A stretch of 64,000 bases of DNA from Escherichia phage teqhad. Where the stretch lies: sequence record NC_054933.1; one strand, 5' to 3'. The notes under the pieces were generated by a model. The model had not been told where the DNA came from and did no database searches. It saw only the letters and a program-made list of their open reading frames with translations. Every line of letters starts with the position of its first letter. Position 1 is the first letter of the stretch. Below, in pieces: positions 1 through 64,000 of the stretch. A program made the position numbers and the translations under genes.

Positions 1-1338
1 TTTAGGAGCTGTTCCTGCGATATATTCATGAATTGGATAAACTTTAAACTGCCCACGAATAGTCTCAGGACTAATGTTAACCTGACGAATAATGCTCGGA
101 TACAAAGACGTCAAGTCAAAACTCATAATATATCGACGAGCAATTGGTTTAGGTTCAAATACAAATGCACCCGGAAAACTCTGTTTAACGTGCGAACCTT
201 GTTGAGGAATAACCTTGTGTTCACCTTTCAATGAGTTAAAAATAATAGCATCCCAGGTTTTAATAGGACTCATTACACCAGAAAAAGGCATTTTAGCGTA
301 ATAAGACATACTTAAAACTAGATCGATAAACCCGCGAATTTTATCAATTGCTTGAACTGATTCTACGTCAATGATGTTATAACTAATGTATCGTTGATGA
401 TTAGTCTCACGAAGTTTATTAATAGGACCGTCGTATGGTAATTTACCTTTTTTGGTTTCATGTTGAGCAACTGATTCCAAAGAGAATGACGGCAAATTAG
501 TAAATGCGAATTTCTTATACAAATCTAAATAATCAAGAATAGATACGCCATCAATAGAATAAATTTCTTTGCTACCGTACATATTTTGGATAAGTTTAGA
601 TTTTACTCGACCGATTGGAGAGAAGCGTTTCATACTACGTTCACCGAGAACCATTTTAACGCGATTCATGATATACGGAACGTCAAATCCCTCAATATTC
701 CAACCAGTAAAAATAGCAGGTCGTTTCTGTTCCCAGAGATTGATATATTCCATGAGCATATCACGCTCATTATCGAATGGCATATAAATTACTCGGTCAA
801 GAATTTCTTGAGGAACTTCATCACCACCTTCACAGTCAAGCTTAGCAGCTAACTTTGCATCCCATTTTGATACTGAACCATACATTGAATTCAAAAGGTC
901 GAAAACATAAAAACGATCATCAATTGAATCGTAATGAGTGATAGCATCAATTTCATATTCAGCTTTCATTGGGTCAGGAAATTTATCACCAGTAACCTCA
1001 ATGTCACAGTTAGCTACACGAACAAATTTTCGGTCATAAACAATTTCTGAACCGTATGTATCACTGATATAAGCGAGTTTAAAATCGTTCATACCGAGAG
1101 CTTCGAGACCGATGTCTTCCATTCGTTTCATCCAATCTCGAGCATCTTTCATTGATGGAAATTTTTGAGGAGCGCAGTTTTTACCATAGATGTCTTTGTA
1201 CTTTGACTCTTCCTTACAATGCCTAAACATAGTTGGAAGATATTCTACTTCACGAGTACGTTCCTTTCCATTTTCATCAATATAACGTTCAACAATATTA
1301 TTTCCGACTGTTTCAATAGAGATATAAAATTCTTTCAT
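1..1338 (-). CDS. 43: DNA polymerase (family B), N-terminal 446 codons; partial, continues beyond window start
   Basis: Minus-strand translation from ATG at 1338-1336 reads MKEFYISIETVGNNIVERYIDENGKERT..., recognised as T4-type gp43 N-terminus; in frame to position 1. Confidence 0.95.
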   Translation of the reverse strand, partial: MKEFYISIETVGNNIVERYIDENGKERTREVEYLPTMFRHCKEESKYKDIYGKNCAPQKFPSMKDARDWMKRMEDIGLEALGMNDFKLAYISDTYGSEIVYDRKFVRVANCDIEVTGDKFPDPMKAEYEIDAITHYDSIDDRFYVFDLLNSMYGSVSKWDAKLAAKLDCEGGDEVPQEILDRVIYMPFDNERDMLMEYINLWEQKRPAIFTGWNIEGFDVPYIMNRVKMVLGERSMKRFSPIGRVKSKLIQNMYGSKEIYSIDGVSILDYLDLYKKFAFTNLPSFSLESVAQHETKKGKLPYDGPINKLRETNHQRYISYNIIDVESVQAIDKIRGFIDLVLSMSYYAKMPFSGVMSPIKTWDAIIFNSLKGEHKVIPQQGSHVKQSFPGAFVFEPKPIARRYIMSFDLTSLYPSIIRQVNISPETIRGQFKVYPIHEYIAGTAPK

Positions 1339-1385
1339 AGATATTCCTTAGTTTATAGCCCGAGTTATTAGGCTCTTGATATATT
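1339..1385 (-). promoter_or_regulatory. gene 43 translational operator (hairpin plus Shine-Dalgarno)
   Basis: Minus-strand RNA reads GAGCC-UAAUAACUC-GGGCU hairpin followed by UAAGGAAUAUCU-AUG, as in the autogenous gp43 operator. Confidence 0.7.
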
Positions 1386-1396
1386 ATACTCCAAAT

Positions 1397-1415
1397 AAGG
1401 GGCCGAAGCCCCTTT
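1397..1415 (-). terminator. UUCG-tetraloop hairpin (terminator / RNA-stability element)
   Basis: Minus-strand RNA AAGGGGC-UUCG-GCCCCUU immediately after the stop of the upstream ORF. Confidence 0.6.
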
Positions 1416-1418
1416 GCT

Positions 1419-1655
1419 TTAAATTTCTATTGTACGACGCGATATAACGGACTTGCCATCTGTATTTGTGGTTTTGATAATCGCATGAAATGCGCGTTGG
1501 CGTGGGTAAACTAATCGTTGGAATTCTTTTTGGAATTCTATTTGTTTATCTTCCGGGAGGTCAAAAACCAGTTGGGTAGAAGACAGACCATATGTTTGTT
1601 TTAGATTTTCGAATATTAGAAAAGCTTCGGTAAACTGAATCTCTGATTGTGTCAT
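1419..1655 (-). CDS. hypothetical 78-aa protein between regA and gene 43 (track ORF extends to 1706 from a non-ATG start)
   Basis: ATG at 1655-1653 preceded by UAAGG that overlaps the regA stop; MTQSEIQFTEAF...; no recognisable motif. Confidence 0.5.
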   Translation of the reverse strand: MTQSEIQFTEAFLIFENLKQTYGLSSTQLVFDLPEDKQIEFQKEFQRLVYPRQRAFHAIIKTTNTDGKSVISRRTIEI

Positions 1656-1665
1656 ATAATTTACC

Positions 1666-2034
1666 TTAATTACCAATCGTATATTTAGGAACGAGTTTCC
1701 ATTCATGTTTTTGTTTAAAAGAAATAACTCGGAAGTTATTAGTTAAATCTTTCATAAAAGTTCTTTGTCCAGGAACGATTTCAATCAGTCCCCAATCTTC
1801 TAACAGCCATGCAATCGAATCACGACGAACTTCATCTTCTTCTGTCATTTCAACTTGACGGCCATCCATACGAAGCATTTCTTTAAAATGAACGATATAG
1901 TATAGTCCTTTTTTCTGAAGAATATGACAGGACTGATACAGAACTTTATCTTTATTATTAGCAATTCCCATACGAGTCAAAGTTTCTTTTACTTTCAGAA
2001 AATCTTCAGGTTTTTTAAGAGTAATTTCAATCAT
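1666..2034 (-). CDS. regA: RegA translational repressor
   Basis: 122 aa, MIEITLKKPEDFLKVKETLTRMGIANNKDK...; synteny 62-regA-43. Confidence 0.93.
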   Translation of the reverse strand: MIEITLKKPEDFLKVKETLTRMGIANNKDKVLYQSCHILQKKGLYYIVHFKEMLRMDGRQVEMTEEDEVRRDSIAWLLEDWGLIEIVPGQRTFMKDLTNNFRVISFKQKHEWKLVPKYTIGN

Positions 2035-2035
2035 T

Positions 2036-2599
2036 TTACCATTCCAATGCTAGTTTTTTGAGTTGTTTCTGTTCTTTTACGTTCTTAGTCACTTCTTTTA
2101 AAAAATCATCCGTGACTAATCCTTTAAGTTCTTTTAATACTAAAGGTAGTTTTCCATTTTTAGTAAGAATTGATTTATAGTTAATTGCATCATTTGTGTT
2201 AACTTGATACCGCTTAGCAAGTAACTTAATAATCAATACTTCGGTGGAATCTTCAACTAGTTTTGCCCATTTACCATATCTTTTACCACGAGGAACTGCA
2301 GCCATCAGATAATTAAAATGGGCTTCATCGCTTAAACCTGATCCAATTAAATTCATAGCATATACAGCTGGCATGCACTCCGGAAATTGTGATAATGCAT
2401 TTTCAACCATGAATTTTGAATAATCTTTTTGAGCAATAGAGCATTTAGTTTTATTATTAATAGCTCCAATTATTTCAAAAAACTCATTTTCAGCTTTTTC
2501 TTTAAAAGAATCAGCAGCGGATTGGACAGCTGTCCAATCTTTTGAATACCAAGCAACTTGATGCTCGTTTAATTGAATATCATCTTCAAATAAGCTCAT
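2036..2599 (-). CDS. 62: clamp loader small subunit
   Basis: 187 aa from [22 protein letters not shown]; synteny 44-62-regA; start overlaps stop of gene 44. Confidence 0.88.
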
Positions 2600-2600
2600 A

Positions 2601-3560
2601 TCACTTCCACTGCATTTCACATGCTAATTGAATGAAAAGATAAGCTAAATGCAATTCAGTATTAGCTGCAATACCATGATACTGATTATTTTCGCCGACA
2701 ATTTCGTACATACGAATAATACTCTGTGGAGTTACACGTGAATAGATTTCTTCGGCAAGTTTACCCACGAACCACGAATAATCGGCTGCATATTTTGGTG
2801 CTAAAGCTCTGAGTTGTTTAACATCTTTATTTTTGAGAGACTCAAGAACATCATCAATAGCACCACGATCGTTAGTAACCAGTGATAAAATACCAGCATC
2901 CAAAACACCTTTAGATGAATAACTATCGAGCTCGCCAATAGTTTTACGAAAATCAGGAAAATTCTTTTTAACCAAAGCTGCTACAACTTTCATATCAGCT
3001 ATAGCAATTCCTTCATGCTTACAGATTTCAGTCAATCGACGAATCATCTGCTTCATCATTTCAATTTTATCTTCATCGGTCGGTTGACCGAATGTAATAA
3101 CTCGACAGCGTGACTGAAGTGGTTTAATAATACCATCAATATTGTTAGCAGTAATAATAATACTACAGTTTGAACTATAAGCTTCCATAAAGGAACGAAG
3201 ATGTCGCTGAGACTCTGCTAACCCTGAGCGGTCAAATTCATCAATAACGATTACTTTTTGACGACCATCAAATGAAGCGGCGCTGGCAAAATTAGTCAAA
3301 GGACCACGAACGAAATCAATTTTACAATCTGATCCATTCACAAACATCATATCAGCATTTACATCATGACACAATGCTTTTGCTACAGTTGTTTTACCTG
3401 TTCCTGGAGAAGGAGAATGAAGAATAATATGTGGAATCTTACCTTTACTTGTAATAGATTTAAAGGTTTCTTTATCAAAGGCGGGAAGAATACATTCATC
3501 GATAGTAGATGGACGATATTTCTGTTCAAGAATGTGTTCTTTTTCATTTACGGTAATCAT
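2601..3560 (-). CDS. 44: clamp loader large subunit (AAA+ ATPase)
   Basis: 319 aa from [18 protein letters not shown]; Walker A SPGTGKTT; track start at 3575 is a TTG codon. Confidence 0.93.
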
Positions 3561-3595
3561 AATTTCCTCATTCAAGTTTTAGTGTAAATTATAAA

Positions 3596-3607
3596 GGGCC
3601 GAAGCCC
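3596..3607 (-). terminator. UUCG-tetraloop hairpin in the 45-44 intercistronic region
   Basis: Minus-strand RNA GGGC-UUCG-GCCC. Confidence 0.5.
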
Positions 3608-3611
3608 TCTA

Positions 3612-4298
3612 TTAAAAATCGTGGGTAGAATCAGCTTCAAGAGCTACTACATAATTCGCATGTTCACCTTCAAATTTAGCAGCACCTTGTTTACCTTTTG
3701 CCCAGAGCAGAAGTTTATAATTTCCTGGTTGCATTTTCATATTTGCCATATTGATAATGAAATTAAATGTATTTTCACCATCATAATCACCAAGAGTCAA
3801 AGAATATTTAACACGGGTCAGAGCAGAATCTTCTACTTTATTAAAACCGTTAATTACGATTTTACCTTCTTTTACCGTGATAGCAATTGTATCAATTTGC
3901 AGACCACGAGATACACGCAACAGCTGTTGAAGGTCTTCAGCTTTAATTTCAGTAACAACAGATGCTACCGGGAATGGAATTGGTTTATTAGGAGCAACTA
4001 CTGTACTCGGATCGGCTGCTGGCCAAAAAATTGTTGAACGAGCATCAGCAATTTTAATATTTCCATCTTCTGACTGGGAAATTTCTGCATCATCATTAAC
4101 TAGAGACAGAATACCGAGAAAACCGTTCAAATCGTAAATTGCTACATCAAAATCAATAGTGTCAGAAATATTTGCTTCCGCATAAGTTGTACCATTAACT
4201 GCACGAGTCATAATAAATTGACCTGATTTAAGCATAATACCAGAGTTAATAGTAGCGAAATTTTTAAGCAGAGCAGTAGTATCTTTAGACAGTTTCAT
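3612..4298 (-). CDS. 45: DNA polymerase sliding clamp
   Basis: 228 aa, MKLSKDTTALLKNFATINSGIMLKSGQFIMTRAVNGTTYAEANISD... recognised as gp45. Confidence 0.95.
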   Translation of the reverse strand: MKLSKDTTALLKNFATINSGIMLKSGQFIMTRAVNGTTYAEANISDTIDFDVAIYDLNGFLGILSLVNDDAEISQSEDGNIKIADARSTIFWPAADPSTVVAPNKPIPFPVASVVTEIKAEDLQQLLRVSRGLQIDTIAITVKEGKIVINGFNKVEDSALTRVKYSLTLGDYDGENTFNFIINMANMKMQPGNYKLLLWAKGKQGAAKFEGEHANYVVALEADSTHDF

Positions 4299-4353
4299 GT
4301 AATTTCCTTCAATTCAAATGAGATTTAATTTTATAACTAATTTAATAAAGCAA

Positions 4354-4743
4354 TTAACGATTAAAATCAGCCGCAATTGTTTCCGCAACAATTTGTGCAG
4401 CAACAATTAGACGTTCATCTGCATTACCGCAATAATCATCTTCAAGGCGTTCACCGCATGAAGTCATAATAAATTTAGCACCGGCGTTTAGGGATTCTGT
4501 AGTATGTTTGCGCATTAATTCAATCCATTTATTACTTACTTCACGATCGATAGCTTCATAATACGCATGACGAGCAGGTGCAGATTTAATTTTGTTCTGA
4601 ATAACTTCCATTGCATTATCAGAAAGAGACAAAACCCATGCTCGACGAATTTTATTTTGGTTTTGTGGATTTGATTCAGAACGCACGTGTTTTGGCTGAA
4701 TATCTTTTACATCAACAGTATAATTCACAGTAATTTTAGTCAT
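4354..4743 (-). CDS. rpbA: RNA polymerase binding protein A
   Basis: 129 aa; position directly downstream of gene 45. Confidence 0.85.
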
Positions 4744-4752
4744 AATACACCT

Positions 4753-4944
4753 TTAGTCATAATAATCAGTAACAGTCCAAGCTTCATTTCTATTGGACAT
4801 TATTTTTGTATATTCTGCTTTAAATGCATTCCTAAGCATAGATTCAGTAACTATATGCTCTTCATTAGAAAAATTATTTCTCAGAATATATCGTTTTATT
4901 TCAGGAAAAGTTAATAGATGCTGTCCGGTTGAATATTCTGCCAC
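4753..4944 (-). CDS. 45.2: small early protein 45.2-like
   Basis: 63 aa; synteny between rpbA and 46. Confidence 0.65.
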   Translation of the reverse strand: MAEYSTGQHLLTFPEIKRYILRNNFSNEEHIVTESMLRNAFKAEYTKIMSNRNEAWTVTDYYD

Positions 4945-4954
4945 AGTTCCTCCG

Positions 4955-4962
4955 TATAAATA
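4955..4962 (+). promoter_or_regulatory. late promoter TATAAATA (plus strand)
   Basis: Exact TATAAATA 34 bp upstream of the plus-strand HNH gene; AAGGA SD at 4986-4990. Confidence 0.55.
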
Positions 4963-4995
4963 TGTTTATCACTCGCTGTATCAAAAGGATATGTT

Positions 4996-5712
4996 ATGAA
5001 TTATAAACTAATTTATGAAAAGTTAATCTCTAATGCTAAATCTCGAAAACTTGATTGCTATACTGAATCTCATCACATTATACCACGCTGTTTAAATGGC
5101 AGCGATGATGCTTCAAACTTAGTAGAGTTAACACCAGAAGAGCACTATGTAGCTCATCAACTTTTAGTAAAAATTTATCCTTCTGAACCAAAATTAGTCT
5201 ATGCTGCTAACATGATGACAGTTTCCACGAAATACGCTAAACGCAACAATAAAACTTTCGGTTGGATTCGTCGTAAACTCTGGGAAATAGAAAAGAACAA
5301 AGAATTCTCCCAGGAGACACGAAAGAAAATGTCTGATGCAGTAGCTAATAAAGCAAGACTAACTTGTCCTCATTGCGGTAAGTCTGGATTAAGCGGGAAT
5401 ATGAATCGTTGGCATTTTGATAACTGCCCAAATCACCCTAATCCTAAAGTTAGACCACCAATGTCTAAAGAACACAGAAATAATATCTCAAACGGACTTA
5501 AAGCAATCGTTCTTGAAGAAACATCCTGCGAATTCTGCGGAATGATAGGCAAGAAATGCGTTATCGCAGCGCATAGAAATTTCTGCAAGAAAAATCCAAA
5601 TGGACGCAAGAAAACTGAAAAGACTGGTACTTGCGTCCATTGTGGTAAAGTTACCACTTTCGGAAATTTATCAAGATGGCATAATGATAACTGTAAATAT
5701 AAACCTAGCTAA
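4996..5712 (+). CDS. HNH homing endonuclease with C-terminal zinc-finger-like repeats
   Basis: 238 aa; HNH core HHIIPRCLNGSDDASNLVELTPEEHYVAH; repeated CxHCGK...RWHxDNC motifs; antisense to all flanking genes. Confidence 0.85.
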   Translation: MNYKLIYEKLISNAKSRKLDCYTESHHIIPRCLNGSDDASNLVELTPEEHYVAHQLLVKIYPSEPKLVYAANMMTVSTKYAKRNNKTFGWIRRKLWEIEKNKEFSQETRKKMSDAVANKARLTCPHCGKSGLSGNMNRWHFDNCPNHPNPKVRPPMSKEHRNNISNGLKAIVLEETSCEFCGMIGKKCVIAAHRNFCKKNPNGRKKTEKTGTCVHCGKVTTFGNLSRWHNDNCKYKPS

Positions 5713-7393
5713 TCTTAGCTAAACTAAATCTACCAACTTTTTCCATTTGAATATGCTGACCGTATTCTTGTGGGTCATGGTCTTTATGCGAAATTATGAA
5801 GAAGTTGGTATCCTTCAAACCATCTAAAATTTTAGCTACATTTTTAATACCTTCAGCATCAAATGCACCGTCATACACTTCATCAAGAAATAAACAACTT
5901 ATTTTAACACCTGAAACTTTTTCAGCAATATCACGCCAAGTAAATAAAAGAGCAATATCAATTCGTGCTTTTTCACCTTGACTGAATGAAGCATAACTAA
6001 AATCTTCACGACCACGGGATTTAATTGTCTCATTAAATTCTTCATCTAATGTAAACACATAATCCGCTTCCATTATTTTAAGATAATAATTAATCTGTTT
6101 ATTAAATAATGGAATGTACTTTTTAATAATAGCACCTTTAATACCAGAATCTTTGAGCATATCAGTCAAAATTCCTCGGTGGTATTTTTCCATTACTAAA
6201 TTAGTTTTTGTCTTAACAATTTTATCAAGTTCTTCTTGAAGCAGTGCTATTTCATCAGCATGGTCAATAAACTCAGAAGATGCTTTTTCTATAGCTGCTT
6301 TAACTTTTTTAGCTTTATCTACCGTCGTGATTAAGGATTGCTTTTTATTGCGAATATCATTTGCTAATGACTGTTGGGTTTTAATATTATCTCGGTATTC
6401 ATCAACAAGAACTTTTAAATTATCGCGATGCGTTGAAAGCTGTTCAAACGAATGCGTGCATTCAGAAACTTTATCTTTAATTTTAGAAACAACTTTATCA
6501 CCGGAACTTAATTGTGACAAACAGGTTGGACATAATCCACCTTCATGATACATATTAATGACTTTATTATACGAGTCAATTTTTGATTTAATTAAAACTG
6601 CTTCTTGACCGATTTTATTAAATGCATCAGTCGGGTCTTCGTCTAAAACAATATTAACTAATCTTTCATTAGCTTCTTCTATTTCTGATTTTAGCGTTCT
6701 AGCTTCTTTTGCCAAATCATCATACATATTTTGAAGACGAGTAAGGTTGTCACCAGACAATTTTTTCTGACGTTCAACATTATCATTATATATTTTAATT
6801 TGTTGGATAATACTATCTTTTTTAACATCAAGCACTTGGTTTTGTGAATTTAATTCACGTATTAGTGCTTTATTAAGCTTATCCATTTCAGCTAATGTTC
6901 CTACCTCAAGCAGGTCTTCCACAAGCTTTCTTCGTGCAGGGGTCGACAAACCCATGAAAGGGGTATACCCTGCTGTACCAAGGACAACAATCTGCTTGAA
7001 ACTGGCATATGACATTCCGATAAGCTGTTCAAATTCTGCTTGGAAATCTTTACTGCTGGCAGATTCATTAAGACGTGTACCGTTAACGGTGATTTCGAAA
7101 ACGTTTGGTTTTTGTCCTCTTTTGATATAGTACTTTTTCTCATCATATTCCATCCACAGTTCAACTAAAAGTTCTTTCTTATTTGTGCTGTTTATTAATT
7201 GACCTTTCTTTACATCACGAAATGGCTTGCCAAAAAGCCCAAACGTGATGGCTTCTAACATAGTAGACTTACCACCGCCATTTCGTCCAGTAATAAGAGT
7301 TTTTTGAACCTTATCTAATTGAATGTCAATAGGATTTCCACCTACTGACATTATATTTTGATACCTAACTCGGTTTAGTTTAAAATTCTTCAC
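5705..7393 (-). CDS. 46: recombination nuclease subunit (Rad50/SbcC-like ATPase)
   Basis: 562 aa; Walker A GRNGGGKST; long coiled-coil region; start codon is GTG at 7393-7391. Confidence 0.9.
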   Translation of the reverse strand: MKNFKLNRVRYQNIMSVGGNPIDIQLDKVQKTLITGRNGGGKSTMLEAITFGLFGKPFRDVKKGQLINSTNKKELLVELWMEYDEKKYYIKRGQKPNVFEITVNGTRLNESASSKDFQAEFEQLIGMSYASFKQIVVLGTAGYTPFMGLSTPARRKLVEDLLEVGTLAEMDKLNKALIRELNSQNQVLDVKKDSIIQQIKIYNDNVERQKKLSGDNLTRLQNMYDDLAKEARTLKSEIEEANERLVNIVLDEDPTDAFNKIGQEAVLIKSKIDSYNKVINMYHEGGLCPTCLSQLSSGDKVVSKIKDKVSECTHSFEQLSTHRDNLKVLVDEYRDNIKTQQSLANDIRNKKQSLITTVDKAKKVKAAIEKASSEFIDHADEIALLQEELDKIVKTKTNLVMEKYHRGILTDMLKDSGIKGAIIKKYIPLFNKQINYYLKIMEADYVFTLDEEFNETIKSRGREDFSYASFSQGEKARIDIALLFTWRDIAEKVSGVKISCLFLDEVYDGAFDAEGIKNVAKILDGLKDTNFFIISHKDHDPQEYGQHIQMEKVGRFSLAKIS

Positions 7394-7653
7394 AAAAGAT
7401 TCCTTTTAATGTATCTTTTAGACCATTCTATCATATCATCATAATCTAAAAAGTATTCATCAAATTCAGCCACGCAAACAACACCTTGTGCTGTTTTTGA
7501 TGTAATATAAATTATTCCAACATATCTAGAATCTTCTTCGGTATAATCAATATTTGCTATGAATTCATCATTAATGTCAAATGTCGAAAACTTCACAGTA
7601 TGCATCCTTAATACAAGATACAGCCATATCTTGTAATGATTTAGGTGTGTCAT
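7390..7653 (-). CDS. hypothetical small protein (46.1-like position); start uncertain
   Basis: ORF between 46 and 47; overlaps next ORF, true start probably internal. Confidence 0.45.
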   Translation of the reverse strand: MTHLNHYKIWLYLVLRMHTVKFSTFDINDEFIANIDYTEEDSRYVGIIYITSKTAQGVVCVAEFDEYFLDYDDMIEWSKRYIKRNLL

Positions 7654-7840
7654 TATCTAAAATGTTGAAGTTAAAAGATACAGCCCAGTCAGTGCAGACT
7701 GTAACCTTTTTAATACAATTATCTTCAACCTCTAGTGGTTCAAACCAATATTCAATAATTTCTTTATGCCCAATATCATCTTTTACTTCGCATTCAAAAT
7801 GCTGACTCATCATAACATTTTTAAATTCATCAAAAGTCAT
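7577..7840 (-). CDS. hypothetical small protein (46.2-like position)
   Basis: 87-aa ORF immediately downstream of gene 47. Confidence 0.5.
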   Translation of the reverse strand: MTFDEFKNVMMSQHFECEVKDDIGHKEIIEYWFEPLEVEDNCIKKVTVCTDWAVSFNFNILDNDTPKSLQDMAVSCIKDAYCEVFDI

Positions 7841-8856
7841 TGTGTTGCCTCTACATATAACTGATTTGCATATTGAATAAGTGCTTCACGGTCAGAATCA
7901 GTGATGTCTGGAATTGCATTAATGTATTCTTCCATCAACGTCTGAAGAGATTGAACTTCAACTTCTTCACTGTCATCTGACTCGACAGAGTTATCAATCT
8001 TTGACACAACTCGTAATGAATGCACAACTTTTTCTAGTTCAGATTCGAACTTCGTCAGATTTTTGTCTACTTCAGTTACTATAACACGTACTGATAGATT
8101 TGTAAAATCTTTATAGTCAATTTTTCCTTTAAACGGATAATGAATTCTACGATGCCAGGTAGTATTGTTTGGAATAAATTCCATTCGTTCTGTTTCTGTA
8201 TCAAACATCCAGAACCCACGAGGGTCATTCTCGTCACCTGCTGTTAGTGTCCATGGTGTCCCAATATATCTGACGTTAGCAGCCTCAGAGATAGTATGGA
8301 AGTGACCAGACCACACCTCTTTATAAGTCTTAAGGAAATCAGGTTCAAGACCGTGAGATTTCATTCCTTTATAAAAATAAAATCCATTCAGTTCCCAGTG
8401 ACCAACACAAAAAGAAGCAGATGAAGTTTTGATGTGTTCAAGAATTTCACCAGTATTTTCTTCGCACATCCAAGGAATCAAATCAATCAAACACCCGTCA
8501 AAATCTACTGTAGTAGGCTTATCATACACTTTAACATTATGATATTTAGCCAAAAGCTCAGTAGAGGCATTTGGATGCATTACATTTTTGTAGTGGAGAT
8601 CGTGATTTCCTACAATAGTATGTAATGTGATTCCAGCGTCATCAAGCATTTGAACTATTTCACGGGCAAACTCCATAGTTTTATGCGTGATTGCTTTTCG
8701 CACATCAAAAATATCACCATATTGAATCCATACAGTAATTCCATTTTTCTTAGAATATTCTATCGCTTGCTTAATTCCATCAATTTGAATACCGCGAATC
8801 CACTCATCATCAGCTTTAACGCCTAAATGCCAATCACCCAAGTTTAGTATTTTCAT
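7837..8856 (-). CDS. 47: recombination nuclease subunit (Mre11/SbcD-like phosphoesterase)
   Basis: 339 aa; GDWHLG and GNHD phosphoesterase motifs; ATG at 8856-8854. Confidence 0.92.
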   Translation of the reverse strand: MKILNLGDWHLGVKADDEWIRGIQIDGIKQAIEYSKKNGITVWIQYGDIFDVRKAITHKTMEFAREIVQMLDDAGITLHTIVGNHDLHYKNVMHPNASTELLAKYHNVKVYDKPTTVDFDGCLIDLIPWMCEENTGEILEHIKTSSASFCVGHWELNGFYFYKGMKSHGLEPDFLKTYKEVWSGHFHTISEAANVRYIGTPWTLTAGDENDPRGFWMFDTETERMEFIPNNTTWHRRIHYPFKGKIDYKDFTNLSVRVIVTEVDKNLTKFESELEKVVHSLRVVSKIDNSVESDDSEEVEVQSLQTLMEEYINAIPDITDSDREALIQYANQLYVEATQ

Positions 8857-9457
8857 GGTGTCTTTTCCATCCTAATTTAGCTGCTTTTGAAACCAGTTCT
8901 TTAATTTTTCCTTTTGTCCATTCAGGACCAGGAGGTTCATGACATAACATTTGCTTAACTCCGTTATTATACCATTTTTTACCTTTATTATGTGATGAAG
9001 CTTTAAATTTATTTGACCTTCCTTTTACATAACCTTCTGGAATATAAGGCAAAAAGGCAGATTTTCCTGTTAATGGATCATGTGAATGTATATTTCCTTT
9101 ACAATTATGAGAACCATATAATGGATGATTTTGTCCTTTATTATCTCTTCCAAATGAACCTTTTGGAGCAGCATATGACATATTAAAGAATAATGGATTT
9201 TTAACTGCATCATGCAATCGTTGATAATATAACTCGCATTTAATAGCTTCTTCACGCGTATCAAATTCAGCTAAAATGCATGAATCAAATAAGTGAGGAT
9301 TATCTGAAAGCTCTTTATTATAAATTTTCTTATACTTTTTAGATAAAACTGAACCATGATATCCAGCTAAATGCCTATCTAAAGACGTAGATCCAATATA
9401 AAAAGGAGGAAGTTTATCTCCACTATATATTGTTAAATAAGTTATATATTTTTTCAT
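8834..9457 (-). CDS. GIY-YIG-type (Seg-like) homing endonuclease
   Basis: 207 aa; N-terminal YITYLTIYSGDKLPPFYIGSTS matches GIY-(10 aa)-YIG spacing; NHPLYG element; lysine-rich C-terminal tail. Confidence 0.65.
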   Translation of the reverse strand: MKKYITYLTIYSGDKLPPFYIGSTSLDRHLAGYHGSVLSKKYKKIYNKELSDNPHLFDSCILAEFDTREEAIKCELYYQRLHDAVKNPLFFNMSYAAPKGSFGRDNKGQNHPLYGSHNCKGNIHSHDPLTGKSAFLPYIPEGYVKGRSNKFKASSHNKGKKWYNNGVKQMLCHEPPGPEWTKGKIKELVSKAAKLGWKRHHENTKLG

Positions 9458-9594
9458 ATATCAAGAACCGTCATTGAAATGCAAAATAAAATTATTGAAA
9501 TAAACCCATCTGGTGTGCTAAAGAACCCAATCCAACATGCTTTAGTGAATAGATAAAATGCAAGAAAAAGTATCACATATCCAAGAAATATCAT
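9454..9594 (-). CDS. small hydrophobic protein (46 aa), ATGA-coupled to the GIY-YIG gene; below track cutoff
   Basis: ATG at 9594-9592; MIFLGYVILFLAFYLFTKACWIGFFSTPDGFISIILFCISMTVLDI; stop TGA overlaps downstream ATG. Confidence 0.35.
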   Translation of the reverse strand: MIFLGYVILFLAFYLFTKACWIGFFSTPDGFISIILFCISMTVLDI

Positions 9595-9617
9595 TATATC
9601 AAACTCCGTATAAAGCT

Positions 9618-9636
9618 AAAGGGCCGAAGCCCTTTA
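9618..9636 (-). terminator. UUCG-tetraloop hairpin overlapping the a-gt stop codon
   Basis: Minus-strand RNA AAAGGGC-UUCG-GCCCUUU. Confidence 0.5.
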
Positions 9637-10836
9637 TTTTGTAATAATGTCAAACTGTTCTTTAAAGCAGAAGCTTGAATCTTGATGCTGATACAAAAAT
9701 TCATATGCTTTTTCTCGCTCACGGTCATAAAGAGCTCGGTCAGATGACAGTTCTTTAATACGCTCAAATGTTGATTCCATATCATTTTCATCAAACCAAA
9801 TGATACCGCTATCATGCGAGGTCAAAGGAGTATTATCAACACGGAATTTTAAATTTTCGCCAGTAGATTTCCAAAATACCGGAATTGTTCCACATGCACC
9901 AAGCTCGAGATGAGTATATTCTAAAGAACGTTGTAGATATTTTTTATCCAACTTACTCAACTGATAACCAAAACCGGATTTACTCATGCGTTCAAGCATT
10001 TCGCTATTTACATAACGATCAAGAATTTGCGTTGGCAAATTAGGAGCAATTTTAATTTGGTCTACTTGATGAAGACGATAATACTCGTATGGAATTCCTT
10101 TTTCTTTAATAGGAATGAACGCTGGAGAACGTTCCAGACCTTCCATAATAGTACTTAGTCCTGCAGGTTTAAGATGTTTTTCATGAAAATCAAACATCTG
10201 ATAAAAACCTTTCCATGTAGTCGTACGACCAATCCATCGGTTGACATTCATGTTAATTTCAGAAACATCTTTCCAGTAGGTTGACCGAACCTTCGCAATA
10301 TCCATAGGAGGCTGAAAGTTATATACGGTCGGCGCTTCTTCAATATCATCAAACAAAGAAACTGTTTCAGGATACCATTCTTTCATCAGAACTTTATTAA
10401 AATCGCCATTATCAGAATGACTAAAAATAACATCAGCTCGACGAACAGTTTCTTCTAATCCCAAATTTCGGCGCAAAGAAAGAGAAGAATGGTCATGTTG
10501 ATAAACTACAACACGAACCGAAGGTTTAATGTTATCAATAATTTTTTTATAGTTATTAATAGTGTCTTCTTCAACTGAAGTAGCAGGAACTGAATTGATA
10601 ATTAGAATATCACAATCATTTACCAGCTTAAGTGTTTTATCGTATTCTTTTGCCAATAAAACCGGAATTGAAAATGATTTATAATCATGTGCGCAATTAC
10701 GAGTAAATGATTTATCTTTAGCATAAACCAAAGTTACTTCATGACCATTTTTAATAAACCAATCACGTTGCTCAAGAGAAAATTTAGTTACACCACAACC
10801 TTCAAGACCTCGAGCCATAAAAATACATACTTTCAT
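9634..10836 (-). CDS. a-gt: DNA alpha-glucosyltransferase (hmC glucosylation)
   Basis: 400 aa; MKVCIFMARGLEGCGVTKFSLEQRDWFIKNGHEVTLVYAKDKSF... recognised as T4 a-gt. Confidence 0.92.
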   Translation of the reverse strand: MKVCIFMARGLEGCGVTKFSLEQRDWFIKNGHEVTLVYAKDKSFTRNCAHDYKSFSIPVLLAKEYDKTLKLVNDCDILIINSVPATSVEEDTINNYKKIIDNIKPSVRVVVYQHDHSSLSLRRNLGLEETVRRADVIFSHSDNGDFNKVLMKEWYPETVSLFDDIEEAPTVYNFQPPMDIAKVRSTYWKDVSEINMNVNRWIGRTTTWKGFYQMFDFHEKHLKPAGLSTIMEGLERSPAFIPIKEKGIPYEYYRLHQVDQIKIAPNLPTQILDRYVNSEMLERMSKSGFGYQLSKLDKKYLQRSLEYTHLELGACGTIPVFWKSTGENLKFRVDNTPLTSHDSGIIWFDENDMESTFERIKELSSDRALYDREREKAYEFLYQHQDSSFCFKEQFDIITK

Positions 10837-10903
10837 TTAATATCCTCATTGTTTTTGGTTTATTTTACCAAAAATTTATAAAGCAATATAGGAGCCGAAG
10901 CTC

Positions 10904-11077
10904 CTATCCGCATAATACGCCATACAAAGGCTCATTAGAGCTTCTAAATTTTATGCGCTTATATGTTATAGTTCCTTCTGCTTTAGCTTTATCGTAAGAC
11001 TCTTTAAAGCGTCTCATCATTTCTACTTTAGAGGAACGAATTTTATTATAATCTATTTCAGAAGTCTGGATGTTCAT
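10904..11077 (-). CDS. possible small ORF (57 aa), below track cutoff
   Basis: ATG 3 nt after the stop of the upstream ORF; stop sits inside a GGAGC-UUCG-GCUCC hairpin; weak SD. Confidence 0.3.
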   Translation of the reverse strand: MNIQTSEIDYNKIRSSKVEMMRRFKESYDKAKAEGTITYKRIKFRSSNEPLYGVLCG

Positions 11078-11080
11078 CTT

Positions 11081-11287
11081 TCATAACTGCCACCATTTTT
11101 TGACTTGATAAGAATCAACCCACACTTTCATATTAGGGTCTGCTCTTACAATAGGAGGATTAACTTCTTTAATTGAACTATCATGGTATTCTTTTTCAGA
11201 AATTTTCACACAAAGATGACCATTCAAAGATTCAGTAAATCCTGCATTAATTTTAAGACGCTTGAATTTTACGTGTGTAAGCATCAA
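11081..11287 (-). CDS. hypothetical small early protein
   Basis: 68-aa ORF between 55 and a-gt. Confidence 0.45.
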   Translation of the reverse strand: MMLTHVKFKRLKINAGFTESLNGHLCVKISEKEYHDSSIKEVNPPIVRADPNMKVWVDSYQVKKWWQL

Positions 11288-11570
11288 TCATATCCTCAAT
11301 TTGCGATCTAGTAGTCTTCCAAAGAATACTGATGAGTTCATCGTTATATGGCTGTTTTAGAATATCCCGACTTTTCTTGATAGCATATTCGTATTGAGCA
11401 AAATTATTGTTTTCAGCTGCGATCTGAGCGTGCTTATAAAGACGATTCAGTTCGCGTTTGTTTTTAGACAATAACTTATTTGCTTTTCTTTCTGCTTCAA
11501 GACGGTTCTTTTCTTCAATAGAAGAAATAAGCTTTTCCACTTCATCATTAATTTCGGGTTTATCAGTCAT
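11253..11570 (-). CDS. hypothetical small early protein
   Basis: 105-aa ORF; charged, helical composition. Confidence 0.5.
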   Translation of the reverse strand: MTDKPEINDEVEKLISSIEEKNRLEAERKANKLLSKNKRELNRLYKHAQIAAENNNFAQYEYAIKKSRDILKQPYNDELISILWKTTRSQIEDMIDAYTRKIQAS

Positions 11571-11571
11571 A

Positions 11572-11790
11572 TTATTTCTCTAATATAAAATAAAAATCAT
11601 CATCTGTTAAATGATACCTGTAATTTAATTCTACACCATTAGATTTAAAAGCGGTATCATACGGATTTTCTGGATCAATATCAATGTCAAGAGCTAAAAC
11701 TTCCCTGAGATACATTTTAAGTAAATAGGGAATAGCTTCAACTTCAGGTATTTCTTCCAAGAATCCGGAGAGGTTAATCGTTAGCCTCAT
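11572..11790 (-). CDS. hypothetical small early protein
   Basis: 72-aa ORF immediately downstream of gene 55. Confidence 0.5.
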
Positions 11791-12331
11791 ATAAAAAATC
11801 CAAACTAGGAGAATCGTCTACAACACTTTTCTTTTCAGCCCCCGGTGTTCTATAGGTTGATTCTTCGTAATGCGTCATTTTATCGTAGATGTCTTGAATA
11901 AAAGTTTCATCTACTAACGCAACCATATCGTCGTCACGACTGTCATAGACATTGTGAACGAAGTAACTATATTTCTTTGCAACTTCCTTACGTTCTTTTT
12001 TAATACGCTGGACGAATGCATTAAAACAAGCTTGAGTTATATATGCATGTGGGTTTTTATATTTCGTTTCATCAAAATTATGAAGCCCCTTAATAGAAGC
12101 TTCTATACCATCTGCAATCATTTCTTGTTTCCAAGACTGGGTGTATCCTGAAAAGTTGAAACGTTTAGATAAGCCTTCTGCAATAAGCATAATGGCTAAT
12201 CCGATAGTATCATTCTGACGAACTACTTTATTTGGGTCTTTATTATTTGCTAATTCTGTTTTCCAATCAATAATAGCTTGTAAAAGCTCTTTATTGTTTA
12301 CGTAATTATATTTAGGCTTAGTTTCTGACAT
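11774..12331 (-). CDS. 55: late-transcription sigma factor gp55
   Basis: 185 aa from [23 protein letters not shown]; ATG at 12331-12329 preceded by GAGGUG; track start is an upstream GTG. Confidence 0.9.
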
Positions 12332-12368
12332 TTTCACCTCTTAGCTCAATTCATAGATCTATTATATC

Positions 12369-12395
12369 ATAATATTTGAAGATCTATCTTAAAGC
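12369..12395 (-). promoter_or_regulatory. middle promoter candidate (MotA box TGCTTTA plus -10 TATTAT)
   Basis: Minus strand uaTGCTTTAag, 14 nt spacer, TATTAT; about 40 bp upstream of gene 55. Confidence 0.45.
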
Positions 12396-12409
12396 ATAGA
12401 GAATATCAG

Positions 12410-12679
12410 TTATCTAAGTAAACAGTATGCTTGGAATACTTTCTCCATCATCTTTTTAAATTCATGAATATCTATATAATGACTAGTTAAATCAGCATGA
12501 TATAAAAAGTCTAAAAACTTTTCATGTGTGCTAACATATTCACTTTCATTTAATTCAGAAACATGACTTTCCCAATATCCAACACCAGTCTTATTTGGGA
12601 AAAATGAAATTTTCATATATTGGTCAACATAGAAAATGCCATAATTTTCAATAGTAATAGAAATATTAATAAATTTCAT
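12410..12679 (-). CDS. hypothetical early protein
   Basis: 89-aa ORF, ATGA-type junction with the upstream ORF. Confidence 0.5.
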   Translation of the reverse strand: MKFINISITIENYGIFYVDQYMKISFFPNKTGVGYWESHVSELNESEYVSTHEKFLDFLYHADLTSHYIDIHEFKKMMEKVFQAYCLLR

Positions 12680-12891
12680 ACATTCATCAACTTAGCCGCT
12701 TCAAGAGCTGCATCTAGTGAATCAAATTGGTCAACATATTCAATCAATTCGCCATAATTGGCATATAACCACCATTGGCTAAATTCATACTCAAGGATGA
12801 ATCCGTTTCCTTCAATTTGAGTTAAACCAATGCCATTTGTATTTACTTCATATCCAGCAAGACGCAAATCGTTAATAAGAGCTTCGTTCAT
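12676..12891 (-). CDS. hypothetical early protein
   Basis: 71-aa acidic ORF. Confidence 0.5.
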   Translation of the reverse strand: MNEALINDLRLAGYEVNTNGIGLTQIEGNGFILEYEFSQWWLYANYGELIEYVDQFDSLDAALEAAKLMNV

Positions 12892-12893
12892 AA

Positions 12894-13220
12894 TTATACC
12901 TTAGTAATTTTCAGGTCTGCAAATTTTTTCTTGCGTTGATTTTTCATGCGACGAATAGTTTTATCGGAAATTTCATGCTTTTGATAAGCTTTAGATTCTA
13001 CACCAAAAGCTTTAACATCAAATTCTGACAAGATATATTGAACCAACAATTCACGGACAGTATTGCGTCCAATCTTCTGATCATTCTGTTTCATCGTTTG
13101 ATGAAGCTCTTTTTCCCATTTATCCAAACTTTGAGGAGTTACAATATCGCCTTTTTCTAGCAAAGAAACTACTTTATCATATGCGTAAGAATTAATGACG
13201 TTTTTAATTTGAATAGTCAT
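12894..13220 (-). CDS. hypothetical early protein
   Basis: 108-aa ORF with basic C-terminus. Confidence 0.5.
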   Translation of the reverse strand: MTIQIKNVINSYAYDKVVSLLEKGDIVTPQSLDKWEKELHQTMKQNDQKIGRNTVRELLVQYILSEFDVKAFGVESKAYQKHEISDKTIRRMKNQRKKKFADLKITKV

Positions 13221-13272
13221 ACATTATCCTCAATTACGTTAAAATTTTATTATCCAAAAAGGGCCGAAGCCC

Positions 13273-13473
13273 TTAGCTAAACTTTTTGGCACCCTTCCAG
13301 CCTTCATACATCATTGCGGCTGATATTAATATTGCTCCTGAGCAACTTGAATATTTGTGATTCCAAAACCAGTTCAGAAAAACTTCGTCATCAATACCTT
13401 GGGCTATCATATTTTCAAAGAACTGACGACGAGCTTCGGCAATTCGCTGCGATAATTTAGATTCAGGATTCAT
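13273..13473 (-). CDS. hypothetical early protein
   Basis: 66-aa ORF preceded by a UUCG hairpin at 13261-13276. Confidence 0.45.
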   Translation of the reverse strand: MNPESKLSQRIAEARRQFFENMIAQGIDDEVFLNWFWNHKYSSCSGAILISAAMMYEGWKGAKKFS

Positions 13474-13689
13474 TTAAATTTTCCAATTACCATTTTCATC
13501 AATAAATTTAATCCAGTCATTTACTGACCACTTAGTTGTATCACCTTTTGGAGTAACATTTAAAGTGTATAACCCCTGCTTAAAAAGCATTCGTTTGATA
13601 TTCATATTTTCCTCAGCTGTAACGATAACACTCGTTTGATTTACGTTTAGCAACTCGTTGAGAAGTATTATAATCAAAATCATCGTCAA
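13474..13689 (-). CDS. hypothetical early protein (start uncertain)
   Basis: 71-aa track ORF; N-terminal part overlaps the upstream gene. Confidence 0.4.
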   Translation of the reverse strand: MTMILIIILLNELLNVNQTSVIVTAEENMNIKRMLFKQGLYTLNVTPKGDTTKWSVNDWIKFIDENGNWKI

Positions 13690-13906
13690 TGTAAACTGAT
13701 TTTTTCAACTTTCTTACTTCACCGCGTAATTGACGATTTAGCTCATCTTTAACTTCTGAATCAATACCTTTCATTCTACGCCATTTATCTGAGCGAAAAA
13801 TGTTTTCAACCATATCTTTATGACTTACACCATCAGGAGCTTTACGCTTTCCGAAATAGTCATAATCACGTACTTTTAAATCTTTACGACGATACGTTTT
13901 ACCCAT
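13613..13906 (-). CDS. hypothetical basic protein (97 aa from MGKTYRRKDL)
   Basis: ATG at 13906-13904 overlaps the stop of the upstream small ORF. Confidence 0.45.
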   Translation of the reverse strand: MGKTYRRKDLKVRDYDYFGKRKAPDGVSHKDMVENIFRSDKWRRMKGIDSEVKDELNRQLRGEVRKLKKSVYIDDDFDYNTSQRVAKRKSNECYRYS

Positions 13907-14075
13907 GGAGTTTAATTTCCTTAGCAACTGAACTAAATACAGCACGATCACAAACCATGCGTTTGTTCCATTTAATCACAGTATAATGAACATCTAGATC
14001 ATCGACTGCTGTAACAATAACGATATGTCCGTTAACACGATAGTACTGGTCAATTTTAATCTCTTTATCAACCAT
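13899..14075 (-). CDS. small ORF (58 aa), below track cutoff
   Basis: ATG at 14075-14073 with GAGGA SD 6 nt upstream; MVDKEIKIDQYYRVNGHIVIVTAVDDLDVHYTVIKWNKRMVCDRAVFSSVAKEIKLHG. Confidence 0.5.
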   Translation of the reverse strand: MVDKEIKIDQYYRVNGHIVIVTAVDDLDVHYTVIKWNKRMVCDRAVFSSVAKEIKLHG

Positions 14076-14105
14076 ATCAATTCCTCAAAGGTAATTCATA
14101 TGTTA

Positions 14106-14135
14106 ATAATACCACGGTTTGAACCTGTTGTAAAC
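14106..14135 (-). promoter_or_regulatory. T4-type early promoter
   Basis: Minus strand GTTTAC - 18 nt - TATTAT with TG extension and A/T-rich upstream. Confidence 0.55.
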
Positions 14136-14217
14136 AACTTTGTGAAAAATATTTTAGGGAATGATAAGAAAGGAACGATAGCTTAGAATGGTAATATACA
14201 GAATGTGAGAAAGAAAG

Positions 14218-14231
14218 GCCCAGAGGGCCCG
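14218..14231 (-). terminator. GC-rich hairpin after the nrdH-like ORF
   Basis: GGCCC-AGA-GGGCC inverted repeat just 3' of the stop. Confidence 0.4.
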
Positions 14232-14233
14232 TC

Positions 14234-14541
14234 TTAATCTTCTATGATATCTCTATCATATCCAAGTGAAATGAGAGTTTCTTTGAAGTGTTTAATGTTC
14301 TTTTGTCTAGAATCATTAATGAAAATGACTGGATAACGAATGTTAAGAGATGTGAATCCAGCGCGTTTAGCAAGAGATACAATCAGAGGACGATCATACT
14401 CAATCTTACCGTTATTTGTAAGAACTTTATAGAAAGTAAAAGGAGCATTGAGCTCCTTTAGAAGTTTTGTAACTGATTGACATCCAGGACAACGACCTAC
14501 TTCATCTGGAATTCCATAGACTTCAATCTTATTCTTTAAGT
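14234..14541 (-). CDS. nrdH: glutaredoxin/NrdH-like redoxin; start codon uncertain (possible GTG)
   Basis: KIEVYGIPDEVGRCPGCQSVTKLLKEL with CPGC redox motif; no in-frame ATG near the conserved N-terminus; AAGGA 10 nt upstream of GTG at 14541. Confidence 0.55.
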
Positions 14542-14840
14542 TCGAGTTTTGTTCCACGAGAAATAATTCCTTGGTAAGCCCAATAAGGAGGATTAACAGA
14601 ATCCTCACCAGAGTTTTCTTCAGGAAAATAAACCTGGATAACAAATCCAGACGCATCAAAGGTAAAATAAACCGTAGGCAATTCACCTAACAATTCGGCA
14701 CGAGCATTAATTTCTTCTAGATCTCGTTCACGTCCAGCCCAAAAACTAGGATTTAGATTACATTCGTAAAAATAATAGTCATTACCGAACATATCAAAAC
14801 CCTTCCAACTCTCTACCACGTACCGCTCAAAACTAATCAT
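14529..14840 (-). CDS. hypothetical early protein
   Basis: 103-aa ORF between nrdG and the nrdH-like gene. Confidence 0.5.
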   Translation of the reverse strand: MISFERYVVESWKGFDMFGNDYYFYECNLNPSFWAGRERDLEEINARAELLGELPTVYFTFDASGFVIQVYFPEENSGEDSVNPPYWAYQGIISRGTKLELKE

Positions 14841-14842
14841 AA

Positions 14843-15058
14843 TTAAGCCTTTTTATCAAGAACAGAATTCAGTTTGTTAGTAATTTTATCCAGACGCTCA
14901 TTAAACTCACTAGAAGATAAGCCCTTTTCTGGAGAAATTAAACTAATAACGAAAAATATAGCAATAAAAGGAATAAGGAAAATAGCTCCAACTGCCATAA
15001 ACAGAAAGAATGTTACAGTTGTAAGAAAATCAGCTAAACCTTTACGAAATTTATACAT
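14843..15058 (-). CDS. small membrane protein
   Basis: 71 aa with a hydrophobic stretch FFLFMAVGAIFLIPFIAIFFVISLI. Confidence 0.5.
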   Translation of the reverse strand: MYKFRKGLADFLTTVTFFLFMAVGAIFLIPFIAIFFVISLISPEKGLSSSEFNERLDKITNKLNSVLDKKA

Positions 15059-15173
15059 ATTTTACCCTTAATTAATTAACAAAGCATTGATAAGTACTAA
15101 ACTATATTGGGAATAAAATTCTGGACCAAAATGAAAAATCATATCATTTATAGTATCCATAATGCAATTCAAT

Positions 15174-15644
15174 TTAATCATGTTTCCACACCCCATCGGT
15201 ATTTGACCAAAGTCGCTGATTATCTGATCCTCGCCACAGCTTTTTAGTCGGAAGATTTTTCTCATACTTCCCATCAATAATAACATCAACATATTTAAGC
15301 ATTTCTAGTTGTTTAATATCTTCAAACTTATATCCTGTCCACAACCAAATGCTTTTATTGGGATAAAGATTTTTAATAGTTTGAACCACAGAGTGAATCA
15401 CGTCTCTGTTATCAGGATAAAGAGGGTCACCTCCGGTTATAGTCAATCCTTCTATATAATCATTATTCAAACATTCAATTAATTGTTCTAGTGTTTCACC
15501 AGTGAATGGAACACCATTTCTAGCATTCCATGTTGATTTATTATAACACCCTTCGCATTTATGCAAACAACCTGTAACGAAAAGAACGACCCTGCATCCA
15601 GGGCCATTCACAAAATCACAGGGATAAAATCTATCGTAATTCAT
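15174..15644 (-). CDS. nrdG: anaerobic ribonucleotide reductase activase (radical SAM)
   Basis: 156 aa; CLHKCEGC (CX3CX2C) cluster motif; directly downstream of nrdD. Confidence 0.9.
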   Translation of the reverse strand: MNYDRFYPCDFVNGPGCRVVLFVTGCLHKCEGCYNKSTWNARNGVPFTGETLEQLIECLNNDYIEGLTITGGDPLYPDNRDVIHSVVQTIKNLYPNKSIWLWTGYKFEDIKQLEMLKYVDVIIDGKYEKNLPTKKLWRGSDNQRLWSNTDGVWKHD

Positions 15645-17458
15645 TGGTGTTTAACCCTATGCATGATTTCTTTATTTTTACCGAGATTAAATCCGCGTTC
15701 GTTCGGATTTCCCAAATAGCCGCATGTTCTTCTTATTGTGTTCATCTTTTTAGGATCAGTTTCTCCACAAATAGAACAAACAAATCCGTTTTCAGTAGGA
15801 GTCATTTCATGGGTACTTCCGCATGTAAAACACTTATCTACTGGCATATTAACACCAAAATAATCTAAATGCTGTGCAGCATAATCCCACACGGCCTCAA
15901 GACCTTTTAAGTTATTTTTCATATCAGGAAGTTCAACATAAGAAATGTGACCGCCGGTCGCAATGAAATGATACGGCGCTTCACGAGAAATCTTTTCAAA
16001 CGGAGTAATATTTTCTTCTACTGAAACATGGAAACTGTTGGTGTACCAACCTTTATCGGTAACATCCTTTACACTTCCATATTTTTCGGTATCAAGTTTA
16101 CAGAAGCGATAACAAAGGTTTTCAGCAGGAGTAGAATACAAGCTAAAAGCAAAACCAGTTCTTTCAGTCCACTGCTTAAGACGAGCATTCATTTTAGTTA
16201 AAATTTCTTGTCCAATATCACGACCGACAAGAATATTCAATTCGTGAATACCAATGTATCCTAAGGACACTGAACTTCTACCGTTTTTAAATAACTCAAT
16301 TATATCATCATCAGGTTTAAGACGAACCCCGAATGCACCTTCTTGGTAAAGAATAGGAGCAACAGTCGCTTTAACTCCTTTTAAGGAACTAATTCTACAC
16401 ATCAAAGCTTCAAAACATAAATCCATTCGCTCATTGAACAATTCGATAAATTTCTGTTCATTGAACTGTGTTCCAATATAAGAATCTAACGCGATACGAG
16501 GAAGATTCAGTGTTACAACACCGAGATTATTACGTCCATCAAGAATTTCATTACCAGTCGAATCTTTCCATACGCTCAAGAAACTACGGCAGCCCATTGG
16601 AGAAACAGGAACAGATGAACCAGTGATATCTTTATTGTTCTTAGCTGAAATAATATCAGGATACATTCTTTTGCTTGCGCACTCTAGAGCAAGCTGTTTA
16701 ATATCATAGTTCGGATCGTCTTTATAAAGATTAACACCTTCTTCAACAAACATAACAAGCTTAGGGAAAATAGGAGTTATCCCATCACGACCAAGACCTT
16801 TAATACGATTTTTCAGAATTGCTTTCTGAATCATTCGTTCAGTCCAGTCAGTTCCTGTACCAAATGTAATTGTTACAAAAGGTGTTTGTCCGTTTGAACT
16901 AAAGAGAGTATTTACTTCATATTCATAAGCTTGGAATGCATCGTATACATCTTTTTCTGTTTTAGATTGAGCATAATTCAACGCATCAGCGATTTGCCAT
17001 TTTTCTGCATCCTCAATATGTTTTGCATAGGTGCGTTTAACATAAGGAGAAAGTACTTTATCTACATTCGCAAAAGTCGTTCCGCCGTATTGGTGAGAAG
17101 CAACTTGCGCAGTAATTTGCGCCATAATTGCAGTAGCAACTCCAATTGATTTAGGAGTTTCAATCTGTGCATTACCTAGCTTAAATCCGTTCTCAAGCAT
17201 TCCTTTTAAATCTACTAAACAACAATTAGTAAATGGAAGAGCAGGGGAATAATCAATATCGTGGAAATGGATAATTCCGCTTTCATGCGCTTTCATAATA
17301 AAAGACGGGACCATATTTTTGGCAATGTGTTTAGACACAATACCAGCCATAAGGTCCCGTTGAGTTGGAAAAACACGAGAATCTTTATTAGCATTCTCGT
17401 TCAAAAGGTCTTTATTAGTTTTATGAATCAATCCTTCAATTTCTTTTTCAATTGTCAT
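15641..17458 (-). CDS. nrdD: anaerobic ribonucleoside-triphosphate reductase, uninterrupted
   Basis: 605 aa; C-terminal glycyl radical motif RRTCGYLG and Zn ribbon CFTCGS...CSICG; single continuous ORF. Confidence 0.92.
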   Translation of the reverse strand: MTIEKEIEGLIHKTNKDLLNENANKDSRVFPTQRDLMAGIVSKHIAKNMVPSFIMKAHESGIIHFHDIDYSPALPFTNCCLVDLKGMLENGFKLGNAQIETPKSIGVATAIMAQITAQVASHQYGGTTFANVDKVLSPYVKRTYAKHIEDAEKWQIADALNYAQSKTEKDVYDAFQAYEYEVNTLFSSNGQTPFVTITFGTGTDWTERMIQKAILKNRIKGLGRDGITPIFPKLVMFVEEGVNLYKDDPNYDIKQLALECASKRMYPDIISAKNNKDITGSSVPVSPMGCRSFLSVWKDSTGNEILDGRNNLGVVTLNLPRIALDSYIGTQFNEQKFIELFNERMDLCFEALMCRISSLKGVKATVAPILYQEGAFGVRLKPDDDIIELFKNGRSSVSLGYIGIHELNILVGRDIGQEILTKMNARLKQWTERTGFAFSLYSTPAENLCYRFCKLDTEKYGSVKDVTDKGWYTNSFHVSVEENITPFEKISREAPYHFIATGGHISYVELPDMKNNLKGLEAVWDYAAQHLDYFGVNMPVDKCFTCGSTHEMTPTENGFVCSICGETDPKKMNTIRRTCGYLGNPNERGFNLGKNKEIMHRVKHQ

Positions 17459-17928
17459 TTTAAACTCTTTCTAAGCTGCTTCTTGAATGAAGCTATTAAT
17501 TGTGTTTTGGTGTCAGATTCATTATATTCAAATCCTCTTTGAAGCATCTCGGCCATCATTTCCTCTTTTCCTAAACGAGAAAATTCCTTTGATTTATCTC
17601 CAACGAAGTTAGGGTGAATATTATTTTGGGTGTAATCGGATTTTAAATAAGTAAGTAAATTTTCTAACCATTCAAGATAATCAACACCTTGTCCCTTTAA
17701 GCCAGAACGATTAAATTTATGCTTCATTTGACCTTCTGCGGCATTGCAGAGATTACAAAGCAATCCACGTACCTTTCCTGCTTTTGGTCCATTTAATTCA
17801 TGGTCATGGTCGAGGTGATTAGCTTGAACGTCAGGATTTAGTTCTCGTTGGCAAATTAAGCATTTACCATTTTGTGCATCATAAAATTTCTGTTTTTCTT
17901 CTTTGTATAATTTGCCAGTCAATAACAT
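17455..17928 (-). CDS. 49: endonuclease VII (Holliday junction resolvase)
   Basis: 157 aa, MLLTGKLYKEEKQKFYDAQNGKCLICQRELNPDVQANHLDHDHELNGPKAGKVRGLLCNLCN recognised as gp49. Confidence 0.92.
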   Translation of the reverse strand: MLLTGKLYKEEKQKFYDAQNGKCLICQRELNPDVQANHLDHDHELNGPKAGKVRGLLCNLCNAAEGQMKHKFNRSGLKGQGVDYLEWLENLLTYLKSDYTQNNIHPNFVGDKSKEFSRLGKEEMMAEMLQRGFEYNESDTKTQLIASFKKQLRKSLK

Positions 17929-17970
17929 AATAAAACCCTTACCTTAAATAGATAAGGGTATTTATTATTT

Positions 17971-18456
17971 TCAAGTATTGTAAAACATTTGATTCAATCG
18001 CTTATATTGCCGAATCTTTTGGTCAGAAAAAGAAATTTGGGTTTCAAGCCATTCAATATATTCTGCCGCAGCTTGCATCAAATTTCCTTCATAGCCATCG
18101 TTATTTTCTTGTGCAGCTAATTTAGCTAATGCGTATGAAATACGTTCACCTTGAAAATCAGCTTTAGGCTTCTGAACAACTTGATTAGTTCTCTCTACAA
18201 CTTCTTCAATTTCGCCATTTTCTACTGATTCAGTATTCCACAAGCACCAATACGTAATTGGCTTATCGTAGATGTTAATAATCTTTCCATCAGAAAGTTC
18301 AATTTCAATAATTCCAGTGTCAGGCTCTATATCATCTTCACATTCTTTTGCAAGTTCACGAACTTTAAAGACAGTACCTGCACTAAGTTCCGGCCAGTAA
18401 TTACACAGCCCTGTATCAGCACGATTAATTCTAAACCACTTATCTACTGTAATCAT
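17971..18456 (-). CDS. pin: protease inhibitor Pin-like
   Basis: Synteny downstream of 49; about 161 aa from MITVDKWF. Confidence 0.6.
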   Translation of the reverse strand: MITVDKWFRINRADTGLCNYWPELSAGTVFKVRELAKECEDDIEPDTGIIEIELSDGKIINIYDKPITYWCLWNTESVENGEIEEVVERTNQVVQKPKADFQGERISYALAKLAAQENNDGYEGNLMQAAAEYIEWLETQISFSDQKIRQYKRLNQMFYNT

Positions 18457-18579
18457 GTCCCATCTCCATATCAATTAAGTCATTTATCGTTGGTTCATTA
18501 TATACTGTTTCTTCATCAGTGTAAACCGGTTCTTCCGGCTCTGGCTCTACAGTTTCCCATCTAGCCGCCCACCAAGGTT

Positions 18580-18900
18580 TTATAGCGTAATCCATTCTCG
18601 TACTATCTGAGTTACTACACGTTCACGGGGCTCGACTAGTTCAACAGTCGGAACTGCATAATACCAGTCAGAATGATAAGAACCTGACCGAGATTCATTT
18701 ACCGCTACATGTACATTATGTTTTGGACTAAAGTAAACACACTGACGATATTGGCATTTACCATCTTGCACCCAGTCTTCTATTTCGATAGGTTTAAGAT
18801 AATCGGAAAAATCGAAATCATAGTTTTCCGAAAATGCATCATGGTCTTCAATGATTTCGCTCAGAACTGCATCAACATCTAATTTATTTTCAATAGTCAT
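18580..18900 (-). CDS. hypothetical early protein
   Basis: 106-aa ORF. Confidence 0.5.
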   Translation of the reverse strand: MTIENKLDVDAVLSEIIEDHDAFSENYDFDFSDYLKPIEIEDWVQDGKCQYRQCVYFSPKHNVHVAVNESRSGSYHSDWYYAVPTVELVEPRERVVTQIVREWITL

Positions 18901-18910
18901 TTTTCACCAA

Positions 18911-19120
18911 TTAATTTCGCAATTTATTAAGTTCTTCATCATCAATCCAGGATTCTAGTCCTGTTGGCAGGTCACATTCAATTTCCCAAAGAAGTTCTTC
19001 AATTTTATGAAGACGATCTAGTTCTTCAGCAGGAATAGTAACCATTGACGGAGCTCTTGCTACATTAATATCGTAAATCATATTTACCCCAGTTTGACCA
19101 TACAATCGCCGTATTTCCAC
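18911..19120 (-). CDS. hypothetical early protein
   Basis: 69-aa ORF. Confidence 0.45.
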   Translation of the reverse strand: MEIRRLYGQTGVNMIYDINVARAPSMVTIPAEELDRLHKIEELLWEIECDLPTGLESWIDDEELNKLRN

Positions 19121-19299
19121 TTAGAAATAGACTTTTCACCATTAGAATAATAAACTTCGAGTTTAGCACGATTATTTTTAATTTGAATAACCTTGGCTGT
19201 CATCAAAGTTCCATACCCATAATAAACTGCAACTTCATCACCTACATATACCGCGCTTCCGCGGTAATCATGAATATAGTCATTTCCTTCGAGCATCAT
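19084..19299 (-). CDS. hypothetical early protein
   Basis: 71-aa ORF, ATGA-type junction with nrdC. Confidence 0.45.
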   Translation of the reverse strand: MMLEGNDYIHDYRGSAVYVGDEVAVYYGYGTLMTAKVIQIKNNRAKLEVYYSNGEKSISKWKYGDCMVKLG

Positions 19300-19559
19300 T
19301 TAAAATATTCTCGCAGTTGGTCAAATCCACCAATATGACTTCCATCAGGAGCAAATACTTGTGGCATTGTCAAACCAATTTGAGTATCACGACCTAGTTT
19401 AGTCAGAAGCTCAGCGATTTTCTCATCATCAAAAACACCTTTTTCCGGCATAATGTTGATAAATTCAAACGGCTGTTTCTTCACGGTCAAAAGACGTTTT
19501 GCATTATCGCAATACACACATTTATGAATGTTGCTATCATAACCATATACTTTAAACAT
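19296..19559 (-). CDS. nrdC: thioredoxin/glutaredoxin
   Basis: 87 aa; CVYC redox motif (HKCVYCDNAK). Confidence 0.85.
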   Translation of the reverse strand: MFKVYGYDSNIHKCVYCDNAKRLLTVKKQPFEFINIMPEKGVFDDEKIAELLTKLGRDTQIGLTMPQVFAPDGSHIGGFDQLREYFK

Positions 19560-19560
19560 A

Positions 19561-19962
19561 TTATTCCTTAATTCCTAGTACTTGTTTAAAAGTCTCGTCG
19601 TAATCAAGACTTTGGCCCGTTTGTTCTTTATGTTTGTATATAATATCACTTACTTCTGATAGCATATTTTTATATGAACGAGTTAAAGCAGATTTAAGCA
19701 CGCTGTATCTATCAGGAAATTTACCATGTTCATTATAATACGCTATTGCTAATTCACGGACTGCCTTTTCAGCAGTCTCCATATATTCTTTACGCTTTGT
19801 CATTTTCTTCTCGGTCAAATCGGTGTTTACAATGGCGGCATTTATAACGAAGATTACTAGTCTGCCAATGAACCAATTGCACCTGTTCAGTTCCACATTC
19901 AGGGCAATTAGGAACGTTTTTAGAAGCCCTTTCGCGACGTTTAACCATAGCCATAATGGCAT
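19561..19962 (-). CDS. hypothetical protein (probably starts internally near [13 protein letters not shown])
   Basis: Track ORF overlaps the upstream gene; C-terminal part soluble and helical. Confidence 0.4.
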
Positions 19963-20086
19963 CCCATGCTGGAGGTTTAAAATCTAAATCGTCAGTAACT
20001 AGCAGTCCTTTATCAAACCCAACGCATGGAGTCCATTCAGGAAAATCTGAAGCTTCGGCAATATCTTCTAATAAACGCTTTTTCAT
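19790..20086 (-). CDS. zinc-ribbon protein
   Basis: 98 aa; CPECG...CRHCKH four-cysteine ribbon. Confidence 0.5.
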
Positions 20087-21009
20087 TTCAGTACCTCAAT
20101 AGCATCACGTAAACCATTTGCTTTGGCGGTTAAAGCCTTAATAACTTTAGTATGCTCTTCAATCTGTTTTTCAACTTCAATCAAACGGGCACTGAGATAT
20201 TCGCGTTCTTCTTTCATAGTATCATTCCCATGATTGGGCTTTGGCGTAGGTTTAAATTTATTAGGGTCCTTTAACTTAATAACAACTTTAGTTTCAAACA
20301 GTGAAAGACCATAATTCGTATTATCATCAAAGGATTCAACTACGTCCATTTTAGACAATAACGTACGAAGATTATAAGTCAAAGAACGAATCGTTTTATT
20401 ATGTTTATTAGCTTCACATGGTTTCATATATGGAAGATTTTTATATATTTCATGCGGAGCACAAACAATAATTGACAATTCAAATGGTCCATTCTGTGAT
20501 GATGGAATGAATTTAGCCGTAACCCAATCTTTTACATTTACATTAATAGTACGATCATCGCCATGACAAAACAGTCTACGAGAATGCTTAAAAATCATAT
20601 TCACATTATTATTAAATTCGTGTGAAAACTCGCTGGCAAATTTTTCTTTACTATTTTTAGAAAACCATTCTTCTAAATAAGTTCTTTTCACGTCATTAAT
20701 AATATTAAATGTAACAACATTAGCATTTGATACATTAGTCTCAATGTAGCTTGGATACATAAATTTTTTAACATTATTAACAGCTATCACAGAAGATAGT
20801 AATCGGGAACGTTTGAACCACTCGAGCAAAGAACCAAGAGAATGTGAATACGCATTTTGTGTATCTTTACAAATATGGTTTTCCCATCCAATATAGTCTA
20901 AAAAATCACGAAGAATATTATTGATTACTGCTCTGTGTCCTATCTGATAATTACGATGTTTAGTAATAAGACTGTCAAAATAATCAATATAATGTTTACG
21001 AGTTTTCAT
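20083..21009 (-). CDS. hypothetical protein, member 1 of a tandem coiled-coil paralog family
   Basis: 308 aa; C-terminal heptad-rich segment; shares S-T-x-L...MDVV motif with the next three ORFs. Confidence 0.6.
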   Translation of the reverse strand: MKTRKHYIDYFDSLITKHRNYQIGHRAVINNILRDFLDYIGWENHICKDTQNAYSHSLGSLLEWFKRSRLLSSVIAVNNVKKFMYPSYIETNVSNANVVTFNIINDVKRTYLEEWFSKNSKEKFASEFSHEFNNNVNMIFKHSRRLFCHGDDRTINVNVKDWVTAKFIPSSQNGPFELSIIVCAPHEIYKNLPYMKPCEANKHNKTIRSLTYNLRTLLSKMDVVESFDDNTNYGLSLFETKVVIKLKDPNKFKPTPKPNHGNDTMKEEREYLSARLIEVEKQIEEHTKVIKALTAKANGLRDAIEVLK

Positions 21010-21061
21010 GTTCTTCTCACTTGGTTAATGATTTATACTCCGAGCCATCCTTGGCTTTAAA

Positions 21062-22063
21062 TTACTTAATTAACTGTAAAGCTTGTTCAAGACGATCCAG
21101 GCGATTAACAGATTCTTCCCAAATCCTTTTAGCCTGCTCATATTCTTTCTGCGCTTTATTAGAAATTTCTAGAACTTCTTTATAAGCTTTTTCTAATGCA
21201 ATAACTTCTGGACGAATTTCTACCGGTTCAGGCGAATCATCAAGATTATCCATTAGTTCCTCAAGTGTAGTTTCTTCTTTAGGAGTATTCACAATTTCTT
21301 CACATTTTTGTTGGTAAATTTCTTTATCAGTTAGTGAATAAGCACATTTCACTTCACGAAGGCTAATTACGAGTTTATATCCTTCCCAACCGCATATATT
21401 CTTAAAAGGATATGTATGAATATTTTCTACTGTTTCCATACAAAGTAATGCGGTCTCTAATTGACGAGTTATAGTGCTAGCAATTGAGAAAAATTTATTA
21501 ATATTCTTTTGGTTAGTTTCTGGTGTAAAAAATCCATAATTCACAAAAATAGCTACTTTATTTTTATCAAGTTCATATTCTTTTATGATAATCATATCAG
21601 AAGCCAAAGGATGAATTTGACGATAATCGCCATAACATAATTTAGAAGCTGATTTTAGAATTTGCTTCTTGAAAAGTCTGAAATTACTAATCCAACGACG
21701 AGTAAAAATATTCTCAGGGTCTTCTTTATTATTGAGATGATAAGAATTAACATCACCGAACCAATTATATCCTACTACATCTTTAGTTCGTTTAATTTCT
21801 TTCCCAAAATTACCAAGAATATCCCGATTAACCAAATATGAAAGAAGACGAGACTCTTTAAAGGTTTTCTTGATAACATCTTTATCTACACGGCTAGAAA
21901 TTTTACGAATTTCATGAATAAATTTAGTAGAAGAAACAATACCTGCATCAACACTATTGAGCCATTGATTGATAATAGAAAGAACGCTATTTTGGCCAAA
22001 CATCGGTATAGCTTTATCATCAATAACGCTATTGAATGATTTGATATATTCGTTACGAGTCAT
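21062..22063 (-). CDS. hypothetical protein, member 2 of the tandem coiled-coil paralog family
   Basis: 333 aa from MTRNEYIKSF (ATG 22063-22061, GAGGAG SD); the track start lies upstream of the promoter -10. Confidence 0.6.
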   Translation of the reverse strand: MTRNEYIKSFNSVIDDKAIPMFGQNSVLSIINQWLNSVDAGIVSSTKFIHEIRKISSRVDKDVIKKTFKESRLLSYLVNRDILGNFGKEIKRTKDVVGYNWFGDVNSYHLNNKEDPENIFTRRWISNFRLFKKQILKSASKLCYGDYRQIHPLASDMIIIKEYELDKNKVAIFVNYGFFTPETNQKNINKFFSIASTITRQLETALLCMETVENIHTYPFKNICGWEGYKLVISLREVKCAYSLTDKEIYQQKCEEIVNTPKEETTLEELMDNLDDSPEPVEIRPEVIALEKAYKEVLEISNKAQKEYEQAKRIWEESVNRLDRLEQALQLIK

Positions 22064-22091
22064 ATTAATCTCCTCAGTAGAAAGTAAGAAC

Positions 22092-22121
22092 ATTATACCA
22101 CATCCTTGTGGCAAAGTAAAC
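22092..22121 (-). promoter_or_regulatory. T4-type early promoter
   Basis: Minus strand GTTTAC - 18 nt - TATAAT with TG extension; -35 abuts the upstream stop codon. Confidence 0.6.
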
Positions 22122-23140
22122 TAGTTCAGTGCATTTAGTGCATTGTTCAGTTTAGAACGTTGCTTCATGAGATTTTTGACTTTTTCTTGTGCTTTTTCTA
22201 GCATCTTTTCAGCTTCTAGCACTTCATTGGTCGCTTTAACGAGTTCATCATCTACTGCCTTAAGGGACTTCTCAATCGCATCCGCGTGCCATTTTTCAAC
22301 AGGTTTAAGACTCGGATTTTCAATAGGAAGAAAATTCACTTTATTGAATTTCCATGCATCTTTATTGCCTGAACTATACATCCAAAATTTAGGATCGTTT
22401 GATGAGTAATTAGATAAATTTAAGTTATCTTGCACTTCTTGCTTTTTCTCTTGCGGGACTTCGTCCTTTCTCAAAAAATCGTATTTAAATGAAACGATCA
22501 TATCAAGTTCATATGTTGTTGTATGTTCCCAATTTCGCTCAAAACGAGGTAAAATCTTAGAATGAACAGCGGCAACAACATCCATATACTTAAATGCTTC
22601 TGTCAACTGCGATTTAAGGCATTCGCAAATTGAAAGAGAATTTTTTGTATTAGGTTTAAAGCTAATTCGTGCAGTTCTATTATTTTCTTTTAATGGTCTT
22701 ACTTCCATCTGAAGAGTATAACCATCAAATTTCAGGTTCTTTAAGTTAATGTCAGAACCTTTTAATCGACTAGCCGTCGACAAAATTTGCTTTAATTGTT
22801 TACGGAATAGAGCAATAAATCTCCATTCAATACGATAATGATTTGGATTGAAAAATCCAGATGATAAATCGACCTTACTCTGACCAACACCTTGAACAAA
22901 CAGAGGATTTTTATAATCAATAGTTTTACAGAAATCGGTGAGCTGCTCACGAGCAGTCATTTGTGTAATATACCCCGCTTTACTAAAATGACGTAACCAT
23001 TCACTGCTATTCATATATTTAAAGTGAATATCACGATTAACTTTATCAGGGTCTAAATTATTTTGGCACAAAAATGTCATAACATCACGAGTATAGCTGG
23101 CATTACGAACCATATCTTCAATTTGAGAACGAGTTTTCAT
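22121..23140 (-). CDS. hypothetical protein, member 3 of the tandem coiled-coil paralog family
   Basis: 339 aa; EWRFIALFRKQLKQILSTASRL similar to RWISNFRLFKKQILKSASKL in member 2. Confidence 0.6.
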   Translation of the reverse strand: MKTRSQIEDMVRNASYTRDVMTFLCQNNLDPDKVNRDIHFKYMNSSEWLRHFSKAGYITQMTAREQLTDFCKTIDYKNPLFVQGVGQSKVDLSSGFFNPNHYRIEWRFIALFRKQLKQILSTASRLKGSDINLKNLKFDGYTLQMEVRPLKENNRTARISFKPNTKNSLSICECLKSQLTEAFKYMDVVAAVHSKILPRFERNWEHTTTYELDMIVSFKYDFLRKDEVPQEKKQEVQDNLNLSNYSSNDPKFWMYSSGNKDAWKFNKVNFLPIENPSLKPVEKWHADAIEKSLKAVDDELVKATNEVLEAEKMLEKAQEKVKNLMKQRSKLNNALNALN

Positions 23141-23148
23141 GGTGTTCC

Positions 23149-24036
23149 TTAAGATTTAAGTAAATCAACAATTTTAATTAACTTTTCACGCTCAGATTTA
23201 GCTTTACTACTCAATCCAGATAGTCTAAAGATTTCATCGTCATATTGTTGAATAGAAATATTCAGCTCTTCAATTTGCTTATTAAAATAATCAATTTGTT
23301 CAGAATGTTTTTCGTTACTACGAACTGGTACAGGTTTTGTAGGAAATTTAGTTAAACTGGATTCATCCGGGCGATAAATTAAAATACAATTTGAACCAAT
23401 CGGGCATTTAGCACCAGACACATATTCTAATGTTCCAGCTTCCTTTAAAACTTCAAAAGCTAAACAGAGATGATGCCCCATATTGACATAATCTGTAGAG
23501 TGAGCTCTGACGTAATAATCATCTCCACGAGTGCTAAATTTAAAGCATTTAAGGTCTTCTGTATTATTAGTTTTAAAAATCATTTGTTTATCTAAACCTT
23601 TAGCTAATCGAGCGCCTAATGCTAATAATCGTCGTTGATTTTCCCACAAATCCGCAATCATTTGATCGAATGACAATTTCGGCATTAGTCGACCATAAAG
23701 GTCATATCCTTTATTATAATTGCGAAGGATTTCACTCGCATTAATACGAGACAACGCTCCAATTTTATTAAGGGCTTTCATGATGCGATTAGATAAACCC
23801 ATTCCAGACCCATTTGTTCGTTGTAAATGTTTTTCTAATCCAAATCCAATATCAACTTTAAATTTATCTAAAATTTCAGCATGAACATCTCTGTCAATAA
23901 CATTCAAATCCAAAGTTGGGTTAAATCTATGAAAAAATTTATCTGGCTCTCCACGACGAAGTACAGTCCATTCATTTAATTTTTTATTAACTAAAGATTT
24001 AATTACTGCATTGACATTATTAATTACTACTGACAT
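23149..24036 (-). CDS. hypothetical protein, member 4 of the tandem coiled-coil paralog family
   Basis: About 295 aa from MSVVINNVNAV (ATG 24036-24034; track start is TTG); C-terminal coiled coil. Confidence 0.55.
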   Translation of the reverse strand: MSVVINNVNAVIKSLVNKKLNEWTVLRRGEPDKFFHRFNPTLDLNVIDRDVHAEILDKFKVDIGFGLEKHLQRTNGSGMGLSNRIMKALNKIGALSRINASEILRNYNKGYDLYGRLMPKLSFDQMIADLWENQRRLLALGARLAKGLDKQMIFKTNNTEDLKCFKFSTRGDDYYVRAHSTDYVNMGHHLCLAFEVLKEAGTLEYVSGAKCPIGSNCILIYRPDESSLTKFPTKPVPVRSNEKHSEQIDYFNKQIEELNISIQQYDDEIFRLSGLSSKAKSEREKLIKIVDLLKS

Positions 24037-24047
24037 ATTTTTCTCAC

Positions 24048-24452
24048 TCAATTTTCAATTTTACTAAATACACAGAATATGATGGAAAAGACTATATAAG
24101 CACCGCATACAGATTGAACTAATACCATTCCAAAGAACCAAACAATATTATCAAACAATGTCTGTTTTACGTCGAAAGGACGTAAACTTACAGTAATATT
24201 ATCGCCTTTTTCTATTGATGAATACATCTCTGGTGAAATATATTCACTAAATCTATAACCGTCTTTGAGTTCATATACGGCAATAAACGATAAACTAGAC
24301 CCCTTTCCTTGAGTTCCTGTAAGGGTATTAACTACAGTAACATCATAATCTTTATAATGCATATAATCATTAATTGCGTAATAACCATATGCAACTACTA
24401 CACATAAACAACATATCAATAAATTCAATCTTTTAATTATCAACTGTTTCAT
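24048..24452 (-). CDS. membrane protein with N- and C-terminal hydrophobic segments
   Basis: 134 aa; LLICCLCVVVAYGYYAI and FFGMVLVQSVCGAYIVFSIIFCVF. Confidence 0.5.
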   Translation of the reverse strand: MKQLIIKRLNLLICCLCVVVAYGYYAINDYMHYKDYDVTVVNTLTGTQGKGSSLSFIAVYELKDGYRFSEYISPEMYSSIEKGDNITVSLRPFDVKQTLFDNIVWFFGMVLVQSVCGAYIVFSIIFCVFSKIEN

Positions 24453-24481
24453 AATAATCTCAATTAAAAGGGCTTAGAACC

Positions 24482-24504
24482 ATTATACCATCCTTGGTAT
24501 AAAG
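24482..24504 (-). promoter_or_regulatory. promoter candidate (MotA-box-like GCTTTA plus -10 TATAAT)
   Basis: Minus strand cGCTTTAta, 12 nt spacer, TATAAT. Confidence 0.4.
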
Positions 24505-24507
24505 CGG

Positions 24508-25035
24508 TTATGCGAGTACCGTCTTTAACCGTTCTTCAAACTTCCGAAGAGTATTCTGGCGTTCAGCTCTTTGCTTTTTGTAAGTTTCAATACGCTCTGA
24601 AATGAGAGTGTATCGTTCATTTACTGATTCTTTCATAAAATCAGGAATTTCACGAGAAGCTTTAATCTCATCAAATTTATCAATAACAGCTTGCTCTTCA
24701 GCAATTAAGTTATCATACATCAAAATATCTTTCTTGATGAACTCAATATCTTCTTGAGTTACACGAGATAATTTAGATGCTTTATCCTTTTTGTACTGTT
24801 CGTTAGTATCACGAGACCAGTGTAATGTACGATTTTTATTCGTATTTTTGTAAATTTCTACAATACCAATCTCATCAATAATAACGATCCAATTCCAACG
24901 GGATTTGTAAATTTGTCCTCCATCAACCGTGATTTCACCTCCGATTGAGATGTCATTAAAGAACTTGCTTTGTGCTTCTGATTTAAATTTACCATCATTG
25001 TAATTTACCAGGTTGAAAATATCTTTAGCGTTCAT
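24508..25035 (-). CDS. hypothetical early protein
   Basis: 175 aa; ATG at 25035-25033 with GGAGG SD. Confidence 0.55.
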   Translation of the reverse strand: MNAKDIFNLVNYNDGKFKSEAQSKFFNDISIGGEITVDGGQIYKSRWNWIVIIDEIGIVEIYKNTNKNRTLHWSRDTNEQYKKDKASKLSRVTQEDIEFIKKDILMYDNLIAEEQAVIDKFDEIKASREIPDFMKESVNERYTLISERIETYKKQRAERQNTLRKFEERLKTVLA

Positions 25036-25063
25036 TTTCTGTTCCTCCGTAGTTGATAGTTGT

Positions 25064-25093
25064 ATAGTACCACAGAGGAACAGTCTTGTAAAC
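25064..25093 (-). promoter_or_regulatory. T4-type early promoter
   Basis: Minus strand GTTTAC - 18 nt - TACTAT followed by ACAACTATCAACT leader. Confidence 0.55.
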
Positions 25094-25095
25094 CA

Positions 25096-25410
25096 CTAAA
25101 AGAAACTTCTTTCACAATTTTTTCCACTGAACCATGCGCTCACTGCTTTCTTAGTCTCAGGAGCAGTGTTATCCATAAACCATTCAAAGGCAGCCTTTTT
25201 ATGATTCTGGAGGGCTTCTCGGGCTTTAATCTGCTCACGGTCTATTAACACTAACATATGAGCCTTTCTTGTCACCAAGGGCTTCTTATGATTCTTGGAG
25301 TATTCCCAGTCATTTGTCCAACGCATTGTCGTTGCGAACTGAAATACTGCTTCTTTAATTTTAGTTTCGTAAATTTCACGAGCCTTTGAGTATAACATCA
25401 TTACCTCCAT
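25096..25410 (-). CDS. hypothetical early protein (start probably at the 5th codon)
   Basis: 104-aa track ORF; GGAGGU lies 5 nt upstream of the internal ATG. Confidence 0.5.
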   Translation of the reverse strand: MEVMMLYSKAREIYETKIKEAVFQFATTMRWTNDWEYSKNHKKPLVTRKAHMLVLIDREQIKAREALQNHKKAAFEWFMDNTAPETKKAVSAWFSGKNCERSFF

Positions 25411-25499
25411 TTATCAGTTTAATTCTAGTCATCTTTTTGATGGCAGTCCATATAATCTATTTCTGAACTGCCTTTTTATCTTAGAAGGCCTCTTATGAA

Positions 25500-26468
25500 T
25501 TATTTCAGAAGAGTAACCTCAGCGATTTCTTCCCAACCGTTTTTGTCGGTCATAATAAAGTCAGCAAGATAAAGAGCAGTACGCAGTGAAACATTGCGTA
25601 AACGATTAACATTGACTTTCATCCATGATAATGCTTTATAAGTTTCTTCATCAGAAAGACCACGCTTTTGCATCATGTCAGTTGAAAGAATAACATCTTC
25701 AACCCTGACCATAATTTCTTCATTAGTGTGAACACCCAAATCCAAATAAACTGAGCGGGACACTAATGCTTGTAAATGTGGAGCAAGTTTAGTACCACGG
25801 TCTAATTCGCGGTCAATGTCAACGTTTGTGATAAAAACAATCGTTCCTTTAAATTCAAACTCACGCTCAATGCCTTTTTCTTCTAAGTAAGAAGATGCAG
25901 TGCTCCAGCAGACTTTACGGGTCTCTCCAGTGTCCAGAGCAGCTTTCAGAAGATTAAGAATGTCCATATCAGAGAAAACATCCACATCATCAATCAAAAG
26001 GACAGAATTCTCTTCACGATTATTCCAAAGTTGTTCATAAAGACCGATACCGGAGATTTTACCGTTAATGCTTTTATATTCAATGTATCCATTATCATTT
26101 GCTTTATTTAAAGCTTTATCTAAAGAATACGTTTTACCAATACCTGCTGCTCCCGAGATAATTAATGAACGAATGTTTCCGTTAATAATACCATTCGTCA
26201 TCATTCCCATAACATTAAATCTTTTATTAATGCGGGTTTTCATATCTTCATATGATTCTTTAACTTCTTCAACTTTTACACCATCATATGAAATGTCTGA
26301 TTTGTAAACCCAAACACCGCGACGTTTACCGTCAATTTCAACAAAAACTTTACCATCTCCTTGTGCATCTACCGGAGCATTATCTGGGAACCATTCACCT
26401 AAGAGCTCAAAAGTTCCAGAGATTTCTTTACCGAAGTAGATACCCTTATTGATAGTTACAGTTTTCAT
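25500..26468 (-). CDS. P-loop NTPase (AAA-like)
   Basis: 322 aa from MKTVTINKG; Walker A GAAGIGKT and Walker B VLLIDDVD; GGAG SD. Confidence 0.65.
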   Translation of the reverse strand: MKTVTINKGIYFGKEISGTFELLGEWFPDNAPVDAQGDGKVFVEIDGKRRGVWVYKSDISYDGVKVEEVKESYEDMKTRINKRFNVMGMMTNGIINGNIRSLIISGAAGIGKTYSLDKALNKANDNGYIEYKSINGKISGIGLYEQLWNNREENSVLLIDDVDVFSDMDILNLLKAALDTGETRKVCWSTASSYLEEKGIEREFEFKGTIVFITNVDIDRELDRGTKLAPHLQALVSRSVYLDLGVHTNEEIMVRVEDVILSTDMMQKRGLSDEETYKALSWMKVNVNRLRNVSLRTALYLADFIMTDKNGWEEIAEVTLLK

Positions 26469-26502
26469 TTTATTCTCCAAATCCGTATCAGTTGATAGTT
26501 GT

Positions 26503-26532
26503 ATAGTACCATAAAGCTTTATGCTTGTAAAC
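26503..26532 (-). promoter_or_regulatory. T4-type early promoter
   Basis: Minus strand GTTTAC - 18 nt - TACTAT with A/T-rich UP-like tract. Confidence 0.55.
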
Positions 26533-26562
26533 CGTTTTGTGAAAAATTTTTGAAATAAAAAA

Positions 26563-26580
26563 GGGAGCCCGAAGGCTCCC
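26563..26580 (-). terminator. UUCG-tetraloop hairpin followed by a U-run
   Basis: Minus-strand RNA GGGAGCC-UUCG-GGCUCCC then UUUUUU. Confidence 0.6.
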
Positions 26581-26582
26581 TA

Positions 26583-27596
26583 TCATTTATAATAACTTCG
26601 GTGGTTTTCAAGATAGACCTTCTCAAGGAAGTCATCCCAGAAACCCATGTCTACTTTTTGCTGCATACCGTTCTTAGAAGCTTCAGTAGATGCTGCTTCT
26701 ACTTGATCGACCACATCTTCCAAAAACTTTTGAACCGTTTTAAATGGATGTTTACCCAACTTCACGTCGAGAATAAATGGAGCGTCTTGAAGTGGATAAA
26801 CCAAGTCACCAGTTTTGTAAATTTCCAATAGTTGAAGTCCACCACGACAAGCATGGCTCAGAGCTTTCCAGTCAATGCCTTCATTGGCTTCGGCCTTTCG
26901 AGCGCGTTCACCATATTCAGCATCTAATTTGTTCAGTGACTGCTTAAGCTCAATAAGAGAAAGCGTTGTCTGATATTTACGACCCAGCACTGTATAGAAC
27001 GTTTGTGGACCTGTTTTCTCATGATTATGGAACACCCATTCACAGAATTCGTTTTCTGGAAGACGATGCTTAATATCTTCAACTTTAGTACGACGCTGCT
27101 TAATGGAACCGTCTTCTTGGTAATCAACCCATTGCTCAGGGATTTGATTAACTACTTTCAATACATCACGTAATGCAGCCAAACGAGAACCCTTGACGCC
27201 GTATTTAGAAGCTTGCTTGCGGACATATCCTAAATAGGATTTCATGTTAGTCGTATAAAAACGAGAACGGTTGTCTTGAATAAACTTCCACACATCAGGC
27301 AAATCAGATTTAACCACTAGTTCAGGTGGAGTGTGAAGCATATCCAATGCTACAGTTTCACCATCTGCTGCTAATTTAAAGAAATATTTAAGACTGTATA
27401 GTTCATGGTCAATATCATCTTTAGTGTTTTTAGATGATGTGTTGTTAGTGTTTTTACTCATGTGCTCTTTGACATTTCCGACAAGAATATCGCGAGCAGG
27501 AGGAACAAAGATTTCTTTAAAATCTACATCAGATTCTGGGGTAGAAGTTCCATAAAGATGACTACCAAAATAGCTTTTCATTACTGTTTTCATCAT
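26583..27596 (-). CDS. protein with minimal nucleotidyltransferase-fold (pol-beta-type) motif
   Basis: 337 aa; N-terminal FGSHLYGTSTPESDVDF matches the hG[GS]x9-13DxD motif, third acidic residue in VALDMLH. Confidence 0.6.
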   Translation of the reverse strand: MMKTVMKSYFGSHLYGTSTPESDVDFKEIFVPPARDILVGNVKEHMSKNTNNTSSKNTKDDIDHELYSLKYFFKLAADGETVALDMLHTPPELVVKSDLPDVWKFIQDNRSRFYTTNMKSYLGYVRKQASKYGVKGSRLAALRDVLKVVNQIPEQWVDYQEDGSIKQRRTKVEDIKHRLPENEFCEWVFHNHEKTGPQTFYTVLGRKYQTTLSLIELKQSLNKLDAEYGERARKAEANEGIDWKALSHACRGGLQLLEIYKTGDLVYPLQDAPFILDVKLGKHPFKTVQKFLEDVVDQVEAASTEASKNGMQQKVDMGFWDDFLEKVYLENHRSYYK

Positions 27597-28054
27597 TCAG
27601 CCTTATATTCAATAACAGGACATACTTTAGCTTTACGAGCTTTTAAAAATTCAACGATAATCGATTTCTTGGGTTGAATAGGAGGTAAACCTTTATTTTT
27701 CCTATCAATGTTTTCTACGTGTAAAGCATAATCCTTTTTCCATTTATAATCTTTATATTTTTCACGCAAATGTACAGGAATAACAAATGAACCAATAATA
27801 AGTAAAACAACCAAAAGCGCAAGTATAAATGCTGATGGAAGCAAAGTCCATAAACTACCAAAAATAAGCCAACGCTGTAAACTTTCTGCACAAATAATTG
27901 TTAGCCCTACGAGTATAGCACATCCAAAAATAGAAACGAAAAATGTAGGAATGGCAATAGACCAAAAATATGCGCATAGTGTCTTAGGTCGTTGCCATTC
28001 ATCGTTAAACAATTTGAATAATTTATAATGCCAAGAGTTTTCATTAATAATCAT
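27593..28054 (-). CDS. polytopic membrane protein
   Basis: 153 aa with three or more hydrophobic helices. Confidence 0.55.
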   Translation of the reverse strand: MIINENSWHYKLFKLFNDEWQRPKTLCAYFWSIAIPTFFVSIFGCAILVGLTIICAESLQRWLIFGSLWTLLPSAFILALLVVLLIIGSFVIPVHLREKYKDYKWKKDYALHVENIDRKNKGLPPIQPKKSIIVEFLKARKAKVCPVIEYKAE

Positions 28055-28056
28055 AA

Positions 28057-28578
28057 TTATCCTTTCATTGAAGGTGTAACAGTTGTTAAATACTTAATCA
28101 TAGCCTCAGCTTCTGATTTTGATAGTGAAATTTCTTCACCGTTTTGGCGAATAGAAACAAAATCTGGATGACGATCACCACCAGCTTTTAAAACACACAT
28201 ATAAGTATCAGCTTCGCCTTCAATATTTGAAATGATTGAAGCAGTTCCACACGAATGTGGTTTTTGATAAATCAATACAGCTTTTCTTCCACCATTTGAC
28301 TGTTCATAGGCTTTTAATACATCAAACAAATCAGTTCTTTTATCAATAGCTAAGATGTTATTTTCATCTTCAATATTAAATCCTTCGGATACTTCATAAA
28401 GAGTTACCCATAAATCACCGATGTCAATAACAGCATTTACTTTTCCACGGCTTTCAAGAGTATGACAAATTTTCTTGATTTCGTCATAACTCATTTTAAT
28501 AATATCATCTCCTTGACTAAGGAAGATGTCATTTTTAAATTCAACACGAATTAAACCACTTCCACTTGAAATAAACAT
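28057..28578 (-). CDS. hypothetical protein (paralog pair A)
   Basis: 173 aa; C-terminal VSIRQ...SEAEAMIKYLTTVTPSM similar to the next ORF. Confidence 0.5.
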   Translation of the reverse strand: MFISSGSGLIRVEFKNDIFLSQGDDIIKMSYDEIKKICHTLESRGKVNAVIDIGDLWVTLYEVSEGFNIEDENNILAIDKRTDLFDVLKAYEQSNGGRKAVLIYQKPHSCGTASIISNIEGEADTYMCVLKAGGDRHPDFVSIRQNGEEISLSKSEAEAMIKYLTTVTPSMKG

Positions 28579-28584
28579 ATTTCC

Positions 28585-29139
28585 TCACTTTGAAATCATA
28601 ATTGGAATGACAGAATCAAGATAAGTCTTTAGCGCAATAGCTTCGTCTTTGGTAAATGTGACAATATGTGCTCGAAAATCGTCAATTTGACGAATAGATA
28701 CTACATCTCCCTCTTCATAGCATTTTGACACATTTAAAATAGTTTCATCATTCTGATTGCAAGCGTTAGTAATAATAGCATTGCAATTTTTAAACCATTT
28801 TAAACTGTGTTTTCTTTCATTAGAATAATAAAAATATTTAATCTTATCTATAAAACTATCCCAATGGATAACTGATAAGCATATTGACTCGCTTTCAATA
28901 TTAAATCCTGGGCATGAAGAATAAAAATGAATTTTATGCTCATCATTAATGCTTACAATTTTATCAGTATAAGGATTTTCAATTTGGGTTAAATGAATGA
29001 TTTCACTAGGCGTAAAATATAGCATATCATCTTCTTGTGTCAAACGATACATATTATTTACTTTTTCTATAGCCAATTCACCAAAAAGTGAACTAACTTC
29101 TAATACTAATCGTTTCATATTAATCCTTTTTATTGGCAC
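28585..29139 (-). CDS. hypothetical protein (paralog pair B)
   Basis: 184 aa; C-terminal VSIRQ...KDEAIALKTYLDSVIPIM. Confidence 0.5.
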   Translation of the reverse strand: MPIKRINMKRLVLEVSSLFGELAIEKVNNMYRLTQEDDMLYFTPSEIIHLTQIENPYTDKIVSINDEHKIHFYSSCPGFNIESESICLSVIHWDSFIDKIKYFYYSNERKHSLKWFKNCNAIITNACNQNDETILNVSKCYEEGDVVSIRQIDDFRAHIVTFTKDEAIALKTYLDSVIPIMISK

Positions 29140-29398
29140 GAATTTGTTCTAAAATTTTAGAGTATTCCTTTGTATCAGATTTACGTACAATCGATACACT
29201 ATACGGCATACTATCGGTGTCTTTTATAAAGCGTTCCAAATGACACTCTAATAAAATTTCTGGATTATAAATCGTGTACATCAAATTACCTGTTGCTCCA
29301 CGATATTGACAGATTTCTACTGATTGAACACCATTCCATAATTTTGTTAAGACCAAATCACCTACTTCTAATTTAGGAAAGCCCATGTTATTCACCAA
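29120..29398 (-). CDS. hypothetical protein
   Basis: 92-aa ORF. Confidence 0.45.
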   Translation of the reverse strand: MVNNMGFPKLEVGDLVLTKLWNGVQSVEICQYRGATGNLMYTIYNPEILLECHLERFIKDTDSMPYSVSIVRKSDTKEYSKILEQIRANKKD

Positions 29399-29573
29399 TT
29401 AAAGTTTCAATATAAGAATCAAGATTTACTTTAGCTTCTTCCATAAGAGTTTTGTATTTAATCTTGTTAGCATGTCCGGAGAAAGCTGATTCATCAATAA
29501 CTGTTGATGTATGAACAGCTCTACTATACGTCTCAATTAATTCTCTTAATTTAAAAGCCTGCTCACTTGTCAT
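29388..29573 (-). CDS. small protein, ~60-aa paralog family member
   Basis: 61 aa, MTSEQAFKLRELIETYSRAV... Confidence 0.5.
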   Translation of the reverse strand: MTSEQAFKLRELIETYSRAVHTSTVIDESAFSGHANKIKYKTLMEEAKVNLDSYIETLIGE

Positions 29574-29705
29574 TACATACTCCTTTGAATCATATCAATA
29601 ATATTGTTCACCAGATTATAGGTAAACATTGGGTAATTATATTGAATCATCACATATATAACAAACAAAACTTTCATTCTCTTCTCCTTGACAGTTGACA
29701 AGATT

Positions 29706-29735
29706 ACTATACCATAACCTTGCCAACTTGTAAAC
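29706..29735 (-). promoter_or_regulatory. T4-type early promoter
   Basis: Minus strand GTTTAC - 18 nt - TATAGT. Confidence 0.55.
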
Positions 29736-29737
29736 CG

Positions 29738-29911
29738 TTAAATGTTGTTTTCAATAAAATTCTGAAGCTTTGTGTGAGCATCAACCATGATTTTCATTTC
29801 TTCCTTTGCGAAAGCTGTACCTCTTTCCCGAGCAGAATACTCATAGTCAGAAACTGCATTAGCATATTCTTCAATTAGCTTCATTAAAAACATCTGCTTT
29901 TCAGTTTTCAT
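29738..29911 (-). CDS. small protein (57 aa), ~60-aa paralog family member; below track cutoff
   Basis: ATG 29911-29909 with AGGUGG SD; MKTEKQMFLMKLIEEYANAVSDYEYSAREGTAFAKEEMKIMVDAHTKLQNFIENNI. Confidence 0.5.
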   Translation of the reverse strand: MKTEKQMFLMKLIEEYANAVSDYEYSARERGTAFAKEEMKIMVDAHTKLQNFIENNI

Positions 29912-30095
29912 TATTCCACCTAATCATTTCAAGATATTGAACTAACTTAGCTTTAGATTTATCCAAATCCTTTTTAGCTGCTTCTATACCGTCGTATGAA
30001 TATCCTTCACAATGCTCAACTGCTAATTGATATGAATCTATTTCAATATCACGTGCTAATTTAATGATTTTTTCAAACTGTTCACGTGTTAGCAT
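29901..30095 (-). CDS. small protein, ~60-aa paralog family member
   Basis: 64 aa, MLTREQFEKIIKLARDIEIDSY... Confidence 0.5.
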   Translation of the reverse strand: MLTREQFEKIIKLARDIEIDSYQLAVEHCEGYSYDGIEAAKKDLDKSKAKLVQYLEMIRWNNEN

Positions 30096-30097
30096 AC

Positions 30098-30301
30098 TTA
30101 AACTCTCGTATTATGATCGATAATTTCATCAAGAAACATATCTAACGCTTCTAAAGCATTATCAACTTTAGCTTCAAGTTCATCAATGCCTTTATTTGCA
30201 ATGCCTGACGAAAACCAAGCAAAGTCACTAAGTTCCTCGTCTGCTTTACGAATTAAAGCTACCAATTCTTTAATCTTATCCGCTTGTTCGATACTAATCA
30301 T
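30098..30301 (-). CDS. small protein, ~60-aa paralog family member (start at [13 protein letters not shown])
   Basis: Internal ATG gives 67 aa and an ATGA-type junction with the upstream ORF. Confidence 0.45.
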   Translation of the reverse strand: MISIEQADKIKELVALIRKADEELSDFAWFSSGIANKGIDELEAKVDNALEALDMFLDEIIDHNTRV

Positions 30302-30489
30302 TATTCCACCACATATGAAAGAGAGAATATTGCACACGCCATGTGAGTTGCAACTTCATCACACATATTATAACGTTTCTTAAGAAGTTCTACAAGTTCT
30401 TCACTAGTAACTTCATCCATGTCGACGAAAAAATCACCATTAATGATGACGTAGATATTTCCTTCTTGATTAAGTGCTTCAATTTTCAT
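30301..30489 (-). CDS. small acidic protein
   Basis: 62 aa; GAGGAG SD. Confidence 0.5.
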
Positions 30490-30517
30490 GATGTTCTCCT
30501 CTTTATCCGATGGTTGT

Positions 30518-30547
30518 ATAGTACCACGGCTCAGACGGAAAGTAAAC
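30518..30547 (-). promoter_or_regulatory. T4-type early promoter
   Basis: Minus strand GTTTAC - 18 nt - TACTAT. Confidence 0.55.
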
Positions 30548-30562
30548 CGGTAAAATGAAAAA

Positions 30563-30580
30563 AGTCTCCCGAAGGAGACT
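30563..30580 (-). terminator. UUCG-tetraloop hairpin
   Basis: Minus-strand RNA AGUCUCC-UUCG-GGAGACU upstream of rI.-1. Confidence 0.5.
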
Positions 30581-30584
30581 AATG

Positions 30585-30971
30585 TTATTCGAGGGAAAGA
30601 AGATACTTACTCTGGTAAAACATTCCAGTAATATCATCTATCGTGCTTTGAATGGCTGGAGGCATTTCTTTATAAATGCTGTTAGATTGGTCTAGTATGC
30701 GATCAATCATTTTAATTATGTCGGTAGGAAGTTTACTGGCATCTGGAATTGAAGGTGTGTATTTTCTACCAGAATACCCCAAATATTGCTCACCAAATTT
30801 ATCAATCAAATCTGGCAACTCGGAGAAAATAAAATCGTATGCTTTGTGTCTAGCATAACTTTTAGTTTCAAAATGTGCAGAATGAAAATAAGCTTGTGCA
30901 GCCATTAATAAACCTAAGTATTCATCTGCCTTTGAAGGTTTTCCACTTTGTGAAAAGTCGCTGAATTTCAT
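30585..30971 (-). CDS. rI.-1: rI.-1-like protein
   Basis: 128 aa; position immediately downstream of rI. Confidence 0.6.
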
Positions 30972-31261
30972 TCAGTCTCCAATTTAATGTTCATAATTCT
31001 AGCGTATGATTGTGCCATCTCCGCGCCTCGTTCTATACATTCAAAATCAGAAGAGCACGGGTCATTTTTATAGGTCGTTCTCATAAAACTATAGAACTGT
31101 TCAGATGATTCTACACTTTTATTTTCAAAAAGCATATAAACGTGTCTAATACCAGATTCCATAAATTTATCAAAATGAGGATCGACATTCGCTTCAATCG
31201 ATGGAGATAAAACAAATGACAATCCTAGCATGGCAAATAGTGCCGTTGCTTTTAAGGCCAT
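30968..31261 (-). CDS. rI: lysis-inhibition regulator RI (periplasmic antiholin)
   Basis: 97 aa; N-terminal signal-anchor MALKATALFAMLGLSFVLSPSIEA. Confidence 0.85.
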   Translation of the reverse strand: MALKATALFAMLGLSFVLSPSIEANVDPHFDKFMESGIRHVYMLFENKSVESSEQFYSFMRTTYKNDPCSSDFECIERGAEMAQSYARIMNIKLETE

Positions 31262-31273
31262 AAAGGCCTCCTA

Positions 31274-31486
31274 TCATTTTTGTCCTGTATTTACTTTATG
31301 CCGATGCACGGCCTTAACTTTATCAAGGTATTTTTCAAAATTTCGCAATCTAGTATAGTCTGCCGGAGATTGGTTGAGTGATACTTCTCGACGCAAAGCT
31401 GAAATAACATTTCCAACTTCCCTACGAATTTCATCTAATTGAAGAACAGTAAGATTGCGAAGTTGCTTTTCAGTTAATTGTAGCAT
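31274..31486 (-). CDS. rI.1: rI.1-like small protein
   Basis: 70 aa; synteny between tk and rI. Confidence 0.55.
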
Positions 31487-31528
31487 ATATACCCCTTTAG
31501 TTAGATAAACCTATTTATAACTTTTGCA

Positions 31529-32110
31529 CTAACCAAGCTTTTTAGTTAATTCATTCCAATGTTTTCTACACAAAGAAACATAAATTTCATCACCAATACA
31601 GATTTGATTACCTTCTTTAACTGGTGTTCCATCTTCCATTAATCGAGCTGTCATAATCGCTTTTTTACCACAATGACAAACTGCCTTTAGTTCAATAAGT
31701 TTATCTGCAATCGCTAAAAGTTCTTTAGAACCTTCAAACAATTTTCCAGCGAAATCAGTCCTTAATCCATAAGCCATAACAGGAACATTATATGTATCAA
31801 CAATTCGACTCAATTGATGCACTTGTTCAGTTTTTAAAAACTGAGCTTCATCTACAAATACGCAATGAATATCTTTTTGTGCTTCAGCCCATTTATAGAA
31901 CTCAAAAATATCCATATCATCCGTAATAATATTCGCTTCCTGCTTAATTCCAATACGAGAAACGACTTCACAGACAGAATCGCGAGTATCAATAGCAGGC
32001 TTAAGAACTAATACACTCATTCCACGTTCTTTATAATTATGTGCAGCAGTCAAAAGAGAAGCAGATTTTCCAGCATTCATTGCTGCATAAGTAAAAATTA
32101 AACTCGCCAT
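31529..32110 (-). CDS. tk: thymidine kinase
   Basis: 193 aa; P-loop AAMNAGKS; Zn-binding CHCGKK...C..H. Confidence 0.92.
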   Translation of the reverse strand: MASLIFTYAAMNAGKSASLLTAAHNYKERGMSVLVLKPAIDTRDSVCEVVSRIGIKQEANIITDDMDIFEFYKWAEAQKDIHCVFVDEAQFLKTEQVHQLSRIVDTYNVPVMAYGLRTDFAGKLFEGSKELLAIADKLIELKAVCHCGKKAIMTARLMEDGTPVKEGNQICIGDEIYVSLCRKHWNELTKKLG

Positions 32111-32111
32111 T

Positions 32112-32300
32112 TTAGTCCTTAGTTAAATTTTCTAAATATGTTTCTAAATCATTTTCAGCTTTATCGATAGATTTTACTAATTCGTAATATGTTTCGGCAT
32201 CTCCATAATCAGAAGATATTTCAAAAGACAAATCCTTTTCTAAACTAATAATTTCACCAACTAAAAATAATATTTCGTTCTTTTGTTCGCGAGTAATCAT
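32112..32300 (-). CDS. small protein, ~60-aa paralog family member
   Basis: 62 aa, MITREQKNEILFLVGEIISLEKD... Confidence 0.5.
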   Translation of the reverse strand: MITREQKNEILFLVGEIISLEKDLSFEISSDYGDAETYYELVKSIDKAENDLETYLENLTKD

Positions 32301-32482
32301 AAGGAATTTATATAATTAATAAGTTCTTGTTCTTTATTATCGAATTCTTTAGAAAGTTCTTCGTACTCGTTTGCACTAAAAGGACCGCATTCATTACAAA
32401 CTTTTTCCAATTCACTATTTTTATCCATAACTTCGTGGATAAGAGAAAAGAGTTTGTCTTTTTGTTCTTTGCTTAGGCTCAT
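32297..32482 (-). CDS. small protein, ~60-aa paralog family member
   Basis: 61 aa, MSLSKEQKDKLFSLIHEVMDKNSELEK... Confidence 0.5.
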   Translation of the reverse strand: MSLSKEQKDKLFSLIHEVMDKNSELEKVCNECGPFSANEYEELSKEFDNKEQELINYINSL

Positions 32483-32652
32483 ATATTAATTTCCAGAAGT
32501 TTTAAAATAATTCGCTTTTGCTTAAATATTTCCACAGTTAAATGATCAGTATCTTTTTGACCAATTCCAATGGCAAAACCTTTATTAACAGCGAGTTCAA
32601 TTAAATTATCAAGTTCACGTAACACTTCATATTGTAACTCAGAACTATTCAT
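32479..32652 (-). CDS. small ORF (57 aa), ATGA-coupled on both sides; below track cutoff
   Basis: ATG 32652-32650 overlaps the upstream stop; MNSSELQYEVLRELDNLIELAVNKGFAIGIGQKDTDHLTVEIFKQKRIILKLLEINI. Confidence 0.45.
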   Translation of the reverse strand: MNSSELQYEVLRELDNLIELAVNKGFAIGIGQKDTDHLTVEIFKQKRIILKLLEINI

Positions 32653-32882
32653 TTTGGTTCACCTTGTTTTACAAAGTCTGGATACGGTTGAAACCCGGAA
32701 TAGAAACCTTCACCGGTATGATTTGTACATCCTTTATTGGAGCAATAGCAATAGCACCAATAATCAAAATCACATATCATTTCATCGTTACATAAAGTAA
32801 AAACAACAGGCCATTTACACTTTTCACAATGGGCATTTTTAAGAATACTAGTTTGGCTCATAACCATGTAACCTTTAAGCAA
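32649..32882 (-). CDS. cysteine-rich small protein
   Basis: 77 aa with 10 Cys (CEKCKW...CYCYCSNKGC). Confidence 0.5.
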   Translation of the reverse strand: MLKGYMVMSQTSILKNAHCEKCKWPVVFTLCNDEMICDFDYWCYCYCSNKGCTNHTGEGFYSGFQPYPDFVKQGEPK

Positions 32883-33070
32883 TATTCTTCTACATGTTGT
32901 TTACGACCTTTCTTATCAATAAAGGTATATTCAACGAATGTTCCAATGTAGTCTTTATCTACATCATGTGGACTATTAATTGGACATTTAGTACGGCAAA
33001 TGCGTTCCCATTGACGAATAATTTCCACTTTGTTTTTAGGATCAAACGGATGTGGGTAATGTACTTTCAT
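32858..33070 (-). CDS. hypothetical small protein
   Basis: 70-aa ORF. Confidence 0.45.
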   Translation of the reverse strand: MKVHYPHPFDPKNKVEIIRQWERICRTKCPINSPHDVDKDYIGTFVEYTFIDKKGRKQHVEEYCLKVTWL

Positions 33071-33521
33071 AATCCACCACTATTAAATCAATATCAGGAG
33101 TAAACATGTCGATTAATTTAGAAACCTTATCCCAATCGCCGCCAGCAATACCACAACCTATGCGTGGAATGTAAATTACCGGTTTAAACAAAAGGGTTTC
33201 TGCCTGTAGATTTAATTCTATCATGCAGTTTACTAAAGCACCATAATCAAGATTAGGACCCGGTTCGTATTGCGTATACAAATTATAGCATATACTAAAT
33301 CCTGTGGGATTATGTTTAAAAACAATAGACATATCGCCTAATTTATCACGAGAACCGTACTCAGTAGTGGTTTTATCTATTTCTAAAATTTTGGGATAGG
33401 CTCTTGCTAATTGACCAGCTACACCTGAACCCATAGTATGAAAACAATTGCACCCGTGCGCAATAATATTACCTTGAAGAAATAGGGCGACAATATCGCC
33501 CTTGATATATTTTACAATCAT
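33042..33521 (-). CDS. macro-domain protein (ADP-ribose binding/processing fold)
   Basis: 159 aa; KGDIV...IIAHGCNCFHTMGSGVAGQLARAYP and PRIGCGIAGGDW match macro-domain glycine-rich motifs. Confidence 0.65.
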   Translation of the reverse strand: MIVKYIKGDIVALFLQGNIIAHGCNCFHTMGSGVAGQLARAYPKILEIDKTTTEYGSRDKLGDMSIVFKHNPTGFSICYNLYTQYEPGPNLDYGALVNCMIELNLQAETLLFKPVIYIPRIGCGIAGGDWDKVSKLIDMFTPDIDLIVVDYESTLPTSV

Positions 33522-33859
33522 CTAGTACTCAATCCTCGATTATAAGAATCTACCAAACGGTCAACCATTGAATGACAAGCGGCTTTATCTTTCTCCTCCG
33601 CAACTGAACATTCTAAGGTATTCCACTTTTTAGCATATCGTTTTAACAATGTATCATTTTTGTATCTGCTTGATTTATCTCTTTCTCCGTCTTTATATGC
33701 ATATATTAATTTCTGCGCAAATTCAGCTTGGCATGCTTTATTTTTCCCGCAATAATCCGCTGCAGTACGGTTTACATACTCTCTAATTTCAGTATATGAT
33801 GTATCTGCTAACGCAGAAAATGAAATTAATCCTATACATAAAACCAAAATTTTAGTCAT
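33518..33859 (-). CDS. small secreted Cys-containing protein
   Basis: 113 aa; signal peptide MTKILVLCIGLISFSALA; four Cys. Confidence 0.5.
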   Translation of the reverse strand: MTKILVLCIGLISFSALADTSYTEIREYVNRTAADYCGKNKACQAEFAQKLIYAYKDGERDKSSRYKNDTLLKRYAKKWNTLECSVAEEKDKAACHSMVDRLVDSYNRGLSTR

Positions 33860-34397
33860 TTACTATTTCCAAAAGTTTATTATTTTTAAGGTAATTAGCC
33901 TTTTCTAGGACTTCAGAAGCATATTTAGAACCTGCTTTAACATTCCATCCCGAATTATAAGAGGATATTGCTTTTCTTATATCGCCCTTATGTATATTTA
34001 ACCAATAAGAAAGTTCAATGTACGCCCAGGAAGCTGAATTGGACCGTTTATTCAACATTCTTTTTATTTCAGCATCGGTCATATTATAACCAAGTTCCTT
34101 AACTCTTGCTCGCATAGTAGGCAAATAATTTTGGAACATTCCATAAGCGTGATGCTTTGGTTTAGATTTTAAATTAACTCCGCCAGAGCTTTCTTGCCAT
34201 AAAATAGCAGCCATTATATGACCCAATCCGCTCTTGTGGATATTTTTGTGTGTTTTATATTTTCCATCCTTAGAAAATTGTTCCCCGAATTGATACGCGT
34301 AACGCATGTTATCGAGTTGGACATTACTGAAAGTATGCTCGGAGCTATGTGCCATCATTGAAATGGCCAATAGACCAGCGAGTAGTGCTTTTCTCAT
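33852..34397 (-). CDS. secreted lytic-transglycosylase-like (SLT-domain) protein
   Basis: 181 aa; signal peptide MRKALLAGLLAISMMAHS; ILWQESSGG...YGMFQ resembles the SLT catalytic ES...GLMQ motif. Confidence 0.55.
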   Translation of the reverse strand: MRKALLAGLLAISMMAHSSEHTFSNVQLDNMRYAYQFGEQFSKDGKYKTHKNIHKSGLGHIMAAILWQESSGGVNLKSKPKHHAYGMFQNYLPTMRARVKELGYNMTDAEIKRMLNKRSNSASWAYIELSYWLNIHKGDIRKAISSYNSGWNVKAGSKYASEVLEKANYLKNNKLLEIVND

Positions 34398-34404
34398 GCT
34401 TACC

Positions 34405-34866
34405 TCATTGAGTTTTAATTACTGCTTTAGAAGCCTTTCCTGGTAAACGACGACTGTTGATAATTGCCATCCTGCATTGAAGTGACGGGTCTTTGAACTT
34501 CTCATTAGGCTTACAAACCGTAAATCCAAGCCAAAGATTTCCATCTGTGATTTCTAAACGTCCAGGACGATATTCAACCCCATCAATAAAATCCTCGTCA
34601 ATGTCAGGACGCGGAGGCATACTCAGGAATTCATTAACTTCTAAAACATGGTCTTTTATTTTATGGAATAATTCAAAAACATATGTCTCATCAATCTCCC
34701 GTTGAATTGCACGATCAAGAAGATGTTGAGAATATTTTAGATGAAACGATGAGACTCCTGCTGCTTTTGATGCCTCACGAATCTCATTGTTAATTTGACG
34801 AAACTCCGACTCAAAGTGACGACGAAGCTTATTTCGACGGATAAAAACTTCTGTATTGATAGTCAT
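34405..34866 (-). CDS. regB: RegB endoribonuclease
   Basis: 153 aa, MTINTEVFIRRNKLRRHFESEFRQINNEIREASK... recognised as T4 RegB. Confidence 0.9.
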   Translation of the reverse strand: MTINTEVFIRRNKLRRHFESEFRQINNEIREASKAAGVSSFHLKYSQHLLDRAIQREIDETYVFELFHKIKDHVLEVNEFLSMPPRPDIDEDFIDGVEYRPGRLEITDGNLWLGFTVCKPNEKFKDPSLQCRMAIINSRRLPGKASKAVIKTQ

Positions 34867-34925
34867 GTTGTTCTCCTCTTAACTGATAGAAAAATTATAC
34901 CACAGTCAAGAGGAAAAGTAAACAG

Positions 34926-35246
34926 TTATTCTTTAAATCTAATCAATTTATTCATAGACTTTGAAACTTCTGCACGAACCTCATGTAAGTTTTTAAGCTG
35001 TTCAAGACGCTGCTCATAGTAAGCAATTTCATCTTCTTCGAGACAGTCCTGTGAATCTTCTTTAAGATAGCGTGCATAGTCCTGGAAAGCTTTACGGACT
35101 ACTTCCTGGAAGTCATCAAGACTTTGAATTTTCTTAGGAGCGGCAGATACACGACGAGGGGCAGTATAATACTCATAACCAAACCCTGCACTTAATTGAG
35201 CCATTATTATTTTTCCTCTGGTTGGAACACTGCACGACAAGCCCAC
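34926..35246 (-). CDS. hypothetical early protein (likely starts at [13 protein letters not shown])
   Basis: 106-aa track ORF. Confidence 0.45.
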
Positions 35247-35506
35247 ATACTGGCTTCTTTGAGTTTCGTTTTAGCAATAGTTAACTGATCGAGGCTTTCG
35301 GCATAATTCTTCGCGAATTCACAATCTTCACAATTATCTAGTGCTTCCCAGAATTCATCATACAAAGCATCAAAGATAAGTCCTAAACGAACTTCAGCGT
35401 CTTTGATAGCATTCACTTTACCGATTTTCTCTTCAGTATGTGGTTTATAACCCTTAATATCTTCAATCATATTTGACTTCCTCACCAGTACATAAATCAT
35501 ATTCAA
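35207..35506 (-). CDS. hypothetical early protein (likely starts at [10 protein letters not shown])
   Basis: 99-aa track ORF. Confidence 0.45.
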
Positions 35507-35684
35507 CTAAACGAATAGGTTCATGAATGCCATATCCCTGAACAGAAATTTCTGTCGTAGGATAAATTCCACTAATATCACCCATATTCCACGCTTCATT
35601 AAATTGCTGTTCGCCTGAATTACTAAACCATTCTGCGAAAGCATTTAGCACATCTTTAGAACCTTCAATAATTATCTTTGCCAT
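35463..35684 (-). CDS. hypothetical small protein
   Basis: 73-aa ORF. Confidence 0.45.
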   Translation of the reverse strand: MAKIIIEGSKDVLNAFAEWFSNSGEQQFNEAWNMGDISGIYPTTEISVQGYGIHEPIRLVEYDLCTGEEVKYD

Positions 35685-36046
35685 TACAAACTCTCGGTAA
35701 AGGTACGAGCGATAACGTCGCGCTGCTGTTCCGGAGTCAGAGAGTTAAAGCGAACTGCATAACCGGATACACGGATGGTCAGCTGCGGATATTTTTCCGG
35801 ATGCTTAACTGCATCTTCCAGAGTTTCACGACGCAGAACGTTAACGTTCAGGTGTTGACCACCTTCAATTTTAACTGTAGGCTGTGGCTCAATTTCAATT
35901 TCACGGGCATGCAAACCGTAGAAAATTTCTGGGTCTACAAAAGAGTCCTCTTTAAAGGTTTTAGAGACAATAATTCGTGCTTGAATACCATCTTCAAAAT
36001 AAATAGTACCTTTATGTGTGCCTTCAAGAATTTGATATGCTTTCAT
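35684..36046 (-). CDS. autonomous glycyl-radical cofactor (GrcA/YfiD-like)
   Basis: 120 aa; C-terminal [60 protein letters not shown] carries the RVSGYAVRF glycyl-radical motif. Confidence 0.85.
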
Positions 36047-36053
36047 ATAAACC

Positions 36054-36380
36054 TCAATTAGAAAATAAATTTATCCAAGATTGTTCTTTAATTAAAAATG
36101 GCTCAGAATCATATGCCATTAAACTTTGGGTGATTAGTCCTTTAAAAGGTCCATCAATAAATTCCATGGTAAAATATGGAATTTTATTCATTAACTGTGC
36201 GTTAGGAGCAGTGCACAAAACTCTGCATCCTTTGAATACACCTTTTTGTAATTTGTATTGCTTGGGATAAAATTCGCTTAAAATGTTGTTATTTGCCAAA
36301 ATTTCAAAATGATTTACCAATTTATTTTTAATAGTTTTTGGCGAAAAATAGAGATATTCGAAAAGCTGTGTGTCTGTCAT
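36054..36380 (-). CDS. hypothetical protein (from [12 protein letters not shown])
   Basis: About 108 aa. Confidence 0.45.
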
Positions 36381-36967
36381 TATTGCATTCCGATTACGAA
36401 AAACTGTGGACGAGTAATACCACCAATGCAACATTTACTATTACAGCAGTAGTGTACAGTGTCAATATGGACGCTATAAATCTTATCCATATCAGGAGAT
36501 TTGACAGGCTCATCAATTATATACAAAATTCGCGAAAGCGATAAACCTCTGAACTTGCTTCCTTTATTACCAATAAAACTGCGTACAGAATCAGTAAATA
36601 AACGAAAACGTATATCATCATTAGAATAACGCGAAAATTCCTTTTTAATGTTATTTGCAGAAATTTTAGCGTAAGCTGAAGTATTAGAAAGAACAATAAC
36701 TGTTCCGCCATCATACAGCCAATTAGCAGCAAAGTTAGTCACAGCAATTGATTTACCAGATTGACGTCCACCATCTATACGAAGTGTGCAGTACTGTTTA
36801 AGTAATTCTTCAAATGGCGGGATATATTCGTTTTTACAAATTTCTTCTACTCTAGCATCAGAATGGTGTGTAAAAGCATTCATCAGGGATAGATAAGGAC
36901 CAGTTAAAAATGTTCTCATTTTATTCTCTCTAAATTTGGGCCATTCCATGGCGCATGAATTGTCCAT
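36380..36967 (-). CDS. P-loop protein (start probably at MRTFLTGPYL near 36919)
   Basis: Walker A GGRQSGKS and Walker-B-like ILYIIDE. Confidence 0.5.
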   Translation of the reverse strand: MDNSCAMEWPKFRENKMRTFLTGPYLSLMNAFTHHSDARVEEICKNEYIPPFEELLKQYCTLRIDGGRQSGKSIAVTNFAANWLYDGGTVIVLSNTSAYAKISANNIKKEFSRYSNDDIRFRLFTDSVRSFIGNKGSKFRGLSLSRILYIIDEPVKSPDMDKIYSVHIDTVHYCCNSKCCIGGITRPQFFVIGMQ

Positions 36968-37060
36968 TTCTGTATTTACCCATTACCGCACTCAGGCTCG
37001 ACCTTATTACAGGTTGGCGGGAATCCCTCATAGAATCATGAGGTCCAGGCTGTTCCCATA

Positions 37061-37534
37061 TTATTTGAACGATTTAACGTACTGAATAGAACCTTTACTA
37101 TTTACAAAGGCAATTTTACCATTTTTATTATACATGGTAGCAGTACGTTGATAACCATAAGTTTGTTTACCAGATTGATAACCAACTAATGCGAAATTAT
37201 CTTCGCCCATTTTATTCTGTTTAGCGCGAATGCGTTCATGACCATGTGCCATAAGAACCTTAGCATCACCGGTTGCAATGGATCTACGAGTTTTTTCATC
37301 TTCAACTGTATTAACAAAGTCGTCAAATGAATCAAATTTAGCATGAGATTTATTATACAGTTTTCCATCTACTGCATAATTATATCCCTGTACATCCATC
37401 TCAACTTCTGTACCATCATCCAATACAGCAGTGATTTTTTGACCTTTTTTAAATTTCAAAAGATCAGTAAAAGATTCAGCAATAATTTGAGAATTAATAG
37501 CTGCTTCAGTGATAAATTCTTGATATGTTTTCAT
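37061..37534 (-). CDS. internal head protein (IP) with capsid-targeting sequence
   Basis: 157 aa; N-terminus MKTYQEFITEA is the T4-type CTS cleaved by prohead protease. Confidence 0.75.
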   Translation of the reverse strand: MKTYQEFITEAAINSQIIAESFTDLLKFKKGQKITAVLDDGTEVEMDVQGYNYAVDGKLYNKSHAKFDSFDDFVNTVEDEKTRRSIATGDAKVLMAHGHERIRAKQNKMGEDNFALVGYQSGKQTYGYQRTATMYNKNGKIAFVNSKGSIQYVKSFK

Positions 37535-37543
37535 ATGTTTCCT

Positions 37544-37960
37544 TTAAATGTAAATATTTTTACCGTAATACTTATACCAATGTGGTTTCATTAAAATTTT
37601 TTCATCAAGTCGTTGTTGACTCAATTTAATAGCTGATTTGCATGGATTATAATCATTTTTCCATTCTACTGGAATATCGCTGATGTCAGGAACTTCAGTA
37701 TCTTTTATACTGAACCCTCGTTTTAAGCATTCCGTTATAATGTCTAATTGACGCTTTCGCAAAAATTCTAACTTATCGTAAAAGAACGTAACATGGCCAG
37801 AACCTAAAATAAACTCGGAAGATATTTTAAAATCTTTAACGCGCTTACCATTTGCCACATGCTTACGAACTATACCAAAAACACGTGGCAATTCACGATA
37901 TTCTGCAATTAAATGCTGATCAGTAAGTTCAGATACTAAAGTCAAATTAATACGAGTCAT
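37544..37960 (-). CDS. denV: endonuclease V (pyrimidine-dimer DNA glycosylase)
   Basis: 138 aa; [12 protein letters not shown]...[10 protein letters not shown]...; diverged from T4 denV. Confidence 0.88.
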
Positions 37961-38019
37961 TTTATCCCTCCAAATAACTGTGAATATACTATCACAATTC
38001 TAGGAGAAAGTAAACAACT

Positions 38020-38988
<969 letters not shown>

Positions 38989-39007
<19 letters not shown>

Positions 39008-39477
39008 TCAGTGATAAAGTTATTTAAATTTTGAGTATATTTCTTTTCATCAAAAATCTTTTGCTGTCTGCGTAAACGCCATGGCATTTCAATGAACGTG
39101 TACCATATCCCAGATAATATTGCTGCTGTAAAAATATTAACAAGTATGGTTAAAATAATCCAATCTCCCGTTCTGTCTACTGGACTTTCTCCAAAGAAGC
39201 AAAATACAAATGATGTCACAGGAAAACTAATAATGTACCACAGAATCATAATTTTATCTGTGAACCAATCAGCATTTGTTAACTTAGCACGACCATTATG
39301 AATACACACGAATTTATCATCTGTTATAATAGATGGCTTAGCTGCTTGATATCCCATTCTAAACTCCCTAATCAACAAATTTTTCATATCTTCGGAACAA
39401 CCATTCCAGTCAACTCTATTAACTGAAATGCCATCATCCCCATCATCTAAATCATACCAGCGAGTTTTTAAAATCAT
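38989..39477 (-). CDS. membrane protein, member of a tandem family
   Basis: 162 aa; hydrophobic helices; C-terminal ...FITECRKLK. Confidence 0.5.
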
Positions 39478-39836
39478 TTAATTTTCCTACAATCACTCAC
39501 AAACTCTTCCATTGATTCTTTTTCAATATAAGACATGTAGCTATTATATTCCTTTAATTGTATTTTGTAATCCTTTTTTCTTTGCCAATTTATTTTAAAA
39601 TTATCATAATGAAAATATAACATGGTACCAAAGAATGAAAATAATGAAATAATTTTAGTATAGTGAAGTTCACTCCAAACTTCTATTATATTTACTGTGC
39701 CGTCAATGTTTAAAATAAGACAGTCAATTAACAATCCAAAAAGACTACCCGCAAGAGCTGCAGCCAACGCTACAGCAAAAATTAAAAATGACTCAGGAAG
39801 AGAATATTTGACTTTATTTAGTTTTGGCTTTTGCAT
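39474..39836 (-). CDS. membrane protein, member of a tandem family
   Basis: 120 aa; C-terminal ...FVSDCRKIK. Confidence 0.5.
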   Translation of the reverse strand: MQKPKLNKVKYSLPESFLIFAVALAAALAGSLFGLLIDCLILNIDGTVNIIEVWSELHYTKIISLFSFFGTMLYFHYDNFKINWQRKKDYKIQLKEYNSYMSYIEKESMEEFVSDCRKIK

Positions 39837-40231
39837 CGTGATTCCTTAACAAATTTCATAATTTCATCAAATTCATGCGCAGCAAGTTTAAGCTGATGTT
39901 CCTTTTTAATCTTTTTACACTGAGCTTTCCAATCACGTACACGTTTACGATAGTGTCTTCCTTGATACCAGTATCCTATCCAATTTATAGGTACTAATAA
40001 AAGCGGAACTACCAATGGAAGAATTAGTGTTGCTCCAAATATTGCACCAGATTCAATATCAGTCATAACGTCTATAACTATTCCAGCAATCAGCAGAATC
40101 ACAAATGATACGGCTACCACAGGACCTATTAACACATCAGTAGAAATTATCTGACGCTTTAATTCATACTTCAACGGTTTACTTGGAAGGTATAGTGATG
40201 GCTTTGACATATTCTCTACATTCCTTAACAA
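39818..40231 (-). CDS. membrane protein, member of a tandem family (start uncertain)
   Basis: 137 aa; C-terminal ...FVKESRCKSQN. Confidence 0.5.
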   Translation of the reverse strand: MLRNVENMSKPSLYLPSKPLKYELKRQIISTDVLIGPVVAVSFVILLIAGIVIDVMTDIESGAIFGATLILPLVVPLLLVPINWIGYWYQGRHYRKRVRDWKAQCKKIKKEHQLKLAAHEFDEIMKFVKESRCKSQN

Positions 40232-40784
40232 ATTTTTCTAATAATAAATCGCTTTCAAAATTGGGATTTTCTACGAATTTATCAAAAAGATCATCAACAA
40301 TAGTTAAGATATTCTTTTTACTAAGAATACGTTTATTTTCATGCTTCGTTTCAGAATCAACTATAAGAGTAAAGAAATATTTCTTGCCCTGAAATTTTAC
40401 AGTAGTATCAATATAGAATAAATTTGACTTTTGTAAATTACGTTTAAACCATGCATCACTTAAACTATAAACACCAAGATAATCATAATCGTCGTTTAAA
40501 TAACATACTGTCCATTCAGGAGAAATGAAATCAGTAAATTCAACATCAAAATCACATGTTAATGAATGAATTGATTCAATACTGTTAATAAGTATTCCAG
40601 GACGTATTAAAGACTTTTTACCTTTATAAAATCCAGAAAGACTTTCATCAGTTTCATATGAAGAACCCCAATAATAATTACGTCCTTCTGCCATACGTTT
40701 AAGAGCATTTAATAATTGGTCTGGAACATCAACCTGTCTTTGGAACTCTTCAAACATTGAATTGAAATCACTTTGCATTTTCAT
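40179..40784 (-). CDS. hypothetical protein
   Basis: 201 aa; C-terminal ...FVKECREYVK. Confidence 0.5.
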   Translation of the reverse strand: MKMQSDFNSMFEEFQRQVDVPDQLLNALKRMAEGRNYYWGSSYETDESLSGFYKGKKSLIRPGILINSIESIHSLTCDFDVEFTDFISPEWTVCYLNDDYDYLGVYSLSDAWFKRNLQKSNLFYIDTTVKFQGKKYFFTLIVDSETKHENKRILSKKNILTIVDDLFDKFVENPNFESDLLLEKFVKECREYVKAITIPSK

Positions 40785-40806
40785 TCCTACTTACTCCAAG
40801 TAATAG

Positions 40807-40820
40807 GGGCCGAAGCCCCT
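40807..40820 (-). terminator. UUCG-tetraloop hairpin
   Basis: Minus-strand RNA GGGGC-UUCG-GCCCC. Confidence 0.5.
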
Positions 40821-40825
40821 TATCA

Positions 40826-41419
40826 TTATTTCAGAGAATTAATATATTCCTGAACATCGGCAGAGGTAGTTTCAACCCCAGAAATATTACCATTAAAGGT
40901 TTCAACTCGGGCGAGAGTATCTTCAATATCAACCTTAGTCAGCGCTGCAATTTCAACTACATCATCGGCAGTACTAATTCCAAGGGCATTCGCTGCACGA
41001 GTTTCACGGATATATTCCAATTTAACTGCAAGTTCTTGGCGAGCATCATCCAATTCAACTACTTTCTTGGCGATTTCAATTCGCATTTCAGCATAACCAT
41101 CAGCTTTAGTAGTCAACTGTTCAGCTGTTCGACGATATAGCAAGCCGAGTTTAGCATGCATTGTTACATCTTGACCTTCAGAAAGAAGCTTGCGAATTTC
41201 ACGCTCTTTTGATTCGGCCTGTCGATTCTTTTCGACAATAAGTTCACGAATACGTTTTTCTTCATTAATAGATTTAACAGAAGCAGTTTTTAGATCTTTA
41301 ATCTTATCAAGTAGTTTTGCTGCCGCAGCAGTATACTGTTCTTCAACAGATAGATTTTTAGCCATAGCAGAACCAAGTTTAGTGCGAATAAACTCAACAA
41401 TTTTCTTCAGTGTGTTCAT
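40826..41419 (-). CDS. coiled-coil protein
   Basis: 197 aa, largely heptad-repeat helical. Confidence 0.5.
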
Positions 41420-41476
41420 AGTATTTCCTTAGGTTGGTATAATTAGATAATATCACGTTTCTAATAGATTGTAAAC

Positions 41477-41812
41477 TTATTCTTCGTCTAGCTCGTCGAT
41501 AAAGGCGTCGATGGCCTCGACAACGGCATCATTGATAGCCAATAAAATAAAATCATCGTCAGTACCTTTAGAAGATTTTAAAGCATTGATATATGCTTGG
41601 TTGGCGAGTTCCCAAGCCTTTTTAAAATAAGGAGCTTCATCATCGGGGCCAACGAAACGTACGCCTTCAAAGATACGGTTAGCATAATCCAATACCCACT
41701 GTACAGGCATGTTTTGAGAACGTTCGTTAAACTCTTTAAATTCCTTAGATTCAAAAAGCTCTTCAGGATAATCATTTCTATTACAAAAAGCTTTACTAAA
41801 GTTACGTTTCAT
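41477..41812 (-). CDS. hypothetical acidic protein
   Basis: 111 aa. Confidence 0.5.
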   Translation of the reverse strand: MKRNFSKAFCNRNDYPEELFESKEFKEFNERSQNMPVQWVLDYANRIFEGVRFVGPDDEAPYFKKAWELANQAYINALKSSKGTDDDFILLAINDAVVEAIDAFIDELDEE

Positions 41813-41838
41813 AATGTTTTCCTTGTGATGATAAGTCT

Positions 41839-41868
41839 ATAGTAACGCCTTCATACTTAGATGTAAAC
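41839..41868 (-). promoter_or_regulatory. T4-type early promoter
   Basis: Minus strand GTTTAC - 18 nt - TACTAT; -35 overlaps the stop of the upstream small ORF. Confidence 0.5.
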
Positions 41869-42021
41869 TATTTCAACATCGCCTTTTGCTGTTTTATAAC
41901 CTTCAGCCCAAGATACAACCGAGTTTTTATCTGAAGATTCAAATTCTGGCATTGGGCTTTCGCCAATGTTCACGCAGTATGTTTCTTCATTTTCGTCGAA
42001 CCAAATAATTAAAGTAGTCAT
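41857..42021 (-). CDS. small ORF (54 aa), below track cutoff
   Basis: ATG 42021-42019 with GGAG SD 7 nt upstream; MTTLIIWFDENEETYCVNIGESPMPEFESSDKNSVVSWAEGYKTAKGDVEIVYI. Confidence 0.5.
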   Translation of the reverse strand: MTTLIIWFDENEETYCVNIGESPMPEFESSDKNSVVSWAEGYKTAKGDVEIVYI

Positions 42022-42057
42022 TTATTTCTCCGTTTCTGTATTTGTTTTGATAAGTCT

Positions 42058-42087
42058 ATAATAACACCATCCTTGGTGTTTGTACAC
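42058..42087 (-). promoter_or_regulatory. early-promoter-like element
   Basis: Minus strand GTGTAC - 18 nt - TATTAT. Confidence 0.4.
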
Positions 42088-42089
42088 AA

Positions 42090-42355
42090 TTATTTCATAT
42101 TATTGAAATATTCTTCTGCGATTTCGTCGTTATCATGGTAAACTTTAGAAGACAGTTTAACATAACCTTCAGCAGTGAACATGTTAATCACAACCTTTAC
42201 AGTATACCACTGACCATCTTCATTACCCATTACTGCGTAAGTTTCAAACATCGGATGGTCAGGACCGATAACTTTAATATCATTCACTGTACGACCGAAA
42301 TCTTCTGAAACACATTTCATAAAGAAGTTGAACAGCTCACCGTAATTATCCATTT
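42090..42355 (-). CDS. hypothetical protein (88 aa from MDNYGELF)
   Basis: GGAG SD upstream of the internal ATG; the track start lies upstream of the promoter. Confidence 0.5.
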
Positions 42356-42396
42356 CATTCTCCAAGTTGTTTTCTGTATCAGTAGTTGATAGTTGT

Positions 42397-42426
42397 ATAG
42401 TACCATGGAAGGGCAAGGATGTAAAC
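42397..42426 (-). promoter_or_regulatory. T4-type early promoter
   Basis: Minus strand GTTTAC - 18 nt - TACTAT, with A/T-rich UP-like tract. Confidence 0.55.
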
Positions 42427-42563
42427 CGTTTTGTGAAAAAATTTTTAAAAAGTTTTGGGGAATTCTAGGGCAGGAAGGGGAAATCAAAGGATAGGATAAT
42501 ATATTATAAAGGGTAGAAACTAAATGATGTCTAGAGAGGCCCGGAAAGGCCTAGATACCAAAA

Positions 42564-42587
42564 AGCCCCAACCTTTCGGCTAGGGCT
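42564..42587 (-). terminator. GAAA-loop hairpin downstream of the IP-like gene
   Basis: Minus-strand RNA AGCCCUAGCC-GAAA-GGUUGGGGCU followed by U-run. Confidence 0.55.
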
Positions 42588-42594
42588 AAGAATG

Positions 42595-43068
42595 TTATTT
42601 GATTTGTTTAGCAGACCAAATGCGATCTTTAATAATTTTTTGGATGTCTTCAACATACTCTAGGTCATGAGCATGTGGATTATCTTTGAAACTATGAGCT
42701 CGCGCAAGTTTCTGGCCTTCGGTCTTAATTATCAAAAGTTCTTTAAGAATTGCTTCATACCTAGAGATAATTCCTTTAGCAATATTTTTTTCTTGTGCTG
42801 CTTTAGGGTCAGCCTTAGGAGCAGGTTTACCTGAAGCCTTTGCAAAAGCAGCTCCAGTAGCAACTAAACTTTTCCAGGCCATACTAACTGCATTTCCCGT
42901 AAATCCTTCTGCTTTCATGTCGCGAGCAAATTGGAATCGTGATTCATCAGAAGCATCTTTATAGGAATATTTACCCGCTGCAATGGCTGCTTTTGCGACA
43001 GCTTGAATTTCGGTGCTAAACGCTTCATTTAACACCGCTTCATTTAAAAATTGAGTATATGATTTCAT
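42595..43068 (-). CDS. internal-protein-like protein with CTS-like N-terminus
   Basis: 157 aa; MKSYTQFLNEA resembles the CTS MKTYQEFIAEA; Ala/Lys-rich. Confidence 0.6.
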   Translation of the reverse strand: MKSYTQFLNEAVLNEAFSTEIQAVAKAAIAAGKYSYKDASDESRFQFARDMKAEGFTGNAVSMAWKSLVATGAAFAKASGKPAPKADPKAAQEKNIAKGIISRYEAILKELLIIKTEGQKLARAHSFKDNPHAHDLEYVEDIQKIIKDRIWSAKQIK

Positions 43069-43104
43069 CTTATTTCCTGTTTTAATTTGTAGATTTAATA
43101 TACT

Positions 43105-43112
43105 TATTTATA
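43105..43112 (-). promoter_or_regulatory. late promoter TATAAATA
   Basis: Minus-strand TATAAATA about 37 bp upstream of the IP-like ATG. Confidence 0.5.
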
Positions 43113-43118
43113 CTAAAA

Positions 43119-43142
43119 AGCCCCAACCTTTCGGCTGGGGCT
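43119..43142 (-). terminator. GAAA-loop hairpin, near-identical copy of the 42564-42587 element
   Basis: Minus-strand RNA AGCCCCAGCC-GAAA-GGUUGGGGCU followed by U-run. Confidence 0.55.
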
Positions 43143-43458
43143 AAGCCTTGCGGCAACCTTGTCGGGGTTCCACCTGCTAAGGCAAGTGTTTGTACGAAAC
43201 GCCGGGATTCGAACCCGGTTATCAAGCAGTTGACGCTACTCAATATTTTTAAAAGGCCATATCTCGACCATATCCGAACGTTCCGTCAAAAACGCTACTC
43301 GGCTTACGGCAAAGATATTTCCTCGAATCGATAATTCGGTGCGCCGTTTCTGCTGTGATGTAAGGGGATATTAACAAATCATAAAGATTTATTAAGACCA
43401 GTCCTTACTCAGGGAACATCAGTCCGACGTCTTGCCGGTAGCGACCCGGCTTCTTGTT

Positions 43459-43534
43459 TGGTCGAGGCAGTAGGGATCGAACCTACGACCCAGGACTTAG
43501 AAGGTCCTTGCTCTTCCTTCTGAGCTATGCCCCG
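43459..43534 (-). tRNA. tRNA-Arg (anticodon UCU)
   Basis: Manual fold: acceptor CGGGGCA/UGCCUCG, anticodon loop CUUCUAA, T-arm GUAGG-UUCGAUC-CCUAC, CCA encoded. Confidence 0.8.
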
Positions 43535-43538
43535 TAAT

Positions 43539-43614
43539 TGGGGTGACCGATGGGAGTCGAACCCATGACTACGAGAATCACAATCTCGAGTTCTACCAAC
43601 TGAACTACGGCCAC
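43539..43614 (-). tRNA. tRNA with anticodon GUG (His by anticodon; C73 present, no encoded G-1)
   Basis: Manual fold: acceptor GUGGCCG/CGGUCAC, D-stem GUUC/GAAC, anticodon stem CGAGA/UCUCG, loop UUGUGAU, T-loop UUCGACU, CCA encoded. Confidence 0.6.
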
Positions 43615-43728
43615 ATTAATACCTACTCCAACAATCAAGATGTCTTCACACGAAATTAAGAGAAGAGTGATCAGTTCAACCCCTATAATCGCGTCAAGTA
43701 GATATTAATGTGACAGTTGTCACAAATT

Positions 43729-43803
43729 TGGCGGACGTGATAGGATTCGAACCTATAACCAATCGCTTAACAGGCGATCGCTCTGCCATTGAGCTACACA
43801 TCC
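43729..43803 (-). tRNA. tRNA-Asn (anticodon GUU)
   Basis: Manual fold: acceptor GGAUGUG/CACGUCC, anticodon stem AUCGC/GCGAU, loop CUGUUAA, T-arm AUAGG-UUCGAAU-CCUAU, CCA encoded. Confidence 0.7.
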
Positions 43804-43807
43804 AAAT

Positions 43808-43894
43808 TGGTGGGGAGTGGTGGAGTCGAACCACCCGAGTCGCAATGACAATGGATTTACAGTCCACACCGCTACCTCTACGGGATAACTCCCC
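43808..43894 (-). tRNA. tRNA-Tyr (anticodon GUA), long variable arm
   Basis: Manual fold: acceptor GGGGAGU/ACUCCCC, anticodon stem GUGGA/UCCAU, loop CUGUAAA, T-arm GGUGG-UUCGACU-CCACC, CCA encoded. Confidence 0.65.
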
Positions 43895-43907
43895 TTAATT
43901 CTTAATT

Positions 43908-43982
43908 TGGTGGCCCTGGGTGGAATTGAACCACCATCTGGCGATTATGAGTCGCTTGCTTGAACCTTCCAGCTACAGGGCC
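43908..43982 (-). tRNA. tRNA with anticodon CAU (Ile-type as in T4, or Met)
   Basis: Manual fold: acceptor GGCCCUG/CAGGGCC, anticodon loop CUCAUAA, T-arm GGUGG-UUCAAUU-CCACC, CCA encoded. Confidence 0.65.
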
Positions 43983-43983
43983 T

Positions 43984-44059
43984 TGGTGCTGATTGACGGA
44001 ATCGAACCGCCGACCTTCTCATTACAAGTGAGTTGCTCTACCTACTGAGCTAAATCAGC
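43984..44059 (-). tRNA. tRNA-Thr (anticodon UGU)
   Basis: Manual fold: acceptor GCUGAUU/AAUCAGC, D-stem GCUC/GAGC, anticodon loop CUUGUAA, T-loop UUCGAUU, CCA encoded. Confidence 0.75.
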
Positions 44060-44064
44060 AAAAC

Positions 44065-44154
44065 TGGCGGAGGCGATAGGATTTGAACCTATGAGTCGCC
44101 GGAGCGACTGCCGGTTTTCAAGACCGGTGCATTAAACCACTCTGCCACGCCTCC
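44065..44154 (-). tRNA. tRNA-Ser (anticodon UGA), long variable arm
   Basis: Manual fold: acceptor GGAGGCG/CGCCUCC, anticodon stem CCGGU/ACCGG, loop CUUGAAA, T-arm AUAGG-UUCAAAU-CCUAU. Confidence 0.75.
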
Positions 44155-44156
44155 AG

Positions 44157-44230
44157 TCTCCATACAAGGATTTGAACCTTGGACCTCCTGATCCCAAATC
44201 AGGCGCTCTACCAAACTGAGCTACACGGAG
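44157..44230 (-). tRNA. tRNA-Pro (anticodon UGG), CCA not encoded
   Basis: Manual fold: acceptor CUCCGUG/UAUGGAG (G-U pairs), anticodon stem CCUGA/UCAGG, loop UUUGGGA, T-arm CAAGG-UUCAAAU-CCUUG; 2 nt from tRNA-Ser. Confidence 0.7.
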
Positions 44231-44240
44231 TAAATTAAAT

Positions 44241-44314
<74 letters not shown>

Positions 44315-44319
44315 AAATT

Positions 44320-44406
44320 TGGTGCGAGAAGTGGGACTCGAACCCACAAGGAAATCATTCCGCAGCATTTTAAGTGCTGTGCCTTTACCAATTTGACCAT
44401 TCTCGC
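44320..44406 (-). tRNA. tRNA-Leu (anticodon UAA), long variable arm
   Basis: Manual fold: acceptor GCGAGAA/UUCUCGC, anticodon stem CAGCA/UGCUG, loop CUUAAAA, T-arm GUGGG-UUCGAGU-CCCAC, CCA encoded. Confidence 0.75.
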
Positions 44407-44412
44407 TCTATA

Positions 44413-45021
44413 TTATTTATTACGTGAAAAAGATTGTTCTATCAATTCTGGACACTTTCGTTCTATCCATTTTCTAGCTTTTTGTGGGCTTATACCTATT
44501 ATTTTAGCAGCTTTACTAACCCATCCAAATTTAGAATAATCGATTTTAACTAATTCTTCGTAAATTTCATCAGTTAAAATCTTTTCATTAATATTTACCA
44601 GTAAATGATATAATTTATTATCATTAGCAATTTTAATGAATCTTTTATAGTTTCCGCCTTTACTTAAACCTAATGAAGTAATTGCAGATGATATAGTAGC
44701 CGAATTTAATAATGCGTTTAAAATTTCTTCATCACTAACATTATAACGCTTTTTATTATTTTTAATATTTTTACCAGCAAAAGTATCAGTTTGCGAATGG
44801 CAATTTGGACATAATAATCTTAAATTTGATTTAAGATGATTTTTATTATTTCCATCAATATGGTCTAATTGCAGAACAATATGCTTATTTTGCCATTTTG
44901 AAATTTTACAAATTGCACACTCATATGGAAAAATATTTTCTTTTATTATTTTGTCTTTCAGCTTTCCTGTACTAAAATTTGGATGTTTTCCTTCAAAAAT
45001 TTCAGCTAATTTAGTATCCAT
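44413..45021 (-). CDS. HNH homing endonuclease with C-terminal helix-turn-helix, abutting tRNA-Leu
   Basis: About 202 aa from MDTKLAEIF; HNH core CAICK...QLDHIDGNNKNH...NLRLLCPNCHS; stop is 6 nt from the tRNA-Leu 5' end. Confidence 0.8.
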   Translation of the reverse strand: MDTKLAEIFEGKHPNFSTGKLKDKIIKENIFPYECAICKISKWQNKHIVLQLDHIDGNNKNHLKSNLRLLCPNCHSQTDTFAGKNIKNNKKRYNVSDEEILNALLNSATISSAITSLGLSKGGNYKRFIKIANDNKLYHLLVNINEKILTDEIYEELVKIDYSKFGWVSKAAKIIGISPQKARKWIERKCPELIEQSFSRNK

Positions 45022-45120
45022 AATATAATTCCCAATTATTAACAAAGGCTCTCAAACAAGAGCCCTTGATGATAGAGGGTATTAATCAGTGCGGTATGAG
45101 TTAATAATAACAAATAATTC

Positions 45121-45645
45121 TTAAAGCAAATTAAACATTTTAACGGTCGGCAAAACAATTTCTTCTTCTATATAAGAGTATTTAACACTCTCAACTACAC
45201 GCAAAAAATCATAATCATAATACTCAGAAGCATTACCTAAAATATTAATAAGTCCTTCAAGCACTTTATTACCATTCACAAAGAATAAGTCAAATACACG
45301 TTCTTCGTCTTCTTCGGATTTATTACCAAGGTCAACTTCTATGTCAAAGACCTTTTTAATGAATTCTGGATAAAGTTGTTCTGAGAACAGTCCTTCAACC
45401 AAGTATTCATAAATAAAAAGCGATTGCTCGCTGAACAAGCCATTACCACAATAACGTTCAGCTTTAGTACTAGAATGTCTGCTTTTAAACTTCTTTAAAA
45501 GATATTGGAATTGTAAGATTTCATGCTCTTCTACGCCAAACAGTGTTTTAGTTTTATAGTTGTCACCATCATTTTCCCAGGTAGTGACATCAATTACGTA
45601 ACCCTGCGGAATTGTAGTACCTAAACAAATATTCATTTTCACCAC
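45121..45645 (-). CDS. hypothetical protein
   Basis: 174-aa ORF followed by hairpin GGCUCU-N6-AGAGCC at 45068-45085. Confidence 0.5.
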   Translation of the reverse strand: MVKMNICLGTTIPQGYVIDVTTWENDGDNYKTKTLFGVEEHEILQFQYLLKKFKSRHSSTKAERYCGNGLFSEQSLFIYEYLVEGLFSEQLYPEFIKKVFDIEVDLGNKSEEDEERVFDLFFVNGNKVLEGLINILGNASEYYDYDFLRVVESVKYSYIEEEIVLPTVKMFNLL

Positions 45646-45929
45646 GCTGCATTAATATACGTTTTCTGAATACATTCAAGACCCAAAGGATTCTTGAAAA
45701 TATCATATTCAAGAGGACCTTTTTCTGTTTCAATAAAGAAATCAAAATTTACTGTATTAAATTTACGGTCTTCCTTCACTAATTTAACCTGAGAAGATGA
45801 ACGGTCAATGTAAACCTTTTCAACTTCAAAACATGTTAAAATGCCATAATCATCAATCAAGGCTTTAGCTGCTTCTTGATCATATTTATATCCATTTTCA
45901 ACGGATGATACTTTAGCATAAAGAATCAT
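45639..45929 (-). CDS. hypothetical protein
   Basis: 96-aa ORF. Confidence 0.5.
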   Translation of the reverse strand: MILYAKVSSVENGYKYDQEAAKALIDDYGILTCFEVEKVYIDRSSSQVKLVKEDRKFNTVNFDFFIETEKGPLEYDIFKNPLGLECIQKTYINAAW

Positions 45930-45931
45930 TA

Positions 45932-46342
45932 TCAGCCTCTATCAACGATAGTATGAGTATGGGCATTTACGATTTGCCACCAGTCAAAGCGATTAGAACC
46001 ATAATCTGGTTTATTTTCATTTTCTTTAATGATATCACGCAGTTTATCTTCTGTTTCAGCATACGCAATTAAATCATCATATCCACCACAAGGGTAATAA
46101 TTATCACCTGCGAATAAAAGAAAATTTACCTTAGATGGATTTAAGTAATAATGGTCTTTAGGATATTTAGTTCCTCTCCAATCAGTTACTTCAACATAAC
46201 GGTAAGAAAATCCATTTTTACTTTCAATCCAACTCCACGCTTCAAAAGGAGTATTAAAAACTTTATCAGGTATTAAATTACCTTCAAAATGAGAAGGATT
46301 TGCATAATCCCCAGCATAAACATAATATTCGTTAATACTCAT
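45932..46342 (-). CDS. hypothetical protein
   Basis: 136-aa ORF rich in aromatic residues. Confidence 0.5.
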   Translation of the reverse strand: MSINEYYVYAGDYANPSHFEGNLIPDKVFNTPFEAWSWIESKNGFSYRYVEVTDWRGTKYPKDHYYLNPSKVNFLLFAGDNYYPCGGYDDLIAYAETEDKLRDIIKENENKPDYGSNRFDWWQIVNAHTHTIVDRG

Positions 46343-46528
46343 TTATTCACCTTTAGAAATTTTATCCATAACGATAGCAATTAAACCAATTAAAAATGCT
46401 ACTACAAGTGAAAAAACATTTTCTGCTGTAGTCAATAATCCGCATATAAATCCAACAAACATTGAAAAACTAAAAGCAGAAGCAGAAATTGCAATAGCAA
46501 CATTTCGAATTAATTCACAACGTTTCAT
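46343..46528 (-). CDS. small membrane protein
   Basis: 61 aa with two hydrophobic helices. Confidence 0.5.
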   Translation of the reverse strand: MKRCELIRNVAIAISASAFSFSMFVGFICGLLTTAENVFSLVVAFLIGLIAIVMDKISKGE

Positions 46529-46556
46529 TTTATTCTCCTCAGTAGTAGATAGGGTA

Positions 46557-46586
46557 ATAGTATCACTACCCTATCTAAAAGTAAAC
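46557..46586 (-). promoter_or_regulatory. T4-type early promoter (duplicate of the 46857-46886 element)
   Basis: Minus strand GTTTAC - 18 nt - TACTAT; lies inside an 11-bp inverted repeat TAGATAGGGTA...TACCCTATCTA. Confidence 0.5.
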
Positions 46587-46838
46587 TTATTTTTTACGAA
46601 AAATTGATTTATATTTATCAGCCCATTTCTCGATGACTTTTTCTGGTCCATAGATAACAAAATAATCACCAAACTCTTCACCACCGAGTTGACCGAAATT
46701 ATCTAATGCATCACGAAGAACTCCATGAGGCATTTCGCCCATTTTATCTTTCTTACCAATGTAAATAAACTCAACTTTTACATCAGCAGCTTCAGCAATA
46801 AATTCTTGATACGTTTTCATTTTATTCTCCAATTTCAC
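46587..46838 (-). CDS. small internal-protein (IPI-like) with CTS
   Basis: CTS MKTYQEFIAEA beginning at the internal Met (76 aa from that start); position upstream of 57B as for T4 ipI. Confidence 0.7.
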   Translation of the reverse strand: MKLENKMKTYQEFIAEAADVKVEFIYIGKKDKMGEMPHGVLRDALDNFGQLGGEEFGDYFVIYGPEKVIEKWADKYKSIFRKK

Positions 46839-46856
46839 ATTTGTTTTGATAGGGTA

Positions 46857-46886
46857 ATAGTATCACTACTAAAACCCCGTGTAAAC
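46857..46886 (-). promoter_or_regulatory. T4-type early promoter
   Basis: Minus strand GTTTAC - 18 nt - TACTAT. Confidence 0.5.
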
Positions 46887-46898
46887 AACTTTGTGAAA

Positions 46899-47595
<697 letters not shown>

Positions 47596-47596
<1 letters not shown>

Positions 47597-48309
47597 TATA
47601 GTACCTTTAGTGTATTTTTAATTTTAGAAAAAAGTTCTTCAAGAGAACCATCGTTTGTAATTACTAAATCACCATCACGAATTGGCAATCCAGCTTCTGT
47701 AATATGTGTATCATTGGATTTTTGACCAGGACGAACTACATGAATTACTGTAGCACCCATCGCCCTAGCCGCATCCATTTCATGATCTTGACGAGTATCA
47801 GGAACAATATAATAATCATAACCTGAGTTAAATTTATCAAGATAATCTAAAGCAAATAATTTTACCCAGTACATGCGGTCGAAGTTATTAACAATCAAAT
47901 CCGTACCTAGGGCTTGCATCAGACGACGGACTGACCATTGATCTTCAATATTATTTATAACGTCAGCAATCTTGTTAAATGCTACGAAATTAACTACGTC
48001 ATCAAAAACAAACACACCTTTAATTGGGCTTTTACTATTAAGATAGCAAAATGCTTGTTCCATAATCGTAATTACTTCTAATTTAGTCAGATTTAAATTA
48101 GTTTCACGATCATAGTCAATTCCTTCAAACTCTTTACGAGTTAAACAAGGATAGTCAGTGTTTGCTGCAAATACACCCCATGCATAAGCCAATGCATCTT
48201 TAATAGGACCAGCAAGTTGATATTTAACTGCAGAATAATTGCTCATGATAAAATCTGCAGTAGTATCTTTTCCACTACGCTTTACACCGCTTAAAAAGAT
48301 TAGTTTCAT
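47596..48309 (-). CDS. 1: deoxynucleoside monophosphate kinase
   Basis: 237 aa from MKLIFLSGVKRSGKDTT (P-loop); strong GAGGAG SD; track start is upstream. Confidence 0.85.
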
Positions 48310-48358
48310 GTGTTTCTCCTCAAATTTAATTAAGATTATAACACACAAAACTGAAGCA

Positions 48359-48889
48359 TTAAACTTCTGCTATAATTTTTCCATCTTTTTCTACTTGAAA
48401 ATATGTGTAAGGAATCGTTGCAGTACATACTAAAGCCGGGTCTGAATCTTCTGTGTAGCTAAATTCTACTTCAGATAGGTCAGAAACCCAAGGCTTATAA
48501 AAATTTATTGACATCACGATTTCAGTTTTGCTATTATCTAAGATGTAAAGCGTAATGTACTCAGGACCTGTTTTTTGGGCAGTATTTTCACCTGTAAGAT
48601 AGTTGCTAGTTCCTAGCATCCATTCATACATTCCTATCCACGACTTAAGTTCTTCATCAACTATAAATCTCACAATGAGTGGATCATACTCAAATGTAAC
48701 ACCTGGACGTTGTGCTCGGCCCAGTCCAAACGGCCCAGTCACGGTATCAGTAACAGGTATTCTAATTCCTGGAATAGGAACTGACTGAGCATTTAAAGTA
48801 AAAGCAGATGTAGTATTACTATGTGGTATTGATACTACAAAGTTAGTTGTATTTGCTTGGTTAAAAATTTGTTGCAGAGCTTGCGACAT
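48359..48889 (-). CDS. 3: tail completion / sheath stabiliser protein
   Basis: 176 aa from MSQALQQIF; synteny 1-3-2-4. Confidence 0.7.
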   Translation of the reverse strand: MSQALQQIFNQANTTNFVVSIPHSNTTSAFTLNAQSVPIPGIRIPVTDTVTGPFGLGRAQRPGVTFEYDPLIVRFIVDEELKSWIGMYEWMLGTSNYLTGENTAQKTGPEYITLYILDNSKTEIVMSINFYKPWVSDLSEVEFSYTEDSDPALVCTATIPYTYFQVEKDGKIIAEV

Positions 48890-48995
48890 ATATTCCTCAT
48901 AATGCTTTATAACTGTTGGTGGTATAATGGGTCTAAGTCTCTTCCATTCAATTCCATTTAGAACAAACAACAGAAAAGAATGGAAGATAATAGAA

Positions 48996-49820
48996 TTAGA
49001 TATTTGACCAGACTTTGTTTGCAGAGAAACGTTTTCCTTTTGAAACGAACTGTTGAAGTGGCATCAACACAACGTTCGCCCAGTCTTTCGGGGCGATTTC
49101 AACAAGGCTACCCATAATATTACCGGGTATATATGCCTTAATCATTTGGTCTGCACCCCTAAATCCTTTCACTTGACTCCAATCAATTTTTAATTTCGTT
49201 TTATTAGTAATAGTAGGTGTATTTGCATATTGCTTTAAAAGCTCTTCTAGAAATTGCTGACGAGCTTTAGGTGGAATATAGTGCAAGTTCAATCCGTACA
49301 TTAAATTATGCTTACCTAAACCAAGGTAAATTATCAAAGGAAATTTATCCCAGTAAGGAAGAGTTTCCTTGTGTTTAGCATCATAAGCAAAAGCATATAT
49401 TCGTCCCGGCTGCGGGCGAACAACTTTATGTCCTTTTACTTGCTTAATAGTTTCAGCAAACCACTTTCTGGTTTTATTATTAATTGCTGCACCTTCATTA
49501 CGAATTTTATCACGCAATGTTTGCCTGAATGAATTTATCATAAGCAGTTGTCTTTCTTGCTTATTGAGTTTATTCATTGGTTTTGATTCAAGCTTTTGAA
49601 TCTTTTCAGCTGTTTTAATTCCTGAAGCATATTTTGACATTGCCGAAGTAAACGTAGAGTATTTGATTCCTCTTTCTTCAGCAAATTGCTTTCCTGTCAT
49701 TCCTTTTGCTTTGGCCTTTTTGTATTCAAGACCTATCTGAATCCATTTCTTTTCGTTTAATGATTGCTTAACCTTTGGAACTTGGGGAGTGCTTTCATTA
49801 ATTATTTGAAAAATAGCCAT
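48996..49820 (-). CDS. 2: DNA end-protector protein
   Basis: 274 aa; synteny. Confidence 0.75.
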
Positions 49821-50272
49821 TATGCCCCCTTAAAGCCAAGAGCTCGTAATCCATCTTCTGTTAGAATTCTAAATTTTATTCCACGCTTTTCAGCTAAAGC
49901 TTGCGCTGCTTTCCATTTATCAGTATTAACGGAATATGTATAAATTTCATTCATAAATCTTTTCTTCGCTGCAGTTGTTAGATGTGCTGGTTTAACTGGT
50001 GGTTGTGTTTCTTTTTTAGGTTTTATTTCAATAAAAAATTCTTGTCCAGAAGAATCTTTCATCCAAATATCCATGAAGTATCTACGTTTTTTCCCTTCTG
50101 CATTACAAAAATAAGGAATTACTGCTGTTTCACTACCCCATGCAATAATTTCTGGATTTTTATCTAACCATTCAAAAAAGAATTTTTCCCAATTTGATCT
50201 ATACGTAATTTTTTTAGGGTCACCTCTATATTTTGATATATTTTTAGGAACCCATTTTCCAGAATATGCCAT
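49820..50272 (-). CDS. 4: head completion protein
   Basis: 150 aa; synteny. Confidence 0.75.
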
Positions 50273-50283
50273 TGGATTCTCCT

Positions 50284-50291
50284 TATAAATA
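50284..50291 (+). promoter_or_regulatory. late promoter TATAAATA for gene 53
   Basis: Plus-strand TATAAATA 29 bp upstream of the gene 53 ATG. Confidence 0.55.
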
Positions 50292-50298
50292 GATAATA

Positions 50299-50306
50299 TA
50301 TTTATA
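50299..50306 (-). promoter_or_regulatory. late promoter TATAAATA for gene 4 (divergent)
   Basis: Minus-strand TATAAATA 27 bp upstream of the gene 4 ATG. Confidence 0.5.
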
Positions 50307-50319
50307 AACAGGAGGGCCC

Positions 50320-50910
50320 ATGCTCTTTACATTTTTTGATCCGATTGAATATGCGGCCAAAACGGTGAATAAAAACGCGCCGACTATTCCTATGACAGAT
50401 ATTTTTAGAAACTATAAAGACTATTTCAAACGTGCTCTTGCGGGATACCGCTTACGTACTTATTATATTAAAGGTTCACCACGCCCGGAAGAATTAGCAA
50501 ATACTATATATGGAAATCCACAGTTGTATTGGGTTTTATTGATGTGTAATGATAATTATGACCCGTATTATGGATGGATTACTTCGCAAGAAGCTGCTTA
50601 TCAAGCATCTATACAAAAATACAAAAACGTAGGTGGAGACCAAATAGTATATCATGTAAATGAGAACGGTGAAAAATTTTATAATTTAATATCATACGAT
50701 GATAATCCATATGTTTGGTATGACAAAGGTGATAAAGCTAGAAAATATCCTCAATATGAAGGAGCACTTGCTGCGGTCGATACGTATGAAGCTGCTGTTC
50801 TTGAAAATGAAAAACTTCGTCAAATAAAAATAATAGCAAAATCAGACATTAATTCATTTATGAACGACCTTATACGTATAATGGAGAAATCTTATGGAAA
50901 TGATAAGTAA
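50320..50910 (+). CDS. 53: baseplate wedge protein gp53
   Basis: 196 aa; synteny upstream of gene 5. Confidence 0.8.
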   Translation: MLFTFFDPIEYAAKTVNKNAPTIPMTDIFRNYKDYFKRALAGYRLRTYYIKGSPRPEELANTIYGNPQLYWVLLMCNDNYDPYYGWITSQEAAYQASIQKYKNVGGDQIVYHVNENGEKFYNLISYDDNPYVWYDKGDKARKYPQYEGALAAVDTYEAAVLENEKLRQIKIIAKSDINSFMNDLIRIMEKSYGNDK

Positions 50911-52621
50911 TAACCTTAATTGGTTTGTTGGTGTTGTTGAAGATAGAATGGACCCATTAAAATTAGGTCGTGTTCGTGTTCGTGTTGTTGGTCTGCATCC
51001 ACCTCAAAGAGCACAAGGTGATGTAATGGGTATTCCAACTGAAAAATTACCATGGATGTCAGTTATTCAACCTATAACTTCTGCAGCAATGTCTGGAATT
51101 GGAGGCTCCGTTACTGGACCGGTAGAAGGAACTAGAGTTTATGGTCATTTTTTGGACAAATGGAAAACTAACGGAATTGTCCTTGGCACGTATGGTGGAA
51201 TAGTTCGCGAAAAGCCTAATAGACTTGAAGGATTTTCTGACCCAACTGGACAGTATCCTAGACGTCTAGGAAATGATACTAACGTATTAAACCAAGGCGG
51301 AGAAGTAGGATATGATTCGTCTTCTAATATTATCCAAGATAGTAATCTAGACACTGCAATAAATCCCGATGATAGACCACTATCAGAAATTCCAACTGAT
51401 GATAATCCAAATATGTCAATGGCTGAAATGCTTCGCCGTGATGAAGGATTAAGACTAAAAGTTTATTGGGATACCGAAGGATATCCGACAATTGGTATTG
51501 GTCATCTTATCATGAAGCAGCCAGTTCGTGATATGGCTCAAATTAATAAAGTTTTATCAAAACAAGTTGGTCGTGAAATTACTGGAAACCCAGGTTCTAT
51601 TACAATGGAAGAAGCGACGACTTTATTTGAGCGTGATTTGGCTGATATGCAACGTGACATTAAATCACATTCTAAAGTAGGACCAGTCTGGCAAGCTGTC
51701 AACCGTTCTCGTCAAATGGCATTAGAAAATATGGCATTTCAGATGGGTGTTGGCGGTGTAGCTAAATTTAACACAATGTTAACTGCCATGTTAGCAGGAG
51801 ATTGGGAAAAAGCATATAAAGCCGGTCGTGATTCATTGTGGTATCAACAAACAAAAGGCCGTGCATCCCGTGTTACCATGATTATTCTTACGGGGAATTT
51901 GGAATCATATGGTGTTGAAGTGAAAACTCCAGCTAGGTCTTTATCGGCAATGGCTGCGACTGTAGCTAAATCTTCTGACCCTGCTGACCCTCCTATTCCA
52001 AATGACTCGAGAATTTTATTCAAAGAACCAGTTTCTTCATATAAAGGCGAATATCCTTATGTGCATACAATGGAAACTGAAAGCGGACATATTCAGGAAT
52101 TTGATGATACCCCTGGGCAAGAACGATACAGATTAGTTCATCCAACTGGAACTTATGAAGAAGTATCACCGTCAGGAAGAAGAACAAGAAAAACTGTTGA
52201 TAATTTGTATGATATAACCAACGCTGATGGTAATTTTTTGGTAGCCGGTGATAAAAAGACTAACGTCGGTGGATCAGAAATTTATTACAACATGGATAAT
52301 CGTCTTCACCAAATAGATGGAAGCAATACGATATTTGTTCGAGGCGATGAAACTAAGACGGTTGAAGGTAATGGAACTATCCTAGTTAAAGGTAATGTTA
52401 CTATTGTAGTTGAAGGTAATGCTGACATTACAGTTAAAGGAGATGCTACCACTTTAGTTGAAGGAAATCAGACTAATACAGTAAATGGAAATCTTTCTTG
52501 GAAAGTTGCTGGGACAGTTGATTGGGACGTTGGTGGTGATTGGACAGAAAAAATGGCATCTATGAGTTCTATTTCATCTGGTCAATACACAATTGATGGA
52601 TCGAGGATTGACATTGGCTAA
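50894..52621 (+). CDS. 5: baseplate hub / tail-associated lysozyme gp5
   Basis: 575 aa; internal lysozyme domain MAEMLRRDEGLRLKVYWDTEGYPTIGIGHLI; C-terminal beta-helix repeats VKGNVTIVVEGNADITVKGDATTLVEGN. Confidence 0.93.
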   Translation: MEMISNNLNWFVGVVEDRMDPLKLGRVRVRVVGLHPPQRAQGDVMGIPTEKLPWMSVIQPITSAAMSGIGGSVTGPVEGTRVYGHFLDKWKTNGIVLGTYGGIVREKPNRLEGFSDPTGQYPRRLGNDTNVLNQGGEVGYDSSSNIIQDSNLDTAINPDDRPLSEIPTDDNPNMSMAEMLRRDEGLRLKVYWDTEGYPTIGIGHLIMKQPVRDMAQINKVLSKQVGREITGNPGSITMEEATTLFERDLADMQRDIKSHSKVGPVWQAVNRSRQMALENMAFQMGVGGVAKFNTMLTAMLAGDWEKAYKAGRDSLWYQQTKGRASRVTMIILTGNLESYGVEVKTPARSLSAMAATVAKSSDPADPPIPNDSRILFKEPVSSYKGEYPYVHTMETESGHIQEFDDTPGQERYRLVHPTGTYEEVSPSGRRTRKTVDNLYDITNADGNFLVAGDKKTNVGGSEIYYNMDNRLHQIDGSNTIFVRGDETKTVEGNGTILVKGNVTIVVEGNADITVKGDATTLVEGNQTNTVNGNLSWKVAGTVDWDVGGDWTEKMASMSSISSGQYTIDGSRIDIG

Positions 52622-52655
52622 TATACTTCCAATGAGCGCTGATTTAGGAGAATCC

Positions 52656-53150
52656 ATGGAAGGTTCTTCTATCGACGTCACCTTTACCGCTCAATTAGAA
52701 ACAGGTGAAACGTTAGTATCTATAAATATAACTAGTTACGAAGAAACTCCTGGGGTTTTAGTAGAAGAAAATCGCTTATATGGAACATATGAATCTGTAT
52801 TTGGTTTCGGAAATGATGCGTTGAAATATCGTTTAGGCGATGAATTTAAAACTGCTGCTTCATGGGAAGAACTTCCTACTGATTCTGATACTCAGCTGTA
52901 TTTGTGGAAAGCTCCTCAAAATCTCCAGAAGACATTCACTTACGAAGTAACATTAATATATGACTACCAAGAACAAAGTGAATCTGGAGGTTCTGGCAGT
53001 AATTCTAGGTCATCTTCTGATACTACTGAACCGACAGATCCTCCTGCTCCAGTAAGAAAAACTCTCGTTAAAAATTATACTAAAACTATAGTTGGAAATT
53101 GGAGTCGTTGGGCTAATAAATTGAGAAGCTATGTGTATGAGAGGCCATAA
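52656..53150 (+). CDS. 5.1: gp5.1-like protein (start chosen at the AGGAG-preceded ATG)
   Basis: Track ORF begins at 52593 inside gene 5; ATG at 52656 has SD AGGAG. Confidence 0.5.
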
Positions 53151-53444
53151 ATGTCAGGATTAAGTTATGATAAGTGTGTTACTGCTGGCCATGAAGCGTG
53201 GCCTCCAACAGTTGTGAATGCTACACAAAGTAAAGTATTCACTGGAGGAATTGCTGTTCTCGTAGCAGGTGATCCAATTACAGAACATACAGAAATTAAA
53301 AAGCCATATGAAACACATGGCGGAGTGACACAACCCAGAACTTCTAAGGTATATGTCACTGGAAAGAAAGCTGTTCAAATGGCTGATCCAATATCATGCG
53401 GTGATACTGTGGCTCAGGCATCATCTAAAGTATTCATTAAATAG
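53151..53444 (+). CDS. 5.4: PAAR-like baseplate spike tip protein gp5.4
   Basis: 97 aa; position between 5.1 and 6. Confidence 0.7.
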
Positions 53445-53452
53445 GATTTAAA

Positions 53453-55435
53453 ATGGCAAATACCCCTGTAAATTATCAATTAACAAGAACAGCAAATGCT
53501 ATTCCCGAGATATTCGTCGGGGGTACGTTTGCTGAAATAAAACAAAACCTCATTGAATGGCTTAATGGCCAAAATGAATTTTTGGATTATGATTTTGAAG
53601 GCTCAAGATTAAACGTTCTGTGTGACCTTTTAGCTTATAATACATTATACATTCAGCAGTTTGGTAATGCTGCTGTGTATGAAAGCTTTATGCGTACTGC
53701 TAACTTACGAAGTTCAGTTGTTCAAGCTGCACAAGATAACGGATATTTACCTACTTCAAAATCCGCTGCGCAGACCGAAATTATGTTAACATGCACTGAC
53801 GCATTGAATAGGAATTACATTACTATTCCTCGCGGAACTCGCTTTTTAGCATATGCAAAAGATACTTCTGTTAATCCATATAACTTCGTTTCTACCGAAG
53901 ATGTTATTGCTATTCGTGATAAAAATAACCAATATTTTCCACGTTTAAAATTGGCCCAGGGACGTATAGTAAGAACTGAAATCATTTATGATAAATTAAC
54001 ACCTATTATCATTTATGACAAAAATATAGATAGAAACCAGGTTAAATTATATGTTGATGGAGCGGAATGGATTAACTGGACGAGAAAGTCAATGGTTCAT
54101 GCTGGTTCAACATCAACGATTTACTATATGCGTGAAACTATTGATGGAAACACTGAATTCTATTTTGGCGAAGGTGAAATTTCTGTTAATGCTTCTGAAG
54201 GAGCTTTGACCGCTAATTATATCGGAGGTCTTAAACCTACTCAGAACTCTACGATTGTTATTGAGTACATCAGTACTAATGGTGCTGACGCGAACGGAGC
54301 AGTCGGATTTTCATACGCAGATACATTAACAAATATAACTGTCATCAATATTAATGAAAATCCAAACGATGACCCAGATTTTGTTGGGGCAGATGGTGGT
54401 GGTGATCCGGAAGATATTGAGCGTATTCGCGAATTGGGTACTATTAAACGCGAAACCCAGCAACGCTGCGTAACTGCAACTGATTATGATACATTCGTTT
54501 CAGAGAGATTTGGTTCTATTATTCAAGCAGTTCAGACTTTCACTGATTCTACTAAACCTGGTTATGCATTTATTGCTGCTAAACCTAAATCAGGTCTGTA
54601 TTTAACTACCGTACAGCGCGAAGATATTAAAAATTATCTCAAAGACTATAATTTAGCTCCTATTACGCCATCAATTATTTCTCCTAATTATCTTTTTATT
54701 AAGACTAATTTAAAAGTCACATATGCTTTAAATAAACTGCAAGAATCCGAGCAGTGGCTTGAAGGTCAAATAATTGATAAAATTGATCGCTATTATACCG
54801 AAGATGTAGAAATTTTTAACTCGTCTTTTGCCAAGTCTAAGATGTTGACATATGTAGATGATGCAGATCATTCTGTCATTGGTTCATCAGCGACTATTCA
54901 AATGGTTCGTGAAGTACAAAACTTCTATAAAACGCCTGAAGCAGGTATTAAATACAATAATCAAATAAAAGATCGTTCTATGGAATCTAATACGTTTTCA
55001 TTTAATTCTGGACGAAAGGTTGTAAATCCTGATACTGGTTTAGAAGAAGATGTATTATATGACGTTCGTATAGTATCAACAGACCGAGATTCTAAAGGAA
55101 TTGGTAAAGTTATTATTGGTCCATTTGCTTCTGGCGATGTTACAGAAAATGAAAACATTCAGCCGTATACAGGCAACGATTTTAACAAATTAGCAAATTC
55201 TGATGGACGCGACAAATACTATGTTATCGGTGAAATAAATTATCCGGCTGACATGATTTATTGGAATATCGCTAAAATTAATTTAACATCTGAAAAATTT
55301 GAAGTTCAGACTATTGAATTATATTCTGATCCAACCGATGATGTTATCTTTACTCGCGATGGTTCACTGATTGTATTTGAAAATGACTTACGTCCACAAT
55401 ACTTAACTATCGATTTGGAGCCTATATCACAATGA
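53453..55435 (+). CDS. 6: baseplate wedge protein gp6
   Basis: 660 aa, same length and position as T4 gp6. Confidence 0.85.
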   Translation: MANTPVNYQLTRTANAIPEIFVGGTFAEIKQNLIEWLNGQNEFLDYDFEGSRLNVLCDLLAYNTLYIQQFGNAAVYESFMRTANLRSSVVQAAQDNGYLPTSKSAAQTEIMLTCTDALNRNYITIPRGTRFLAYAKDTSVNPYNFVSTEDVIAIRDKNNQYFPRLKLAQGRIVRTEIIYDKLTPIIIYDKNIDRNQVKLYVDGAEWINWTRKSMVHAGSTSTIYYMRETIDGNTEFYFGEGEISVNASEGALTANYIGGLKPTQNSTIVIEYISTNGADANGAVGFSYADTLTNITVININENPNDDPDFVGADGGGDPEDIERIRELGTIKRETQQRCVTATDYDTFVSERFGSIIQAVQTFTDSTKPGYAFIAAKPKSGLYLTTVQREDIKNYLKDYNLAPITPSIISPNYLFIKTNLKVTYALNKLQESEQWLEGQIIDKIDRYYTEDVEIFNSSFAKSKMLTYVDDADHSVIGSSATIQMVREVQNFYKTPEAGIKYNNQIKDRSMESNTFSFNSGRKVVNPDTGLEEDVLYDVRIVSTDRDSKGIGKVIIGPFASGDVTENENIQPYTGNDFNKLANSDGRDKYYVIGEINYPADMIYWNIAKINLTSEKFEVQTIELYSDPTDDVIFTRDGSLIVFENDLRPQYLTIDLEPISQ

Positions 55436-58400
55436 CAGTAAAAGCACCTTCAGTCACTAGTCTCAGAATTTCCAAGTTATCCGCAAATCAGGTGCAAGTA
55501 CGCTGGGATGACGTTGGTGCTAATTTCTACTATTTTGTAGAAATCGCTGAGACAAAAACAAACTCGGGGGAAAAACTCCCGAGTAATCAATATCGTTGGA
55601 TTAATTTAGGATATACAGCAAATAATAGTTTCTTTTTTGACGATGCTGATCCATTAACAACATACATTATTAGAGTAGCCACAGCTGCGCAAGATTTTGA
55701 GCAGTCTGATTGGATTTATACCGAAGAGTTTGAAACTTTTGCTACAAATGCTTATACATTTCAAAACATGATTGAAATGCAATTAGCCAATAAATTCATT
55801 CAGGAAAAATTTACTCTTAATAATTCTGATTATGTTAATTTTAATAATGATACTATAATGGCTGCATTGATGAATGAATCATTCCAATTCAGCCCATCGT
55901 ATGTTGATGTTTCATCAATAAGTAATTTTATTATTGGTGAAAATGAGTATCATGAAATACAAGGTTCTATTCAGCAAGTATGTAAGGATATTAACCGAGT
56001 TTATTTGATGGAATCAGAAGGAATTCTATATCTTTTTGAGCGCTATCAACCTGTAGTTAAAGTATCCAATGATAAAGGACAAACCTGGAAAGCTGTAAAG
56101 CTCTTCAATGACCGTGTAGGATATCCTTTATCTAAGACAGTATATTACCAATCTGCGAACACAACATACGTTCTAGGATACGACAAGATTTTCTATGGCC
56201 GCAAATCTACTGATGTTAGATGGTCAGCTGATGATGTCAGATTTAGTTCGCAAGATATAACATTTGCTAAACTTGGTGACCAATTACATCTAGGATTTGA
56301 TGTAGAAATTTTTGCCACTTACGCGACTTTACCAGCGAATGTATACCGCATTGCAGAAGCTATTACTTGTACAGATGATTACATTTACGTTGTCGCCAGA
56401 GACAAAGTTAGATACATAAAAACGAGTAATGCACCTATAGATTCTGATCCATTATCTCCAACATATTCGGAAAGACTTTTTGAACCCGATACAATGACTA
56501 TAACTGGAAATCCTAAAGCAGTATGCTATAAAATGGATTCTATCGGTGATAAAGTTTTTGCGCTTATTATTGGTGAAGTTGAAACATTAAATGCTAATCC
56601 TAGAACATCAAAAATAATTGATTCCGCTGATAAAGGAATATATGTTTTAAATCATGACGAAAAGACATGGAAAAGAGTTTTCGGTAATACCGAAGAAGAA
56701 AGAAGACGTATTCAACCCGGATATGCGAATATGTCAACTGATGGTAAATTAGTTTCTCTGTCTTCGAGTAATTTTAAATTTTTAAGTGATAATGTTGTTA
56801 ATGACCCTGAAACTGTGGTGAAATATCAGTTAATCGGTGCTGTTAAATATGAATTTCCTCGTGAATGGTTAACTGATAAGCATTATCATATGATGGCATT
56901 TATAGCGGATGAAACATCTGATTGGGAGACTTTTACTCCTCAACCAATGAAATACTACGCAGAACCATTCTTTAACTGGTCTAAAAAATCTAACACACGT
57001 TGTTGGATAAACAACTCTGATAGAGCTGTAGTAGTTTATGCTGATTTAAAATACACCAAAGTTATAGAAAATATTCCAGAAACATCACCAGATAGATTAG
57101 TTCATGAATACTGGGATGATGGTGATTGCACTATAGTAATGCCAAATGTTAAATTCACTGGATTTAAAAAATATGCGTCTGGGATGCTTTTCTATAAAGC
57201 CTCCGGCGAAATAATTTCTTACTATGATTTTAACTATCGTGTGAGAGATACAGTAGAAATTATTTGGAAGCCAACTGAAGTATTTTTAAAAGCATTTTTA
57301 CAAAACCAAGAGCACGAGACTCCTTGGTCACCAGAAGAAGAGCGTGGATTAGCTGACCCCGATTTAAGACCATTAATTGGAACAATGATGCCTGATTCTT
57401 ATTTGTTACAGGATTCGAATTTTGAAGCATTTTGCGAAGCATATATTCAGTATCTTTCTGATGGGTATGGAACTCAGTATAACAATTTACGAAATTTAAT
57501 TCGTAATCAGTATCCTAGAGAAGAGCATGCATGGGAATATTTGTGGTCAGAGATATATAAAAGAAACATTTATTTAAATGCTGATAAACGTGATGCTGTT
57601 GCGAGATTCTTTGAATCACGTAGCTATGATTTTTATTCTACTAAAGGAATTGAAGCATCATACAAGTTTCTTTTTAAAGTTCTTTATAATGAAGAAGTTG
57701 AAATTGAAATTGAATCTGGGGCTGGTACTGAATATGATATAATCGTTCAATCTGATTCTTTGACTGAAGATTTAGTAGGACAAACGATTTATACAGCCAC
57801 AGGAAGATGTAATGTTACTTATATAGAAAGAAGCTATTCTAATGGTAAATTGCAATGGACCGTAACTATTCATAATCTTTTGGGAAGATTAATTGCTGGT
57901 CAAGAAGTTAAAGCAGAAAGACTCCCTAGTTTTGAAGGCGAAATTATTCGTGGCGTTAAAGGAAAGGATTTGCTTCAAAACAATATAGACTATATTAATA
58001 GAAGTAGATCATACTATGTAATGAAAATTAAATCCAATTTACCTTCTTCTCGTTGGAAATCTGACGTTATTCGTTTTGTTCATCCAGTAGGATTTGGATT
58101 TATAGCAATTACTCTTTTAACGATGTTTATTAATGTTGGTTTAACTCTTAAACATACAGAGACTATAATTAATAAATACAAAAACTATAAATGGGATTCT
58201 GGATTGCCTACTGAATATGCCGATAGAGTAGCTAAATTGACTCCAACTGGTGAAATTGAGCATGATTCAGTAACAGGCGAAGCAATTTATGAGCCTGGCC
58301 CAATGGCTGGTGTAGAATATCCTCTTCCTGATGACTATAATGCTGAAAATAATAATTCAATATTTCAAGGTCAATTGCCGTCTGAACGACGTAAATTAAT

Positions 58401-58530
58401 GAGTCCTTTATTTGATGCATCTGGAACAACATTTGCGCAATTTAGAGATTTAGTTAATAAACGTCTAAAAGACAATATAGGAAATCCAAGAGACCCTGAA
58501 AATCCAACACAGGTTAAAATAGATGAATGA
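55432..58530 (+). CDS. 7: baseplate wedge protein gp7
   Basis: 1032 aa, same length and position as T4 gp7. Confidence 0.85.
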   Translation: MTVKAPSVTSLRISKLSANQVQVRWDDVGANFYYFVEIAETKTNSGEKLPSNQYRWINLGYTANNSFFFDDADPLTTYIIRVATAAQDFEQSDWIYTEEFETFATNAYTFQNMIEMQLANKFIQEKFTLNNSDYVNFNNDTIMAALMNESFQFSPSYVDVSSISNFIIGENEYHEIQGSIQQVCKDINRVYLMESEGILYLFERYQPVVKVSNDKGQTWKAVKLFNDRVGYPLSKTVYYQSANTTYVLGYDKIFYGRKSTDVRWSADDVRFSSQDITFAKLGDQLHLGFDVEIFATYATLPANVYRIAEAITCTDDYIYVVARDKVRYIKTSNAPIDSDPLSPTYSERLFEPDTMTITGNPKAVCYKMDSIGDKVFALIIGEVETLNANPRTSKIIDSADKGIYVLNHDEKTWKRVFGNTEEERRRIQPGYANMSTDGKLVSLSSSNFKFLSDNVVNDPETVVKYQLIGAVKYEFPREWLTDKHYHMMAFIADETSDWETFTPQPMKYYAEPFFNWSKKSNTRCWINNSDRAVVVYADLKYTKVIENIPETSPDRLVHEYWDDGDCTIVMPNVKFTGFKKYASGMLFYKASGEIISYYDFNYRVRDTVEIIWKPTEVFLKAFLQNQEHETPWSPEEERGLADPDLRPLIGTMMPDSYLLQDSNFEAFCEAYIQYLSDGYGTQYNNLRNLIRNQYPREEHAWEYLWSEIYKRNIYLNADKRDAVARFFESRSYDFYSTKGIEASYKFLFKVLYNEEVEIEIESGAGTEYDIIVQSDSLTEDLVGQTIYTATGRCNVTYIERSYSNGKLQWTVTIHNLLGRLIAGQEVKAERLPSFEGEIIRGVKGKDLLQNNIDYINRSRSYYVMKIKSNLPSSRWKSDVIRFVHPVGFGFIAITLLTMFINVGLTLKHTETIINKYKNYKWDSGLPTEYADRVAKLTPTGEIEHDSVTGEAIYEPGPMAGVEYPLPDDYNAENNNSIFQGQLPSERRKLMSPLFDASGTTFAQFRDLVNKRLKDNIGNPRDPENPTQVKIDE

Positions 58531-59527
58531 TTCAAGTGTTATCTATCGTGCGATAGTTACTTCAAAATTTAGAACAGAAAAAATGTTGAATTTTTATAAT
58601 TCAATTGGAAGTGGTCCGGATAAAAACACTATCTTTATCACATTTGGAAGATCAGAACCGTGGTCATCAAATGAAAATGAGGTGGGCTTTGCCCCACCTT
58701 ATCCAACCGATTCTGTATTAGGCGTAACTGACATGTGGACGCATATGATGGGAACAGTGAAGGTTCTTCCATCAATGCTTGATGCAGTTATTCCTCGCAG
58801 AGATTGGGGAGATACTCGATATCCTGATCCATACACATTTAGAATTAATGACATTGTAGTGTGTAACTCAGCTCCTTACAACGCTACTGAATCAGGCGCA
58901 GGCTGGTTAGTATATCGTTGTTTAGATGTTCCTGATACCGGAATGTGTTCAATCGCATCTTTAACTGATAAGGATGAATGTCTTAAGTTAGGTGGAAAAT
59001 GGACTCCTTCTGCTAGGTCAATGACTCCTCCTGAAGGTCGAGGAGATGCTGAAGGAACAATTGAACCTGGGGACGGGTATGTGTGGGAATATCTATTTGA
59101 GATTCCGCCTGATGTATCTATAAATAGATGCACGAATGAATATATCGTGGTTCCTTGGCCTGAGGAATTAAAAGAAGACCCGACTAGATGGGGGTATGAA
59201 GATAATCTCACTTGGCAGCAAGATGATTTTGGATTAATTTACCGTGTTAAGGCAAATACTATCCGTTTTAAAGCATATTTAGATTCAGTTTATTTTCCTG
59301 AAGCTGCATTGCCAGGAAATAAAGGATTTAGACAAATATCAATAATCACGAATCCTCTTGAAGCTAAAGCTCATCCAAATGACCCAAACGTTAAAGCTGA
59401 AAAGGATTATTATGATCCGGAAGATTTAATGAGGCATTCGGGCGAAATGATTTATATGGAAAATAGGCCACCTATTATTATGGCAATGGATCAGACAGAA
59501 GAAATCAATATTCTGTTTACATTTTAA
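58523..59527 (+). CDS. 8: baseplate wedge protein gp8
   Basis: 334 aa, same length and position as T4 gp8. Confidence 0.85.
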   Translation: MNDSSVIYRAIVTSKFRTEKMLNFYNSIGSGPDKNTIFITFGRSEPWSSNENEVGFAPPYPTDSVLGVTDMWTHMMGTVKVLPSMLDAVIPRRDWGDTRYPDPYTFRINDIVVCNSAPYNATESGAGWLVYRCLDVPDTGMCSIASLTDKDECLKLGGKWTPSARSMTPPEGRGDAEGTIEPGDGYVWEYLFEIPPDVSINRCTNEYIVVPWPEELKEDPTRWGYEDNLTWQQDDFGLIYRVKANTIRFKAYLDSVYFPEAALPGNKGFRQISIITNPLEAKAHPNDPNVKAEKDYYDPEDLMRHSGEMIYMENRPPIIMAMDQTEEINILFTF

Positions 59528-59532
59528 ATTAA

Positions 59533-59556
59533 GGGAGCCCATGGGCTCCCTTTTTC
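59533..59556 (+). terminator. intrinsic terminator hairpin after gene 8
   Basis: GGGAGCCC-AUG-GGCUCCC followed by UUUUUCUUU on the plus strand. Confidence 0.6.
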
Positions 59557-59558
59557 TT

Positions 59559-59566
59559 TATAAATA
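59559..59566 (+). promoter_or_regulatory. late promoter TATAAATA for gene 9
   Basis: Plus-strand TATAAATA 25 bp upstream of the gene 9 ATG. Confidence 0.55.
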
Positions 59567-59590
59567 CTATAAACTCATAAGGAAACCGCT

Positions 59591-60457
59591 ATGTTCATTC
59601 AAGAACCAAAGAAATTGATTGATACCGGCGAAATTGGTAACGCTTCTACTGGTGATATCTTATTCGACGGTGGTAATAAAATTAATAGTGATTTTAACGC
59701 AATTTATAATGCGTTTGGCGATCAACGTAAAATGGCAGTAGCAAATGGCACCGGAGCAGATGGTCAAATTATCCATGCTACTGGATATTATCAAAAACAC
59801 TCTATTGCAGAGTATGCAACTCCAGTAAAAGTTGGCACTAGGCATGATATTGATACCTCTACCGTAGGTGTTAAAGTTATCATTGAAAGAGGCGAACTCG
59901 GCGATTGTGTTGAATTCATTAATTCTAACGGATCAATATCAGTTACTAATCCTTTGACAATTCAAGCTATTGATTCAATTAAAGGTGTTTCAGGTAATTT
60001 AGTAGTAACTAGCCCATATAGTAAAGTTACTTTACGCTGTATTTCATCTGATAATTCTACGTCGGTTTGGAATTATTCTATTGAAAGTATGTTTGGACAA
60101 AAGGAATCACCAGCTGAAGGTACATGGAATATTTCTACATCTGGATCAGTTGATATTCCACTATTTCATCGCACTGAATACAATATGGCTAAATTACTAG
60201 TTACATGCCAATCGGTAGATGGAAGAAAAATTAAAACAGCAGAAATAAATATTCTTGTGGATACTGTCAATTCAGAGGTAATTTCTTCTGAATATGCTGT
60301 CATGCGAGTTGGGAATGAAACCGAAGAAGACGAAATCGCTAATATTGCATTTAGTATTAAAGAAAATTACGTAACGGCGACTATAAGTTCTTCAACTGTC
60401 GGTATGAGAGCAGCAGTTAAAGTTATCGCTACGCAGAAAATCGGGGTGGCTCAATAA
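59591..60457 (+). CDS. 9: baseplate wedge / long-tail-fibre socket protein gp9
   Basis: 288 aa, same length and position as T4 gp9. Confidence 0.85.
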   Translation: MFIQEPKKLIDTGEIGNASTGDILFDGGNKINSDFNAIYNAFGDQRKMAVANGTGADGQIIHATGYYQKHSIAEYATPVKVGTRHDIDTSTVGVKVIIERGELGDCVEFINSNGSISVTNPLTIQAIDSIKGVSGNLVVTSPYSKVTLRCISSDNSTSVWNYSIESMFGQKESPAEGTWNISTSGSVDIPLFHRTEYNMAKLLVTCQSVDGRKIKTAEINILVDTVNSEVISSEYAVMRVGNETEEDEIANIAFSIKENYVTATISSSTVGMRAAVKVIATQKIGVAQ

Positions 60458-62265
60458 TGAAACAAAATATTAATATCGGTAATGTTGTAGATGATGGTAC
60501 CGGTGACTACCTGCGTAAAGGTGGTATAAAAATAAATGAAAACTTTGATGAGCTTTATTATGAACTCGGTGATGGTGATGTTCCATATTCAGCCGGTGCC
60601 TGGAAAACTTATAATGCTTCATCAGGACAAACATTAACAGCAGAATGGGGAAAATCGTACGCTATTAATACATCTTCTGGAAGAGTGACTATAAATCTTC
60701 CAAAGGGCACAGTTAATGATTACAACAAGGTAATTAGAGCTAGAGACGTATTTGCTACATGGAACGTCAACCCAGTTACACTAGTAGCTGCTTCCGGCGA
60801 TACGATTAAAGGGTCTGCAGTGCCAGTTGAAATTAATGTTCAATTCAGCGATTTAGAACTAGTGTATTGTGCCCCAGGACGTTGGGAATATGTCAAAAAT
60901 AAACAAATCGACAAAATTACCAGTTCAGACATTAGTAATGTAGCTCGCAAAGAATTTTTAGTTGAAGTTCAAGGACAAACGGACTTTTTAGATGTTTTCC
61001 GTGGAACTAGTTATAATGTAAATAACATCAGAGTAAAACATCGCGGTAACGAATTGTATTACGGTGATGTGTTTAGCGAAAACAGCGATTTTGGCTCTCC
61101 GGGCGAAAATGAAGGAGAACTAGTTCCTCTTGATGGATTTAATATTCGATTAAGACAGCCTTGTAATATTGGTGACACTGTTCAAATTGAAACATTTATG
61201 GATGGTGTATCGCAGTGGAGAAGTTCATATACAAGACGTCAAATTAGATTGTTAGATTCAAAATTAACGTCAAAAACTTCTTTAGAAGGAAGCATTTACG
61301 TTACTGATTTATCAACAATGAAATCAATTCCATTTTCTGCTTTTGGATTAATTCCAGGAGAACCTATTAATCCTAACTCTCTTGAGGTTCGTTTTAATGG
61401 AATTTTACAAGAATTGGCTGGAACAGTTGGAATGCCGTTATTTCATTGTGTTGGTGCCGATTCAGACGATGAAGTAGAATGTTCTGTTTTAGGTGGAACT
61501 TGGGAACAATCTCATACCGATTATTCAGTTGAAACTGATGAAAACGGCATACCGGAAATTTTACATTTCGATAGAGTATTTGAGCATGGTGACATTATCA
61601 ATATCACCTGGTTTAATAATGATTTGGGTACATTATTAACGAAAGATGAGATTATTGATGAAACTGATAATCTCTATGTATCGCAAGGACCAGGAGTAGA
61701 TATTTCCGGTGATGTAAATTTAACAGACTTTGATAAAATTGGTTGGCCAAATGTAGAAGCAGTTCAATCTTATCAACGCGAATTTAATGCTGTTTCAAAT
61801 ATCTTTGATACGATTTATCCTATTGGAACTATATATGAAAACGCTGTTAATCCAAACAACCCTGTTACATATATGGGATTCGGCTCATGGAAATTATTTG
61901 GGCAAGGAAAAGTTTTAGTTGGATGGAATGAAGATATTTCGGATCCGAATTTTGCTCTAAATAACAACGATTTAGATTCTGGCGGAAATCCTTCGCATAC
62001 TGCAGGTGGAACAGGTGGTTCTACTTCTGTTACATTGGAAAATGCTAATCTTCCTGCAACTGAAACAGATGAAGAAGTTCTAATAGTTGATGAAAATGGA
62101 TCAGTCATTGTTGGTGGGTGTCAATACGATCCAGATGAATCCGGTCCAATTTACACTAAATACCGTGAAGCTAAAGCATCTACTAACTCTACTCACACTC
62201 CGCCAACATCAATAACTAACATTCAACCATATATTACAGTTTATCGTTGGATAAGGATTGCATAA
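60457..62265 (+). CDS. 10: baseplate wedge protein gp10
   Basis: 602 aa, same length and position as T4 gp10. Confidence 0.85.
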
Positions 62266-62924
62266 TGAGTTTACTTAATAATAAAGCGGGAGTTATTTCC
62301 CGCTTAGCCGATTTTCTTGGTTTTAGACCTAAAGCTGGTAATATAGATGTAATGAATCGTCAATCAGTTGGGTCAGTGACAATTTCTCAATTAGCGAAAG
62401 GATTTTATGAACCAAACGTAGAATCAGCTATTAATGACGTTCACAATTTTTCTATAAAAGACGTTGGTACAATTATTACTAATAAAACTGGTGTTTCTCC
62501 TGAGGGTGTTTCTCAAACTGATTATTGGGCATTTTCTGGAACTGTAACAGACGATTCTCTTCCTCCGGGTTCTCCTGTTACAGTATTAGTATTTGGTCTT
62601 CCAGTTTCAGCAACAACTGGAATGACGGCAATTGAGTTTGTTGCAAAAGTTCGTGTTGCCCTTCAAGAAGCTATTGCGTCATTTACTGCTATCAACTCAT
62701 ATAAAGACCATCCGACAGATGGTAGTAAATTAGAAGTTACTTATTTAGATAATCAAAAACATGTATTAAGCACATATTCTACATATGGAATAACTATTTC
62801 ACAGGAAATTATTTCTGAATCTAAACCTGGCTATGGTACATGGAATTTATTAGGCGCACAAACTGTAACTTTAGATAATCAGCAGACTCCTACAGTACTT
62901 TATCATTTTGAGAGAACAGCATGA
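62265..62924 (+). CDS. 11: baseplate wedge / short-tail-fibre attachment protein gp11
   Basis: 219 aa from [14 protein letters not shown]; TAATG junction with gene 10. Confidence 0.85.
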
Positions 62925-64000
62925 GTAATAATACATATCAACACGTTTCTAATGAATCTCGTTATGTAAAATTTGATCCAACTGGTACAAATTTTCCGGA
63001 AGAGATTACTGATGTTCAGGCTGCTATAGCAGCCATTTCTCCTGCTGGCGTAAATGGAGTTCCTGATGCATCGTCAACAACAAAGGGAATTTTATTTCTT
63101 GCCACTGAACAGGAAGTTATAGATGGAACTAATAATACCAAAGCAGTTACACCAGCAACGTTGGCAACAAGATTATCATACCCAAATGCTACCGAAGAAG
63201 TTTATGGACTTACACGTTATTCAACAGACGATGAAGCTGTAGCTGGTGTTAATAATGAATCATCTATAACTCCGGCTAAATTTACTACAGCAATTAATCA
63301 CATTTTTGATACACGAATTTCTTCTGAAAGTTCACTTGGCGTTATTAAGTTATCATCTCTACCGCAAGCATTAGCTGGTGCAGATGATACTACTGCAATG
63401 ACTCCATTAAAAACGCAGCAGTTAGCTATTAAATTAATTGCGCAAATTGCTCCTTCTGAAACCACAGCTACCGAATCGGACCAAGGTGTTGTTCAATTAG
63501 CAACAGTAGCACAGGTTCGTCAGGGAACTTTAAGAGAAGGCTATGCAATTTCTCCTTATACGTTTATGAATTCATCTGCTACTGAAGAATATAAAGGCGT
63601 AATTAAATTAGGAACACAGTCAGAAGTTAACTCGAATAATGCTTCTGTTGCTGTTACTGGTGCAACTCTTAATGGTCGTGGTTCTACAACGTCAATGAGA
63701 GGCGTAGTTAAATTAACTACAACTGCCGGCTCACAGAGTGGAGGTGATGCTTCATCAGCACTAGCTTGGAATGCTGACGTTATCCATCAAAGAGGCGGTC
63801 AAACTATTAATGGAACACTCCGCATTAATAACACGCTTACAATAGCTTCAGGTGGAGCAAATATTACCGGAACAGTTAACATGACCGGTGGTTATATTCA
63901 AGGTAAGCGTGTCGTAACACAAAATGAAATTGATAGAACTATTCCTGTCGGAGCTATTATGATGTGGGCCGCTGATAGTCTTCCTAGTGATGCTTGGCGT
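62921..64000 (+). CDS. 12: short tail fibre gp12, N-terminal 360 codons; partial, continues beyond window end
   Basis: ATGA junction with gene 11; [22 protein letters not shown]...; repeated GV(I/V)(K/Q)L motifs. Confidence 0.85.

Follow-up and report, generated by a model that had tools for sequence, protein, structure and literature searches.

The 47-bp intergenic region between gene 4 and gene 53 of Escherichia phage teqhad most probably (about 0.88 by our estimate) contains two separate gp55-dependent late promoters of the T4 type, situated on opposite strands in a crossed arrangement that would render their use mutually exclusive. It occupies positions 50273-50319 of the DNA analysed here, namely a stretch of 64,000 nucleotides from sequence record NC_054933.1 (hereafter the window, to which all coordinates refer). 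The feature is already known, being the described late-promoter pair of T4 genes 4 and 53, carried unchanged in a Tequatrovirus. The modest point beyond the textbook lies in its geometry, with late promoters interleaved so tightly that competition for the same melted DNA would follow.

Architecture of the intergenic region

The gap, with the sequence TGGATTCTCCTTATAAATAGATAATATATTTATAAACAGGAGGGCCC, was delimited from the open reading frame (ORF) map and the sequence by the gene 4 start codon at 50270-50272 on the minus strand and the gene 53 ATG at 50320, in exact agreement with the 47 bp given in an earlier note on this DNA. Perfect matches to the late-promoter box TATAAATA were returned by a motif scan exactly where that note had placed them, at 50284-50291 on the plus strand and at 50299-50306 on the minus strand (reading TATTTATA on the plus strand). 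The former is assigned to gene 53 and the baseplate genes, transcribed rightward, and the latter to genes 4 and 2, transcribed leftward. Between them lies a 7-bp spacer, GATAATA (50292-50298), of which six positions are A or T. The plus-strand box is abutted by the AGGAG Shine-Dalgarno (SD) sequence of gene 4 (50279-50283, minus strand), located 6 nt from its ATG and represented by a GGAG-type motif at the same place in relatives, while the AGGAGG SD of gene 53 (50310-50315, plus strand) stands 4 nt before its own ATG.

According to the published rule, TATAAATA occupies positions -13 to -6 of a late promoter (PMC1524935), which places the predicted starts at about 50297 (plus) and 50293 (minus), some 4 bp apart and both inside the spacer. 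The predicted leaders would thus measure approximately 23 nt for gene 53, including AGGAGG, and 21 nt for gene 4, including AGGAG, and each box would fall at about +3 to +10 of the opposite transcription unit. From this geometry, the spacer is predicted to be the melting region common to both promoters. The distance from the end of the box to its own ATG is 28 nt for gene 53 and 26 nt for gene 4, and it ranges from 24 to 36 nt for the other well-placed boxes of the window. The plus-strand box is the one nearer to gene 4 and the minus-strand box the one nearer to gene 53, which makes the promoters crossed and overlapping. The earlier description of back-to-back elements on opposite strands is hence right as to the strands and has to be amended as to the arrangement, the predicted starts being only about 4 bp apart.

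Flanking genes and strand polarity

Gene 4 (49820-50272, minus strand) encodes a head completion or head closure protein of 150 aa (PHROG 218, head closure, E = 1.8e-62) that is 98.7% identical to T4 gp4, and its position matches that of T4 gene 4. Gene 53 (50320-50910, plus strand) encodes a baseplate wedge subunit of 196 aa (PHROG 232, E = 1e-73), in accordance with the T4 annotation. The former opens the leftward late unit 4-2(-3) and the latter the rightward baseplate block starting with 53-5, with the next genes outward matching PHROG families for the DNA end protector (gene 2) and the baseplate hub/lysozyme (gene 5). Both gene names had been proposed from the sequence beforehand and were confirmed by the PHROG matches (head closure, baseplate wedge subunit) and by a layout identical to that of T4.

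In the same vein, the gap had been regarded as the polarity switch of the window, a view that holds for the major switch: on the ORF map, genes run on the minus strand up to 50272 and on the plus strand thereafter, and the sign of the GC skew is reversed near 50 kb. It does not hold for a sole switch, as a plus-strand gene at 4996-5712 is the one exception on the map. The strand switch near oriE, together with its shift in base composition, has been described previously (PMC3016281). The 4-53 gap may serve as an anchor for annotation: the leftward 4-2 late unit and the baseplate block running rightward both begin there, and the main change of coding strand, near oriE, falls at this point.

Further leftward, the 106-nt gap between genes 2 and 3 (48890-48995, minus strand) contains no exact late box, the nearest sequence being TATAAAGC; transcription of gene 3 may thus be owed to a variant box or to polymerases reading through from the promoter of gene 4.

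Counterparts in T4, T6 and RB69

A 1151-bp query over the site matched 655 phage records, nearly all of them Tequatrovirus, with up to 99.7% identity, and an 87-bp alignment across the gap was 100% identical in the window, T4 and T6. In T4, gene 4 (76885-77337, minus strand) and gene 53 (77385-77975, plus strand) are likewise separated by a 47-bp gap (77338-77384). The starts predicted for the window fall at 77362 (plus) and 77358 (minus) in T4 coordinates. The element, its flanking genes and the gap are therefore the same as for the late promoters that precede genes 4 and 53 in T4, without any difference in the gap itself, the neighbouring genes alone being slightly different (gp4 at 98.7%, as above); owing to this identity, what is known of T4 at the 4-53 site holds for the window. 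The GenBank records of T4 (AF158101 and NC_000866) carry no annotated promoter features, and direct 5'-end mapping of the gene 4 and gene 53 promoters was not found in the accessible literature, full-text searches included.

A comparable pair was predicted in RB69 by Nolan et al. in 2006, who listed the late promoters Pl:80613 (plus strand, 80613-80655) and Pl:80684 (minus strand, 80642-80684) in Additional File 5 of their work (PMC1524935). This pair coincides with the 4-53 gap of RB69 (80627-80687), where, as in the window, both strands carry boxes in crossed order. The RB69-type gap differs from that of the window in its length of 61 bp, its longer gene 53 leader, its TTG start and its diverged flanks. 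Similar overlapping pairs of plus- and minus-strand late promoters were listed elsewhere in RB69, RB49, RB43, and Aeh1 (PMC1524935).

Assignment to the late-promoter class

A T4 late promoter is defined by TATAAATA at -13 to -6, roughly a helical turn ahead of the start, by the lack of a -35 element and by an A/T-rich segment downstream (PMC1524935, PMC2988020). Late transcripts of T4 are produced in either polarity, and 50 late-promoter sites have been catalogued, with the caution from the same review that activity in vivo has not been proven for all 50 (PMC2988020). The gap displays perfect boxes, no conserved -35 element and an A/T-rich spacer downstream, with each box placed before a co-oriented late gene, and promoter scans of the gap revealed neither a sigma-70-like two-hexamer site nor a middle-promoter pattern with a MotA box. 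Time-resolved RNA sequencing and proteomics assigned T4 genes 3, 4, 53, 5, and 5.1 to the late class at the RNA as well as the protein level, and gene 2, unlike genes 4 and 3, to the class "middle RNA, late protein" (PMC9697503, supplements). Two of the trans-acting factors are encoded within the window: the late sigma factor that recognises TATAAATA (gene 55, 11774-12331, minus strand; PHROG 234, E = 2.9e-69) and the sliding clamp (gene 45, 3612-4298, minus strand; PHROG 223, DNA polymerase processivity factor, E = 5.5e-86), the latter being the gp45 clamp that activates late transcription (PMC2988020, PMC7892883). Gene 33 lies outside the window. The earlier proposal that both units are driven by late promoters thus appears well supported by box spacing, by conservation across genera and by the late class of T4 genes 4 and 53.

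The mere occurrence of a box carries little weight in a genome of 35% G+C. The window holds 12 exact TATAAATA sites against 11.2 expected, a number reached in 42 of 100 shuffles, and 220 sites with one mismatch against 222.7 expected; as the motif is not enriched in this A/T-rich genome, a single box is weak evidence on its own. The raw count is uninformative, and only placement is informative. In seven of the 12 exact sites, the end of the box falls 15-45 nt upstream of the start of a co-oriented ORF, a class that makes up 2.9% of positions (binomial P = 1.3e-8) and into which 8-mers of the same composition fall 6.7% of the time. Moreover, a box on each strand was obtained in just 7.5e-5 of 200,000 mononucleotide shuffles of the 47-mer.

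The middle-promoter pattern of MotA (TGCTTNA-N10-14-TANNNT) was observed 23 times in the window against 7.6 expected. The minus strand carries eighteen of the 23, in keeping with early and middle transcription running in a single direction in T4, and one of the patterns is found at 48335-48358, upstream of gene 1.

Conservation among relatives

Gene 4 neighbourhoods were gathered from 14 annotated phages and from 80 IMG/VR contigs, the latter identified by gp4 alignment. In 58 of the 80 contigs, gene 53 is situated upstream of gene 4 in divergent orientation. Pooling the cases of direct adjacency with the window gives 38 distinct 4-53 gaps. Both boxes are present in 30 of these, amid poorly conserved flanks, in the form [T/A]ATAAATA toward gene 53 (TATAAATA or AATAAATA) and as a perfect TATAAATA toward gene 4. 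The 2-bit value of the box positions is partly built in, the gaps having been selected on box presence, and the flanking positions reach at most about 1.3 bits, a value that on the upstream side stems from the complement of the neighbouring SD.

The order is crossed in 28 of the 30 two-box gaps, with a spacer of 4-15 bp (mode 7). The other two (contigs L041 and L043) display overlapping boxes in reversed order, TATTTATAAATA, in which each box is still positioned 27-28 nt from its own start codon. Over all 30 gaps, 25-42 nt separate the box from the start codon of gene 53, and 25-38 nt separate its counterpart from that of gene 4. Each box is therefore tied to its own gene and the distance between the boxes is free, as befits two promoters, which argues against a single palindromic operator.

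With a gp4 that shares 62-88% identity with that of the window, Mosigvirus, Moonvirus, Dhakavirus, Lazarusvirus (Acinetobacter), Bragavirus (Proteus), and Klebsiella phages possess both boxes, and the crossed layout is kept in Tequatrovirus and all of these named genera, among others. Such tight interleaving, kept across genera, makes the site a small, naturally occurring system in which promoter competition could be studied, along with the strand polarity of transcription under clamp activation. RB49-like gaps combine TATAAATA with GATAAATA, and RB43-like gaps show only a CTAAATA-type box, on one strand; the pair is hence not universal.

Proposed mechanism and alternatives

In the mechanism proposed here, one promoter would serve gene 53 and the baseplate genes rightward and the other genes 4 and 2 leftward, each consisting of an 8-bp TATAAATA box alone without a -35 element. 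Host RNA polymerase carrying the phage proteins gp55 and gp33 would open the A/T-rich DNA just past the box, with activation by the DNA-loaded gp45 clamp from the upstream side. The late polymerase complex is reported to span both sides of the start, the DNA upstream being occupied by gp33 and by the ring-shaped clamp gp45 (PMC2988020, PMC7892883). Both open complexes would need the same stretch of about 9 melted base pairs (50291-50299), so that they could not coexist on one DNA molecule and each copy would be transcribed in one direction at any moment.

This reading is founded on the sequence itself, its identity in T4 and T6, the conservation of the boxes and of their distances to the ATG, the late class of the genes in T4, and the occurrence of genes 55 and 45 in the window. 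The exact starts, the mutual exclusion, and any part played by clamp orientation in the choice of direction are what we infer from it. A more elaborate version can be conceived, in which the crossed mirror layout acts as a two-state switch whose setting, head-completion or baseplate mRNA, is picked by the orientation of gp45, itself set by the strand bearing the nick or primer end, and in which pairing between SD and anti-SD silences any RNA crossing the gap. We hold this version to be improbable.

The silencing of read-through RNA deserves consideration as an added layer that is compatible with the two-promoter reading. Read from end to end, the gap shows mirror symmetry (SD complement, box, spacer, box, SD), and an RNA spanning it is consequently predicted to fold into a hairpin in which the SD is paired with the SD complement of the other gene. 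With both late starts inside the loop, the late RNAs would lack the 5' arm and escape the fold, and only these internally started RNAs would be translated. The predicted fold of the full-gap RNA, with the SD paired, amounts to -13.6 kcal/mol (z = -2.7) in the plus sense and -12.3 kcal/mol (z = -2.0) in the minus sense, the same fold is predicted in all 28 crossed gaps, and a mechanism of this type has been documented at T4 genes e, soc, 49, and I-TevI (PMC3014915). The likeness to T4 gene e is evident in that its TATAAATA boxes are positioned just before the ribosome site within a potential hairpin, the late transcripts being devoid of the 5' arm (PMC3014915). However, early read-through and the inhibitory structure were demonstrated experimentally for gene e, whereas the fold at genes 4 and 53 is predicted and its pairing displays no co-evolution.

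Several results speak against such silencing at the gap. The native flanks formed a duplex of -9.11 kcal/mol compared with -8.90 kcal/mol for chimeric flanks, and 5887 of 20,000 permutations were at least as good (P about 0.29). With the native flanks no better than chimeras, the pairing is what any two mirrored SD-plus-box units would give, and a selected SD-sequestering hairpin was rejected on the negative outcome of this chimera and permutation test, the arms not being complementary beyond the SDs and boxes. In addition, T4 gene 4 RNA is late with no sign of early read-through (PMC9697503), no MotA-type promoter was identified in the approximately 1 kb upstream on the minus strand, nor on that strand across 49,000-56,000, and gene 4 is absent from the listed examples (PMC3014915). 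Early repEB/repEA units do sit upstream of gene 4 in the T4 annotation. On these grounds, the hairpin is probably a by-product of two mirrored SD-plus-box units, and its use by the phage is unlikely.

Three observations adjoin this subject. A 45-aa ORF on the minus strand (50916-51053), antisense to the start of gene 5, matches T4 repEB, an early oriE gene, in position, and its transcript would run toward the 4-53 gap. A second hairpin, over the SD and ATG of gene 53 (50311-50328), was flagged by a terminator scan and discarded, its fold of -6.6 kcal/mol (z = 0.06) being like that of shuffles. The gene e of the window itself (lysozyme, 164 aa, ORF 38020-38514) is preceded by tandem TATAAATA boxes 13 bp apart, at 38528 and 38541 (38528-38548, minus strand), in agreement with the pair of late promoters reported for gene e of T4 (PMC3014915).

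Less probable still is the notion that just one box works, the other being a passive mirror image or a chance match whose gene is started elsewhere. The frequency of TATAAATA by chance in this genome would be in its favour, as would the incomplete proof in vivo for the catalogued T4 late sites (PMC2988020) and the RB43-like phages, in which a recognisable box seems to occur on one strand only. Such an account is at odds with the independent conservation of the boxes, each maintained across genera at a steady distance from its own start codon even in the gaps with swapped order. It also fails to provide another start, in that no other promoter pattern was detected upstream of gene 4 or gene 53, because the DNA preceding either gene is its neighbour read in antisense, and both genes are late in T4.

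The 9-bp perfect inverted arms of TTATAAATA-N7-TATTTATAA and the low-affinity binding of T4 DsbA reported at A/T-rich sites overlapping two late promoters might suggest a palindrome acting as a dimer operator, cruciform, or bidirectional terminator, yet this is scarcely credible. The spacing of the arms in relatives ranges from 4 to 15 bp, and there the arms may even overlap with their order reversed, a variation at odds with a dimer operator. Conservation follows the 8-bp late consensus and not the longer palindrome, no U-run follows the hairpin, and neither late transcript contains both arms. The DNA hairpin has little stability (-3.3 kcal/mol, z = -1.5), for which reason a DNA cruciform was rejected.

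Comparison with sigma-70 bidirectional promoters

Bidirectional promoters of the sigma-70 class were described by Warman et al. in 2021, as cited in PMC10268837, as having one pseudo-symmetric -10 hexamer between starts that are usually 18 bp apart (range 7-25), and binding in one direction is stated in PMC12825309 to exclude the other. As far as these accounts extend, the likeness to the two late promoters of the gap resides in short, A/T-rich, near-symmetric DNA, divergent transcription, and the same logic of competition. In contrast, the gap comprises two separate 8-bp gp55 boxes lying outside the interval between the starts, for which a separation of some 4 bp is predicted (-4 to +7 in relatives). 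A bidirectional promoter of the sigma-70 type, with one shared -10 element and starts 7-25 bp apart, was therefore rejected for the gap; only the TATTTATAAATA variant of L041 and L043 resembles that layout.

Variant junctions and mobile genes

In more distantly related phages, namely Vibrio phage K575 (L010), Aeromonas phage AsFcp_2 (L014), and Salmonella phage Maynard (L015), the divergent junction at gene 4 is kept with gene 48 (baseplate tail tube cap) in place of gene 53. The gaps of these three phages contain CTAAATA-type boxes, which in AsFcp_2 form an abutting palindrome (TATTTAG directly followed by CTAAATA). Vibrio, Angelvirus, Kuttervirus, cyanophage, and RB43-like phages were set aside as evidence, as their gene 48 partner or CTAAATA-type boxes represent other layouts with no bearing on the element described here.

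In five IMG/VR loci (L027, L028, L030, L083, and L087), the crossed pair is separated from gene 4 by an insertion of 608-731 bp (at about positions 270-1000 of each locus) and still adjoins gene 53. A start codon follows the late box and SD of the gene 4 side in four of the five, and these signals thus appear to be used by the inserted sequence. L083 was the only locus in which an ORF bearing the HNH endonuclease motif was recognised.

The lone plus-strand gene within the minus-strand block of the window (4996-5712) encodes a homing endonuclease of 238 aa (PHROG 655, E = 1e-68). A TATAAATA box at 4955-4962 on the plus strand is located 33 nt ahead of its ATG, and the gene looks like a mobile gene carrying its own late promoter.
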